From an uncultured Planctomycetota bacterium (GTDB lineage: Bacteria > Planctomycetota > Planctomycetia > Isosphaerales > Isosphaeraceae): a DNA stretch of 64,000 nucleotides. Each line of letters opens with the position of its first letter. Position 1 is the first letter of the stretch. Below the pieces are notes generated by a model that had not been told where the DNA came from, searched no databases, and worked only from the letters and a program-made list of their open reading frames with translations. The stretch covers positions 224,001 to 288,000 of the forward strand of contig CAWJTV010000028.1 of the NCBI GenBank assembly GCA_963845755.1. The letters are read 5' to 3'. Positions 1-64,000 of the stretch are shown piece after piece. The translations under genes were made by a program, and so were the position numbers.

Positions 1-18
1 TAAACGTATATGGATAAG

Positions 19-46
19 CCCCGGACTCACTGCCGGGTTTTTTGTT
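19..46 (+). terminator. Probable intrinsic terminator
   Basis: CCCGG-loop-CCGGG hairpin followed by TTTTTTGTT. Confidence 0.6.
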
Positions 47-131
47 GCGCCTGACGGGAAAGAAACTGCCTGTCTTGGCGAACAACAGAGAGGCAGTTTT
101 GCCCGCATTCCGGTGGCCGAGGACATAGATC

Positions 132-323
132 ATGCATGCAACATTCCGGGTATTCGAGAGCTATGAGGAAAGCTGGGATAGTCTGTTCCAGCATGCCGCC
201 GAGTTCGCAACCCAACTTGGACGTGAGCGGGTGATCGGCATCTCCCACTGCGAGACAGTCCGGTCCAAGGGGATTGTCGTGGTCTGGTTCTGGGAGTCGG
301 CCGACACTGATACAGGCTCTTGA
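132..323 (+). CDS. Small hypothetical protein (63 aa)
   Basis: ATG preceded by GAGG; protein-like composition (ERVIGISH...GIVVVWFW); lies between two terminators. Confidence 0.6.
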   Translation: MHATFRVFESYEESWDSLFQHAAEFATQLGRERVIGISHCETVRSKGIVVVWFWESADTDTGS

Positions 324-378
324 CCCGAGTGGGCGGTCAGAGGAGGCCGCTCGCCCCATGGGCCCTAGCCCTTTCCCC

Positions 379-407
379 ACCCCAGCCCCACGGCTGGGGT
401 TTTTGTT
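379..407 (+). terminator. Probable intrinsic terminator
   Basis: ACCCCAGCC/GGCTGGGGT 9-bp stem followed by TTTTGTT. Confidence 0.65.
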
Positions 408-688
408 GCGCGAAGGGAAACATCGTGCTATCTTGGCGTCATGCTGACGATCCCCAACCTCCACCATAGAGCCTTTCCGCGTAGCAGAAGTCTGATCGTC
501 AGCAACTTTCCGCGCGTCTGCTACCGATCAACGGCGACTTGTACCCAGGCGCTGATTCGAACTAGAATCGAACGTTTCCGCCAGGGCGTCGAAGTGTCCG
601 GGCTCGCCCGATCCTCTCTCACCGAACGTCGCCCGGACCTCGCTCGCGTGTCGCGCGGGCCTTCACGGTTTCACGGGAACCCATCGCC

Positions 689-2089
689 ATGGAATACGAT
701 GTCGTCATCACCAATGGTGTTCTCCTCGGTGCCGAGGGAGAAACGCGGGCCGACGTCGCGATCCGAGGCGAGACGATCGCGGCCGTGGGACCCGGCCTGG
801 CCGCGGAAAGTCACGGCGGCCCTGAGATCCTCGATGCGAAGGGATGCCATGTCATCCCAGGTGGAATCGATGTCCACGTGCATCTGGAGCTGCCGTTCTG
901 CGGCACGGTCTCCAGCGACAATTGGAACACCGGCACTCGCGCCGCGGCGCGGGGCGGCGTGACGACCGTGATCGATTTCGCCATCCCTTATGGCAAGGAG
1001 ACGCTCCTCGACGCCTATCACAACTGGATGGGCCGGGCGCAGCCCAAGGCATGTGTTGACTATTGCTTCCATATCGCCATCACGGACTGGGATCGTCACG
1101 GTCCCGAGATGAAGAAACTCGTCGAGATGGGTTGCCCGACGTTCAAGGAATTCATGATCTATGCTTCCGAAGGCTGGCAATCCGACGACCGGGCGATCTT
1201 CAACACGCTGGAGCGGTGCCGTGAGCTGGGTGGGATGCTGCTGGTCCACGCCGAATCGAGCCGAGTGCTCGATGAGCTGATCGGCGCGCATCATTCGACA
1301 GAGTTGATGCAACGGTATGGCGCTCGGCTGCACGCGATGACCCGTCCCAACTACATCGAGGCCGAGGCGATCCAACGCGCGATCACCTGGGCCGAGGTGA
1401 CCGGTGGCCGGCTCTACATCGTCCATATGTTCACCGGGGAGGGAGCCGATCATGTCAAGTCCGCACGTGCCCGCGGCGTTGATGTCTACGCCGAGACGTG
1501 TGCCCAGTACCTGGTACTCGACGACTCCGTGTTCGACGGTCCGGACGGTCATCTCTTCGCGTGCTGCCCCCAGGTCAAGAAGAAGAAAGACGAGGAGCGG
1601 CTCTGGAAGGGGCTTCACGACGGCGAGGTCTCCGTCATCTCGACAGACACCTGCACGTTCAACCGGGCCCAGAAGGCACGCTGGGAAGGAGATTGGACGA
1701 AGATCCCGATGGGGCTGCCCGGACTGGAAACGCTGCTGCCCATCGTTTACACGCATGGGGTGCTCGAAGGCCGGCTCACCACGGCGGAGTTCGTCGCCAA
1801 GTGCTGCACCAACCCGGCCAGGCTGATGGGTCTTTATCCGCGCAAGGGCGTCATCGCGGTGGGGAGCGACGCCGACCTCGCGATCATCGATCCCAGGAAA
1901 CGGATCGAGGTCGATCATCGAACGATGGAGACCAACGCCGACTGGAGCCCTTACCAGGGTTGGTCACTGGCCGGATTCGCCGAGACCACGTTCTGTCGCG
2001 GCCGGAAGATTGTCTCGGACTACCGATTCGTCGGCGAGAGCGGTTGGGGCCGATGGCTGCCCCGCGATCGGGCGGGATCGCTCGATTGA
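689..2089 (+). CDS. hydA: Dihydropyrimidinase (D-hydantoinase)
   Basis: PGGIDVHVH metal-binding motif, GTRAAARGGVTTVIDF, VHAE, NPARLMGLYPRKG, GSDAD; adjacent to preTA. Confidence 0.92.
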   Translation: MEYDVVITNGVLLGAEGETRADVAIRGETIAAVGPGLAAESHGGPEILDAKGCHVIPGGIDVHVHLELPFCGTVSSDNWNTGTRAAARGGVTTVIDFAIPYGKETLLDAYHNWMGRAQPKACVDYCFHIAITDWDRHGPEMKKLVEMGCPTFKEFMIYASEGWQSDDRAIFNTLERCRELGGMLLVHAESSRVLDELIGAHHSTELMQRYGARLHAMTRPNYIEAEAIQRAITWAEVTGGRLYIVHMFTGEGADHVKSARARGVDVYAETCAQYLVLDDSVFDGPDGHLFACCPQVKKKKDEERLWKGLHDGEVSVISTDTCTFNRAQKARWEGDWTKIPMGLPGLETLLPIVYTHGVLEGRLTTAEFVAKCCTNPARLMGLYPRKGVIAVGSDADLAIIDPRKRIEVDHRTMETNADWSPYQGWSLAGFAETTFCRGRKIVSDYRFVGESGWGRWLPRDRAGSLD

Positions 2090-2145
2090 GAAGAATCGAC
2101 GGCCGGCGGAACGACTGGCCGACCGAGCCGCCAGAATGATTCCTG

Positions 2146-2222
2146 ACCACGGGTATCACGGAACAACGCGGAAAGAACCAATCTATATTTTTATTCCGTG
2201 TCCGTCCGTGCCTTCCGTGGTT
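2146..2222. repeat. ACCACGG...CCGTGGT palindromic intergenic element
   Basis: Imperfect inverted arms built from CACGG units around an AT-rich core; related elements at 32771 and 62140. Confidence 0.6.
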
Positions 2223-2271
2223 AAGTGACTGATCGACACAATCGGCGCAAGGCGCGAAGCAGGAGTCGTGA

Positions 2272-3606
2272 ATGTTTCGGGCTGGTGAGAGGCAATCCCT
2301 GGAGGTCTTGAACGAGCGGTTCGCCGACGTCCCGCCGCCGCTGACACCGGACGAGGCTCGCATCGATGCCGCGCGTTGTCTATTCTGTTTCGATGCGCCC
2401 TGCACCCGTGCCTGCCCGACGCACATCGATGTCCCTCGGTTCATCCGTCAGATCCTCCATCGCGACGAGATCGGTGCGGCCCGGACTATCCTCGAGGCCA
2501 ACGTCTTCGGCGGCAGTTGCGCCCGCGCCTGTCCCACCGAGGTGCTCTGCGAGGGCGCCTGCGTCGATCAGATGTTGATGAAAGCGCCGGTCCAGATCGG
2601 CCGGCTCCAGCGGTTCGCTTGCGACACCGCCGCAGATCGAGACATCCCGTTCTTCGAGGCGGGCACTCCTACAGGGAAACGAGTCGCCGTGATCGGCTCG
2701 GGACCGGCCGGACTGGCCTGCGCTCACGAGCTGCGCCGGCTCGGGCATGACGTGATCGTGTTCGAGGCGCGCGACGTTCCCGGCGGACTCGATTCGCTCG
2801 GCATCGCCGCCTACAAGATCTCGACCGATTTCGCACTGGCGGAGATCGAGCGGATTCGCCGGATCGGCATCGCGATCGAGCTCGGCCACCGCGTCACCGG
2901 CGAGGAAATCCGGACGATGCTCGGCGCGTTCGACGCGGTGTTCCTGGGAATCGGGCTGGGGCGGACGTCGCCACTCTCGATCGAGGGCGAAGACCTCGCC
3001 GGTGTCTGGGAGGCCCTGGACTTCATCTTCCAGACCCATACCGGACCGTTCACGGAATGCCTGGTGGGCAGGAACGTCCTGGTGATCGGCGCCGGCAACA
3101 CGGCGATCGACGTGGCGACCGCGGCCAGGCGGCTCGGGGCCGAGACAGTCACCATTGTCTACCGGCGATCCGAGGCGCTGATTCCGGCCTTCGCCTACGA
3201 GTATCGGCTCGCGATGTCGGACGGCGTCAGATTCGAGTGGTTCGCCCAGCCGGTCCGCATCCTAGCCGATCGGTCGGAGACCCGAGGTGTCGAGTTTCTC
3301 CGGACCGAGCTCGAGGATCCGACCTCGCGGTCCGGCAACATTCGGACGGTCGCTGGATCGAATTTCGTCATAGCAGCCGACATGGTCGTCAAGGCACTGG
3401 GTCAGGAACCGCTGCTGGATCTGCTCGCGGCCTTGCCTGGCTTGCGTTGCGAACAAGGCCGGATCATCGTCGATCGTACGACCGGGGCGACGAGCATCGC
3501 TGGCCTTTTCGCCGGTGGCGACTGCTTGCGTAGTGGGGGCGAAGTCGTCGATGCGGTCCAGGATGGGAAGCTCGCCGTGCGCGGTATGCACGCAACTTTC
3601 GCATAA
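2272..3606 (+). CDS. preT: Dihydropyrimidine dehydrogenase subunit PreT (GltD-like FAD/Fe-S)
   Basis: CLFCFDAPCTRACP, CARACPTEVLCEGAC, GSGPAG, GAGNTAID, FAGGD. Confidence 0.9.
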   Translation: MFRAGERQSLEVLNERFADVPPPLTPDEARIDAARCLFCFDAPCTRACPTHIDVPRFIRQILHRDEIGAARTILEANVFGGSCARACPTEVLCEGACVDQMLMKAPVQIGRLQRFACDTAADRDIPFFEAGTPTGKRVAVIGSGPAGLACAHELRRLGHDVIVFEARDVPGGLDSLGIAAYKISTDFALAEIERIRRIGIAIELGHRVTGEEIRTMLGAFDAVFLGIGLGRTSPLSIEGEDLAGVWEALDFIFQTHTGPFTECLVGRNVLVIGAGNTAIDVATAARRLGAETVTIVYRRSEALIPAFAYEYRLAMSDGVRFEWFAQPVRILADRSETRGVEFLRTELEDPTSRSGNIRTVAGSNFVIAADMVVKALGQEPLLDLLAALPGLRCEQGRIIVDRTTGATSIAGLFAGGDCLRSGGEVVDAVQDGKLAVRGMHATFA

Positions 3607-3630
3607 TCAACCGTTCAAGTTGGATCCAAA

Positions 3631-5011
3631 ATGCCCGATCTCTCGATTGAATTCTGCGGCGTCAAGGCGCCGAATCCGTTCTGGCTGGCATCCGGTCCGC
3701 CGACTAACTCCGAATACCAGGTCCGCCGCGCGTTCGACGCCGGCTGGGGCGGCGCCGTATGGAAGACGCTGGCCGACGAGCCGATCGTCAACGTTTCATC
3801 GCGCGTACGGCGCCCTCGATTACGACGGGCGGAAGGTGATGGGACTCAATAATATCGAATTGATCACCGATCGCACGCTCGAGGTCAATCTCCAGGAGAT
3901 CACTCGCGTCAAGCAAGCATACCCAGATCGAGCACTTTTCGTCTCCCTGATGGTCGAGTCGACCCGCGAAGCCTGGCATGAGATCACCAAGCGGACGCAG
4001 GATGCCGGCGCCGACGGGATCGAGCTGAACTTTGGTTGCCCGCACGGAATGAGCGAGCGCGGCATGGGATCGGCGGTCGGTCAAGTGCCCGAGTACACGT
4101 GCATGATCACAGAATGGGTCAAGGAGGTGGCGACCTTCCCCGTGATGGTCAAGCTCACGCCGAACGTCGGCGACGTGACGACGATCGGCCGCGCGGCGGT
4201 CCGCGGCGGGGCCGACGCGATCTCTCTGATCAATACGATTAACTCGATCATGGGTGTCGATCTGGATACGCTCGCCCCCAAGCCATCGGTTCGCGGTCAG
4301 GGGACGCACGGCGGTTATTGCGGCCCCGCGGTCAAACCTATTGCGCTGAATATGACCGCCTCCATCGCGGCCGATCCGGCTATCGGCGTCCCGATCAGCG
4401 GCATCGGTGGCATCCAGGCGTGGCACGATGCGGTCGAGTTCTTGTTGCTGGGAGCGGCTTCGGTACAGATCTGCACGGCCGTTATGCACTATGGATTCCG
4501 GATCATCGAACATCTAATGAGTGGGATGGAAGGCTGGATGCGCGAGAAGGGATACCGCACGATTAGCGAGTTCGTCGGCCGCTCTGTGCCACGTATCAAG
4601 ACCTGGGGAGAGCTTGACCTGAACTACAAGCTTCTTGCCCACATCGAACCCGAGAAATGCATCCACTGTGGACTCTGCTACATCGCCTGTGAGGACGGCT
4701 GCCACCAATCAATTCGATGGGATCGCGTCCCGACGGTCGAGTACCTGGCCGCGCGGGCTTCGCACAACGGCGCGATCCGCTCAGGAGGGTACGATGTCTT
4801 ACCGGGGGCTGGTGACGGCACGATCAATGTGTTCTCGATCAAGGAGGACACCTGCGTCGGCTGCAATATGTGCAGCCTGGTTTGTCCGGTTGAGGGTTGT
4901 ATCACGATGCGAGAGGTGGACACAGGCCGTCCACCGATGAGTTGGAACGAATACCAGGCGAACCTGGCCGCGGGCCAGGTTAGTCCGATTCAGCCACCGA
5001 GGCACGTGTGA
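3631..5011 (+). CDS. preA: Dihydropyrimidine dehydrogenase subunit PreA (one frame break near 3803)
   Basis: NPFWLASGPPT in the 3631 frame joins GLNNIELI, ELNFGCPHGMSERGMG and two CxxCxxC ferredoxin motifs in the next frame. Confidence 0.9.
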
Positions 5012-5117
5012 GAGAGAGAAAGTGTCCGTGAGAGCCTCCGGACCGACTTTCCTCACAATCATTGAACCCTCGCAAAGGCACGCGGCTCGGACGCGAGGGC
5101 CGGACACGGGAACGCTC

Positions 5118-6488
5118 TCATCCCCGCGCGGAGATCAGGGTCAGCACCTCGTCCAGACAATCGACCAGGAAGTCCGCATCGTCGCTGGCCAGACACATCG
5201 GGGGCTTGATGCGCAGCGTGTTGCCGGCCAGTCCTCCTTTGCCGATGAGCAGGCCCCGCTCTTTGCATAGGTCCAGAACGTCGGCTGTCTCGGTTGAGGC
5301 GGGTTCCTTCGACTGGCGGTCGCGCACCAGCTCGACGCCCAGCATCAGGCCCATGCCGCGGACCTCGCCGATCAGCGACTGCCGTTCTTGAAGCTCCAGA
5401 AGTCGGTGCTTCAGATGCGTCCCAACGGTCAGGGCGTTCTGCTGAATGCCCTCACTGTCGATGACTTCGAGCGTCGCCAGCCCTTGCGTCATTGAGATCG
5501 GATTACCGCCGAACGTGTTGAAATGGACGCGATTCGTCATCGCACGCGCGATCTCCGGCCGGGTGATGCACGCGCCCAGAGGCGCCGCCGTTGCCGATCC
5601 CCTTGGCCATGGTGACGATGTCGGGAGTCACGCCCCAGTTCTCGAAACCCCAGAAGGCCGTCCCGGTCCGACCGAAACCGGTCTGGACCTCGTCGGCGAT
5701 GCAGAGGCCCCCGTGCTTGCGGATGATCTCGTAAACGATCTCGAAGTATTCGCGCGGCGGTGTGACCGTCCCACCCACGCCCTGAATCGGTTCGGCGATG
5801 AAGCAGGCGACCTCGCCGGGCGTCTCGTACCGGATCAGGTCCTCGACGTCCCGGCGCACTTCACGTCACAGCTCGGATACTCGAGGCCGAACGGGCATCG
5901 ATAGCAGTAGCCCGGTGTCGCGTGCTTGACGCCCACCGTCGGGTTCGACTTGAACCTCCAGTTCCCGTGCGCGGTCAGACCCATGGCCGCCTGCGTCCCG
6001 CCGTGGTAGCCGTTGCGGAGGCTGATAACATCCGCGTTGCCGGTGAACTCGCGCGACGAGAGGATCGCAATCTCGTTGGCCTCACTCCCGGAATTCGTGA
6101 AATAGCTGACCGACAGTCCGCTCGCCTCGGGCATGTGTTCGGCCAGCCTCTTGCCGAACTGGGCGATCGTGGGGTGCAGGTAGATCGTCGTGGTGTGCTG
6201 GAGCCGGCCGATCTGCTCGCGCACCTTCTCCACGACCCTGGGATGACAATGGCCGACCGAGACCGTGACAATCCCGGCAAACGCGTCGAGATACTGCTTA
6301 CCGGTCTCGTCCCAGACGTACTGCATGTGGCCCTCGGCGATCAGCAAGGGCTCGCGGTAATACGTGATGAGCCCAGGCGTGAGATATTCTCGGCGCATCG
6401 CGAGCACCTCCTCGCGCGAAGGGCCATCGTAGGGAGCGGGCGTGTGGGAGGAGATCGGAAGTCTTGTCTGTAGCGACTCCATCGACAT
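5118..6488 (-). CDS. Class III PLP aminotransferase, AGXT2/PYD4-like (probable beta-alanine aminotransferase); frame breaks near 5855 and 5584
   Basis: Three consecutive ORF pieces carry [43 protein letters not shown] and NTFGGNP/RIKPP. Confidence 0.85.
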
Positions 6489-6537
6489 TATAATACTCTT
6501 TATATAAGAATATATGAAAAATCAAAATACGATTATC

Positions 6538-7437
6538 TCAAAGCTGGATGATCGAGCCGTAAGTTTCGGGGCGGCGATCGCGGAAGAACTGCCAGGTGTT
6601 GCGGACCTCGCGGATCAGGTTCAGGTTCAGGTCGGCGATCACGATATCATCGGCGTCGCGACACCCGACCGCGAGCATCTGCCCGCGCGGGTCGCAGAAA
6701 TAGCTCTGGCCGTAGAACTCGCCGATTCGCCAGGGCTCCTCGAAGCCCGGCCGGTTGATCGCGCCGACGAAATACCCATTGGCCACCGCGTGCGCCGGCT
6801 GCTCGAGCCTCCAGAGGTATTCGGAAAGTCCCGCCACCGTCGCCGACGGATTGAACACGATCTCCGCCCCGTTGAGGCCCAGGCAGCGCGCCCCTTCCGG
6901 GAAATGACGATCGTAGCAGATGTAGACCCCGACTTTCCCCACCCGGGTTTCGAAGACCGGATATCCGAGATTACCGGGCCGGAAGTAGAACTTCTCCCAG
7001 AATCCCGGCGGGCAATGAGGGATGTGTATCTTGCGAAACTTCCCGAGGTAGCGCCCGTCTGCGTCGATGACAGCCGCCGTGTTGTAGTAGACCCCCGTGA
7101 GGTCTTCTTCGTACACCGGCACGATCAGCACGATTTCGTGTCGTTTGGCGATCTCGGCCATCAGCCGGGTCGTGGGTCCGTCCGGAACAGGCTCGGTCAG
7201 TTCGTACCACCGTGTTTGCTGCTCGGCGCAGAAGTAAGGGCCGTAGAAGAGCTCCTGCAAACAAACGACCTGAGCACCGCGCTCGGCTGCCTTGGCGATA
7301 AGTCCGACGTGCTTTTCGATCATCGCCTGCTTCACCACGGCGACGGGCGAGGTAGCGGGTTCGCAAAGAGTCGCTTGGATCAGACCACTCCGGACGATTC
7401 GCGACATGATGATTCCTCTTGCGATCATGACATTCAA
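6538..7437 (-). CDS. pydC: Nitrilase-family beta-ureidopropionase (start may be 7407)
   Basis: LQELF, RKIHIP, FWEKFYF, ICYDRHFPE (E-K-C triad); pyrimidine cluster context. Confidence 0.85.
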   Translation of the reverse strand: MNVMIARGIIMSRIVRSGLIQATLCEPATSPVAVVKQAMIEKHVGLIAKAAERGAQVVCLQELFYGPYFCAEQQTRWYELTEPVPDGPTTRLMAEIAKRHEIVLIVPVYEEDLTGVYYNTAAVIDADGRYLGKFRKIHIPHCPPGFWEKFYFRPGNLGYPVFETRVGKVGVYICYDRHFPEGARCLGLNGAEIVFNPSATVAGLSEYLWRLEQPAHAVANGYFVGAINRPGFEEPWRIGEFYGQSYFCDPRGQMLAVGCRDADDIVIADLNLNLIREVRNTWQFFRDRRPETYGSIIQL

Positions 7438-7579
7438 GATCGTGACGATGCTACAGGATGGAGGCCCGGGATTCCAGTGAGGACGGACAGGGGAGGGCTG
7501 ATTCCGGGGTTCGGTTCTACTCGCGGCCCGTCATCCCATGATAAGATGCCCTTCGAATCCCTTCCACGGAGACGCTCCC

Positions 7580-9107
7580 ATGATCATGACTCAGCCCGAG
7601 GTCGAATCCCGCGATCGCGTCAGAATGCTCGTCGGAGGCCGATGGGAGGCAAGCCGATCTCCGCGTTTCGGCCCGGTGTACAACCCCTCGAACGGGAGCG
7701 TGATCGCGACGGTCCCGTTCTGCACCGCGGACGAGGTTGATCGGGCCGTGCGATCGGCGGCCACATCGCTCCCGTACTGGGCCGAAACACCGGTTGTCGA
7801 TCGGGCGCGGGTGATGTTCCGGTTCCGCGAGCGGCTCGCCGCGAATGCCGAGGAGCTCGCGAACCTGGTCACGCGCGAGCACGGCAAGACGCTTGCCGAG
7901 GCGCGGCGCGTCGGTCCAGCGTGGCATGGAAGTCGTCGAGTTCGCATGCGGCGTGCCCAGTCTGATGATGGGCCAGTCGCTGGCGAACATCGCGCGTCAG
8001 GTTGACTGCGAGACCATCCGCCACCCGGTCGGCGTCTGCGCGGGAGTCACGCCGTTCAATTTCCCGGCAATGGTCCCACTCTGGATGTTCCCGATCGCGA
8101 TCACCTGCGGCAACACCTTCGTGCTCAAGCCTTCGGAGAAGGTGCCGATGTCGGCGGTCCGGCTGGGGGAGTTGCTCATGGAGTCAGGACTGCCCGAGGG
8201 CGTCTTCAATATCGTGCACGGCGACCGCGAGGCCGTCGATGCGATCCTGACTCATCCTCTGGTCCGCGCGATCTCGTTCGTCGGCTCTACGGAAGTGGCC
8301 CGGCAGGTGTATGAGACCGGCACGCGGAACGGCAAACGCGTTCAGGCGGCCGGTGGCGCGAAGAATCATCTGATCGTCATGCCGGACGCCGACCTCGACC
8401 AGACGGTCGGTGCGCTCCAGCTCTCGGCGTTTGGCTGCGCCGGCGAGCGCTGCATGGCCGGCAGCATCGCGATGCCCGTCGGCCCAGTTGCCGATTCCCT
8501 GGTCGAACGACTGTGCGAGAAAGCGAGCCGAATGAAAGTTGGTCCGACCGATGACGGTTCGGACGTTGACATGGGACCCGTCATCACCCGCGAGCACCTC
8601 GAGCGAGTGGCTGGTTACCTCGATATCGGCCGCCACGAAGGGGCCAACGTCGCCCTCGACGGCCGGTCCGCTATGTCCGCCAACGGCGGCTTTCTGATCG
8701 GTCCCAGCGTGCTCGACCGCGTCGCACCCGGCATGAGGGTCGCGCGCGACGAGATCTTCGGACCGGTCCTCTCGGTCATCCGCGTCGACGATCTCGACCA
8801 GGCGCTGGCGATCGGCCGCGAATGCCCTTATGGCAACGGCGCATCGATCTTCACCCGGAGCGGCTGGGCGGCGCGGAAGTTCAAGCAACACTTCAACGCG
8901 GGTATGATCGGCATCAATGTCGGCGTGCCCGCTCCCATGGCCTGGTTCCCGTTCACCGGCTGGAATCGCTCCTTCTTCGGCGACTTGCATATTCAGGGAA
9001 CCGAGTCGATCCAGTTCTACACCCAGCAGAAGATGACCATGACTCGTTGGTTCGAATCGCCCCGCGACTCGCACCATGACCCCGTCTGGAAGACGGGCAA
9101 GGGATGA
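7580..9107 (+). CDS. mmsA: CoA-acylating (methyl)malonate-semialdehyde dehydrogenase; frame break near 7906
   Basis: TPFNFPAMVPLW, KPSEKVP, SFVGST, GGAKNH, AGERCMA, EIFGPV, GINVGVPAP. Confidence 0.9.
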
Positions 9108-9128
9108 GAGCAGACTCGATCGACCCGG

Positions 9129-10640
9129 TCATTCCGTGGGCTGCGGGCCTGTAACTTTCATCAAGAGCAGATAGCTTAGAGCAGACAGCCCGAAGCTGAT
9201 GAACCACGCATAGTTGTACATTGCGGTCCAGATCGGCGAGACCTCGAGAGCGCCAATGGTGCCCAGGAACCCGGGTACACACGGGCCGATTCCCATTGCC
9301 AGGGCGATCAGTGCCGCGGGGTTGAAGCCTCGCAAGTACCAGTATGGTCCCGCGGTTTGATAGAGTCCCTTGAGGTCTAGCCTGGTTCGACGGATCACAT
9401 AGTAATCGACGATCAGGATACCCCCGACGGCCCCGAGCAGCGAGGAATAGGCGACCAACCACTTGAAGATGTAGCCCGTCGGGTCGGCGATCAGCCTCCA
9501 AGGTTGCATCAGGATTCCCAGGAGGCCCGTAATCAGGCCGCCCGTTCGAAATGAGATCCCTCTCGGCCAGACATGGGAGAAATCGTTCGCCGGGCCGACA
9601 ACGTTGGCCGCGATGTTCGTGGCCAAGGTTGCCAGGCAGAGTGAGACCATCGCCACCGACAGCACGAACGGATTGCGGAATCGGGACAGGAGGTCGATGG
9701 GATCCCATATGGATTTCCCGTAGATGACGATCGTTGACGAGGTGACGGCCACGCCGATGAACGAGTAGAGCGCCATCGTCGTCGGTAGGCCGAGAATCTG
9801 TCCGAGGACCTGGTCGCGCTGCGACCGTGCATACCGAGTGAAATCGGGAATATTGAGCGAGAGCGTGGCCCAGAATCCAATCATCCCGGTCAGGGCCGGG
9901 AAGAAGAACGCCCAGAACTGGCCAGCCTTCGGCCCTCCTGGATCGAAGTCCGAAGGCTGATCGAGCATCGGCCCAAATCCCTTGGCCTGCACGTAGGCCC
10001 ATCCTAACAGGAGAAGCCCCAGCGCGATCAACAGTGGTGCTTTGATGTTCAACAGAAAGCGGATCGACTCGATCCCCAGGTAAATGACGACGATGTTGAC
10101 GGCCCAGAATGCCAAGAAGCAGGCCACTTCGGCGCGATTGATGCCGAGACTTGCGATCGTCGGCAACTCGGCCCAGGCGGGGACATAGATGGCGAGGATC
10201 TTGTAGATGGCCTCGCCTCCAATCCAGGTCTGGATCCCGAACCAACCACACGCGACCAGGGCGCGCAAGAGGGCAGGGACGTTGGCCCCGATGATCCCGA
10301 ACGAAGAGCGGCAATAGATCGGAAACGGGATGCCGTACTTCGTCCCCGCGTGTGCATTGAGAACCATCGGGATCAGCACGATGCTATTGCCCAGGACGAT
10401 CGTGACGATCGCCTGCCACCAGTTCATCCCTTCGGCGATCAACGAAGAGGCCAGCATGTAGGTTGGGATGCAGGCCGACATCGAGACCCACAGGGCCGCA
10501 ATGTCCTTTAGGCCCCATCGCCGCTGCTCCTTGGTCGTGGGAGCAAGGTCGGCATTGACATGAATCGATGGCTCGAACGGCTCCAGCTCGGGCCTCACCG
10601 CAACCGGTGGCCATGTCGCCGGGTGATCGATGGCCTCCAC
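9129..10640 (-). CDS. NCS1 family nucleobase:cation symporter (uracil/dihydropyrimidine)
   Basis: CIPTYMLA, GTKYGIPFP, ACGWFGIQTW, WATLSLNIPDFTR, NIAANVV; GTG start with AGGAGG upstream. Confidence 0.9.
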   Translation of the reverse strand: MEAIDHPATWPPVAVRPELEPFEPSIHVNADLAPTTKEQRRWGLKDIAALWVSMSACIPTYMLASSLIAEGMNWWQAIVTIVLGNSIVLIPMVLNAHAGTKYGIPFPIYCRSSFGIIGANVPALLRALVACGWFGIQTWIGGEAIYKILAIYVPAWAELPTIASLGINRAEVACFLAFWAVNIVVIYLGIESIRFLLNIKAPLLIALGLLLLGWAYVQAKGFGPMLDQPSDFDPGGPKAGQFWAFFFPALTGMIGFWATLSLNIPDFTRYARSQRDQVLGQILGLPTTMALYSFIGVAVTSSTIVIYGKSIWDPIDLLSRFRNPFVLSVAMVSLCLATLATNIAANVVGPANDFSHVWPRGISFRTGGLITGLLGILMQPWRLIADPTGYIFKWLVAYSSLLGAVGGILIVDYYVIRRTRLDLKGLYQTAGPYWYLRGFNPAALIALAMGIGPCVPGFLGTIGALEVSPIWTAMYNYAWFISFGLSALSYLLLMKVTGPQPTE

Positions 10641-10768
10641 CGTGCACAGCCTCCTACTCCTCGGACACCGCTCGATCCGCGCCTGGGTCATTCCCGCGAG
10701 ACCGCCACCCGGCACGACCACGGCACCACGCATCGAGGACTAATCTCCCCGTGTCAGCCCGGATATCT

Positions 10769-11182
10769 TCAACGGATGCCCAAGGGAATATTGATGGACT
10801 TTCCTTCCAGCTCGACGCTCAGGACGCCGTCCAGGCCTCCCTTCGGGAAAAGAGGAGGCCCGGTGGGGGTGACCAGCGCCTCACCTTCCGGCTTGAGATC
10901 AATCTTTTTCTCCCCGATCGTGAGCGTGCCCGCGGCAGGAGCCGGCGAAAGGGGCTCGTTGGATTGATTGATTAAGTAGAAGGAGACCTCGGCACTCATC
11001 GTGGACTTCGCCGATCCGGCCTCCTTCTGGACGATTTCGACATATCCCTTTCCGCCGGGTAGGGCGATCAGGTTCCCATGGTGGGGCGGGGCTGATCCGG
11101 GATTGGTTGTCGAAGTCCCTCCCCCACAGCCGGTCAAGAGACCGAGAAGGATGAGGCAACTCACTCGAGGAACCTTGACCAT
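10769..11182 (-). CDS. Hypothetical lipoprotein
   Basis: Lipobox LLTGC, PHHG motif; downstream of a DUF1559 gene, a common planctomycete pairing. Confidence 0.7.
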   Translation of the reverse strand: MVKVPRVSCLILLGLLTGCGGGTSTTNPGSAPPHHGNLIALPGGKGYVEIVQKEAGSAKSTMSAEVSFYLINQSNEPLSPAPAAGTLTIGEKKIDLKPEGEALVTPTGPPLFPKGGLDGVLSVELEGKSINIPLGIR

Positions 11183-11341
11183 GGACGAAATCCTCTCGCA
11201 GACTGATGCAAAAGGCCCGCTCCAACGGATCCGGGAGGACGCGGAAGAAAGGAAACGCTCGGGGACAGACCGTCTCGTCCTGCCCCCGGTACGTTCAAAC
11301 TGAGCGGCCGCGAGGCGATGTCTCAGCTTGCGGTTGGCCGA

Positions 11342-12475
11342 TCAGTAGGAATCCGAGCTGATCACTTCGCCGCCGGCTCGCGTCGAGAGTTGCTGATAGA
11401 CGCCGAGCAGTGCGGCGGTGTTCGCCAGATAGTAACCCGTCTTGGAGAAGGGTGCCGTCGCCGCGACCGACGTGTAGACCGTGCCGTTAGGCATGGCGTC
11501 GCCATAGCTGTCGGCATTCCCCGCACTGAACGACCACGAGCTGATCGAGTTCTTGATGAACCGGACCGAGCCGTCGCAGAAACTGAAGTTCGCCCCGCCC
11601 GGGTGGTAACTCCCGGCTACCGTCGGAGAGTAGTAGCCGGGGGTCGTCCCCCCGCCAAAAGCGACGTTATTACCAGCCGCCAGGTTGAGCGGATAAAGCG
11701 TGGCGAAGAGTGTGTCATAGTAGCGGCCCGAGTTCCATGAACCGTCGGAAACCGCGTAACCTGGATCGAGGATGAACAGGTGCCCCTTGGCATGCTCAGC
11801 GAAGATGAACGTGTTGCTGGTCCCGTCCGTGACGGAGGCGATCTTGGTGCTGCTGTCGTTGTAGATCGTGCCATTGAACTGGGCGAGGACCGTCAACGAC
11901 ATCAGGTTCGAGAACCCGAAGGTGAACGTGCCCGCGTTGCCGGCGTAGCTGGTAAACGCCTGCATCCAGGTGCCGGGAGGCAAAGTGATCTCGTTGAAGC
12001 TCCAGCCCGGGGTGACGCCGCCGCCCGAGGATAGGCTCGAGATCTGGACGCTCTGATTCAAGGGATCACTGGGACAGATGAGTGAGTTAATCTGAACGCC
12101 GCAGATGGTGAGGTTCGCGGGGTCCGCCGAGGTGAGGTTGAAGTTCGTCGCGTTGTACATCGCCGACTGTTCGAAGAAGGGGAGCATCCGCACGAAGGCG
12201 CTGAAATTCTCGGGATAGGTACTCACGTGCGGCGGATTGAAAAGGGTACCGGAATACGAATTTCCGGGGAAGCAGCCATTCGAGGACTCGTAGTTGTTGG
12301 CGGCCAGGGCAAGTTGCTTCAAGTTGTTGGTGCACTGGGCGCGGCGTGCGGCCTCGCGGGCCGCCTGAACGGCTGGCAACAACAGTGCGATCAATACGGC
12401 GATGATCGCGATGACGACCAGTAGCTCGATCAGCGTGAATCCGCGAGTCGAACCTGAGCGGGACCGGGATCTCAT
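11342..12475 (-). CDS. DUF1559 prepilin-type N-methylation / H-X9-DG protein
   Basis: GFTLIELLVVIAIIAVLIALLLPAVQAAREAARR, DGTSNT, HPGGANFSFCDGSV. Confidence 0.93.
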   Translation of the reverse strand: MRSRSRSGSTRGFTLIELLVVIAIIAVLIALLLPAVQAAREAARRAQCTNNLKQLALAANNYESSNGCFPGNSYSGTLFNPPHVSTYPENFSAFVRMLPFFEQSAMYNATNFNLTSADPANLTICGVQINSLICPSDPLNQSVQISSLSSGGGVTPGWSFNEITLPPGTWMQAFTSYAGNAGTFTFGFSNLMSLTVLAQFNGTIYNDSSTKIASVTDGTSNTFIFAEHAKGHLFILDPGYAVSDGSWNSGRYYDTLFATLYPLNLAAGNNVAFGGGTTPGYYSPTVAGSYHPGGANFSFCDGSVRFIKNSISSWSFSAGNADSYGDAMPNGTVYTSVAATAPFSKTGYYLANTAALLGVYQQLSTRAGGEVISSDSY

Positions 12476-13124
12476 GAGACGGGGCTCCTGAAGGTGCAGC
12501 GTCGGTCGAAGGTGGGGATGAGTGGGGACAAACTACGTCCGTCGTATTTCCGATTCAACACCGAAAGCAGATCTCGGATTGATCAGAAAATCGGAAGAAC
12601 CGGTAGAGTCAGGAGGTTCTCGGTGACAGCGGAGCCGATCAGAGGAGAGGAGAGGGACTATCACCGAGGGTCAGCGAATAATTCAAGCGAACTTAACGTA
12701 CGCGATGCCAGAATGCAATCCGATTCCTCATGTGATTTCTTAAGTCCTGTGCCCCAGGAGTATTTCGGGCGCCAGATCCGTAGAGGCGCCGGATCTGCCT
12801 CAGGACGACTCCGGATCTCTACACCGTTGCCATGACCGTGCGCCTCCCCCATGCCTCCAACACTCACCGTTCCATCACCCTCTTTTCCTACGGCTCGCTC
12901 GACCGAGCTCGATCGGTTTTTCTCGACCGATCGCCGTGATACCATCCAAAACTTCGGAGGCGGATCGATCGATGGAAGGAAGTCTGCGCATGTCGGGAAC
13001 CGCGCCGGATGATTGTCAGGCGATCAAACATTGTGTAATGTTGGTTCAACAGTCGAACCCGTTGACGAGCGGCGAATCTGCTCCCCGCCCACGAGGCGAA
13101 CCACCCACCCCAGGAGTCGACGCC

Positions 13125-15505
13125 ATGGCTCGACTCTGTGCCTTGGGCCTGCTGTCCTTCTTGCTCCTGGCCGGATTGGTTGATGCCGATGAGGCGTCCG
13201 AGAGCTTGTTCGAGCTGAAGATCCGTCCCGTGCTGGCCAATGATTGCCTGCCTTGCCACGGCGGTAAGAAGATCAGCAGCGGTCTGAAGGTCGATTCGCG
13301 AGAAGCGCTCATCCAGGGTGGAGACCGCGGGCCGGCGGTCATGGCCGGCGACCCGGAGGGGAGCTTGTTGATCCAGGCGATCCGGAAGACCCACGACGAG
13401 GTTAAGATGCCGCCCAAGCGGCGGTTGTCCGAGGAAACCATTGCGGCCTTTGCGAAGTGGATCGCGGACGGGGCGATCTGGCCGGAGGGCTCGGGCAAGC
13501 GCAGACGCTTGCCGGCCAAGGCAAGCCCGCCCCGCGGCACTGGGCCTTCGAGCGGGTCAGAGCGGTTGAGCCGCCGCCGGATCCGACCGGCTGGTCCGGC
13601 CGGCCCGTCGATCGTTTCATCGCGGCTAGACGCAGCGCGGCCGGTGTTCGACCGGTGCGACGCGCGGACAAAGGCACGCTCCTCCGCCGCGTCACGTTCG
13701 ACCTGATCGGATTGCCGCCCACGCCCGAGGAGCTCACGCGGTTCCTCGGCGATCCGAGGCCCGATGCGTTTGTCCGAGTCGTCGACCGCCTGCTGGCCTC
13801 GCCCCACTACGGCGAACGCTGGGGCCGACACTGGATGGATGTCGCCCATTACGCCGACACAGCGGGCGACAACGCCGACTATCCCGTACCGGAAGTGGTG
13901 CGCTACCGCGATTACATCTTCGATTCGTTCAACCGGGACAAGCCGTACGACCAGTTCGTCCGCGCGCAACTGGCCGGCGACATACTCGCCCGTGACAGAT
14001 CGGGGACCGATTATGCGGAGTCGATCGCCGCGACCGGGTTCCTCGCCCTGTCCCGGCGCTATGGGACCGGTCCCTTCGAGCTCTGGCACTTGACCCTGGA
14101 GGATGCGATCGAGACCACCGGCCGGGCCTTCCTCGGCCTGACACTCCGCTGCGCCCGATGCCACGACCACAAGTTCGACCCCGTCGCCCAGACCGACTAT
14201 TACGCCCTCTACGGGATGTTCGCCAGCACGACGTTTCCGTGGGCCGGATCGGAGGAGACGCAGTCGAAGGGCTTCCCGCGCATGAACTTCGTCCCCCTCG
14301 TGGAGCCTTCGCGGGCCGAACCCAGGCTCAAGGCCTATCGCGGGCGGCTTGCCGAGTTGGAGCGGATCATCTCCACTCTGAAGGGATCGAACGAAGCGAA
14401 GGACCGAACCCGGCTCGCCAACCTCCAGACCGAGAAAACCCGGCTCCAGCGGACATCTCTTCCCCTGGATCTGCCCGCCGGCTACGCCGTGACCGAGGGG
14501 AAGCCGGCCGATGTGCCGGTCCAGCGCCGGGGCGATCCCGGTAGTCCCGGACCTGTCGTCACCCACGGGGTTCCCCGATTCGCGTTCCTGGCCGGCGAGC
14601 CGCCACCTCCCGTGGCGCCGGGAAGCAGTGGCCGATACGAGCTGGCGCGCTGGTTGACGCGACCCGAGCATCCTCTGACGGCGCGCGTCATGGTCAACCG
14701 GATCTGGCAACATCACTTCGGCCGGGGGATCGTCGCCACGCCATCGAATCTCGGAGTGCGCGGCGAGCCGCCCACGCATCCCGAGCTGCTCGACTGGCTC
14801 GCGGCCCGATTCGTCGCCAGTGGTTGGTCGATCAAGGCCATCCATCGCGAGATCGTCCTGTCGGTGACCTACCAGCTCTCGAGCGACTACGACGCGCCGG
14901 ATGCCGTCCTCGACCCTCAAGACCGATGGCTGTGGCGGTATCCCCGACGCCGCCTCGACGCGGAATCGATCCGCGACGCCATGCTGGCTGTCTCGGGCCG
15001 CCTCGACCGCGGACGACCGGGACGACATCCCTTTCCCCCGATCGAGGCCTGGCACTGGACCCAGCACGACGCGTTCAAAATCGTCTATCCCTCCGATCAC
15101 CGCAGCGTGTACCTCATGACCCAGCGCCTGATCAAGCATCCCTTCCTGGCGATCTTCGACGGGCCCGACACCAACTACTCGACCGACGTCCGGAGCCAGT
15201 CCACCGTCCCCCTCCAGGCCCTCTACTTCCTGAACAACCCGTTCGTGCTCGAGAACGCCGAGGGACTCGCACACCGGATGACCAACGCCTCGACGGATCC
15301 GCAGGCGCGGATCACCCACGGCTACCTGCTGGCCTGGGGCCGGCCCCCGGACAGGTCCGAGCTCGATCGCGCGCTCCGTTTCGTCCTGTCGGCGAGCACG
15401 AGCCTGGCTGCCACCGGCACGCATGATGAGGGCGTGGACCGCCGTGTGTGGACGAGTCTCGCCAGGATCCTCCTGACCGCCAATGAATTCCTCTACATCG
15501 ACTGA
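13125..15505 (+). CDS. Planctomycete cytochrome c with DUF1549/DUF1553 (PSD1) domains; frame break near 13500
   Basis: CLPCHG, YGERWGRHWMD, CARCHDHKFDP, VNRIWQHHFGRG, PTHPELLDWLA. Confidence 0.9.
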
Positions 15506-15538
15506 GCGTCGATTCCATGAGACTCGGAAGTCGATCTC

Positions 15539-15600
15539 GTAGTGTGGGTGAAACCCACAAAATATCATAATTTTACATCGGTGGGTTCCACCCACACTAC
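15539..15600. repeat. GTAG-type REP doublet (REPIN-like)
   Basis: GTAGTGTGGGTGAAACCCAC ... GTGGGTTCCACCCACACTAC inverted pair with AT-rich spacer. Confidence 0.75.
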
Positions 15601-15619
15601 AATTGCGAGTGATGGCGTG

Positions 15620-17022
15620 ATGACGATCGATCCGATACGCGTCAGAGCGCAGGTCGTTCTTGAAGACATCCGTGGCCGCCGCGGCCGGCCCGGGGTTGTA
15701 TTCCGCCCTGGCCCTGGCGGCGGAGCGTGGCGGTGGCGGCCTGCTGGCGCCGTTGCCCACCCATCACCAGGCGAAGGCGAAGAACCTGCTCGTGATCTTC
15801 CTCACGGGTGGGTTCTCGCACGTCGACACGTTCGACTACAAGCCGGCACTCGCCCGTCACCAGGGGAAATCGGTCCCCTCGTTCGGCCTGCGGCCCGACG
15901 AGACGCACGATCGTCCGTTGCTGGGCTCGCCGTTCCGGTTTCGGGCTTGCGGCGATTCGGGCCTGATGATTAGCGAGCTGTTCCCCAACCTGGGTACCCT
16001 GGCCGACGAGCTGTGTGTGATCCGATCGCTGCATACGGACATCGTCGAGCATTTCCAGGCGGTGCTGGCCATGCACACCGGCTCGGCGACGGTCCCGATG
16101 CCGAGCCTCGGCGCGTGGCTCAGTTATGGACTGGGGACCTTCAACGCCAACTTGCCCGCCTACATGGTGCTCTGCCAGCACCTGCCGTATGCCGGCACGC
16201 AGGTCTGGGACAGCAGCTTCCTGCCGCCGATTCACCAGGGAGTGCGAATCGTGCCGGGCCCGGAGCCGATCCCCGACCTCAAGCCGCCGGCTCACCCGTC
16301 GACCCTGGACCAGCTCGAGCAGGTCATGCTCCGCGACGTGAACGAGCTCCACGCCCGGTGCCGTCCGGGCGACGCCGATCTTCGCGCGCGAGCCGCCACC
16401 TTCGACGTCGCCAGGGGTATGATGCACGAGGCGCCCGAGGCGCTCGACGTCAGGCGGGAGTCGAAGTTGAACGCTCGACTCCTACGGGATCACGGAGGGA
16501 GACTCGTCCTCGTTCGGTCAGCAGTGTCTCATCGCGCGCCGATTGATCGAGCGCGGTGTCCGCGTCGTCGAGCTGATCGACACGGGATCGAATAACAACT
16601 GGGATGCCCACGGCAACATGGAGGACCATCGGCCCAAGGCGTTGCGGGTCGATCGCGCGATCGCGGCGCTCCTGAACGACCTGAAGCAACGGGGACTCCT
16701 GAGTCAGACGCTGGTGGCGATCTGCACCGAGTTCGGCCGCACCCCCTGGACCGATTCGCCCCAGAGCAAGGGGCGCAATCATTATGCCAAGGCGTTCACG
16801 GCCCTGCTGGCCGGCGCGGGGGTCCGGGGAGGGATGGCGTTCGGGGAGACGGACGAGTTCGGGATCAGCATCACGTCCAACCCGGTGCATGTCCACGACT
16901 ACCACGCGACGATCCTCCACATCATGGGGATCGATCACACCCGGCTGGTCTACCGATACGCCGGGCGTGACTTTCGCCTCACCGACGTCAACGGCCATGT
17001 GGTCGAGCCCATCCTGAGCTGA
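15620..17022 (+). CDS. DUF1501 protein; frame breaks near 15645 and 16470
   Basis: RRSFLK Tat-like signal, [45 protein letters not shown]. Confidence 0.88.
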
Positions 17023-17206
17023 CGCCGGGCGCCCGCCCACCGTTGCGAAGGTCGTGACGCGGGCACGCGGGCCGCTGGAGCTGGATCCTAGCCTCGGCAT
17101 CCTTCGTTCGATGATCGGTTGTCTTCCCGCCGGCATCTCTATCCTCCCAACGCGCGATCGGTCACAATAGCGAGACGAGACCGATTCCCCTTCACCCGAT
17201 CCAACC

Positions 17207-18556
17207 ATGCGAATCCTCATCGTTGACGACGAGTCGAACATCCGAATGACGTTGCGAGTGGCCTTCGAATCGATGCGTCACACGGTCGAAGAGGCCGCGG
17301 GGATCGACGAGGCGCTGAAGCGGATCGAGCGATCGCGGTTCGACCTGGCGCTGGTGGATCTCCGGCTGGGCATCGACTCGGGGCTCGACCTGCTGGAGAC
17401 GTGCTTGCGGCGGGCGCCGAAGATGGCGGTGGTGATCATCACGGCCCACGGGTCGATCGACACGGCGGTCGAGGCCATGCGGGGAGGCGCCTTCGATTAC
17501 CTGCCGAAACCGTTCCTGCCGGCCCAGATCCGCGCCGTCGTGGAGCGCGTCGAGAGGCTCAGGAGCCTTCAGGACCGCGTGGACGATCTGGAGGAGCAGA
17601 TCGCCATCGAGATCCCCGAGGTCTCGCTCGAGAGCGACGATCCGCAGGTCCGGCTGGTACTGGAGCAGGGCCGTCAGGTCGCGAGTACCGACGCGGTGGT
17701 ACTGATCCGGGGCGAGAGCGGCACGGGGAAGGGAGTCCTGGCTCGGGCGATCCACGGTTGGAGCCGCCGTGCGCAGTGCGCCGTTCGTCACGGTCAGTTG
17801 CCCGAGTCTCAGCGCGGAGTTGCTGGAAAGCGAACTCTTCGGCCACGCACGCGGCGCGTTCACCGGCGCCGTCAGCGAGACGCGGGGGAAGGTCGCCGCG
17901 GCCGAGTCCGGGACGCTCTTCCTCGACGAGATCGGCGATCTGCCGCTGGCCCTCCAGCCCAAGTTGCTCCGCTTCCTCCAGGAACGGCAGTACGAGCGGG
18001 TCGGCGAGACGCGTTCGCGGACGGCCGACGTCCGGCTCATCACGGCGACCAATCACGACCTCGACGCGGCCGTCGCCGCCGGACAGTTCCGCGAGGATCT
18101 TCTGTTTCGCCTGAATGTCGTGGAGCTGAGCCTTCCCGCTCTGCGGGTCCGCTCGGATCGAATCCTCCTGGCCGAGCACCTTCTGGCCTTCTTCGCTCGC
18201 CAGACGGCCAAGCCTATCGACGGATTCACTCCGGAGGCGCCGCGGCCCTGCTCCGATACGGCTGGCCCGGCAATCTCCGCGAGCTGCGCAATGCCATGGA
18301 ACGAGCCGCGATCTTCGCCAAGGGGCAGATCCTTGACCTCGAGGACTTGCCGGGACGCATCATCTCGGCGGCGCCTCGGACCGTTACCGAATCCGGAGTC
18401 CCGATCGAGGTCGGCCAGCCGATCTCGATCGAGCGGCTCGAGACGGAGCATATCCGACTGATCCTCGCTCGATGCCCCAGCCGCGAGGACGCCGCGCGAA
18501 TCCTGGGAATCGATCCCAGCACGTTGTACCGTAAGCGGAAACAACTGGGTCTTTGA
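17207..18556 (+). CDS. Sigma-54-dependent response regulator (NtrC/AlgB-like); two compensating frame breaks near 17773 and 18240
   Basis: Receiver domain, GESGTGK, ESELFGH-GAFTGA (shifted frame), WPGNLREL, Fis-type HTH. Confidence 0.9.
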
Positions 18557-18769
18557 TGGGGCTGGACGGAGGAGTCGGGGAGTGGGAACCCGTTCGCTTC
18601 GTCGGTGAGGCGCGTACATCCCGCGGGGCCTCGTCGATCGGTGACCGGATAGGAGTTGTTCGGTCCACTCGCTTTTTGCACTCGGGAAATCGACAATCGG
18701 GGTGGCGAGTTCGCGGAGAAAGCTCGCTCGGCATGCCGATGACATCACGGGGGAGCCGGGGCTGACAAG

Positions 18770-20691
18770 GTGAAGACACTGAAAAGCAAGCTGCTCATCG
18801 GGCTGCTGCCGACGCTGGTGATCCTGGCGGCGCTCGGCCTTTGGGCGATCGTCATGTTCTATCGGCTGGGCAATAACATCGATGTGATCCTCCGGGAGAA
18901 CTACAGGAGCGTGCTGTCCGCCGAGCGAATGAAAGAGGCGATCGAGCGGATGGATTCGGCCCTTCTCTTCGAGGTCATCGACCGTGTGGATGCCAGCCAT
19001 GCCTTCGCGGTGAACGGACAGGCCGAACGCGGGCGCAAGCAGTTCGACGAGAACCGGCCCCGTTTCGAGAAGAATCTGGAGATCGAGCTGGGCAACATCA
19101 CGGTGGCCGGAGAGCAGGAATCCGCCGACAGGCTGCGCGATCTCTTCACCCGGTACGTGGCATCGGCCGGCCGGTTCTTCGCCCTGCCCGCCGAGCCGGA
19201 GGGACATCGTGCCGAGGTCTACTTTCGCGAGTTGGAGCCGACCTTCAACGAGATCCGGGAGAGTGCCGATGAGGTGCTGCGGCTGAATCAGGAGAACATG
19301 CAGGCGATGGACCGGCGCGCCCGCGAGAACGCATCCGATTCGATCCGGCTGATGATTGCCGCCCTGATCGCCGCGGTGGTCCTGACCGTGTGGGTCTCGC
19401 TCAAGCTGCATCGGTCGATCCTCGACCCGATCCAGGCCGTGACCGACGGGGCGCGAGCCCTGGCTCGGGGTGAGCTCGACCAGGTCGTGCCCGCGGCGTC
19501 CCGCGACGAGCTCGGCGACCTGGCCCACGCTTTCAACGAGATGGCCCGGACGATCCGCGATTATCGGCAGGCGGGGACCGCCCGGTTGCTCCGCGCCAGA
19601 AGAGCGCCCAGGCGACGATCGACTCGTTTCCCGATCCCGTGGTGGTCGTCAACCCGGCCGGTTCGGTCGAACAGGCCAATCCCGCGGCACGCCGCCTGCT
19701 CAGCGTCATGCCAACGGCGGAGCCACCGGTCCCGTGGTATCCGCCGCCGCCGTTGAAAACCCGGGTGAACGATGTGCTCGCCGGACGAGGCGATTACCTC
19801 CCCCTCGCCCTGGAACAGGCGATCCTGCTCCCCGACGGTGGCCAGGAACACTACTTCTTGCCGCGCGTCGTGGCGATCCGAACCACGCCCGACGATCTGC
19901 TCGGCGCCGCCGTCGTCCTCCTCGACGTGACCAAGTTCCACTTGCTGGATCGGCTGAAGAGCGACATGGTCGCGACGGTCAGCCACGAACTCAAGACGCC
20001 GTTGACCAGCGTGCAGATGGCCGTCCACCTCCTGCTCGAAGAGGTCGTGGGCCCTCTCACTCCGAAGCAGGTGGAGCTCCTGCTGGCGGCCCGCCAGGAT
20101 TCCGACCGCATCCTGGCCATGATCAACGACCTGCTCGACCTGACCCGGATCGAACAGGGCCGCGTCCGACTCAATCTCGAGCCGGTCCTCGCCGCCGAGC
20201 TTATCGAGGGCGCCGCCGCACGGATGCAAGCCCAGGCCGAAGACGCGGGCATCACCCTCGACACGGCACTCGGCGGGGAACCCGGCTACGTCATGGTCGA
20301 TCGCGATCGCATCGAGCACGTCTTCGACAACCTGATCATCAACGCGATCCAGCACACGCCGCGCGGGGGATCGATCCGGATCGGCGCCCGGGCGAACGAC
20401 GACCAGCTCTGGTTCGAGGTCCACGACACCGGCGCGGGCATCCCTCGCGAACACCTGCCCCACGTCTTCGAACGATTCTATCGGATCCCGGGCGGTCAAC
20501 AGGCCGCGGGCGCGGGACTGGGCCTGGCGATCGCCCGCGAGATCCTCACCGCCCATGGCGGCCGGATCGAGGTTGACAGCCAGCCGGGCCGGGGAACGAC
20601 CTTCACTTTCATCCTGCCGTCGCGCGACGCCTTGCAGGATGTGGACGAAGCGCAGGGTCCGATGGCCCTCTCCCCACAGAATGTGCCTTGA
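18770..20691 (+). CDS. KinB-like HAMP/PAS sensor histidine kinase; frame break near 19596
   Basis: Two TM segments, ILRENYRSV sensor, HAMP, VSHELKTPL, NLIINA, DTGAGI, GLGLAI. Confidence 0.88.
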
Positions 20692-20747
20692 TCCGATTAC
20701 ACTCATATTTATTTCTTTTTTGTTCGCTTTTCACGCAGATGTGTGGA

Positions 20748-22066
20748 TCATCCAACAACGGCGACCGGCATCCGCCGTTTCGGCGCATTCCAGAGCAGCA
20801 AGATCGCCAGGAACCCGATCATGGGCAGGAGTCCGGCCAGTGATGTGACGGCGGAATAGGAATGGGTCCGGTCAACCCACTTGCCGATCGGCTCCTGGAC
20901 GAGCGCGGTCGCCGTCCACGTGAGGAAGCTGAGCGATCCGGTCACCTTGCCCAGCCGGCTCACCGACAGCTCCTGGGTGAAGGCATAATAGGTAGGAAAC
21001 TGGCCGAGCGAGCCGAATCCGATGACCAGCAGGATGCTGAGGAACAGCCAGGAGGCGGGCAAGAACGCGGCCAGTATGCTCAGCGCGGTCAGGAGCGAGC
21101 AGACCAGGAACGTCGACATGCGTGCTCCGTGAACGGGGACGCCCCGGTTCGTTAGCCACTTGACGAGGAATCCGGTTGTCAGGCAACCGACATCGGCGGC
21201 CAGGTAATAGGCGATCGAGAAGAACTGGACCTCGTTCTGGCTGTAGCCGTATTGCTCGCGCAACATCCCCGGCATCCAGGCCCGGAAGTATTGCCAGCAC
21301 CAGTTGATCATGATCACGACGACGCCCAGCGCCAGGAACCGGCGAAGAAAGCCCCACCGCCAGGCCGAGACGTCCGAGGCGAGCAGGTCGTCCCGCGTGA
21401 GGGCGATCGAGGATTCGTCGTCGCCCGATTCCAACGAGACGGGCTTGACCTCCAGGTCCTTCGGCCCGATCACGGCCAGCCAGGCGACGACCCAGAAGAT
21501 CCCGATCGCGCCGATGACGCGGAACGGCATCCGCCAGCTCTCCGGCGCCTCGGTGGCCAGGAGCAGTACGACGATCGGCGTGGCGAGCGCCCCCAGTGAC
21601 GCGCCGCTCTGGAGGATGCTGTTGCCCAGAGGCCGATCCTGGCGTGACAGCAGTCGCTGCGAGGTCATCAGGCGCAGGGCCAGTGCCCGGCCTCGAAGAA
21701 TCCAAGGAGCACCCGGCAGACGAGTAGCTGCCTGTAGTTGGTGACCCAACCCGTCGCGAATCCGACAGCCGACCAACCCATGAGGACGACCGGATAAAAC
21801 CATCGCGGATTGATCCGATCGGCGAGAAACCCGGTGACAATTCCTCCCACGGCGAAGGCCAGTCCGAAGCCCAGCTCGAGCCGGCCGTAGTCTGCATTGC
21901 TCAGCTTCAGTGCGGCGAGGATCTCGGTCTTCTGCTGGGACAGTGCCTGGCGATCCATGTACATGATCATGGTCGCCAGCAGCAGTAATCCGCAGATCCC
22001 CCACACTCGGAGGCCCGCCCGCTGTGCATCGATCGTCGTGATGGGGCTCGATTTCATCTCATCCAT
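20748..22066 (-). CDS. MFS transporter (ExuT/hexuronate-like); frame break near 21673
   Basis: MYMDRQ, G-LADR, RVLLGFFEAGHWP, many TM segments. Confidence 0.82.
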
Positions 22067-22817
22067 TCCAGGAATGGCCGTCCCAGGCGATCACCCGACC
22101 CAGGAAAGTGACGACGTCTTGGGAGAAGACACGAAAAATCACCTGGCCCTTCTCGGCCGTGGCTCTGCGAGGATCGCCGATATGGCCCGGAGTGCTCCGC
22201 TCCTGCGTGATCCAGCCTCGCGAGGCCGGCTCGAACGAGGCCCGCTGTGAGACCGGATCGATCGCTTCGAGTTCGCCGACTAGCTCAGGCGCCAGGTGCA
22301 GGATCATGGAGGTCTCCCACTCGCAGGCGTGTCCCATCTGATCCTGGACGATCGCGGGATCGACCTCCTGAGGCTTGCCTCCCAGGAGCCAGTAAGTCGC
22401 CGCCAGCAGGAGCAGGTCGTCGCGCTGCCGGTGGCGCTGGCGGGCTTCGAAGACCGCCTGCTGCGCCGGCACGATATTCCCCCCGTGACCGTTGAGCAGG
22501 ACGATCCGGCGGAAGCCGTGAACGACCAGGTTGTCGATCAGGTCTCCCAGCACGTCGAGATACGTCCGCGGCGCGGCGGAGAGGGTACCGGGGAAGTCGA
22601 GGTGATGGTGCGAGTTCCCCAGCCAGAGCAGGGGGGTCCAGATCACCCGATCGCCGAGCGCCTCGGCCGCGCGACGGACGACCTCGCCCAGCAGCATGCT
22701 GTCGGTGAACACCGGCAAGTGGTGCCCATGCTGCTCGACGGCCGCGATCGGCACGACGACCGGAACGTCCTTCGACGTCGCGGCCACTGCCGGCCAGCTC
22801 ATTTCCTGGAGTTGCAC
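22059..22817 (-). CDS. Creatininase family protein
   Basis: EQHGHHLPVFTD, NGHGGN, HACEWETS, GDPRRAT. Confidence 0.88.
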   Translation of the reverse strand: MQLQEMSWPAVAATSKDVPVVVPIAAVEQHGHHLPVFTDSMLLGEVVRRAAEALGDRVIWTPLLWLGNSHHHLDFPGTLSAAPRTYLDVLGDLIDNLVVHGFRRIVLLNGHGGNIVPAQQAVFEARQRHRQRDDLLLLAATYWLLGGKPQEVDPAIVQDQMGHACEWETSMILHLAPELVGELEAIDPVSQRASFEPASRGWITQERSTPGHIGDPRRATAEKGQVIFRVFSQDVVTFLGRVIAWDGHSWNG

Positions 22818-22943
22818 GCTGCTTTACCTCCACGATTCTGCCAGCAAGATCGGTTCGACCTCGAAGACACCGGGGCGAGTCGTCGCGGATCAGAACCTTC
22901 TTGCTGTGAGATTGATCAGGACCGCGTTACGAAATAGCTCGTC

Positions 22944-22971
22944 TTGACTTATCGCAATTTGCGCTTATCCT
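22944..22971 (+). promoter_or_regulatory. Probable sigma70 promoter of higBA with operator palindrome
   Basis: TTGACT-16 nt-TATCCT with CGCAA-T-TTGCG between the boxes. Confidence 0.55.
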
Positions 22972-23007
22972 TTCAAGTCCGCGATGACGTCGGTCAATGG
23001 GTGAGAA

Positions 23008-23406
23008 ATGCGAGTCATCTCCAAGAAGCGATTGAGGCAATTCTGGGAGGTTCGAAAGTCCGATTCTGGGATCGCCGAACGGTACTTGTCCGCCTGGCAC
23101 GATACCGTCAAGAAAGTCGAGTGGGACAATTTCGCGTCGCTGAGGCAGACGTTTGGTTCGGCCGATCAGGTTGTCAACTGTGTCGTGTTCGACGTGGGGA
23201 ATAATCGCTTCCGGCTGATCGGCCGAATCAACTATGCCAAAGGCATCATTTACGTCTTGAAAGTGATGGACCACGCGGAGTACGACAAGCAGCTTTGGAT
23301 CGATCATTGTGGATGCCACGAACCTCCGCCGAAGAGGTCGGTCGCAGCGAAAATGACACCCCCAAAAGATAAGCCAACACCTCGCGGGCGGGAGGGAGGG
23401 ACATAA
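23008..23406 (+). CDS. higB: HigB family toxin (RelE-like mRNA interferase)
   Basis: MRVISKKRLRQFW, FGSADQV, VFDVGNNRFRLI, HAEYDK; toxin-first order. Confidence 0.88.
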   Translation: MRVISKKRLRQFWEVRKSDSGIAERYLSAWHDTVKKVEWDNFASLRQTFGSADQVVNCVVFDVGNNRFRLIGRINYAKGIIYVLKVMDHAEYDKQLWIDHCGCHEPPPKRSVAAKMTPPKDKPTPRGREGGT

Positions 23407-23409
23407 ACC

Positions 23410-23826
23410 ATGGCGAACAAGACCCGGACCAGGACTTTGCCTGACACTTATTTCGCGTTGGTGAAGCAGTTCCCACTGACCCACATCCAGAACGACGACC
23501 ACCTGGACGCGGCCATCACGATCATCGATCGATTGCTCCGGCAAGACCTCGACAAAGGGGCGGAGGAGTACCTGGATGCGCTGACCGATCTGGTCGAAAC
23601 ATACGAGGACAGGCACGTCGTGATCCCGGTCGCTTCCGAGGCAGACGTATTGCGCATGCTGATGGAGTCCAACCGGCTGAGTCAATCGAAGCTCGCGAGA
23701 GCCGTTGGGATCTCGCAGTCCACGATCTCGGCGGTGCTGAGGGGCAGTCGGTCGCTCACGAAGGAGCATGTGATCAAGCTCGCCCAGTTCTTTCACGTGT
23801 CTCCTGCCGCCTTTCTCCCGGTTTGA
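23410..23826 (+). CDS. higA: HigA family HTH antitoxin
   Basis: YLDALTDLVETYED and a C-terminal Xre HTH (LSQSKLARAVGISQSTISAVLRG). Confidence 0.88.
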   Translation: MANKTRTRTLPDTYFALVKQFPLTHIQNDDHLDAAITIIDRLLRQDLDKGAEEYLDALTDLVETYEDRHVVIPVASEADVLRMLMESNRLSQSKLARAVGISQSTISAVLRGSRSLTKEHVIKLAQFFHVSPAAFLPV

Positions 23827-23904
23827 AGATACGGCTTTCCTCGATGCCAGACGATCGCAGATCATAGGTGGAATCCGCATACGAAGTTGCACAAGAGGAT
23901 TGCC

Positions 23905-24777
23905 TCATCCTTCCACATTGTCCGCACAGTCGTGACAGTCCAGGTCGTTGCCGGATAGACGTTCAATGATCACATCGGTCAACTGGATTTCGATGCCGAT
24001 CCATCGGCGATTCTTGCGCTCGCAGACTGCGAACGTGGTCCCACTGCCGCCGAATGGATCGAGCACGACCTCGCCTTCGACCGTGCTCAGCTCCACCACG
24101 CGATCGAGGATCTTGGTCGAGAGGGCGTTGGCCTTGCGGTTTGGCGATTTGAACTTCCCGTGCCGCACGGGTGGGATGTCGGTCCAGACATCCATCAGGT
24201 TGACACCCAGGTCGTTCATCGCGTCGCGATGACCGCCGTAATCCTTGATCTCGCCCCCGCAATGGCGGCAGGTCTCGATCGGCGTGCGAATCTTGCGGAA
24301 CGTCTTCGGCTTCCCTTTTGTGTAGTAGAGCAGGCTGTAGTGGGCCGGATAGAGCCGGCCCGCGATCGGCAGGCCGAACTTGATGCTGACCGTGATCCAG
24401 TGCCGGAATTGCAGGCCCAACGTGTTGAGGTGATGCCCCAACTCGATGTTCCAGCGCGGGAGGTTATACAGGAACAATGCGCCGCCCGGCTTCAAGAGGC
24501 GGCAGCACTCGTTGATCCATCCGCGGCACCAGTCCAGATAGTCAACGTCCGTCCGCAGGTCGTTCACCCGCGCCCCGTATGCCTTGCCGAGATTGAAAGG
24601 CGGATCGGCGAAGACCGTGTTGACGCACTCATCGCGGAAATGCGGGAGCAGGCCGGAACAATCGCCGTGGAACAGTGCGCCCCGATCGGTGACGAAACGC
24701 GGGAGCAGGCTTCCGTTCGCGCGGAACGGGGAAAGGTCGAAAGCGCCGTTGGGGACGATTAGGCGACGTTGAGCCAT
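23905..24777 (-). CDS. Beta-class N4/N6 DNA methyltransferase, M.BamHI-like
   Basis: DPPF (motif IV) precedes DPFGGSGTT (motif I); RLYPAHYSLLYY, KDYGG, PPVRH recall the BamHI methyltransferase family. Confidence 0.85.
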   Translation of the reverse strand: MAQRRLIVPNGAFDLSPFRANGSLLPRFVTDRGALFHGDCSGLLPHFRDECVNTVFADPPFNLGKAYGARVNDLRTDVDYLDWCRGWINECCRLLKPGGALFLYNLPRWNIELGHHLNTLGLQFRHWITVSIKFGLPIAGRLYPAHYSLLYYTKGKPKTFRKIRTPIETCRHCGGEIKDYGGHRDAMNDLGVNLMDVWTDIPPVRHGKFKSPNRKANALSTKILDRVVELSTVEGEVVLDPFGGSGTTFAVCERKNRRWIGIEIQLTDVIIERLSGNDLDCHDCADNVEG

Positions 24778-24869
24778 CGGACGGTCCTGGAAACGGGGAA
24801 GACTGTGGGGTCGGGATCGCGTTCTGATACCGAGACGCGAAGCGCGGAGTGGGAGACGCACGACCATGG

Positions 24870-27800
24870 TCATCTTGCCGCCTCCTCCACGGTGAGGAAG
24901 ACCCGGAAGCGAGTGCCGTGACCGGGTTCGCTCTCGACCTCCAGGCGTCCGCCGTGGTCCTGGACCATGCCGTGGGTAATGCTCAGCCCCAGCCCGGTGC
25001 CGTCGCCGATCTCCTTGGTGGTGAAGAAGGGGTCGAAGATCTGGGGCAGGGCCTCGACGGGGATGCCGCAGCCGTTGTCCGCCACCTCGACGACGACGTC
25101 GCCATCCTCGGCCGAGGTGGTGATCGTGATCCGACCGTCGGCGCGATGGGTCACCTCGATGGCCTGGAGCGCGTTGACCAGCAGATTCAGGAAGACCTGA
25201 TTGAGCTGGGCGGGGGAGGCGACGACCCGCGGAATCTCACCGAAATCTTCCTCGATGGTGATGCCGCGGCGATCGAGCCGGCCGCGGATCATCTCGAGGG
25301 CGGTCCGGATCGCCTCGTGCACGTCGGCCTGGTCAACCGCGGCCTGGTCCAGCCGGGCGAAACCGCGGAGGTTCTGCACGATGTCGGCCACGCGCTTGAC
25401 GCCCTGGCGTGTGCTCTTGATGAGCTTGCCCAGGTTCTCTTTCACATAGGCCAGGTCGCATTCATCGGAGAGGGAGGCGACCTGCCGGATCAGCTCGGGC
25501 CGCGCGGCCTCCAGCTCGGCGTGACCCTGCTCGTAGAGTCCCTGGACGCCGAGCAGGAAGCGGACGTCGCGCTCGAGGACGGCCAGATTGTTGGCGATGT
25601 AGGCCAGGGGGTTGTTGATCTCGTGCGCGACGCCGGCCGAGAGCATCCCGAGCGAGGCCAGTTTCTCCGACTGGACGACGCGGGCGCGCATCTCATGGCG
25701 TTCGATGAACTGGCCGATCTGGCTGCCCAGGCTGGCCATCATGTCGAGGGTGGCACGGTCCACGGGCCGGACCTCGAGGCTGAGGAACTCGAGGACGCCG
25801 AGGCACTCGCCCCGGAGCAGGATCGGGAAGGCGAAGGCGGCGTGTAGGCCCTCTTCCGTCGCGGCGGGACGACGTGGGAGGTTGGGGTCATGGCGGATGT
25901 CGGGGATCCACGCCGGCTGGCCGAGGGTCCAGGCGCCGCCGGGGAGCCCGATGTCTGGCTTCAGGACGATCTCTCGCGTGATGGACTCGAATCGGGGAAA
26001 CGCGGCGCCCCGGCCGGTGCCAGAAGGTCGCGCACCGGAGCCGTTGCGCGTGGTGGTCCACCCTCCAGAACACGCCGAGGTTCCAGTCCAGGCTCCTGCA
26101 GATCGTCTCGAGGATCTTGGTCGCGGCCTGGCTGGGCGAGTCCGACTCGGCCAGGACGCGGGTAGTCTCGTACTGGGCCGACAGCCGTCGCTCGGCCTTC
26201 TTCCGCCGGGTGATGTCGTGGAAGACGACGACCCCGCCCTCGATCGCCCCACGTTCGTCGCGCAGCGGGCGGCCGGTGACCAGGATCCACGTCCCGTCGT
26301 CGCGGCTGGGATAAGCGATGTAGATCTCCACCTGGTCGGCCGATTCGCCGCGGATGGCCCGCATCAGCGGGATCTCTTCCGTGGGATAGGGAGTCACCCG
26401 GTCGGGGAGGAAGATCTCGTACTGCCGCGACCATTCTCCCGGCGGGCTGTCGACCCGCCCCTGGCCGAGGATCCGCTCGGCAGCCGGATTGAACACCAGG
26501 AACCGCGCCTGCGTATCGGCGACCACGACGCCATCGCCCATGCAGTCCAGGACCGACTGGAGGATGCGGGTCTGCTCGCGATAGGCGATCTCGGAGCGCG
26601 CCAGCTCCTGGGCGTGCTGCTCGAGGCTCTGGTTGAGCCGCCGGATCTCCTCGAGCTGTTCGAGTCCCGTCAGCGCCCGCGCCGTGTGCGAGGCCAGGGT
26701 CTCCAGAGGGCGCAAATCGAGGTGTTCGGGATCGATCGGCTGGCGCGTGGCCACCTGGAGCGTGCCGAGAATCTCGTCGCTGCCCAGCGGCACGATCACA
26801 TGTCCACGAATGCCCGATAAGGCGACGGTCGCCTGGTCGCACCGAGGATCGGTGGTGGAGTCGGGGATCACGATCGCACGATTCTCGCGGACCGCGATGG
26901 CCAGGATGTCGTCTCCCGCGAGCGAGCGCACGGTCATGTCGACGATTCCGGTCATGCTGCCGGTGGCCCGCACGGCGCGGATCACGCCCGCATCGCGGTC
27001 CACCAGCGCGATCATCGCCAGGTCGTATCCCAGGTCGGAGCAGAACCGCAGCACGCTATCAAATGTCTTGTCGATATTGTGCGGGTCCAACTGCGAGGTC
27101 GAGATGCGGAAGAAGGCGTCGAGCAGGTCGCGGAGGGCCTCCAGGGCGCGGGTGCGCTCCGAGATCCGCCACTCGAGCGTCGCATGCGAGCGCGCTAGCT
27201 CGTCGGTCATCCGGTTGAACGCCAGGCTGAGCTCGCCGATCTCGTCGGACGAATCGACGCGGCTCCGGGCGTTCAGATCGCCCGCGGTGACGGCGGCCGA
27301 GATCCGCGCCAGGTGCCGGATCGGCCGCGCGAACCGGCGGGCGATGGCGTTGGAGGCGGCCAGCCCCAGCAGCAGCAGGCCGCCGCCGAGCCCCAGCAGC
27401 AGCCAGCGAAGCCGCCTCACCGGCCGGTAAGCCTCCGCGGAGTCGATCTTGGCGATCAGGCCCCAGCCGGGATAAGGCGTGCCCAGCGGCCGGTAGGCGA
27501 CCAGCACGTCTCGACCGCGATAGTCGGTCGTCCGCCGGAACTGGAACTCCCCCGCGATCGCCGCATCCATCGAGGGAAATTGCTCGGGTGAGACCTCCGT
27601 CAGGCGCGATCCTTCGCGGGGTGGCAGCGGCAAATGGATCCGAGCGCCGCTCTTCCAGCCAATCAGGACCTCTCCGGTTTCTTCCAGGCCGTGCGGGTCG
27701 GAGAGGAACATCATGACCCTCCCGAGATCGACCACCAGCATCACGGTTCCGGCGACGTGATCCTCGCCATCCCGCACGACTCCGGCAAATGTCGCCCCAT

Positions 27801-28284
27801 AGGTCGAATCGAGCCGTTGCAGCGGGACGGCCAGTCCGCCCGCGGCCCTCGGATCCAGGCCGATCCGTTCCGCCTGGGGGAGCTCGGCCAGCTTGCCCGA
27901 GAGCCCGCTCGATGCGATGATCCGGCCCGCGTCATCTTCCACCCAGATGGCCAGCAGGGATGTGATATTGGCCCGCACCGACGAGAGGAACGCCTCGGCT
28001 TCCTCCCGGAACCGCTGTGCCGGCAGCGTCCCGTGCGCCCGGTCGATCAGCAGCGATCCCATGCGCGACCGGTTGGCAAACCCCACGGCTCGCTCCACCT
28101 GCTGATTCAGCTCATGAAGCAGGATCTCCTGCCGATCGCCGGCGACCGTGTTGAGCCGGTCCTTGACCTCATCCTGGAGGATGGCGCTCGTCGTGATGTA
28201 GGCAACGCCGATCAACAAGGCCGTGTTGATCGCGACCAGGACACCGACGAACAGCGTGAGCTTCCAGACGATGGATTTGGTCAT
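24870..28284 (-). CDS. Membrane sensor histidine kinase (Cache-HAMP-GAF-PAS-GAF-HisKA-HATPase); frame break near 26007
   Basis: Two TM segments, HAMP ([13 protein letters not shown]), PAS (FNPAAE), [27 protein letters not shown]. Confidence 0.88.
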
Positions 28285-28287
28285 TGT

Positions 28288-28322
28288 GGCAGTAGGCAGT
28301 AGGTAGTAGGCAGTAGGCAGTG
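28288..28322. repeat. Heptamer tandem repeat (GGCAGTA) x5
   Basis: GGCAGTA GGCAGTA GGTAGTA GGCAGTA GGCAGTG. Confidence 0.85.
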
Positions 28323-28372
28323 AAGACTCGTCGGCTGCGGGGCCGTTCCGCACCACCACCGAATATCGAGCA

Positions 28373-30378
28373 CTAACGACAAACTGGGAACTCGGTGATC
28401 CGCAGATCCGTGCCACCATAGGGGAAGAGGGTCAGTTCCTCCAAGGGCTGCGTGCTGGCGACGGGACTGCGCGGCGGCGGGGCCGCGGCGCCTCTTTCCA
28501 GGCCCCAGCCTGGCAGACGCCGACCCTTGACCTTCGCAATGACGAGCGACCCCATCGGCGAGAACGCCCCTGGGGCTTGCGGGGCCTCGATGAACTCCAC
28601 CGAACGCTCCGGGTGTTCGCGATCGATCTGGAGCGCGTAGTTCCAGGGCGATTTCGGGTAGACCTCCCAGTCGGCGAACTGCGCGTGATCCTTGACCTTC
28701 TTCCACTCGGCTTCGATCGGCAGGGCGAAGACCAGCGGCCCGCGCGTGATGGCCACCGCGCCGTTGTCGCCCGGGTAGAGCCCCACCTGCATCGGGAACT
28801 GGACCGTGAACGTCTTGGTCTCACTCCATCGCGTGCCCAGAGATAACGAGGCACTCCCACGATTCGGTTGTCGCTTGGGTATCTCCACCGAGACGTCATC
28901 GGCATTGAGGGTGGCACCACCGAGGCTGACTTCCTGATCGAGCCCCTCGATCCGGGCTGTGTCCGCCCAGCCCGGGAGGCGAAGTTGAAGGGGGAACGTC
29001 ATCGGCTCGGGAACCGTGACGGCGATCCCGACCTTGTCGCGGAATGGATAGTCCGTCACGACGACGACCTTGACCGGCTTGCCCTGGATCTTCGTCTCCA
29101 CGACGCATGGGGCATAGGCGACGACGGCCAGGCCGCCGTCGGACGTCTTCATCCAGAGATGCGAGATGAACTTGGGCCAGCCCTGGTGGAAGTTGGCCGT
29201 GCAGCAGCCGAAATTCGGCTCGAGACCGTAGAGGTTCGAATCCGGCCCATTGTTGACGTAGACGTGCTCGCCCTGTGCCGAGCAGATGACCTGGTTGCAC
29301 TGCTGGTCGTACTGGTGCGCGGTCATGTCTTTTTTGAAGGTCGCCGGCAGGGCATTGAATGCCAGCGTCTCCAGACGGTCGCCCAGTCGGGCGTCGGCCA
29401 GAGCCTCGAACGAGTACATCGCCTCGACCACGGTGCACAGCTCGGTCCCCTGCGACGGGCTTCGGCCGGCCAGGTGCTCGTCGCAGGTGAAGATGCCGGT
29501 GGCCTGGCCGTGATGACGGTCCAGAAGCTCGAGCATCCGGAATGCGGCATCCTTGTCTTTCGCGTCGCCGGTGAGCCGGTATCGCATGCCGCCGTACTTA
29601 AGGGCCATGCCGGTGTTCACGCCGTGCGTGTCCAGGTCGAACTTCCCCTGAGTCCTGGCGGTGAACTGGAAGTCGTCGAACTGGGCGCGCCAGTCGTGGC
29701 TCTGGTCGAACGCTTTTCTTGCCAGGTCCAGGAGCCAGGGCTCCTGGGTCCGGTCATGAAGCCAGTAGAGCGAGACGGCCAGGTCGGCCACCCGAAACCG
29801 CGCCCAGCTATACATCGGCTCTTTCGTGATGACCTCATCGATCTTGCGGCAGCACTTCAGCATCGCCGGGACGACGCGCGGGGCACCGCTGGCTTCCTGG
29901 TACTGGGTCAGGGCTTTGAAGAGCGGGAACAGGGGCCAGACGTCATAAGGCTTGTGCCTCCGGCTGTCGCCCACGGGGCCGAGCCAGCCGTCGGGGAGCT
30001 GGTGATCGAGGATGAAGTCGATCGCTTTCTTGACCTTGGCTTTGAGCGTGGGGTCGTCGAGCAGGTAAGCCAGGGGGACGAGGCCGTCGAGCCAGTAGGG
30101 GACGCGCTCCCAGCCCTCGGCCTTGCCGCCGAACCAGGCGCTGTCCTTGATATCGGGCCAGAACTCGTCGAGGTGTCCGCTCAATCCGTCGGCCTGGATG
30201 CGGAGCTGGTCCTTGAGCCAGCCGTCCGGTTTGATGCTCCCCAGGGGCAGGGGCTCGAACGTCGAGGGCGCAGGCCAGGGCCCGCAACCTTGGGCGGCTC
30301 CGCGGCGCGCGTCGTGGTCAAGGCGAGTCCGAGAACCAGGACCCACGCGGGGACGACGATTCGGTATCGGCAGGACAT
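28373..30378 (-). CDS. GH127/GH146 beta-L-arabinofuranosidase-like glycosidase, secreted; frame break near 30270
   Basis: Signal peptide, WERVPYWLDG, HGVN, GTELCTVVE, CCTANFHQGWPK. Confidence 0.85.
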
Positions 30379-30463
30379 GGCAAGACTCCCCGAGTGACCG
30401 GCTGGGTGGAGGTCATTCCCGTGCAAGATGGATTCTAGAGGGACGCCGCCGGTTACGCCAGGA

Positions 30464-32010
30464 TCACCTCCGCGGAGGGGGTTCGGGAAGGATGAGGTCC
30501 GTCCAGGCCATCGAGAGGGAAGTCGTGTTGTGGCCGTGGGGCGGGGCATGTCTGTGGGCTCGCGCACGGAGTCGAACATCGACGAGAGCCACCTGTCGCG
30601 TGGCCGCCGTGGGTTCGTTTTCCCCATTCCCGCGATCGTGAGGCGAGGCCGTCGGTTCGATTTGCCAATCGCGATGACTCCGGACCCAGGTACCGTAGAG
30701 TAGCAACAGTGTCGTCGCGGTGATCAGGGCCCGGAGAAACGGCAGGTTGCGTCGAGCGATTGCCCCAACCGCCGGGTCCGTGGGTTCGTTTTCTTCATTC
30801 GCGCGATCGACGGGCGGGTCGATGGGTTGGATCTGCGGATTCGCGCGATCGATGGGTGGGTCCTTGGGTTCGTTTTCTGCATCTCCGCGATCGACAGAGG
30901 GGTCGGCCGGATCGTTCTGCGGATTCCAGTCCTCGACCGGCGGGTTCATGGAACTCGGGACAGGGGATGCGTCATGACCTGAACGTGGCTTCGCACTCCG
31001 GCCGGATCGGCGGACTTTCATCAAGGTATCGAGGCTCCGGAATAGCGCTCGGCTGCACGAGAACTGGTAGCGGCGCAGCCGCTCGCCCTCGGTGCTGGTG
31101 TCGAACGACAGGAGGTCCGCTTGCCGGGCCACATCGGCCTCGGCGCACGGCGATGTCCGTCGACGAGCGGCTCCAGGCGCGCGATCGCCTGCTCGGCGAC
31201 GCTCCGCAACTCCTCGATCGTCGCCGCCTGGTCCTGCGCCAGTCCCTCGACCAACTGTCGGTCCAGCTTGCGGGCCAGGTACCCGTCGATCTCCGGGTGC
31301 GGGTTGGCCCGCCGGCGCTCGCAGTGGTTCTCCCATTCCTCGGCCGTCAGGTTCAGCGGCGGTTTCCCCAGCAGGCGGATCGCCCTGGACTTCTCGATCG
31401 ATGGCCAGGGCTGGCCCTGGTCGAGGAGGGTGCGGAGCTCGATCCAGCGGTCGAGCATCCACTGGCAGCCAGGACCGGTGGATTCGAGCCGGCGGACGAT
31501 GGCCCCGGCGTGATCGAGGACGTCGAGGGGCCGGGAGGTCTGGGACTTGCGGCCCGGGAGCAGGGCTTCGAGGATCTGGCTCTGAAGCTTGATGCTTCCC
31601 GATCCATTGCGATCGCTGAAAAGCCGACGGCCCAGCGCGGCGGCCTCTTCCTGCTGACGGTTCGCCTCCGCCACCGGCAGCGTTTCGATGATGTGGGAGA
31701 GCCGGGCGACCTCGGCGCGATCGGCCCGATCCAGCTTCCAGGAGGACTGCACGGCCTGCTCGACCAGGAACTGCTCGACCTCGTTCTGAGGCTGGAGGTT
31801 GCCGATCCAGGAGTCGAGCCGCTCTTGAAGCGCGTCGGGATCCTCGCCGGGCAAGACGAGAGTCCTGGCGGTCATGCCGTGCTTGACGGCGTTGAACCGG
31901 GAGCGGTTTTTGCCCTCGGGGGTCCGAGGTCCGGTGCTCTTCTGGGCATTGCGGCGGTTGATCTCGGCCCGATCGAGCTTGGGCGGAGTCGCGGTCGTGG
32001 TCATGGTCAT
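30464..32010 (-). CDS. Hypothetical protein with NRRNAQKSTGPRTPEGK...KHG N-terminus and NEP-repeat tail; frame break near 31145
   Basis: Two ORF pieces (31021..32187 and 30464..31462) join at a GCGC; helical body, 14-aa repeats, one hydrophobic helix. Confidence 0.7.
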
Positions 32011-32311
32011 GGATGTATGCCCCGGGAGTGGATGCCGTGGCGGTCGTCCTCGGCGGGAGATCGGTTCGACGGCGCCGCGCCGCCGGTTACCCATACGATC
32101 CGCACATGCGCACTCCCAGTTGCATAAAAGTTTCTGCATGTCAGGGGTTTTTGACGAGGCATCGCCGGAGTCCCTGCCGCAACCCATAACGTGGCAAACC
32201 GTTACATCGAGGGGCCAAAGAGCAGGAGATGCTTAAAAAAACCCGGGCGGGTGACAAAGCTGGCGGGAACCGTCCCTTGAGGGCTTGCCGGGCCGGTGTA
32301 TGTCCGTCTGA

Positions 32312-32467
32312 CCTAACGCGGCCTTCGGCCGCAACCCAATCGGGATTCCCGATTCGCGATTCCGGATTCCCGAAGGGGAATGATCCGGGAATCCGGAATC
32401 GCGAATCCGGAATTCGGAATCCCCAGAGGTGCGCAGGGCGCCGGGATCCTACGGAGGAAGACTCTAC
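32312..32467. repeat. 156-bp structured dispersed element, copy 1
   Basis: CCTAACGCGGCCTTCGGCCGCAACCCAAT, internal 21-bp perfect inverted repeat, ending CCTACGGAGGAAGACTCTAC. Confidence 0.9.
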
Positions 32468-32566
32468 GTTTTTTCGGGACTGCGCCCGGAACAAATGACC
32501 CCTACCGGGCAGTTGAATTAAAAGTCAACCATCGACAACAAATTGTCGATGCGCGGCCCATAAGGG

Positions 32567-32720
32567 CCTAACGCGGCCTTCGGCCGCAACCCAATCGGGA
32601 TTCCCGATTCGCGATTCCGGATTCCCGAAGGAAACGATTCGGGAATCCGGAATCGCGAATCCGGAATTTGGAATCCCCAGAGGCGCGGCACGGCGCAGGG
32701 AGCCTACGGAGGAAGACTCT
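32567..32720. repeat. 156-bp structured dispersed element, copy 2 (direct repeat of copy 1)
   Basis: Near-identical to 32312..32467. Confidence 0.9.
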
Positions 32721-32743
32721 CAATCGACTCGACGCGTCACCTG

Positions 32744-32857
32744 TCTTGACTTCGTTCCCTCAAAGAGTTCAACCACGAAATCCACGAAAAAAGACGAATG
32801 GGAAAATCAAATTCTGATCCGCTTTCCTCTTTCGTGTGTTTCGTGGATTTCGTGATT
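32744..32857. repeat. AACCACGAAA palindromic element
   Basis: AACCACGAAATCCACGAAA / TTTCGTGGATTTCGTGATT (18/19 inverted match); left flank similar to 62113..62140. Confidence 0.8.
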
Positions 32858-32869
32858 AATTCAGGGACT

Positions 32870-34750
32870 CTAAAGGGTCGTGAGGTAGGCAATCAGGTCG
32901 TCGAGCTCCTGCTGAGTCAACTCTCCCAGGCCGGTGACGCTCTCGGGGCTGTGGGGCCCTTTGAGGGCGTTAACAAGGGTCTTGGAGCGGCCGTCGTGGA
33001 GATAGGGGTCTTTGTCGTAGGTGCCGCGGAGGGAGGGGGGATTGTATCCGCGATAGGCATCGTCGCGCTCTTCGAGTCCGGCGACGTGGATCTTGCCATC
33101 CGTGAGCTCGGGGCTCCCGTGGCAGGTATTGCACGCGGCCTTGGCGGATCGGAAGATTTCCCGGCCACGGCGGGCGGCGGTACCGAGACTCCCATCGGGC
33201 TCCAGGAAGGGATTCCGCGGATAATCGAGCGTGTCCAGGTAGGCCACGAGCGCCGTTACGTCCTCCTCGCGAGGCTTGGGGCCTTGCATGCTCTTGGTGA
33301 AGGACTCGATCATGGCGTCCTCCAGCTCGGTTTGCCAGCCGTGCCAGGTCCAGGGCCTGGTGCGGGTGACCCGGCGGAGGGTGGGGACCTTCTTGCGGCT
33401 CCGCAGGTGGAACGTGCTGTTGTCGAGCCGGCCGTCGTTGAGCGTGTCGAAGTCCAGGCCGTTGGTGTGCCCGTCGCTGTGGCAGGTGTTGCAACTGTAC
33501 CACTGGTTGTGGGATCGCGTGGCGTCGTGGAACAGGATCTCGCCGCGGCGGACCATTGACGGCGTCTTGGGGCCACCGAGGGGGATCGTGCCGACGAGCC
33601 TGGCCGCGTCGGCGTCCACGACCTGGATGGCGTCGGCCAGGTAATTCGCCACGTAGACCGTCTTACGATCGGGGGCGAAGGCCAGCTCGGTGGGCCGGCC
33701 GCCGAGGGCGACGCGGCGATACCGGCCGTCGCTCTTGAGCAATTCGGGTGCGATCAGGTCGCGCGAGTTGTCGTCCCGCCAGGGGAGTCGCTTGCGGTCG
33801 GTCCGGAAGATCATGAGCTCGTGGGTCCCGCCACAACTCACGACGATCAGCTTCTGGTCCCCGCTGACGGCGACGCCATGGGCATCGGACGCGGCCTTGC
33901 CTTGCGTATCCAGCGAGAGCGTCGCGAATGAGGGCTCCGTGCTCTCCAGATCGACCCGGGTCAAGCGCTGGCCCAGGACCCAGCCCAGGTCGATGTTGTT
34001 CCGCGTGGTGGGGAACCGCCGATTCTTCATATTGGCGAGGTAACCCATCTTGCCGTCGGCACTGATGGTCACTTGACGGAGGTTATCGCCATCGATGGGG
34101 ATATTCCGGGCGACTTTCCAGGCCGGGACGTCGATGATCGAGACGTCCTGCGACCGGGCATTGCTGACCAGGAGCCGCGATCCGTCGGGCGACAAGGCAA
34201 TCCCGCGCGGCTCGCGGCCCACCTTCAACCGACCGGTGATCTTCTTCCCGTCCACGTCCACCCGGACAACCTCGTTGCTGACGCCCACGGCCACGAACGC
34301 CGTCGCGCCGTCGGCCGACAGCGCGACGCCCCGCGGTTCCGGCCCGACCTCGATGCGGCTCGATAGGGCGACCTTGTCGTCTTTCAGGTCAAGAACCGCG
34401 AGGTCATAGCCGTACCAGTGGGTGACCACCCCGCGGCGGCCATCGCGAGACAGGGCGACTCCGGCGGGCTTTTCCCCCGTCCTCCGCTCGTGGAGCACCC
34501 GCGCCGATTTCGTATCCACCAGCGAGACGGTGCCGGCGGTCTGGTTGGCGGAGAGCAGTCGCGAGCCGTCGGCCGAGAGGGCCAGAGCGATTGGCGAGCG
34601 ATGGAGATCGTCCCGCGCCGGGGTCGCCGGGGTCGGACTGGGACTGGGACCGGCCCCATCTCCGCCGCGGACGAGGGTCCAAGGCGCGACGACCGCCACG
34701 GCGATCGCCATCGCAATGAACATCCGAGACGGAAGTCGTCTGTCAATCAT
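32870..34750 (-). CDS. YVTN/YncE beta-propeller fused to a diheme cytochrome c peroxidase-like domain
   Basis: Signal peptide, VGxEPRG repeats, two CNTCH heme motifs, PYLHDG. Confidence 0.85.
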   Translation of the reverse strand: MIDRRLPSRMFIAMAIAVAVVAPWTLVRGGDGAGPSPSPTPATPARDDLHRSPIALALSADGSRLLSANQTAGTVSLVDTKSARVLHERRTGEKPAGVALSRDGRRGVVTHWYGYDLAVLDLKDDKVALSSRIEVGPEPRGVALSADGATAFVAVGVSNEVVRVDVDGKKITGRLKVGREPRGIALSPDGSRLLVSNARSQDVSIIDVPAWKVARNIPIDGDNLRQVTISADGKMGYLANMKNRRFPTTRNNIDLGWVLGQRLTRVDLESTEPSFATLSLDTQGKAASDAHGVAVSGDQKLIVVSCGGTHELMIFRTDRKRLPWRDDNSRDLIAPELLKSDGRYRRVALGGRPTELAFAPDRKTVYVANYLADAIQVVDADAARLVGTIPLGGPKTPSMVRRGEILFHDATRSHNQWYSCNTCHSDGHTNGLDFDTLNDGRLDNSTFHLRSRKKVPTLRRVTRTRPWTWHGWQTELEDAMIESFTKSMQGPKPREEDVTALVAYLDTLDYPRNPFLEPDGSLGTAARRGREIFRSAKAACNTCHGSPELTDGKIHVAGLEERDDAYRGYNPPSLRGTYDKDPYLHDGRSKTLVNALKGPHSPESVTGLGELTQQELDDLIAYLTTL

Positions 34751-34824
34751 GGGAGAACGCTCCAGGCGGTCGGCGAATTCGATTTGGAAGGCTCGAGGTC
34801 GGCTCAGAGCTGGTGAAAGAAACG

Positions 34825-34943
34825 GATTCCGGATTCGAGATTCGAGATTCCGGATTCGAGATTCGAGATTCCGGATTCGAGATTCCGGATTCGAGATTCC
34901 GGATTCGAGATTCGAGATTCCAGATTCGAGATTCCAGATTCCG
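34825..34943. repeat. Heptamer tandem array GATTC(CG/GA/CA) x17
   Basis: 17 consecutive 7-nt units read directly. Confidence 0.95.
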
Positions 34944-35066
34944 AATCATAAGTCTCTAATGCATCAGATTTAACATCCATTCGGAGTCCATCCGGGCTGG
35001 GTGGCCGGGCGGCTGCGTGCGGTTTACCCTCTTATCAGCGACAAAACAGCTCGTGCGGGCCGCGAC

Positions 35067-36785
35067 TCACATCCGGTCCACCACATCGATTCCAAGTAGT
35101 CCGAGCCCGAATTTCAAGGTCCTGGCGGTCAGATCGCAGAGTGCCAGCCGGCTGTCGCGGCGTTCGGGGGACTCCGCCTTGAGGACGGGGCATTCCTCGT
35201 AGAAGGTACTCAAGGCCGTGGCCAGATCGAAAAGATAGTCGGTCAGGATGTTTGGTTTGAGCTCCTCGGCGCTCAACTCGAGGACTTCGGGAAGTCGGAG
35301 CAGCCGGAGTCCCAAGGCTCGCTCGGCGGGATGGGTGAGTGCGATCGTGGGGCAGCGGGTGCGGATCGTACCCGCTGTCACTTCCCCCTTGGCGAAGATA
35401 CTCTGGGTCCGCGCGTAGGCGTACTGGAGATAGGTCGCGGTGTTGCCGTTCTTGGCCAGCATCTTCTGCCAGTCGAAGACGTAATCGCTGATCCGGTTCT
35501 GCCGAAGATCGGCGTACTTGATCCCGCCGAGTCCGACGACCACGGCCACCCGCCGCTGTTCCTCCGGGTCGAGCTGGGGGCTGTTCGCCTCGACGACCTT
35601 CAGCGCCTCGGCCGTCCCCTCATCCAGGAGGGACTCGAGGCCGACATTATCGCCCGCCTTCGTCTTGAATGGCTTTCCATCCTTGCCCATGATCGTCCCG
35701 AAGGCGATGTGCTCGAAGTCGGCCGAGGTGTAGCCCCACTTGCGCGCGACCTCGAAGAGCTGCTTGAAATGGTCGCCCTGGCGGTGGTCGACCACGTAGA
35801 GCATCTGGTCCGGCTGCCAGGTCTGGGCGCGGTACTGGATGGTGGCCAGGTCGGTGGTCGCGTAGTTGAAGGCGCCGTCCCGCTTGCGGACGATGAAAGG
35901 GGCCTCGGTCTGCTCGACGAAGACGACGATGGCGCCCTCGCTCTCGACGGCGAGCTCTTTCTTCTGGAGGTCTTCCACGACGCCGGCCAGTTGCGGGTCG
36001 TAGAAGCTCTCGCCGAGCTGGACGTCGAAGCGGACCCCCATGCGGTCGTACATGGCCTGGAGCGCCCCGAGACAGTGGGGCATGAACTGATCCCACAAGG
36101 CGCGGTTCTCGGGATCGCCCGCGTGGAGCTTGGCGGTCTCGACCCGCGCGGCGTCCTCGACGGACGAGTCGCCGGCCTTGATCCGATCGTTCGCGAGCCG
36201 ATACAGACGCGCCAGCTCGCCGACGGGATTGCCGGCGAAGTTGGCCTCGTCGCGGGCGTTCTTCCAGCCCCAGAGGATCATGCCGAACTGCGAGCCCCAG
36301 TCGCCGAGGTGGTTGTCGCGGATGACCCGGTGGCCATTGGCCGCGATGATCCGCGCCAGGCTGTCGCCGATCACCGTGGAGCGCAGGTGACCCACGTGCA
36401 TCGGCTTGGCGACGTTGGGCGAGGAGAAGTCGATCACGACCGTCTTGACCCGGGCGGGAGGGGCCAGGCCAAGGTCGGGGTCGACCAGGAGGTCGCGAAG
36501 GGCCGCGGCGATCCACGCGTCGTTGAGGCGGACGTTGAGGAACCCGGGACCGGCGACCTCGGGCGGGCCAGCTATGGGGGACAGGTTGACCTGGCCGGCC
36601 AGCTCTTGCGCGAGGTCGCGGGGCTTTCGGCCGATCGCCTTGGCCAGCGCCATGCAGCCGTTGGCCTGATAGTCGCCGAATTTGGAGTCGGTCGCCGGGC
36701 GCACCGCCTTTTCGAAGGCGACCCGATCGGGGCCCTCCGGGATGGCGGAGCCGAAGACCGTCCTCAATTCCTGGAGGAGATTCAT
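35067..36785 (-). CDS. argS: Arginine--tRNA ligase
   Basis: FGDYQAN, SSPNVAKPMHVGHLRST, GDWGSQFG, YLQYAYAR, C-terminal DRM. Confidence 0.97.
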   Translation of the reverse strand: MNLLQELRTVFGSAIPEGPDRVAFEKAVRPATDSKFGDYQANGCMALAKAIGRKPRDLAQELAGQVNLSPIAGPPEVAGPGFLNVRLNDAWIAAALRDLLVDPDLGLAPPARVKTVVIDFSSPNVAKPMHVGHLRSTVIGDSLARIIAANGHRVIRDNHLGDWGSQFGMILWGWKNARDEANFAGNPVGELARLYRLANDRIKAGDSSVEDAARVETAKLHAGDPENRALWDQFMPHCLGALQAMYDRMGVRFDVQLGESFYDPQLAGVVEDLQKKELAVESEGAIVVFVEQTEAPFIVRKRDGAFNYATTDLATIQYRAQTWQPDQMLYVVDHRQGDHFKQLFEVARKWGYTSADFEHIAFGTIMGKDGKPFKTKAGDNVGLESLLDEGTAEALKVVEANSPQLDPEEQRRVAVVVGLGGIKYADLRQNRISDYVFDWQKMLAKNGNTATYLQYAYARTQSIFAKGEVTAGTIRTRCPTIALTHPAERALGLRLLRLPEVLELSAEELKPNILTDYLFDLATALSTFYEECPVLKAESPERRDSRLALCDLTARTLKFGLGLLGIDVVDRM

Positions 36786-37306
36786 GGCGCCGGTTCGTCC
36801 TGCGAGTCGGCCGGTGACCCTTGCCAGTCGAGCTGGGGCGCATCGCCCCAGATGTCCTCGAGCGCGTAATACAATCGGTCGTCGGGCGAAAAAATGTGGA
36901 CGACGAAGTCACCGTAGTCGATCAAGGTCCACCGGCCTTCCTCGGACCCCTCGAGACCGAGCTTGGCCTCGCCGAGTTTCTTCATCTCGTGGTCGATCTC
37001 GCTGGCGATGGCATGGCTCTGCCGGCGCGAGACGGCCGTGACGATCACGAAGAAGTCGACCAGCGCGGTGGCCTTCCGCAGATCGAGCAACAGGATGTCC
37101 TTGGCGCGATTATCGTCGGCGATCCGGGCGCAGAGTCGCGCGTGTTCCAGCGCCACGCCCACGCGGCGCGGCTCGCGCCGATCGGTGGCGTGATGGGGAA
37201 CATCATCTTGGATCGGACGGGTCTCGCGGGTTCGGAGCGAACTCGCGCGACGACTGGAGACGGGTTCCGAGGCGGGCAAGCTCTTCGCTGCGTTGTTTTG
37301 TACCAT
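36782..37306 (-). CDS. rsfS: Ribosome silencing factor with N-terminal extension (start uncertain)
   Basis: DFFVIVT, WTLIDYGDFVVHIF, YYALEDIWGDA; 4-nt overlap with argS. Confidence 0.9.
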   Translation of the reverse strand: MVQNNAAKSLPASEPVSSRRASSLRTRETRPIQDDVPHHATDRREPRRVGVALEHARLCARIADDNRAKDILLLDLRKATALVDFFVIVTAVSRRQSHAIASEIDHEMKKLGEAKLGLEGSEEGRWTLIDYGDFVVHIFSPDDRLYYALEDIWGDAPQLDWQGSPADSQDEPAP

Positions 37307-37596
37307 TCCACTCTTCCGCACAGCCCGAGATGGATTGACGGATCGAACCCCCTGATTGAACGTCCTGGGACCTGGATTCACCCTCCGCCGGCCCAGACAC
37401 CGTTTCGCGGCGGGCGGTTCAACACTCCATCTTAACCCGGGGATGGGCGGATGGCTATCGGGCACTCAAGGGACTTCCGCTTCGAGGCGTACTCGCCATC
37501 GCTTCTCGACATCCGCTCTTCACGGGGAAAGAATGATGCAAAGAAGAAGGCGGCACGGTGGAACCGGCCGCCTACGGCGAGAATCTGATTTGAGAG

Positions 37597-37669
37597 CACC
37601 CCCACGGGGACTCGAACCCCGGTCCCTTGGCTGAGAACCAAGTATCCTAGGCCGCTAGACGATGGGGGC
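37597..37669 (-). tRNA. tRNA-Glu (anticodon CTC), 3' CCA not encoded
   Basis: Acceptor GCCCCCA/TGGGGGT, anticodon arm CTTGG-TTCTCAG-CCAAG, T arm CGGGG-TTCGAGT-CCCCG. Confidence 0.95.
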
Positions 37670-37717
37670 GTTGGATTCTCTAGTATCATACATCGAAGGC
37701 ACTCGCGATCAAGACGG

Positions 37718-38300
37718 TTGGTTCAGTTTCAGACGGACAAACCGATTCCTGCGGTTCGCGGACGGCTACCCGTCTTTGTCGAGAATGTTGATCGCCTGGC
37801 ACCGATGAAGCCCTCAGCATGGCAAAAGGACCGGTCCTTGACCATCAGTGTGCTCGGCACCGACGGCAAACTGTTGACTGGCAATCAGGTCGCCGGAATG
37901 AGGGACATGGACTACTGGGAAACTCCTCCGGCGGAGGCATCGACTTAGGCGATCCTCAGCCTCAGGCCGGGCAAGCTCGTCCACTGACTGTCTTGAACCC
38001 GAAGCATGGCTTTTCGGGTCAGCTCGTGCAGCGCGGAGATGAGACGAAACCACAAACGATCACGCCACAGAAGTGGGGTGTGCTCACCGGCCGGGTTGTC
38101 GATGACCAACGCGAACCAGGGAACGTGGAGGCCCAGCTTTACCCCGTCAATCTACCGGGGGGGGTTACCCGAAGGTCGGTCAGGACGGCCGGTTCCGGAT
38201 TGAGGGCCTTATCCCCTGGAAGGCCTACACATTTTGACTCCTCGAGAAGGGTACCACGCTGGGCAATCTCCTCGACAAGGACGTAATAGTCGGGCCGGGA
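37718..38300 (+). pseudogene. Degraded fragment of a carboxypeptidase-regulatory-like beta-sandwich protein
   Basis: Pieces LTISVLGTDGK and WGVLTGRVVDD lie in different frames with stops; lower GC. Confidence 0.45.
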
Positions 38301-38376
38301 GAGGTCAAAGACCTCGGTGAAGTCGTGCCCAAACCGCAAGTCAACCGAAGAATGGGCTCGCAATCCGTCCGGGGCG

Positions 38377-39207
38377 TCACTCCAGGTAACTCTCGTCTTC
38401 CAATCCTTTGATATAAGCCAGGACCTCGTCGATCGTCTCGACGGGCTGGCCGGGGACGCGGCCGGCATCATCGACGGCGCGGAGCTGCTTCAGATCCTCG
38501 TAATACTCGGACGCCTCGAGCTCGCGTTTCAATCGCGGGCTCAAGGAACGGTCGCGACCGGCCAGCAGGTCCATGTGGTGCTCGATCAGCCAGTAGGTTC
38601 GCTCCGTGATCGAACCGCGGAGGGCGTCGAGGCCCGCGACGACATGGTCCTGCGGATCGATCGCTTTGCCCACGTCGTGCAGGAGCACGGCGAGGAGGAA
38701 TTCCTCGTCGTAGGGTCGCGCATCGCGAGCCAATTCGAAGACTTGCAGGCTGTGAAAGAGCGCATCCCCCTCGGGATGATAGCGCGGATTCTGCTTCACG
38801 GACTCCAGCGGCTCAAGCCGCATTCGATAGATCGCGAAGCGGTCGAGATGCTCGGCCATCGAGGGGACCGCGGTCGCTGTATCGTCGTCAGGATGTTCGT
38901 CCGAAAGCGGTTCGACGGTGTCTTTCCCGCCGGTCGCATCTCGCCAGAGCGCGACGAGTTGTTCGCGAACTTCATCGTCGGAGGGAAGGTCACCGGGGCG
39001 GATGCGATGTCCCAGAACGGCCGCGGCCTTTCGTTTCGCCACGTAATAATCCTGAGCACTCGATGCGTCGAGCCAGTCCGGTGGCGGCTGCTCGCCTTTC
39101 GGTACGATCGTCGAATAGAGCCGCCGCGCGGCCTCCAGGGCGATCTGCATCCGGAGCCGGTTCGTCGCGCTTGGGACTCGATAACGACTACGATACCTGT
39201 CATGCAT
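38377..39207 (-). CDS. HD-domain phosphohydrolase with a nucleotidyltransferase-associated-like N-terminus
   Basis: IALEAARR...DYYVAKRKAA...LPS N-terminus; QNPRYHPEGDALFHSLQVF, LLHDVGK. Confidence 0.8.
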   Translation of the reverse strand: MHDRYRSRYRVPSATNRLRMQIALEAARRLYSTIVPKGEQPPPDWLDASSAQDYYVAKRKAAAVLGHRIRPGDLPSDDEVREQLVALWRDATGGKDTVEPLSDEHPDDDTATAVPSMAEHLDRFAIYRMRLEPLESVKQNPRYHPEGDALFHSLQVFELARDARPYDEEFLLAVLLHDVGKAIDPQDHVVAGLDALRGSITERTYWLIEHHMDLLAGRDRSLSPRLKRELEASEYYEDLKQLRAVDDAGRVPGQPVETIDEVLAYIKGLEDESYLE

Positions 39208-39248
39208 GGCCTATCCACCTCCTGGTGAAATCTATCCTTATCACAAAC

Positions 39249-39307
39249 GTAGGTCAGGCTTTCCGGCCTGACGGCAAATGGGAGTCAGGCGGGAAAGCCT
39301 GATCTAC
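39249..39307. repeat. GTAG-type REP doublet (REPIN-like)
   Basis: GTAGGTCAGGCTTTCCGGCCTGAC ... GTCAGGCGGGAAAGCCTGATCTAC. Confidence 0.8.
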
Positions 39308-39897
39308 GCGGTGACCCGGTCGGTCATGACCAGGAGCACGCCACGTCGTGCCCAATCGGTCGTTAACTCGGCCTCCTTCGCGGGATCAATGCCTCGGACC
39401 GCGTCGGACACAACGGCGACCCGGCAGCCGCGGGCCAGCAAGCCTTCCACCGCGGCACGCACGCAATAGTCGGTCGCCACTCCATACACTACGAACGTCG
39501 GTGCCGATCGGTTGTACAGCGCGATCAGATCGTCGGCGTCCGGGCGGCTGAACACGTCGAACACGCGTTTCTGCAAGGTCAGGTGCTCGGGCAACTCACC
39601 CGATAGCCGGTCGGCAGGGCCGAGGATGAGGGAGTGGGCGCAGGCTGTCGCCGCAACTCGTTGCTGGCCTTCGGTTCCCGCCATGCAATGCGCTGGGAAA
39701 TCAGCCAGCTCGGGGTCGTCGATCGTGTGGTTACACGCGGTCGCCAGGATCGGAATGGCATGAGATTGGGCGAAGTGCGTCAACCGTTGCAGATTGGGTA
39801 GGATCTCCCGGGAACCGACGACGTAGAGGGCGCCCGAGGGTTCCAGGAAATCGCGCTGGGTGTCGATATCGACAAAGACGAGCGGGCCTTCGAGCAT
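39304..39897 (-). CDS. pncA: Nicotinamidase/isochorismatase family cysteine hydrolase
   Basis: DIDTQRDF-GALYV, FPAHC, GVATDYCV. Confidence 0.8.
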   Translation of the reverse strand: MLEGPLVFVDIDTQRDFLEPSGALYVVGSREILPNLQRLTHFAQSHAIPILATACNHTIDDPELADFPAHCMAGTEGQQRVAATACAHSLILGPADRLSGELPEHLTLQKRVFDVFSRPDADDLIALYNRSAPTFVVYGVATDYCVRAAVEGLLARGCRVAVVSDAVRGIDPAKEAELTTDWARRGVLLVMTDRVTA

Positions 39898-40002
39898 CCG
39901 CGTTGACCTCCGCGCGGCGTTTCGCCGGATGTTGTAAACGACAATCGGTTTGTTACCATAAGTCTTATCGAGGATTCGGGACGACCTCCACGGCCTATTG
40001 TA

Positions 40003-41383
40003 ATGGAAACGCCCTTGTCTGCCTCTGCGGCAACTGGTTACTCGCGCCGCGCCTGGCTGCGCCGGGGCGCCGTCTCCTGGTTGGGGCTGAACTTCGCGGA
40101 CATGCTGCGATGGCGGGCCGAGGCTTCACCGCGCAAGGGTCGACCGATCCGCGGAGTGATCCTGGCGTTCTGTCCCGGTGGACCGAGCCACCTGGAGACC
40201 TTCGACCCCAAACCGAACGCACCGCGGGAGATCCGGGGTGAGTTCGACACGATCGCCACGGCACTTCCCGGCGTCCGGTTCGGGGAGCATCTTCCGAACC
40301 TGGCGCAGCGGCTGGATCGATTGACCGTGGTGCGCTCGATGACGACCACTAGCCCCGTGCACGAGCTGGCGGTGCACCGGCTCCTGGGCGGCGTTACCGA
40401 ACCGCCGTCGGGGACGGGCGTCGCCGCGACCCGGAATGACCGCCCGCACCTCGGTGCCGTGGTGGCCGCGGCGCGGCAACCCGGCCAGGGGATTCCCCCC
40501 GCAGTGATCTTGCCGACCCGGTTGACTTTCGAAGGGACGACATTTCCGGGTCAGAATGCCGGCTTCCTCGGGGCGCGCTATGATCCCTGGCACCTGGTCG
40601 GCGACCCCTCCGATCCCCGATTCGCGGCGTCCGTGCTGGAGATGCCCGCGGAGATCTCCATGGCGCGGAGTCGCGAGCGATTGGACTTGCTCGGCCTGGT
40701 CGATCGACAGCGCCGGGAGTTCGACCGCGAGCGGTCGGTCCAGGACTTCGACGTCTTCCGACGCCGGGCGATGGACGTCCTGGCTTCGGGGGAGTGCCGG
40801 CGCGCCTTTGGCCTGGAGAGGGAGGACCCGCGCCCGCGATCGGTACGGACGGACGCTGATGGGCCAAGGGCTGCTCCTGGGCCTCCGCCTGGTGGAGGCC
40901 GGCGTACCGCTGGTGCAGGTCAACCTGGGTGATTCGAACGTCTGGGATACGCACGAGAACAATTTCGGACGGCTCAAAGGCATTCTACTTCCTCCGTTCG
41001 ATCGGGCGGTCTCGGCGCTGGTCGACGACCTGGAGCGGCGCGGACTCTGGGAAGAGGTGCTGGTGATCGTGACGGGCGAGTTCGGCCGGACCCCGCGCGT
41101 CGGCCAGCCGATCAAGGGGGGGGCCGGGGCCAAGCCCGACGGCCGCGATCACTGGCCGGGCGTTTTCAGCCTGCTGGCCTTCGGTGCCGGCGTCGCGCGG
41201 GGACAGGTCCTCGGCGCCAGCGATCCTCTCGCTTCCTTCCCCAGGTCGGCCGCCGTCTACTCTCCCGCCGACCTGGCCGCCAACGTGCTCGAGGCCCTGG
41301 GTATCGATCTCACGGGTACCTTGACCGATGCCCTGGGCCGGCCGTTCCCCGTCAATTCCGGGACGCCGATCCCTTGGGCGTGA
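40003..41383 (+). CDS. DUF1501 protein; frame break near 40832
   Basis: SRRAWL signal, GGPSHLETFDPKP, WDTH, GEFGRTP, GRDHW. Confidence 0.88.
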
Positions 41384-41426
41384 GCCATCGCGTTGAGAGC
41401 GAGCCGACGGCGGGAGACCACTCTTC

Positions 41427-42405
41427 ATGCGTGTTCTGATCACAGGCGGCGCGGGTTTCATCGGGTCCCACCTGTCCGACGTGTGCCTGGCGCGCGGCGA
41501 TGAGGTCTACATCCTCGACGACCTCTCCACGGGCAGCATCGACAACATCCGCCACCTCAGGGAGAATCCGCGCTTCCACTATACGATCGAGAGCGTGCAC
41601 CACGGTCCGACGGTCGCCGAGCTGGTCAACCAGTGCGACGTGGTCTTTCACCTGGCGGCGGCGGTCGGCGTTCGTCTGATCGTCGAGAGCCCGGTCCGGA
41701 CCATCGAGACGAACGTCCATGGCACGGAAGTCGTCCTGGCCAAGGCCAACCAGAAAAAGAAGAAGGTCCTGATCGCGTCAACCTCGGAGGTCTACGGTCT
41801 GAGCGACCAGGTTCCGTTCCGCGAGGACGGTAACCTGGTGCTCGGCCCGACTTCCAAGGGTCGATGGAGCTATGCCTGCTCCAAGGCGATCGACGAATTC
41901 CTGGCGCTGGCCTACTGGCGCGAGCGGAAGCTTCCCACGGTGATCGTCCGGTTGTTCAACACGGTCGGGCCGCGCCAGACGGGCCAGTACGGGATGGTCG
42001 TGCCGACGTTCATCAAGCAGGCCATGACCGGCCGGCCGATCACGATCCATGGCGATGGCCGGCAATCGCGCGTGCTTTGCCCATGTCAGCGACGTGGTCT
42101 CAGCCCTGGTGGGGCTCATGGATCATCCCGGTGCCGTGGGCGAGGTCTTCAACATCGGATCGAACGAGGAAGTGACCATCCGCGCGCTGGCCGAACGGGT
42201 CAAGGCGTTGGCCAACTCCGACTCGGAGATCGTCACGGTCCCCTACGAGCAAGCTTACGGCGAGGGTTTCGAGGACATGCCGCGCCGGGTGCCTGATATC
42301 AGCAAGGTCGGTCGATTGGTCGGCTATCGGCCGACGAAATCGCTCGATGAGATCCTCAAGAGTGTGATCGAGTTCTTCCGGAATTCTCCGCTGGGTGCCT
42401 TGTGA
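41427..42405 (+). CDS. NAD-dependent nucleotide-sugar epimerase/dehydratase; frame break near 42070
   Basis: TGGAGFIG, STSEVYG, YACSK, RLFNTVGP. Confidence 0.88.
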
Positions 42406-42416
42406 GCGCCGATCCG

Positions 42417-43419
42417 TCAGGAGACATCGATTCGAGGCTCGCCGCGTCCGGATGCCGTTTCACTTCGTCGAACGATATACGACGGCCGCTGCTTGGATTC
42501 GAGGAAGATGAGCCGGAGGTATTCGCCGATGACGCCGAGGCTCATGAGCTGGACGGCCCCCATGAACAGGACGACGATCATCGTGGAAGCCCAACCCTGG
42601 GGTGCAGTGTGATGATGGATCGCGTCATTGAGCACCCAGACGGTCAAGCCCATCGCCAGACAGGAAGCGGCGACGCCGAGGTAGGTGACGAGTCTCAGCA
42701 GGTGCGCCGCTGAAGCTGACCAGACCGTCGATCGCCAATCCCATTAGTTTGTTCAGCGTGTATTTCGGATGGCCTGCTTCCCGGGCCGGTCGATCGTAGG
42801 AGACGCCCACCTGGCGAAAGCCGAGGAAACTCCGAAGGCCCCGCACGAACCGGCAACGCTCGGGTAGCCGGTTGAGCGCATCGACAACGCGCCGGTCCAT
42901 CAGGCAGAAATCGCCGCTATCCCGCGGGATCTCCAGGTCGCTGATACGGCCCAGGAGACGATAGAAGGCCTGGTATGCGAGCCGCTTGAGGGGTCCTTCC
43001 GCGCGGCTGCGCCGGACGGCATAAACGACGTCCGCCCCGTCGCGCCACCGGCGAACCAGTTCGGGAATCAGCTCGGGAGGGTCTTGCAGGTCGCCATCCA
43101 TGACGATGACGGCCCGACCCCGGGCGTGCTCCAGGCCCGCCGAGATCGCCGCCTGATGACCAAAATTGCGGCTCAGGTGCACCACGACCACGCGCATGTC
43201 CTGTGCGTGCAACGCATCGATCATGCGCGGGGTTTCATCCGTGCTCCCATCGTTGACGAACACGATCTCGAACGGCGAACCCGAGGCTTCCAGGACTGCG
43301 TGCAGCCGATGCCAGAGCGCGGGGACGTTGTCCTCCTCGTTAAACACGGGGATGACGACGCTGAGCAGGCCAGATACGCGGAGGCGTCGGGGCTCCGAGA
43401 AATGGGGTGATTGAACCAC
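42417..43419 (-). CDS. GT2 polyprenol-phosphate glycosyltransferase (GtrB-like); frame break near 42705
   Basis: PVFNEE, NDGSTD, SRNFGHQ, MDGDLQDPP, two C-terminal TM segments with GEYL. Confidence 0.88.
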
Positions 43420-43753
43420 GTCAACGTCCCTGTCGAAGGGGGGTAGGTCATTCCTGGCCCGGCCACTATAACAGAAGCCCCTGGGAGCGGAAGCCGTCTT
43501 GGTGCATGGGTGACGAACGTTCTTAACAATGGGAGTCTCAAGGGGGTTTCGCGATCGGCCCGGCCGGATCAGAATGAAAAGTCAGTGCGACATGGAGCGA
43601 GTCCTGGCCGGAGTCAACGCTTGCGTTGCCGAGAGCGGTGTTCTAGAACGAGTCCGTTGCGTTTCCGGCCAGGAAAGCGGGATCCGAAAGACAAGCGGCG
43701 GGGTCAGCGTGCGCTCCCCGCGCCGATTACCGAGAACTCGAGGCGTAGGAGTG

Positions 43754-45000
43754 ATGGGATGGGAGAACAGAATCTCGCCGCGCAGGCTCGCGCAGGCGCT
43801 GGATGGCGGTGAAGGGGTCCTCAGGCTGGCCCCGACATGGGTGCCCCGGTCGTTCTTGATGCCCGGCGCACGTTTGAAGCTATCGCGTGAGGACCTGTAT
43901 GCACTGGGGACGCATCGGGGCGGGATCGACGAGCGCTGGTTCGCCTCCACCACCGCCGCGGCCAACGAAGGCGCATCCGCCGGATGAGGGACTCAGCTAC
44001 GTGGTCCAGGATGGGGATCGGTTTACCCTCAAGGACGCGATCGCCGAGCTCGGCACGGAGATGATCGGCGCCTCGCTCTGGGATACGTACCAGCGCTGGC
44101 CGGTCTACAGCAAGTTCTTCGACAATCTCGGACCGATTCCACACCACATGCACCAGAACCAGGAACAGGCGGCCAAGCTGGGCCTGGAAGGCAAGCCCGA
44201 GAGCTACTACTTCCCGCCACAACTCAACTGGACCGGCAATCATTTCCCGTACACGTTCTTCGGCCTGGAGCCCGGGACGACGAAGCAAGACCTGCACCTC
44301 TGTCTCGAGCGCTGGAACCTCGGTGACAACGGCATCCTGGACCTGTCGAAGGCCTATCGCCTCAAGCCGGGGACCGGCTGGCTGGTCCCGCCGTGTGTCC
44401 TGCACGCCGCCGGGTCGCTCGTGACTTACGAGCCACAGTGGGGCTCCGACGTCTTCGGGATGTATCAGTCGATGGTCGAAGGTCGAACGCGTCCCCTGGG
44501 AGCTGCTGGTCAAGGATGTCCCCAAGGAACATCACCAGGACCTCGATTATCTCGTCGATCAGCTCGACTGGGAGAAGAACGTCGATCCCGAGTTCAAGAA
44601 GCACAATTACCTCGAGCCGATCGTCCGGTCCGGCGGCCGTGAGGCGGGCTATGCCGACAAATGGATCGTTTACGGACGTGTCAACGGCAAGCAGCTCTTC
44701 AGCGCCTGCGAGCTGACCGTCGAGCCCGGCCGCTCGGCGACCATCAAGGACCCGGGCGCCTACGGCCTGATCGTCGTCCAGGGGAGCGGCACCATCGGCA
44801 AGTTGGCGGTCGATAGTCCGAACTTCATCCGCTACGGTGAAGTCACCCAGGACGAGGTCTTCGTCACGGCCAAGCGGGCCGGCGAGGGCGTCACGTTCAA
44901 TAACACCGGCAGCGAGCCGTTCGTCAGCCTCCGCTACTTCGGGCCGGATACGCATTCGGACCTGCCGGACGTGGGGGATCATCACAAGACCAGAAAGTGA
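43754..45000 (+). CDS. Phosphomannose-isomerase-like cupin protein; frame breaks near 43973 and 44490
   Basis: IDERW, KFFDN-PIPHHMH, GKPESYYF, LHAAG, TYEPQ. Confidence 0.7.
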
Positions 45001-45009
45001 GGAGTTGGC

Positions 45010-45717
45010 ATGGCGACGACGTCCACCATCTCGGTCGCCATCGAGGATGGCGAGGAACAGTTCGTGATTCCGCGCGTGAGTTGGGATGCTTACCTTGCCT
45101 TCAATGACGCGCTGGGTGAACGGTCCTATCCCCGAATGGTCTTCTGCGCAGGACGACTGACCTTAATGGGAAAATCGAGACGCCATGAGAGGTTGTCGCG
45201 CTGCCTCAGCTACTTTGTGGTTGGTGTGGCTGGTGCCTTGGGGCTCGAGTGCGAAGCGTCGGGCGAAGCAACTTGCCGGCGCCGCGAGAAGGAGGCCGGT
45301 CTGGAAGGAGATGAGACGTTCCATTTCGGTGCTAACGCCGTCAGGATGCGCGGGCTGAGAGACTACGATTTTGACGTGGATCCACCACCAGACCTGGCCG
45401 TCGAAGTCGAGGTGAGCCACTCCGCCGATGACGCCGTCGAGGCATGGGGGCGACTGGGCACGACCGAGATTTGGCGTTTTGATGTGCGGCGCTACTCCTG
45501 CACGTTCTGGAACCGTAGCGCGGACGGATCGTACCAGCAGATTGCACGTAGTTCGTTCCTGGCTGGGCTCGAGCCTGCCGACGTCGTGGACCAGATGCGG
45601 CGCGTGCTCGAGATCGGAACGACCAAGTGGCGCGTGCATCTCGACGATTGGGTTCGTGGCACACTCATACCCAGACAACGCAAGGCCAGCCCCAAGCGAC
45701 GTAAAGGGGGTGGATGA
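45010..45717 (+). CDS. Uma2 family putative endonuclease (DUF820)
   Basis: SWDAY, HE, EGDETF, PPPDLAVEVEVS, EIWRFD. Confidence 0.85.
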   Translation: MATTSTISVAIEDGEEQFVIPRVSWDAYLAFNDALGERSYPRMVFCAGRLTLMGKSRRHERLSRCLSYFVVGVAGALGLECEASGEATCRRREKEAGLEGDETFHFGANAVRMRGLRDYDFDVDPPPDLAVEVEVSHSADDAVEAWGRLGTTEIWRFDVRRYSCTFWNRSADGSYQQIARSSFLAGLEPADVVDQMRRVLEIGTTKWRVHLDDWVRGTLIPRQRKASPKRRKGGG

Positions 45718-45772
45718 CGGGTAATTCGGGTTGGTCACGGCGTCAAACGGGCGAATGGCCGGGAGGTGTCGG

Positions 45773-46473
45773 ATGGTAACGGACTCCGAGGAAGGTCGGA
45801 CCAACGAATTCGGGGACATGGCCAACAACGATCTCGCCAGCGATCTGCCGGACGACCTGCGCGCCGGGTCAAGGGCGAGCTCGACCCGGGCGAGCGCTTG
45901 TTGTGGGCTTCCCGCTCCTATCCTCCGTTTGTCCGCCCGATCGCGGGACACTTCATCGCGAGTGCAATCGCGCTACTCCTCCTGATCGGTGGGGTTCTCG
46001 TCATCACCCTCGCCTGGAAAGAATTGCGAACCCATGACAATCCGAATCCCACGATGCCCTTCGGGATTATTCTCTGCGTTGCGAGTGGCGTGACGATGCT
46101 GGGGACGATCGCCCACTGGATCGGGATCTCGCACGAACAACGCCGGCGATCCGGCGCCTACTACGCGGTAACCGACCGTCGTGCGATCGTCTGGATTCCC
46201 GAGCCGAAGTCCGATGCGATCAGGGTTATTCTGCTGCCCAAAGGGCAGATCGAAGGCGTGCTGCGCATCGAGCCGCCGGATGGCTCTGGCACCCTGGAGC
46301 TTTCCTGCCCGAACTCTCCAGTGGGTATACCCTGGTATCCTTTCGGTTTCCAGCACATTCACGATGTGCGTCGCGTCGAGCACATCGTGCGGGAAAATCT
46401 CATCACGGCGAAGGAAGGGTCGGCGCGAAAGGCCATCCGACCCGGAGATAACGATTACGAACCATTGTTTTGA
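45773..46473 (+). CDS. Two-TM protein with PH-like tail, paralog 1; frame break near 45861
   Basis: ELDPGERLLW, two TM segments, YAVTDRR, DGSG, DVRRVE; N-terminus matches paralog 2 in the other frame. Confidence 0.75.
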
Positions 46474-46533
46474 TGATCGATAGAATCGATGGGGCTGTGT
46501 CGTCGAAATGGCGAACCGGCCTGGAGCCGTCCG

Positions 46534-47184
46534 ATGATAACAGATTCCGCCGAATCTCGAACCAAGGACTTTAGCGACATGGCCGGCGACGATCTCGCTG
46601 GCGATATGCCGGACGATCTGCGCCGCCGAGTCGAGCGCGAGCTCGAGCCGGGCGAACGGTTGCTCTGGGCGGGCGTCTCCTCGCCCCCTTCCGCGTCCAT
46701 CGGGGGCGGATACATCGTGGCAAGTACGGTCGCGTTGACCCTCCTGGTGGGAGGAGCCGTGATGATCGTCGCCGGCACACTAGACACCAGGGTGTATATC
46801 CATCGGGATTCTCCGATCCAGTTCGGGATTCTTCTTTGTATCCTGGCCTTCCTGACCATGATCGGGACGATCGCCGCCTGGTTCGGTGCGCGAGGTGAAC
46901 GGCGCCGGCAATCGACCGTCTCCTACGCCATCACCGATCGGCGCACCATCCACTGGCAGCCGGAACCGAACTCGGATGCCGTCCGCCTTGTGTACCTGCG
47001 ACGTGGCGAAATCCAGCGCGTGGTCCGGATTGAGCGTCCGGACGGTTCTGGCAGCCTCGAGTTCCGGCGGGCGGAGCACATGAACTACTACTCCGGTTCC
47101 AACACATTCAAAGACATACTCGACGTGCGTCGCGTCGAGCAGATCGTCCGGAACAACTTGATGAACGACGAGAAGACCGGCTGA
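46534..47184 (+). CDS. Two-TM protein with PH-like tail, paralog 2
   Basis: ELEPGERLLW, YAITDRR, DGSG, DVRRVE. Confidence 0.78.
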   Translation: MITDSAESRTKDFSDMAGDDLAGDMPDDLRRRVERELEPGERLLWAGVSSPPSASIGGGYIVASTVALTLLVGGAVMIVAGTLDTRVYIHRDSPIQFGILLCILAFLTMIGTIAAWFGARGERRRQSTVSYAITDRRTIHWQPEPNSDAVRLVYLRRGEIQRVVRIERPDGSGSLEFRRAEHMNYYSGSNTFKDILDVRRVEQIVRNNLMNDEKTG

Positions 47185-47223
47185 GTGGAATTCCGACTCG
47201 GCCAGAGCGAATCGAGGTTCGAG

Positions 47224-47902
47224 ATGCCGGCGGATCCTGGAGAGACGATCATCGGCACCCCGTCGGGCACCGGCGGCGAAAGTCAGGTCGGCGACCTGAC
47301 CGACGATCAGCGCCACCGCACTCAAGGCCGAACTCGCACCGGGCGAGCGAATCCTCTGGGTGGAGCGGGCGGGTGCACCGCCGACACCCACGATCGGCGT
47401 GTTTCCGGCCCTCTTCGCGTCGGTCATTTGCGGCTCCAGCGGCTTCGCCTTGATGGTCCTGTTCGGAATCTATGGTGCCCGCAACCGGCATCCGGCCGAG
47501 ACGGTGTTCTTGCTCTGCCTGCCACCGGCCGCGATCGGCGCCGTGACGGCGATCGGACTCATCGGGCGCTGGGCCCACCACGAACGGACGAAATGGCGCC
47601 TCTCGCGGACGTTTTATGCCCTGACCGATCGGCGGGCGATCGTCGGGTCGGATTCGCGGAGTACCGGCGAGGTTGCCATCGGTTTCTTCACCCGCGAGAT
47701 GTTCGATGACACCCGTTGCATCGAATACGGTAACGGCTCGGGAGACGTGTTTTTCGTGAGCCATGATGACGTCGTCTGGCCGGAGTGGGGCTTCCTCGGC
47801 ATCTCCGCCTCGAAGCATGTGGAAACCCTGGTACGGCAGGTTCTGCTCGGCAAAGGCCCGGTCGTCGGGTCCGAAGAATCGGCGGGAATCGACTGTCCGT
47901 GA
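47224..47902 (+). CDS. Two-TM protein with PH-like tail, paralog 3; frame break near 47312
   Basis: ELAPGERILW, YALTDRR, NGSGD. Confidence 0.7.
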
Positions 47903-47962
47903 ACGATCCTCCGGGCGGGCAGAAGCTCGCCGGTTTCTCTCCTCTTTTGACAAGGGCCTTCC

Positions 47963-49012
47963 ATGAGTCGCAATCATCCCCACAAATACCCGAAACTGCA
48001 CAATGCGATGTGGCCCGGACTGGTCGGCAAGGGGAGCCCTGGCGCCGAGCCGACCATCGACCTGGATACCATGCTCAACCTGACCGCCGCGGCGGAAGTC
48101 GATGGGACAAGGTTCGACGGGGTCAACATCTTCCTCTACGATCCCCACATCAACATCGACATCAGCGACGACGACCTCAATGCCGTGGCCGGCAAGGTTG
48201 CGAAGAAGGGATTCGTGGTCGGATCGGTGGTGGCCCCGGTCTGGTTCGACGGCTCGGCAATGGGAGATGACCGCCAGCGGGAGAACTACCTGACCGCGAT
48301 CCGCAAGGCATGCCGGATCGCCCAGAAGCTCCGCGAGCTGGGGGTACGACCCTATGGCATCGTCCGGATCGACTCGGCCTCCTCCCCGGCCGACTGGGCC
48401 AAGGACCCCGAGGCCAACCAGAAACGGATCGCGGACACCTTCAAGCAGGCCGCGACGATCGCCCGGGACCATGGCGAGCGGTTGGCGGCCGAAGGCGAGA
48501 TCTGCTGGGGTGGGATGCACTCCTGGCGCACCATGGTCAACCTGCTGGAACGCGTCGGCGAACCGGAGACCGTCGGCTTCCAGGCCGACATGGCCCACAC
48601 GCTCCTCTACACTCTGGGAGAGAATGCGCCCGAGGATCGCATCCTCCCCGAGGACTATGACTGGCGCGACCATGCGACGCTCGACTCCGCCCTCAAGACG
48701 CTGACCGCCGCGCTTCGGCCCTGGACGATCGATTTCCACGTTGCCCAGAACGATGCCACGGTCTTCGGATCCGGGACCCACGATCATACCGGCCGCCATT
48801 GCCTGGCCAACGATCCCAAGGGTAAGCTCGACATCCCCCACCACGCCCGATTCTGGCTCCGCGACGAGCACGGCCGGCTGACGAAAGCCTGCCGGCACAT
48901 CTGCTGGGACGGCTGCATGTTCCCCAACGCGGTCATGATGCAGCAGCAGACCTGGAACGATATCCTCGGGGTGATGATCCAGGTGCAGGATGCGCACGGT
49001 TGGAGCGAATGA
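47963..49012 (+). CDS. Xylose-isomerase-like TIM barrel sugar isomerase/epimerase
   Basis: [36 protein letters not shown]. Confidence 0.8.
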
Positions 49013-49051
49013 CGGTTCCCCGATCCTCCTCCTTCGAATTCAGGAATACTC

Positions 49052-50199
49052 ATGGCGCAAAGAAAACTCTGAACATCGGCCTCGTCGGCTACGGCTTCAT
49101 GGGTCGGACCCATTCCAACGCCTACAAGCGGGTCAACGACTTCTTCGAGGTCGAGTACCGACCGGTGCTGAAAGCGGTCTGTGGCCGGACGGCCGATGGC
49201 GCGAGGGCCTTCGCCGACAAGTGGGGCTACGAGTCGGTCGAGACCGATTGGAAAAAGCTGGTCGCCCGCAAGGACATCGACGCAATCGACATCTGCACGC
49301 CCAACAATACGCACGCCGAGATCGCGAACGCCGCGGCCGCGGCCGGCAAGATGGTCCTGTGTGAGAAGCCACTCTCGATGAATCTTGTGCAAGGGCAGGG
49401 GATGGTGGATGCCGTCGAGAAGGCCGGCGTGCCCAACACCGTCTGGTACAACTACCGGCGGATTCCGGCCATCACCCTGGCGAAGCAGCTCATCGATGCC
49501 GGCCGGCTCGGCAAGATCTTCCACTACCGGGCCAACTTCCTCCAGGACTGGACGATCTCGGCCGACCTGCCACAGGGCGGTACTGGTCTCTGGCGGCTGG
49601 ACGTCGCGGCGGCTGGCTCGGGCGTCACCGGCGACCTGCTGGCGCACTGCATCGACACCGCGCTCTGGCTCAACGGCTCGATCGGTTCGGTCTGCGCCAT
49701 GACCGAGACGTTCATCAAGGAGCGGAAGCACAACCTCACCGGTAAGGTCGAACCGGTTGGGATCGACGACGCCTGCGCCTTCCTCTGCCGTTTCGACAAC
49801 GGCTCGCTCGGGTTGTTCGAATCGACGCGCTATGCGCACGGCCACAAGGCTCTATACACCTTCGAGGTCAACGGCGAGAAAGCGTCGCTCAAGTGGGACC
49901 TCGAAGACCTGCATCGGCTCGAATACTTCGACCATCGCGACGACTCGATCGTCCGCGGCTGGCGATCGATCCACGTCACCGACGGCGACATGCCCTACAT
50001 GAAGAACTGGTGGGTTCCGGGGCTCCAGATCGGCTACGAGCACACCTTCGTCCATCAGGTGGCGGATTTCCTGGAGAACCTCTCCAAGGGCCAGCCGACG
50101 GCACCGACGTTCCGCGACGCCCTGGCCACACAGGCCGTTTGCGACGCCGTGCTCGACTCGGCCGAGCATAGCAAGTGGGAGACGGTAGTGCCGGTGTGA
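49052..50199 (+). CDS. Gfo/Idh/MocA family oxidoreductase; frame break just after the ATG
   Basis: [34 protein letters not shown] upstream of ATG 49052. Confidence 0.88.
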
Positions 50200-50264
50200 C
50201 CATTTGGATCGATCGCTGCCTCGACAGGGGACCAAGCGATGGCTCTCTGGTGTTCCAGGAAGCT

Positions 50265-50793
50265 ATGAGCCAGAAGTCCGCAGACAATCATCGATTGGAT
50301 AGGCTGAGCATCGGCGTTGTCATGCTGCTGATCGCCGGCGTGGCATTTGGGCTTTGGCTGGTCGTATCGGGGGACGGCCCGGAGGGCGAGAATCGGTGGC
50401 TGGTTGTGCTCGAGTTTGTGCTCGGAGGTCTGTCGCTGGTAGGTCCGCCGCTGCTACTGTGGACCGCGAAACGACGGCCCTGGGGGGCTGGGAGGTTCCT
50501 CTGGTTCGCTCACGGCACGGCGGCCTGGTTGCTCTGGCCCCCCGTGGTTTATATGCGGACTCGCGGCGTGACTGCGAATTCCACCACCGCCGCTTGCTTC
50601 TTCTACGGCACCCCGCTGATGGCCGTTCACGTCACGGTCACGCTTCTGGCCGGTGGCCACTTCAAGGCGCTCGCGCCGGCGGCGAATCCGCCGCTCCTGG
50701 CAGGAAACCTTCGGACTCCTTCTGGGTCTCGTGTGGGCCTGCACGGGGCTTTACTGGATTTCGCGATTCTATCTCGAGGATCTCCAGAAATAA
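50265..50793 (+). CDS. Hypothetical membrane protein; frame break near 50669
   Basis: Four to five TM segments; last helix (SWQETFGLLLGLVWACTGLYW) lies in another frame ending TAA at 50793. Confidence 0.65.
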
Positions 50794-50817
50794 TTCCTCA
50801 ATGAGGGAAGACAGCTC

Positions 50818-51657
50818 ATGAAAACCGGCATGAACTTGCTCCTGTGGACCACCCACGTCACCGAGCAGCACGACGCGACCCTGGATCAGATCAAGTCGCT
50901 GGGCTTCGACGCCGTCGAGGTGCCGATCTTCGACACGGCGGACTTGGCGCCGTTCGAGCGGCTGGGCAAGCGGCTCAAAAGTCTCGGCTTGACCGCGACG
51001 GCCGTCACGGTGATGACCCCGGAAACCAACCCGATTTCTCCCGATGCCAAGATCCGTGATGCCGCCGTCGCCCATCTCGACCGCGTCATGGAATGCGGCC
51101 AGGCATTCGGCTGCGAGATCCTCTGCGGTCCGACCCACTCGGCCATCGGAGTCTTCTCGGGTGAAGGACCGACGGAGGATGAGTTCAAGTACGGTGTCGA
51201 GACGCTCCAGCGCGGCGCCGAGAAGGCCCAGGCGCGGAGCATGCGGATCGCCGTCGAGTATCTGAATCGGTTCGAGATCTACTTCCTCACGACGGCCGCG
51301 CAGACGTCGCGGTTCGTCCGGGCCGTGAACCATCCCCACTGCAAGATGATGTACGACAGCTTCCACGCCCACATCGAGGAGAAGAGCCAGGCGAAGGCGA
51401 TCGCCTCCTGCTCGGCCGAGACGATCCACGTCCACGTCTCGGAGAACGATCGTGGCATCCCCGGCACCGGCCAGGTCGACTGGGACGAATTCTTTGGCGG
51501 ACTGAAGAAGAGCGGCTATGATGGCTACCTGACGATCGAGGCGTTCGGCCGAGCGCTACCGGCCCTGGCCGCCGCAACGAAGGTCTGGCGCGACCTGTTT
51601 CCCGACGCGATGGGCCTGTGCCGTGACGGCCTGGCGTTCGTCAAGTCGCGGCTGTGA
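50818..51657 (+). CDS. D-psicose/D-tagatose 3-epimerase family protein
   Basis: EYLNRFE, DSFH, HVHVSENDRG, IEAF. Confidence 0.88.
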   Translation: MKTGMNLLLWTTHVTEQHDATLDQIKSLGFDAVEVPIFDTADLAPFERLGKRLKSLGLTATAVTVMTPETNPISPDAKIRDAAVAHLDRVMECGQAFGCEILCGPTHSAIGVFSGEGPTEDEFKYGVETLQRGAEKAQARSMRIAVEYLNRFEIYFLTTAAQTSRFVRAVNHPHCKMMYDSFHAHIEEKSQAKAIASCSAETIHVHVSENDRGIPGTGQVDWDEFFGGLKKSGYDGYLTIEAFGRALPALAAATKVWRDLFPDAMGLCRDGLAFVKSRL

Positions 51658-51749
51658 CCGACCCTCGCCGAATCCCTTCGAACCGGCCACCGACGTCCGG
51701 TGTCCGATCCCTCGACCGACAGGGCGTCGGCCTTCGCCTGGAGGATGGT

Positions 51750-52376
51750 ATGCACGATCGAGTTCGCATCTTCGGATTCTCGGTTGCGGGGCTGGTCCTG
51801 GTCCCGTTCGTGATGGGCCAGGCCCCCGCGCCCCAGCCACAAGCAGAACGGCCCGCGGCAAAGGCCCAGCCGCGCCCTCACGGTCAGCGGGTCCGCGTCG
51901 ATCCGACCCTGGTCACGGTGGAGGACGGCGACGGCGTCGTCATCCGCTGGAGCGACAAGGATGCCGAGATCGTCCGCATCCTGGGAATCGACACGCCCGA
52001 GGTCCGCCGCCTGGAGCACAACTTGCCGTATGATCAGCCGTTCGGCCCCGAGGCCAGGGCGTTTGCCCAGGGCGCCTTCGCCGCCGCCACGGAAATCGAG
52101 CTGCTCCGCTCCCCGACTCTCGACCCGTACGACCGGACGCTTGCTTACTTATTCATCAACGGGAAAAACTACTCCGTCCTCGCGATCAGGGCCGGGTACA
52201 CGGGGGAAACGGTCAGTCACTACGGAGATAATGGGCTGCCGCGCGAGTCCGCAGAGGTCCTGGCCGCGGCGAAGCCCGCCGCGCCTCTCCCCTTCGAGCC
52301 GCCTCACCTGTATCGCGCACGGATGCGCACGCTGACGAACTGGCTCAAGGAGAACGGACAATACCCCAAGAACTGA
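51750..52376 (+). CDS. Thermonuclease (SNase-like), secreted
   Basis: Signal peptide, EDGD, RILGIDTPE, DPYDRTLAY. Confidence 0.82.
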   Translation: MHDRVRIFGFSVAGLVLVPFVMGQAPAPQPQAERPAAKAQPRPHGQRVRVDPTLVTVEDGDGVVIRWSDKDAEIVRILGIDTPEVRRLEHNLPYDQPFGPEARAFAQGAFAAATEIELLRSPTLDPYDRTLAYLFINGKNYSVLAIRAGYTGETVSHYGDNGLPRESAEVLAAAKPAAPLPFEPPHLYRARMRTLTNWLKENGQYPKN

Positions 52377-52463
52377 GCGTTCGACGGCCAGCGACCATCC
52401 GCCCGGCTCGGCGTCGGGCAACCGGCATCGCTCCGCGGTCGAACCGGCGCCGAGAGGACGACT

Positions 52464-53012
52464 ATGCCGATCATCGGCTGGAAGGGCAAGCGCACCGTCT
52501 GGTGCCACCGGACCGGGCGCTCCACCTCGAAAACGCGTTGCACTGGTTCAACGACCCAGAGATCACCGCATTGCTCAAACTCAACCTGGGGATCACGCCG
52601 CCGCCAGGAGGAGAGAATCTTCGACCGCATCGAGGAGGGCTCGTCAACCGATTACGTCTGGGCGATCCTTGACGACGCCGAGCAGCACATCGGCTTCATC
52701 GGGCTCCACGAGATCAACTGGAGGCATCGTTGGGCTCTCGGCGGCCTGGTCATCGGCGAGCGGTCGGCCTGGGGCCGCGGTTACGCCTCGGACGCCGTCC
52801 GGATCCGGACGGGGTTTGCCTTCGGCCAGCTCGGTCTGCATCGGATCGAGGGCCACACGATGAACCCGGCGATGAAGCGGGTGTATGAAAAGTGCGGGTA
52901 TCGGCATGAGGGCGTCGCCCGGGGCAAGTTCTGGCGCGACGGCCGATGGGAAGACGCCGACCTGTACGCGATCCTGGACGAGGATTGGTTTGCCGGCCTG
53001 CAGGAGCGGTGA
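52464..53012 (+). CDS. RimJ/RimL-type GNAT acetyltransferase; two compensating frame breaks near 52495 and 52598
   Basis: WFNDPE in the shifted frame, WGRGYASDA, FGQLGLHRI, YEKCGY. Confidence 0.8.
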   Translation: MPIIGWKGKRTVWCHRTGRSTSKTRCTGSTTQRSPHCSNSTWGSRRRQEERIFDRIEEGSSTDYVWAILDDAEQHIGFIGLHEINWRHRWALGGLVIGERSAWGRGYASDAVRIRTGFAFGQLGLHRIEGHTMNPAMKRVYEKCGYRHEGVARGKFWRDGRWEDADLYAILDEDWFAGLQER

Positions 53013-53105
53013 TCCGACTGAGAGGACATCGCTGGACCCGAGAAAGAGGTCGGCCAGACGATTCACCAACTTTGGCGACAGGTTCTGATCGAACAGGAGT
53101 TTCAA
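53013..53105 (-). pseudogene. Truncated DUF5615 PIN-like toxin fragment
   Basis: MKLLFDQNLS start overlapping the DUF433 stop; resemblance ends after about 30 aa at the convergent GNAT stop. Confidence 0.65.
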
Positions 53106-53332
53106 GCCGTTGCCACCAGCATTTGCCGCTCGCGTTCGACCGCGTACGCAAGGCAGGCTTGGATATCGTCGGCCGTGAGGTACGGGAAGTCCTCGAGGAG
53201 CTCCTCAGCCCTCATGCCGGCCGCAAGGTACGAGAGGACGTCGAAGGCGGTGATGCGCATCCCCCGAATGCAGGGCCTCCCGCCTCGTTTTCCCAGCTCG
53301 ATCGTGATCGAAGACCGCCAATGATCGGTCAT
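53102..53332 (-). CDS. DUF433 protein (putative antitoxin)
   Basis: GKRGGRPCIRGMRIT-DVLSYLAAGM, FPYLT-DDIQACL. Confidence 0.88.
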   Translation of the reverse strand: MTDHWRSSITIELGKRGGRPCIRGMRITAFDVLSYLAAGMRAEELLEDFPYLTADDIQACLAYAVERERQMLVATA

Positions 53333-53399
53333 GGATGCTCTCGCTTTCGATAATGAACCAGTCCCGTTCGGCCCGTGATACGGGCTCGGTGCCGCACGC

Positions 53400-53570
53400 C
53401 GACTCCTTGGGAACAAAGCGCCGCGAGGGCAGCGAGACGAGCTTCCGCCCGCTTTTCTTTGCTTGCTCCCTCAAATCACGGCAAATCGCCTGAAGATCGT
53501 AGTCGAATCGCGCGGCATAGGCTTCACGGACCACCCGGACCTCATCAACAAGAGTGTCGTGATCGACCTC
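53400..53570 (-). CDS. Small hypothetical protein (boundaries uncertain)
   Basis: LVDEVRVVREAYAARFDYDLQAICRDL resembles small proteins found near TA loci; no clear start or stop. Confidence 0.4.
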
Positions 53571-53586
53571 TGGGCAGCCCTCTGGT

Positions 53587-55417
<1,831 letters not shown>

Positions 55418-55603
55418 AGGTTCTCGGACGGTCTTGGTTCGGGCAGGCCGGTATGGATCTTCCATCGAGGACGTGCCATAAAGGCGAGCTTCATCGCGGT
55501 TCTTCGAAGTCGGTTAATCATATCCGTCACCCCCCCCATGGACAAGGCCGGTCGACACGGCACCATGCACGATGGCACGCACTCACCCGGACATTCGATG
55601 CAG

Positions 55604-57017
55604 CTACAGGAGTGGGGAGAGGAGCCGCACGACATTCTCGGCGATCTCGCGCGGCCAACCGGATTGCGGCAACTCACGCTGGGAATGGGCCATCAGCCCC
55701 CGCGCCCAGGTTGCGATCTCCTCGACCTGCGATCGCGACCAGACGAAGAGCGCCAACTCGTAGTTGAGGAACAAGCTGCGCATGTCCATGTTGGCCGAGC
55801 CGATGACCGCGAGCTCCTCGTCGAAGATGACGACCTTGGCATGGATCATGACCGGTGAATAGAGCATCACCTTCCCGCCCTCGTTATGCAAATCGCGGAG
55901 ATAGCTGGCACGGGCGAGATCCGCCGAGATATGGTTCGAGCGCGCGGGTACGATCAGCCGGACGTCGACCCCACGACGAGCGGCGAGGTTGAGGGCGCGC
56001 GCGAGCATCTCATCGGGCACGAAGTAGGGAGTAACCACCCAGATCCGCTTGCTGGCCGCGAAGATCAAGGCCAGCAAGGATTCATAGAGGGGATCGCCGG
56101 CAACATCGGGACCACTCGCCACCACCTGGACGGTCGCCGTCGCGCCGGTCGGATCGTCCTGGTTGTCGACGGCGGGCGCCGGTTCCGGCTCCGGCCCCGA
56201 TCCCTTGGCGAACGACCAATCCGAGGTGAACACGGCCTCCAGGTCGGAGACCGCCGGTCCTTCCACCACGGCCGCGATGTCGCGCCAGAGGTCACAGCAT
56301 GCCGGTGGCCCCATGTACGGCCAGGCCAGGTTCATGCCGCCGGTCAGCGCGATCCGGCCGTCCACGACGAGGAGCTTCCGATGGTTCCTCAGATTCGCCC
56401 GCCCCCGGAAGGGAACGTGGAGCACCGGCATGAAGAAGGCCACCTGCGCCGGCCTCGATCAGGGGGGCCAGTACGCGACGGCGGAGACGCCACGATCCGA
56501 GATCGTCGATCAAGAGCCGCACCACGATCCCCTCGGACACCCGCTCGGTCAGTCGTCCCAGGATCGAACGGCTGCCCTCGTCGTTGCCGAGGATGTAGGT
56601 GGTGATGTGGATCGTCGATCGTGCTTCATCGATCAGCCGGATCACGCGCTGATAGGCATCGACCCCGTCCAGCACGACCTCGACGCAATTCCCCGCGCGG
56701 GCCGGCGGTACGCCGTACGACGCCAGCAGGCGCTCGATCCCGTCCTCGCTCGACGGCACTCCCGCCTCGGGCGATGGGCTGTAAATCCGGGCCTTCCTCC
56801 GCGCCATCGGATTCATCTTCCGGCCCCCGAGCATCACATACAGGGGCACCCCGACGTAGGGCAGCAACAAGATGATCAGGAGCCAGGCGATTGTGCTGCT
56901 GGGAGAGCGCTTCTGCCGGAACAGATTCGCCAGGAAGACCAGGGCCAGCAGGAATCCCAGGTGGGTCAAGAGCTCGGAGGAGATCCAGGAGTATCCCGCG
57001 TTGATCCAGCTAGGCAC
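55604..57017 (-). CDS. cls: Cardiolipin synthase (phospholipase D family); frame break near 56447
   Basis: PLDc_N TM segments, RNHRKLLVVDG, TPYFVPD, HAKVVIFD-GSANMD. Confidence 0.88.
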
Positions 57018-57083
57018 CGGCTCATCGTCTCCCTTCCGTCACGCGCGTCCTGGCGCGATCGTGAACGGGATGATCGCGACCGT

Positions 57084-58294
57084 TCACTCCCCGCCGCCGG
57101 GGTGGTTCGACCGCGGAGGGGACAAGACGCATCGGAATCCCACGTGAGATGCCGCACTGTCGGTCGATCCCTTGCCCCGGCGCCGGGGCGGTAGCTTGTG
57201 CAGTATTCGTCGGTGCACAGGAACGAGCCGCCTCGCTGGACTTTCTTGCGAACTCCGGGCTCGTCCGGGTCGTGGCTCGACGGGGGTCCTTGCGGGTTCC
57301 GCGTCTGAGTGATGTCGTATCCCGGGCGGTACCAGTCGGAGCACCATTCCCAGACGTTCCCGGCGACGTCGAAGAGTCCGAATCCGTTGGGCGGGAAGCT
57401 GGCCACCGGGGCCGTCCGGGAATAGCCGTCCTCGGCGGTGTTGCGGGCGGGGAATCGTCCCTGCCAGATGTTGGCGGGCCACTTCTCGCCGGGCTTCAGT
57501 GTATTGCCCCAGACGAACGGAGTCCGCTCCGTCCCGCCCCGCGCGGCGTACTCCCATTCCGCCTCGGTGGGGAGGCGCTTGCCCGCCCAGCGGGCATACG
57601 CCGCCGCATCGTCCCAGCAGACCTGCACGACGGGATAATCGTCCTTCCCCTCGATCGTGGTTTCCGGCCCTTCGGGGTGACGCCAGTTGGCGCCAGGGAC
57701 GTAACGCCACCAGACGAGCGGGTTGTCGAACGAGACCTCGCCGGCGGGCGGCGTGAAGACCAGCGAGCCGGGGACGAGCTTCTCCGGCGGCGCGTCGGGG
57801 AAGTCCTTGGCGTCCGGCTTCCGTTCCGCCACCGTAACGTAACCGGTCGCCTCCACGAACCGGGCGAACCGCCGATTGGTTACCTCGGTCCGATCCATCC
57901 AGAAACCATCCAGGGTCACCTCGTGCACCGGCTTGGCGTCCAGCCTGGAAGCGTCGTCAGCACCCATCCAGAATGTGGCTCCCGAGACCCAGACCATCCC
58001 CGCCGGTGCCGGAGCCTCGGCGTTCGGCGACGCCGGCGGCGCGATCCCGCTCGATGCACCAGGGACCGAGGCGTGTTTCGGCCGCGCCGCGATCGACGTT
58101 GATCTGGCGAGGCCATCAGCATCCGAATCGCGAGAATCGGCCCAGTCTGAGGACTCTTCGACTGGGACGCCACTCGAACGAGACGTCCCGGATGGCTGCC
58201 GGCCGGACTCGCATCCGCCCAGGGCAACGCCCACGATCGCGACGAGGACAATCGCCGGTCGGGCTCCCATGCCTGTGGACACCGGACGATTCAT
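57084..58294 (-). CDS. Formylglycine-generating enzyme family lipoprotein; frame break near 57181
   Basis: RLPTEAEWEYAARG, GNVWEW, RGGSFLC...YC..YR, HVGFRC in the shifted frame. Confidence 0.88.
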
Positions 58295-58434
58295 ACTCGA
58301 TTGCTCGCATACCATTATATTAATCATAAACCTGGAGGCGGTTCTGCCGCTGGCTTCGGGCTCGTTCGAACGGTCCACCCCTACCGTTGCGACCGCTGCC
58401 AGTATCGGAGGTGGAGCCTCGATTTGCAACATGG

Positions 58435-60222
58435 TCAAGGAGACGCAGGGAGGCGCCGGATGGTGACGTCGAGCGGCCCGGCGGTCGCGCGATTGCCCTC
58501 GACCCAGGCTTCGAAGCGGCCCGTCCCCGCGGTGAAAGGGACGTCCCGGAAGGTGCACTCGGACGCCTCGCGATCGAGCTTCAGCTCGCGTTCCACGCCC
58601 CGAATTGTCAGGTGCACAACCGTCGGGAAGCGTCGGGGCGTGAGGCGCAGGGACACGTCGAACCGGCCGTCACGGACCACCACGACCTCCCAGTGGCCCA
58701 GGTCATTGACGCCCCAGCCGGAGCGAGGTCCGCGCCAATCCTGACGCGTCAGGATGGTCGGGTTTTCCCGATCGCCGCCGATGGCGATGCGGATCGGCCC
58801 GAACCCGCGCGACGAGGAGACGTCCTTGAACCAGTCCAGGTACTCCGCGTGCATTTTCTCGACAATCTGGGGCACTTTCGCGGCGAGATCATGCTCCTGC
58901 CAGGGGTCGCTCTCCATCTCGTAGAGCTCCAGCGGGGGGACCTTGAGATTGCCGAGCGGGGGCTCGCGGCGCAGGAGCGAATACTTCTGAGAACGCGCGG
59001 CGAACGCGCGATCGGGCTGGGGCTGGTCTCCGCGATGCCACTGGAAGAAAAGCGTACGGTCGGGCCAGGCGACTTCCGGCGCCCCGCTCAGGAGCGGCAT
59101 GAGGCTCCGGCCATCGAAACGGAGGCCGGCCGGCGGCGAGACGCCGCAGGCCTCCAGCAAGGTCGGGGCGATGTCGATATGGGCGGCGATCCGATCGACG
59201 ACCCGTCCCGCCGGGAAATGGCCGGGCCAGCGGATGTAGCAGGGGACGTGGATCCCTCCCTCGTAGACCGTCCCCTTCCAGCCGCGGAGGCCCGCGTTGA
59301 AACGAACGTTGGCCGGGCCGTTATCGGTGAGGAAAATGACGATCGTGTCTCGAGCCAGCCCACGCGCCTCGAGGGCGGAGAGGACTCGGCCCACGTTCGA
59401 GTCGATGTTCGTGATCATCGCGTACACCTTGGCGATCGCCTCAGTGGGGCTGATCGACGAGGCGGGGATCGGCCGGCCGAGTTGCGGAAACTCGCCGGGC
59501 GCGAGGCTGACCGAGCGATAGGACTCCAGCTCGGCCTTGGGGGCCTCCAGCGGTTCGTGGGGGCAGTTGAACGCCAGGTAGGCGAAGAAGGGGCGGTCGC
59601 TGGGCGTGCCCAGGAACTCCATGGCCGCGGTGGTGTAGACGTCGCTGCAATAACCCTGGCACTTCTGCGACTGGCCATTGTGTTGCAACACCGGGTCGTG
59701 ATAGTGACTGCCGCCCGGCGGGTCGGACGCCTGACCGATGCCGCCGCCTCGGATGACCAGCGCCTCCTGGAAACCCTGATCGATAGCTCGCAACGGCGCA
59801 TTATCGCCCAGGTGCCATTTGCCGAAGATCCCGGTCCGATAGCCGGCCGCCGCGAGCATCTCGGCGAGCGTCTGCTCATCCGGGTGCATCAACGAGCGAC
59901 CCGCGTAAGTATCCACGACGCCGGTGCGGTAGTTATACCGACCGGTCATCAGGCTGGCCCGGGTCAGAGAGCAGACGGGCGAGACGTAAAACGACTTGAG
60001 CCGCACGCTCTCGCGGGCAAATCCATCCAGGTGCGGAGTCCGGATCTTGGGATTGCCGTGGAATCCCAGGTCGCCGTAGCCCTGATCGTCGGTCATGATC
60101 AGAAGGATGTTGGGACCGCTCGCGGTCGTCGCCCCCTTCGCACTCGCGCCGATCGTCGAGAGCGATAGACACGCAATGCATGTGAGCCGCTCGAGGCGCC
60201 CACGAATCCCGGTGCCAAGCAC
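58435..60222 (-). CDS. Arylsulfatase (family S1)
   Basis: PNILLIMTDDQGYGD, CSLTRASLMTGRY, GKWHLG, TDNG, KGTVYEGG. Confidence 0.9.
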   Translation of the reverse strand: MLGTGIRGRLERLTCIACLSLSTIGASAKGATTASGPNILLIMTDDQGYGDLGFHGNPKIRTPHLDGFARESVRLKSFYVSPVCSLTRASLMTGRYNYRTGVVDTYAGRSLMHPDEQTLAEMLAAAGYRTGIFGKWHLGDNAPLRAIDQGFQEALVIRGGGIGQASDPPGGSHYHDPVLQHNGQSQKCQGYCSDVYTTAAMEFLGTPSDRPFFAYLAFNCPHEPLEAPKAELESYRSVSLAPGEFPQLGRPIPASSISPTEAIAKVYAMITNIDSNVGRVLSALEARGLARDTIVIFLTDNGPANVRFNAGLRGWKGTVYEGGIHVPCYIRWPGHFPAGRVVDRIAAHIDIAPTLLEACGVSPPAGLRFDGRSLMPLLSGAPEVAWPDRTLFFQWHRGDQPQPDRAFAARSQKYSLLRREPPLGNLKVPPLELYEMESDPWQEHDLAAKVPQIVEKMHAEYLDWFKDVSSSRGFGPIRIAIGGDRENPTILTRQDWRGPRSGWGVNDLGHWEVVVVRDGRFDVSLRLTPRRFPTVVHLTIRGVERELKLDREASECTFRDVPFTAGTGRFEAWVEGNRATAGPLDVTIRRLPASP

Positions 60223-60570
60223 GGTGCTTCTCCCCTCTGCGAAACTCAAAGAGATCGTCCCGAGCGTCACGATTACCTCGGCTGGAGGATCTCCCATGAT
60301 ACGACGCGCGCGGCGACTGACGGTATCCGTCTCCCCTCAACGGTCAAGTCGTCGTCCACGACGGGCCGCCGGACTCCTCCCGGAATGCCCCGAGACCCCG
60401 GGCGGGAACGCGATGGAGGGGTTCGCAATCCCCCGGCGAAATTTTTTTGCGGAAATTTTTATGTCCTGATCTTGTCAAGAGTTGCATCGAGAGATTGTCG
60501 TCATTCGGCGCTAGTTGCATTAACGCTTTTGGAAAGTTGCGGCATCCTGAGAATAGAGCCCACCTCCGTC

Positions 60571-60668
60571 AGAGTCTTCCTCGGCAGGATCCCTGCGCGT
60601 CGGTGCGTCCTGGGGATCCGTGATTTCGGGTTTATCGCTATTGGGTTGCGGCCGAAGGCCGCGTGAGG
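60571..60668. repeat. Internally deleted copy of the 156-bp element (reverse orientation)
   Basis: Keeps both ends (AGAGTCTTCCTC..AGGATCCCTGCGC..TGGGGAT and ATTGGGTTGCGGCCGAAGGCCGCGT.AGG); lacks the central heptamer palindrome. Confidence 0.8.
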
Positions 60669-60677
60669 AGCAGCAAA

Positions 60678-62081
60678 GTGCGCCAGGCCCTTGAACGCTT
60701 CCGGGCGCGGATCGCCCGGATCGAAGAGGAACCGATCCTGTCAGACCAGTCCGGTGATGTCGCGAGCTTCGATTGGTACGGCGAATCTTGCCCGTGCGGC
60801 CTGCCGCCGGGGGAGTGCCGGGTGCATCCCCGCGCGCGGCTCTCCCAGCGGCCGCCGGCCGGCGACTGGCGAACCTTGCTGGTCCTGGCCGGCCGCGGCT
60901 GGGGGAAGACGCGCGCCGGCGCCGAGTGGGTCCGCAGCCTGGCGGAGTCGCGCCAGGCTCGACGGATCGCCCTGGTGGCGTTGACCGCCTCCGATGCCCG
61001 CGACGTCATGATCGAGGGAGAATCCGGCATCCTCGCGATCAGTCCGCCGTGGTGCCGGCCGACCTATGAACCGTCCCGGCGGCGGTTGACCTGGCCCGGC
61101 GGAACGATCGCCACGACCTATTCCGCGGATGAGCCCGAAAGGTTGAGAGGCCCCCAACATGAGGCGGCCTGGGTCGACGAGGTCGCGTCCTGGCGCAAGC
61201 CTCAGGCCTGGGACAACCTGATGTTCGGACTGCGGCTCGGGGTGAATCCGCGTGTCTGTGTCACGACGACCCCCAAACCCGTTCGACTGATCAAGGCCCT
61301 GCTGGCCGATCCCATGACGGTCCTCGTCAGGGGCTCGACGCATGAGAACCGGCCGAACCTGGCGCCGGAGTTCTTCGAGAGAATCGTGGCCACCTACGAA
61401 GGGACGCGCCTGGGCCAGCAGGAGATCTATGCCGAGATTCTGGACGTCAGCGATGGCGCCTGGTTCACCGGGTTCAACGTTGCCAGGCACGTCACCGAGA
61501 AGGCCGAGTACGATTACCGATTCCCCGTGCACCTCGCCATCGACTGCGGCGTCTCCCGGCACGTCGGCGCCGTGTTCTTCCAGGTCCGCGAGATCGGGCC
61601 CAATAAGCATCGCGTCACCGTCTTCGGCGACTACCACGCTCAGGGGCTGGTCTCCGAGGCGAACGCCAGGCGGATCAAGGCGCGCGCCGAGGAACTGCCG
61701 TGCCGCGGTCAGATCCACACGGTCCGCCTCGACCCGGCCGCGAGCGCACGCACCGGCATCGGCCCGGCGGCCTACGGTGAGTTCGAGCGCATCTTCGGCT
61801 CGCGGATCACGGAGCGGTGGCCGAGCCACCGGGTGGTCGACGGCCTCGATCAGATCGAGATCCTGCTCGATACGGACTGTTTGCTCATCCATCCGCGCTG
61901 CATCGCTTTGAAAACGGCCTTCCAGAACTATGCCCGCGCCCAGCGCGGCGGCGAGTGGCTGGACGAGCCGGCGCAAGAGCACCCCCACGAGGACCTGATG
62001 GACGCGCTCCGGGGCGGCATCCGCGACAGGTTCCCCGGCGGCCGGATCGAGCAACCCAGCTTTCGTACCGTCCGCTTCTAA
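60678..62081 (+). CDS. Phage/GTA-type terminase large subunit, orphan (alternative start 60663)
   Basis: Walker A AGRGWGKT, LRGPQ, Walker B WVDE, coupling motif TTTP, RNase H-like AIDCG...EDLMDALR; GAGGAG 7 nt before GTG. Confidence 0.9.
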   Translation: MRQALERFRARIARIEEEPILSDQSGDVASFDWYGESCPCGLPPGECRVHPRARLSQRPPAGDWRTLLVLAGRGWGKTRAGAEWVRSLAESRQARRIALVALTASDARDVMIEGESGILAISPPWCRPTYEPSRRRLTWPGGTIATTYSADEPERLRGPQHEAAWVDEVASWRKPQAWDNLMFGLRLGVNPRVCVTTTPKPVRLIKALLADPMTVLVRGSTHENRPNLAPEFFERIVATYEGTRLGQQEIYAEILDVSDGAWFTGFNVARHVTEKAEYDYRFPVHLAIDCGVSRHVGAVFFQVREIGPNKHRVTVFGDYHAQGLVSEANARRIKARAEELPCRGQIHTVRLDPAASARTGIGPAAYGEFERIFGSRITERWPSHRVVDGLDQIEILLDTDCLLIHPRCIALKTAFQNYARAQRGGEWLDEPAQEHPHEDLMDALRGGIRDRFPGGRIEQPSFRTVRF

Positions 62082-62112
62082 GAGCGCCTAAAACGACCCG
62101 GACCCTCACAGT

Positions 62113-62437
62113 TCTTGACCCTTTTCCCTTGAGGAGTTAAACCACGAAATACACGAAATACACAGGGTGAAGGAGATGGAGAGCCGATTCTCGATTATTT
62201 TAAGTTTCGTTTTTTTCGAGACTGTAGCAACGGAACCGGGCTCAGGAAGGAAGGCCTCGTCCTCACACCATCGGGATCCTCGTTCCCATGCTCTGCGTGG
62301 GAACGTCCGGGTGCGACGCTCCGCGTCGCCGGGGCCGCAGAGCGGCCAAGACGGCATTCCCACGCAGGAGCGTGGGAACGAGTTCCTATCACCCGGTCTC
62401 GTTGCTAGAGACTCTTTTTTTCGTGTAATTCGTGGTT
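62113..62437. repeat. Nested palindromic repeat complex
   Basis: Three concentric inverted pairs: 62140/62437, 62224/62407, 62279/62382. Confidence 0.8.
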
Positions 62438-62440
62438 AGA

Positions 62441-62596
62441 GTAGAATCTTCCTCCGTAGGATCCCTGCGCCCTCCGCGCCTCTGGGGATTCCGAATTCCG
62501 GATTCGCGATTCCGGATTCCCGGATCCTTCCCCTTCGGGAATCCGGAATCGCGAATCCGGAATCCCGATTGGGTTGCGGCCGAAGGCCGCGTTAGG
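62441..62596. repeat. 156-bp structured dispersed element, full copy (reverse orientation)
   Basis: Reverse complement near-identical to 32312..32467. Confidence 0.9.
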
Positions 62597-62679
62597 AGTT
62601 CAAGGGACCAGCCGGCCCGACTATGATGGGGTAATGGACTCGGGCGGGCCTCATCCCGGTAAAGTGTGAGCTTCTTCTG

Positions 62680-63834
62680 ATGAATGCCTTCGTCCGCATC
62701 ATAACCTCGGAGGGCCGCGGCGCGATCGCGGTCGTGCGCGTATGGGGAGAGCGAGCGGTTGCGGTCGTGGATGCCGTCTTCCGGCCATCGCGGGGAAACT
62801 CGCTGGCGGAAACGCCGCCAGGCCGGTTGCGGCTGGGACGATCGGGGCTCGGCCGGGGCGACGAAGTCGTCGCCGTGCGGATCCCCGCTGTGACACCGAC
62901 CGTGGAAATTCAGACTCACGGAGGGACCGCGGCTGTCCGATCGGTCGTTTCGGCCCTTGAGGCGGCGGGGGCGCTGACCTGGACCGGCAGCGAGTCGGGG
63001 TCGAAGTCGTCCGATGATCCGATCGCCGCCCAGGCCCTCGTCGACCTGCCCCAGGCGCCGACCTTGCGCACCGCAGAGATCCTGCTGGATCAGGCGCAAG
63101 GCGTTCTTCGGGGAGAGCTGGACCGGCTGCGCCTCGAAATGCAACTTGGGACAGGATCGACCCTGGCCAGACTCGACGCGCTGATCGGCCGAGCGGATGT
63201 CGGTCTGAGGCTGATCGACGGATGGAAAGTTGTCATCGCGGGCCGGCCTAATGTCGGAAAGAGCCGGTTGTTCAACGCATTGGCCGGCTTCGCGCGGGCG
63301 ATCGTTGACCCGACGCCGGGCGTGACGCGGGACATCGTGACCTTCCGAACCGCCGTGGACGGCTGGCCCGTGGAACTTGCGGACACGGCGGGACTCCGCG
63401 GGACCGATGATGCCATCGAGCGCATGGGGGTCGCGCGCGCTCGACGCCAACAACAAGAGGCGGACCTTGTCCTCCTGGTCCTCGACCGATCCGAGTCCCT
63501 CCAGCCGATGGATCGCGAGTTGATCGGATCGAACGCACGCGCCCTGTTGGTGGCGAACAAGTCCGACCTGCCCCCTGCCTGGGATTCGTCCGAGGACTGC
63601 GCGGGGTTCCCCGCCATCGCGATGGTCTCGGCCGAGTGCGGCACGGGGGTCTCGGGGTTGGTCGCCACGATCGCCGAACGGCTCGTGCCCAACCCTCCCT
63701 CTCCCGGAGAGCCCGTGCCGTTCCGAGCCGATCACCTGAGGGACCTGGAAGCGGCTCGTGCCTGTCTGTCGGCCGGGAATCGTGCCGGTGCTGAGAGTTG
63801 GCTGGCGGCGATCGGAGGCGCCGTACCGCGGTGA
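62680..63834 (+). CDS. mnmE: tRNA modification GTPase MnmE/TrmE-like, short form
   Basis: GRGAIAVVR, EIQTHGG, GRPNVGKS, GVTRD, DTAGLR, NKSD. Confidence 0.8.
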   Translation: MNAFVRIITSEGRGAIAVVRVWGERAVAVVDAVFRPSRGNSLAETPPGRLRLGRSGLGRGDEVVAVRIPAVTPTVEIQTHGGTAAVRSVVSALEAAGALTWTGSESGSKSSDDPIAAQALVDLPQAPTLRTAEILLDQAQGVLRGELDRLRLEMQLGTGSTLARLDALIGRADVGLRLIDGWKVVIAGRPNVGKSRLFNALAGFARAIVDPTPGVTRDIVTFRTAVDGWPVELADTAGLRGTDDAIERMGVARARRQQQEADLVLLVLDRSESLQPMDRELIGSNARALLVANKSDLPPAWDSSEDCAGFPAIAMVSAECGTGVSGLVATIAERLVPNPPSPGEPVPFRADHLRDLEAARACLSAGNRAGAESWLAAIGGAVPR

Positions 63835-64000
63835 AAGGCATTATATTTATTAAATCTTGAACATAAGATCTTCTATCCGATTCTTTCAAATTCTCTCAGA
63901 GGTCGTCGTCGGGAGGCGGAGGCGGGATCCTGTTGAAGTCGGGGCCGATTTGTGCGGCGGGGCTCAGCGGCGCGAGGCGAAGATCGTCGCGATCGAGCTT

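Follow-up and report, generated by a model that had tools for sequence, protein, structure and literature searches.

A stand-alone terminase gene between sulfatase and mnmE

The DNA analysed here (the window) is a stretch of 64,000 nucleotides from the very large genome of an uncultured planctomycete of the family Isosphaeraceae. Towards its right end a gene for a phage-type terminase large subunit (TerL) lies between a sulfatase gene and mnmE, amid repeats of several kinds. The features of this locus are listed below.

58435..60297, minus strand: sulfatase gene, left host flank (adjoins mnmE in the related genomes G001, G015 and G064)
60533..60550, plus strand: core of a promoter-like motif, inside a conserved block of ~45 nt (~60508-60560), ~130 nt before the TerL start
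60571..60670, plus strand: truncated hairpin-repeat copy, with the 5' module and 3' short hairpin kept and the long hairpin missing
60663..62081, plus strand: TerL gene, 472 codons counted from the first GTG, identified by ORF, Pfam, PHROG and structure matches
TerL product, residues ~58-270: ATPase domain
TerL product, residues ~280-460: RNase H-like nuclease domain
62072-62218: repeat of ~145 bp, ~7 copies
62213-62415: MITE-like element of ~200 bp, copies elsewhere 99% identical
62140-62165 and 62412-62437: inverted arms within the short-repeat stretch 62072..62437
62443..62598, plus strand: complete hairpin-repeat copy, with a long hairpin (33-nt arms, 62490-62568) and the short hairpin
62680..63834, plus strand: mnmE (TrmE GTPase) gene, right host flank

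The placement of TerL between these two host genes in the initial annotation was confirmed by the Pfam annotation of the neighbours. The open reading frame (60663-62081, plus strand) contains no stops and no frame breaks. Its likely true translation start is the GTG at 60678, because a GAGGAG sequence (60665-60670) lies 7 nt ahead of it. As first described, this GAGGAG is the 3' end of the upstream hairpin-repeat copy; it overlaps the first GTG of the frame. An antisense ORF of 437 amino acids also overlaps TerL, and in DNA of this composition (65% GC) long ORFs can therefore persist by chance. Several host genes are split in this assembly.

TerL has no phage genes for company: 0 of the 58 proteins predicted in the window match PHROGs for portal, capsid, tail, integrase or small terminase subunit (TerS) at E≤1e-5, in agreement with the initial annotation. 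It is thus unlike the large terminases of tailed phages, which stand next to TerS and portal genes. A search for tRNA genes between 50 and 64 kb of the window found none, and a tblastx comparison of both flanks with 12 TerL loci revealed no convincing phage remnants, the best E-values being no better than ~1e-4 and located away from the neighbours of TerL.

Domains and fold of the TerL product

The TerL product (P0001) matches Pfam Terminase_6N (PF03237; 1.9e-24) and, over residues 63-461, the TerL family phrog_2; Pfam Terminase_6C gave no match at E≤0.01 and an NCBIfam search returned zero families. Its AlphaFold model (pLDDT 88.3) resembles whole large terminases in Foldseek comparisons (D6E, 1.8e-18; T4 gp17; Sf6 gp2), as well as the isolated nuclease domains of P22 (TM 0.74) and SPP1 G2P (TM 0.68-0.71) and the ATPase domain of P74-26 (TM 0.63). 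A profile of the family also matched the T4 gp17 ATPase (E 6.3e-5), with Walker A and B paired with those of gp17. Across 53 sequences, the ATPase residues G81, K82, D172 and E173 and the acidic nuclease residues D294, D357, D444 and D447 are invariant. P0001 combines an ASCE ATPase at the N-terminal end, bearing the Walker A and B motifs, with a C-terminal RNase H-like nuclease domain that has conserved acidic residues. The ATPase motifs originally quoted were found at residues 77-89, 115-122, 161-165 and 247-251 and are conserved family-wide; ORF, Pfam, PHROG and model evidence agree with the description of a full ATPase-plus-nuclease TerL in an unbroken frame. In its two domains, Walker motifs, acidic nuclease residues and fold, P0001 is like the large terminases of tailed phages (D6E, T4 gp17, Sf6 gp2, HK97).

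In its ATPase domain P0001 shares 55-68% identity with phage and prophage TerLs of several phyla, and the nuclease domain has detectable similarity to planctomycete TerLs only. When seven of the 54 genome-contig loci (six from other phyla and one Planctomycetota MAG) were re-checked for extra matching pieces, residues 51-303 were matched and nothing more. No phage record covers 80% of P0001. The GTA-type affinity first suggested for the ATPase motifs is not supported. At the one alphaproteobacterial locus inspected (L063), the relative sits in a prophage that also encodes a tail tube, a P22-type coat protein and a DUF4055 portal.

Gain of TerL at the site

Three related genomes have sulfatase and mnmE side by side without TerL. 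The distance between aligned ends is 966 bp in G001, a member of the same genus, versus 2322 bp in the window; the corresponding values are 797 versus 2553 bp for G015 and 817 versus 2577 bp for G064. The lineage of the window acquired its phage-type TerL here. The closest TerL copies are located at other loci. In G045, a different TerS-TerL lineage adjoins the ortholog of the same sulfatase.

Repeats around TerL

The flanks of TerL are almost wholly repeats, of at least five kinds, and two short repeat families lie directly behind its stop codon. The hairpin repeat itself is real, since its 25-nt core has four matches in the window versus none in shuffled sequence. It occurs at 263-387 loci genome-wide and is REP/BIME- or MITE-like in being ~150 bp long, hairpin-forming, intergenic, present in hundreds of copies and sometimes arranged in tandem arrays with a period of ~150 bp. 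Searched against Rfam, it fits no family at the gathering score; sub-threshold, miRNA-like matches fall on the long hairpin only. Its complete copy ends ~80 nt ahead of the mnmE start.

Copies of this repeat do lie on either side of TerL in the same orientation, as first observed (both plus strand, 1.77 kb apart). Such bracketing is unremarkable, because the whole genome contains seven repeat pairs spaced 1-3 kb, whereas 9.3 would be expected if the 263 loci followed a Poisson spread. The orientation of the repeat relative to neighbouring genes is unbiased (103 versus 105, and 112 versus 94). No copy was found within 60 kb of the other four TerL-related loci of the genome, an nhmmer search of 17 loci from paralogs and relatives, among them the empty sites L044 and L041, gave 0 matches, and the empty sites in G001 and G015 have no copy. 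Contigs from four soil DNA runs, which are short and never span a junction, contain no TerL-skipping joints. The flanking repeats look incidental to TerL.

A general role for the hairpin repeat as a donor of ribosome-binding sites was considered and rejected: there is no orientation bias, and a start codon lies within -60 to +30 nt of the repeat end in only 20 of 103 same-strand cases.

Expression signals

The 18-nt core of the promoter-like motif has 78 sites in the genome at ≤2 mismatches; 51 of them are followed by a gene on the same strand and 23 by one on the opposite strand. Four of the 51 same-strand units are the window TerL, a TerS-like ORF on contig C26, a TerS-TerL pair on contig C11 and the head-module operon described below. 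The motif is also found ahead of UvrB, RecO, ECF sigma factors and central-metabolism genes, a diversity of host genes that rules out a dedicated packaging regulon. By its distribution, it appears to be a common, host-type promoter. A sigma-70 consensus scan gave zero promoter-like sites, and one terminator-like site was found (62395-62413). Judged from the promoter-like motif, TerL is probably transcribed.

A scattered family of terminases

P0001 belongs to a family of stand-alone TerS-TerL pairs or TerL genes that related giant planctomycete genomes carry dispersed between their host genes. Other genomes contain 16 intact full-length relatives, 15 of them in assessable context: one adjoins a phrog_145-type portal gene (G015:C107), one has a portal gene at 6.3 kb, and for the remaining 13 no portal gene lies within 100 kb on their contig. 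No portal or capsid PHROG match lies within four genes of TerL in the loci retrieved (0 of 13). The neighbours are host genes, for example those for an amidohydrolase, glutathione peroxidase, an agmatine deiminase-type enzyme and EF-Tu, and TerS-like genes are the sole families that recur with TerL across 21 loci. A recombinase or integrase is close to four of these 21 (L107, L108, L112 and L030).

The family is multi-copy (up to 16 matching pieces in G060), and copies ~80% alike occupy unrelated loci in different genomes. At the sensitivity of blastn, TerL copies share no non-coding ends, and homology stops at the coding sequences. Further copies within the genome, which the initial annotation had proposed to look for, do exist, at four other TerL-related loci, but the one on contig C37 is decayed, with a TGA as well as frame changes, and the one at C11:142318 is fragmentary. 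In G064, a 1.3-kb insert interrupts an 81% relative, which also contains a TGA.

Signs of retention

P0001 keeps all 107 of the 107 alignment columns that are ≥95% conserved in 91 other family members; deviations at these columns across the family have a median of 1 and a mean of 2.8. Contigs from soil run X2, which have no link to the sulfatase-mnmE locus, are ~97.5% identical to TerL, and their 13 differing sites comprise 9 synonymous and 4 non-synonymous changes (pN/pS 0.15; binomial P 0.0011 against neutrality). Orphan TerL paralogs within one genome have dN/dS values of 0.11-0.19. The value of 0.30 for P0001 versus the G064 copy was set aside because the latter is frame-shifted and the alignment imperfect. 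TerL is without decay, and the invariant residues and the excess of synonymous changes are signs of keeping, in line with the earlier suggestion of a domesticated gene. The selection signals could, however, stem from the phage before capture, or from phage copies in the soil samples.

A head-gene module elsewhere in the genome

The genome has a single portal match and a single capsid match, both on contig C11, and TerS matches on C11 and C26. A genome-wide look for portal and capsid genes thus yields one portal-scaffold-capsid module, whose TerL is only a fragment. The module is found in 44 of 60 genomes of the family, with dN/dS of 0.17-0.19. The module portal has stops or frame changes in several relatives, no portal match was found in G001 (87% completeness), and the module itself may be decaying. 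No tail genes were identified. In related giant genomes the head module is often without its own terminase.

P0001 is 60-61% identical at the protein level to the TerL beside the orthologous portal in G015. Because the C11 and G015 portals are 78% identical, and the TerS-TerL pair on C11 is nearer than P0001 to the G015 cluster TerL (73-78% nucleotide identity), P0001 is not an obvious displaced partner of the head module. The absence of an intact TerL from the C11 module nevertheless leaves room for a dispersed packaging system. The partner once suggested for TerL within the window, a protein at 30.5-32 kb, is unsupported: the ORF there (31021-32187) has no Pfam or PHROG match and no connection to TerL.

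Discussion

We give about an even chance to the reading that TerL has been retained as an orphan terminase, is probably expressed and would act in trans. A phage-derived TerL, with a packaging ATPase and an RNase H-like nuclease, entered the sulfatase-mnmE intergenic region and stands alone there, with no TerS, portal, capsid or integrase gene beside it. On this reading it is maintained as a functional gene, probably transcribed from the host-type promoter-like repeat, and its translation probably starts from a Shine-Dalgarno sequence fortuitously provided by the adjoining hairpin repeat. REP/MITE-like elements would have colonised non-essential DNA around the insert, neither moving TerL nor acting as its target. 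In trans, we infer, the enzyme would most likely cut DNA and pump it into phage-type proheads, for which the portal-scaffold-capsid module on C11, or the heads of infecting or resident phages, are candidates. Terminases normally require TerS to start packaging, and the lack of TerS beside TerL weakens this in-trans reading.

A dispersed GTA-like system in the giant-genome planctomycetes of this family is decidedly doubtful. In it, a family-wide head module whose neighbouring terminase was lost in this clade would depend on TerS and TerL genes acting in trans, unlinked, multi-copy and under purifying selection; the window TerL would be one of them, driven by the promoter type of the head module. 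The gene transfer agent RcGTA has its TerL inside one head-tail cluster, beside the portal gene and in a fixed, inherited position. The likeness lies in a bacterial chromosome that has retained packaging and head genes of phage origin. The window TerL differs in standing alone, and the C11 head module has only a TerL fragment in place of a single head-tail cluster with TerL; nor is position fixed by inheritance, the site being empty in G001, G015 and G064. The family is, moreover, unlinked and multi-copy, with no TerS beside the window copy.

We consider it unlikely, if still credible, that TerL is an inert relic, the last gene of a decayed prophage or a captured phage fragment that is intact through recency and the scarcity of stops in GC-rich DNA. 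The broken TerLs of the same genome (C37 and C11:142318), the interrupted, TGA-bearing relative in G064 and the missing TerS, portal and integrase genes would all fit such a relic, and the long antisense ORF is an example of what chance can leave open. A lone phage gene among host genes, with broken sister copies, is also what cryptic prophages leave behind. However, the TerL locus lacks the phage remnants, integrase, tRNA or att site of such prophages, no conserved residue has been lost (0 deviations at 107 sites), the near-identical variant differs by 9 synonymous versus 4 non-synonymous changes, and the orphan TerS-TerL arrangement recurs in many genomes. TerL has also gained a new Shine-Dalgarno sequence and promoter-like motif, and it is unbroken in an assembly with several split host genes. 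A selfish or satellite-type module, in which TerS-TerL pairs are mobile as phage-satellite remains or in the manner of homing nucleases and the window copy has lost its TerS, strikes us as distinctly improbable. PICI and cf-PICI satellites, as elements of the chromosome, likewise retain terminase genes although no complete phage is present; they carry integrase, replication and regulatory genes, and cf-PICIs also capsid genes, none of which accompanies the window TerL. The many copies (up to 16 pieces in G060), their spread to unrelated loci at ~80% likeness, the recombinases close to L107, L108, L112 and L030 and the second TerS-TerL lineage beside the sulfatase ortholog in G045 point towards mobility, whereas the lack of shared ends or flanks, with homology stopping at the coding sequences, the rarity of recombinases (near 4 of 21 related loci) and the absence of TerS and recombinase from the window copy argue against it.

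Proteins encoded by phage satellites are well established to interfere with packaging. This precedent, together with the retention signs in the family and the position of TerL alone among host genes, would suit a host-kept terminase subunit by which related phages, on infection, have their packaging poisoned or misdirected, a role we judge highly improbable: PADLOC assigned 0 families to P0001 and five related proteins (E≤0.01), no defence genes lie beside TerL, and no experimental TerL-decoy precedent emerged from a literature search on orphan, stand-alone and domesticated terminases. The chance is very remote that TerL forms a repeat-mobilised cassette, with the two direct hairpin-repeat copies as the ends of a mobile unit or as terminase recognition sites, as the initial annotation had it. 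The same-orientation copies 1.77 kb apart and the abutment of the upstream copy on the start codon prompt the idea, but against both versions of it stand the number of 1-3 kb pairs (7 versus 9.3 expected), the unbiased orientation and the absence of the repeat from the other TerL loci (four in the genome, none with a copy within 60 kb, and 17 of paralogs and relatives). In contrast to a composite-MITE or integron-like cassette, the repeat recurs neither at the borders of homologous cargo nor in the empty sites of G001 and G015, and its two copies differ in structure, one being without the long hairpin. That structural difference also weighs against an assembly artefact in which the TerL segment was joined into the locus via the repeats on both sides. 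Repeated DNA extends for at least 245 bp on one side of TerL and at least 530 bp on the other, and no public contig bridges either junction, but the 445,813-bp contig in a 49-contig assembly suggests that repeats were spanned, and the repeats connect to the host genes through unique sequence (60298-60427 and 62600-62680); we see only the slimmest chance of such an artefact.

To return to the retained terminase, an orphan phage gene taken alone is of a familiar kind, but here the surroundings are more unusual. Many related genomes of 8-16 Mb have intact terminase genes dispersed between host genes, mostly in TerS-TerL pairs, and these genes evolve under constraint. A literature search for orphan, stand-alone or domesticated terminases found nothing, and the parts of the literature on Planctomycetes terminases and gene transfer agents that were available contain nothing on such a system. 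The hairpin repeat, as a common intergenic element with no special tie to TerL, is removed as a false lead. If the parts cooperate, Planctomycetota would have their first proposed GTA-like or packaging-in-trans system, one that exemplifies a terminase without linkage to its capsid genes. Even if they do not, the family is well suited to the question of why terminase genes persist after the rest of a phage has gone.

A complete large terminase stands alone between host genes

The initial annotation had described an intact large terminase (TerL) gene between a sulfatase gene and mnmE, with same-orientation copies of a structured element on both sides and no portal, capsid, tail, integrase or adjacent small terminase gene in the window, and our analysis bore out all of this. 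The window corresponds to positions 224001-288000 of contig C28 in its source genome, G000. The features of the region are as follows.

Features around the TerL gene (window coordinates)
58435-60297, minus strand: sulfatase, left neighbour of TerL, preceded by an FGE-type sulfatase maturase
about 60508-60560: promoter-like block, one of the repeats flanking TerL
60571-60670, plus strand: upstream copy of the hairpin repeat, shortened and without the long hairpin
60663-62081, plus strand: TerL ORF, unbroken, 472 codons counted from the first GTG
62072-62218: 145-bp repeat, one of the repeats flanking TerL
62213-62415: 200-bp MITE-like element
62443-62598, plus strand: downstream copy of the hairpin repeat, full
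from 62680, plus strand: mnmE, right neighbour of TerL

The likelier start of the gene is the second GTG, at 60678, with GAGGAG (60665-60670) 7 nt ahead of it. Portal, capsid, tail, integrase and small terminase (TerS) families gave no match at E≤1e-5 among the 58 predicted window proteins, and a tRNA search of 50-64 kb of the window returned none.

The protein of this gene, P0001, matched Pfam Terminase_6N (1.9e-24) and, over residues 63-461, phrog_2; an NCBIfam search assigned no family. T4 gp17 aligned with its Walker A and B region when a profile was built from 53 family members. An AlphaFold model (pLDDT 88.3) matched whole large terminases, namely those of D6E (1.8e-18), T4 (gp17), Sf6 (gp2) and HK97, as well as the isolated nuclease domains of P22 (TM 0.74) and SPP1 (TM 0.68-0.71) and the isolated ATPase domain of P74-26 (TM 0.63). 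P0001 is a complete large terminase, with both ATPase and nuclease domains, and the window gene is a real, complete, orphan gene of phage type.

At least 7999 proteins are related to P0001 at E≤1e-20, some of them intein-bearing, and the best full-length relative among the matches listed is 74% identical. By sequence comparison P0001 appears to be a mosaic. Across the ATPase domain (residues 58-270), identity is 56-68% with TerLs of Alphaproteobacteria, Chloroflexi and other phyla and 55-59% with those of cultured phages; matches also include TerLs of Cyanobacteria phages and prophages (comparison of loci L049-L101, 55-68% over all). Seven re-examined loci matched P0001 in the ATPase domain only, and no phage record covered 80% of the protein. 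A second TerL type of planctomycetes shares the nuclease domain (43-51% identity, residues 263-470), and detectable similarity of this domain is confined to planctomycete TerLs. The single alphaproteobacterial TerL locus that was inspected belongs to a prophage, which also encodes a DUF4055 portal, a P22-type coat protein and a tail tube.

Elsewhere in the window, four host genes seem to be broken up into neighbouring ORFs, at 5118-6488, 42417-43419, 53587-55465 and 55604-57017; they encode an aminotransferase, a GtrB-type glycosyltransferase, a translation-factor GTPase and a phrog_17878-type protein. Either indels in the assembly or true pseudogenes would account for this, so that single-frameshift 'pseudogene' calls in the source genome (G000; 14.27 Mb, 49 contigs, ~64% GC) need care. 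At 23008-24873, a DNA methyltransferase has an HTH regulator and a small phrog_5734 protein as neighbours; the group is possibly left over from a toxin-antitoxin or restriction-modification system and has no relation to TerL.

TerL was gained at the sulfatase/mnmE site

Three related genomes have the sulfatase gene next to mnmE, with no TerL in between: the aligned ends lie 966 bp apart in G001, of the same genus (2322 bp in the window), 797 bp apart in G015 (2553 bp) and 817 bp apart in G064 (2577 bp). TerL was thus gained at this site, and its closest copies sit at other loci. The closest of all, 81% identical (G064:C4; L048 8466-11170), has flanks matching other G000 contigs and is broken at the Walker A region by ~1.3 kb, with a TGA further on; the insert reads in frame as a 423-aa ORF with no Pfam match, and two TerS-like ORFs lie ahead of this copy. 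A copy on G001:C2 (67% identical) is surrounded by unknown small ORFs, and one on G000:C37 (60-72%) carries frame changes and a TGA.

In G045, a TerS-TerL pair that belongs to another lineage (C13:149165-153292; L112), with 54% identity to the window TerL, adjoins, in opposite orientation, the ortholog of the window's sulfatase and FGE genes; an integrase is encoded at a distance of two genes. The sulfatase/mnmE intergenic region may be a hot spot of insertion or rearrangement. Synteny also breaks at this junction in G061, G048 and G051.

Flanking repeats are incidental, and the upstream motif is a common one

The TerL flanks consist almost entirely of repeats of several kinds. Copies of the 200-bp MITE-like element that are 99.0-99.5% identical occur on C11 (two), C41 and C31, which suggests recent movement; small mobile repeats have evidently collected in non-essential DNA surrounding the TerL insert.

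The hairpin repeat (~150 bp, a long hairpin plus a short GC hairpin) frequently forms tandem arrays with a period of ~150 bp; arrays of 3-5 copies lie at G000:C39:359803-360386, C47:125802-126228 and C20:1219-1515. Exact copies of its 25-nt core number 34, rising to 141 at ≤2 mismatches and 194 at ≤4, and an nhmmer profile gave 737 hits that merged into 387 loci, 263 of which include the 3' core. The earlier proposal that it mobilises a terminase cassette or serves as recognition site was not supported. Seven pairs lie 1-3 kb apart (five in the same orientation) against 9.3 predicted by Poisson spread, and no copy was found within 60 kb of the other four TerL-related loci of G000 or in 17 loci of paralogs and relatives, empty sites among them. 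Orientation relative to neighbouring genes showed no preference (103 versus 105 downstream, 112 versus 94 upstream; 217 units). On this evidence, the GAGGAG end of the repeat, which would serve as the TerL ribosome-binding site, is a local accident with no built-in role, and the hairpin repeats beside TerL are incidental.

A conserved block of roughly 45 nt, with an 18-nt core (60533-60550), is found some 130 nt ahead of TerL. The core occurs at 78 G000 sites at ≤2 mismatches, the next gene being on the same strand at 51 and on the opposite strand at 23. Four of the 51 same-strand units are packaging or head units: the window TerL, a TerS-like ORF on C26, a TerS-TerL pair on C11 and the operon leading into the head module. 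A rough estimate (~11,000 genes) puts the chance expectation far below one, and the motif also precedes a TerS on G064:C5 and heads the G015 cluster. The remaining genes behind it are diverse host genes (UvrB, RecO, a DinB-family gene, DndE, several ECF sigma factors, central metabolism), for which reason we rejected a dedicated packaging regulon; the motif would instead be a common promoter type, borne in part on a repeat family of ~20 near-identical copies. Transcription of the window TerL from this predicted promoter is likely.

One head module and three candidate terminases in G000

A genome-wide check for portal and capsid genes found one match each, both in a single module on C11 at ~142-149 kb.

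Packaging and head loci of G000 outside the window
G000:C11:141900-150200 (L036 9889-18177): head module, the sole one of phage type in G000
G000:C11:108922-111667 (L032 8923-11667), minus strand: TerS and intein-bearing TerL
G000:C4:66871-68397 (L033 18447-19973), minus strand: C4-type TerL, intact, at the end of contig C4

The head module runs, in order, through an 80-aa gene, a TerL fragment, a portal, a scaffold, an SU10-type capsid protein and, last, a weak match to head closure. Genes and flanks alike show synteny with G015:C107, in which the portal is preceded by an intact TerL, and the G000-G015 comparison gives dN/dS values of 0.17 (portal) and 0.19 (capsid protein). Of 60 other family genomes, 44 contain this portal type, usually once; in many genera it directly follows the second ('C4-type') TerL, and in the large-genome clade it mostly lacks an adjoining TerL. 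Several of the portal copies carry stops, and G001 has no portal match. The module may be domesticated, or may be a prophage sharing one attachment site.

In the TerL of the C11 TerS-TerL pair, which is flanked by efflux-pump and permease genes, an HNH-type intein follows the Walker B region, and the assembled sequence of this intein contains one frameshift. The C4-type TerL has an intact, syntenic counterpart in the other species of the genus, on G001:C21 (L034 9516-11063; 93% identical, dN/dS 0.14). In both genomes it has no portal downstream and adjoins D-serine dehydratase-like and M20 peptidase genes, and the contig breaks off just upstream in each. Because P0001 is 60-61% identical to the G015 cluster TerL, compared with 78% between the portals of the two genomes, and because the C11 pair is nearer to that TerL, P0001 would be one of three candidate terminases for the head module and not the best one.

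Signs of retention

Conservation reaches ≥95% at 107 columns among 91 other members, and P0001 deviates at none of these (family median 1, mean 2.8). Soil DNA runs yielded short contigs identical to parts of the window TerL, and one run (X2) a variant ~97.5% identical to it, whose 13 differences are 9 synonymous and 4 non-synonymous (pN/pS 0.15, P 0.0011). The X2 mnmE contigs diverge from the window by a similar amount, which fits a sister strain, although no contig was seen to join the TerL and mnmE pieces. Orphan TerL paralogs inside single genomes have dN/dS of 0.11-0.19.

The window TerL thus shows no decay. The splitting of several host genes indicates that indels, real or from assembly, are common in the window, and a whole TerL in such surroundings counts against chance survival of the ORF. 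The residue, pN/pS and dN/dS figures fit constraint, which may have acted in the host or in a phage before capture. We give about an even chance to the reading that the gene has been retained and works as a terminase in trans, and consider an inert relic less likely. Other readings share little probability. The boldest of those considered, a GTA-like system that is dispersed over the genome and whose terminases are unlinked, is improbable.

Stand-alone terminase modules recur in the family

P0001 was matched in 17 of 24 genomes of the family, and its TerL type is multi-copy in ten further large genomes. Counting as intact a single piece of ≥415 residues without a stop, we found 16 full-length copies outside G000 and assessed portal context for 15, the remaining copy being on a 2.9-kb contig. 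A portal adjoins one of the 15 (G015:C107) and lies 6.3 kb from another (G051:C2); the other 13 have no phrog_145-type portal within 100 kb on the same contig. No portal or capsid PHROG match lay within four genes of TerL at any of 13 fetched loci, and TerS (phrog_2538) was directly upstream at eight. Protein clustering across 21 loci placed one TerS-like family in 12 and a second small-protein family in four; beyond integrases in three loci, the other recurring families were generic host ones. Ordinary host genes flank these TerS-TerL or TerL modules, homology between copies ends at the coding sequences, and the loci share no common neighbourhood, except G045 and the window. The window TerL, a variant without TerS, is one of these recurring terminase modules, which stand alone in the giant genomes of planctomycetes.
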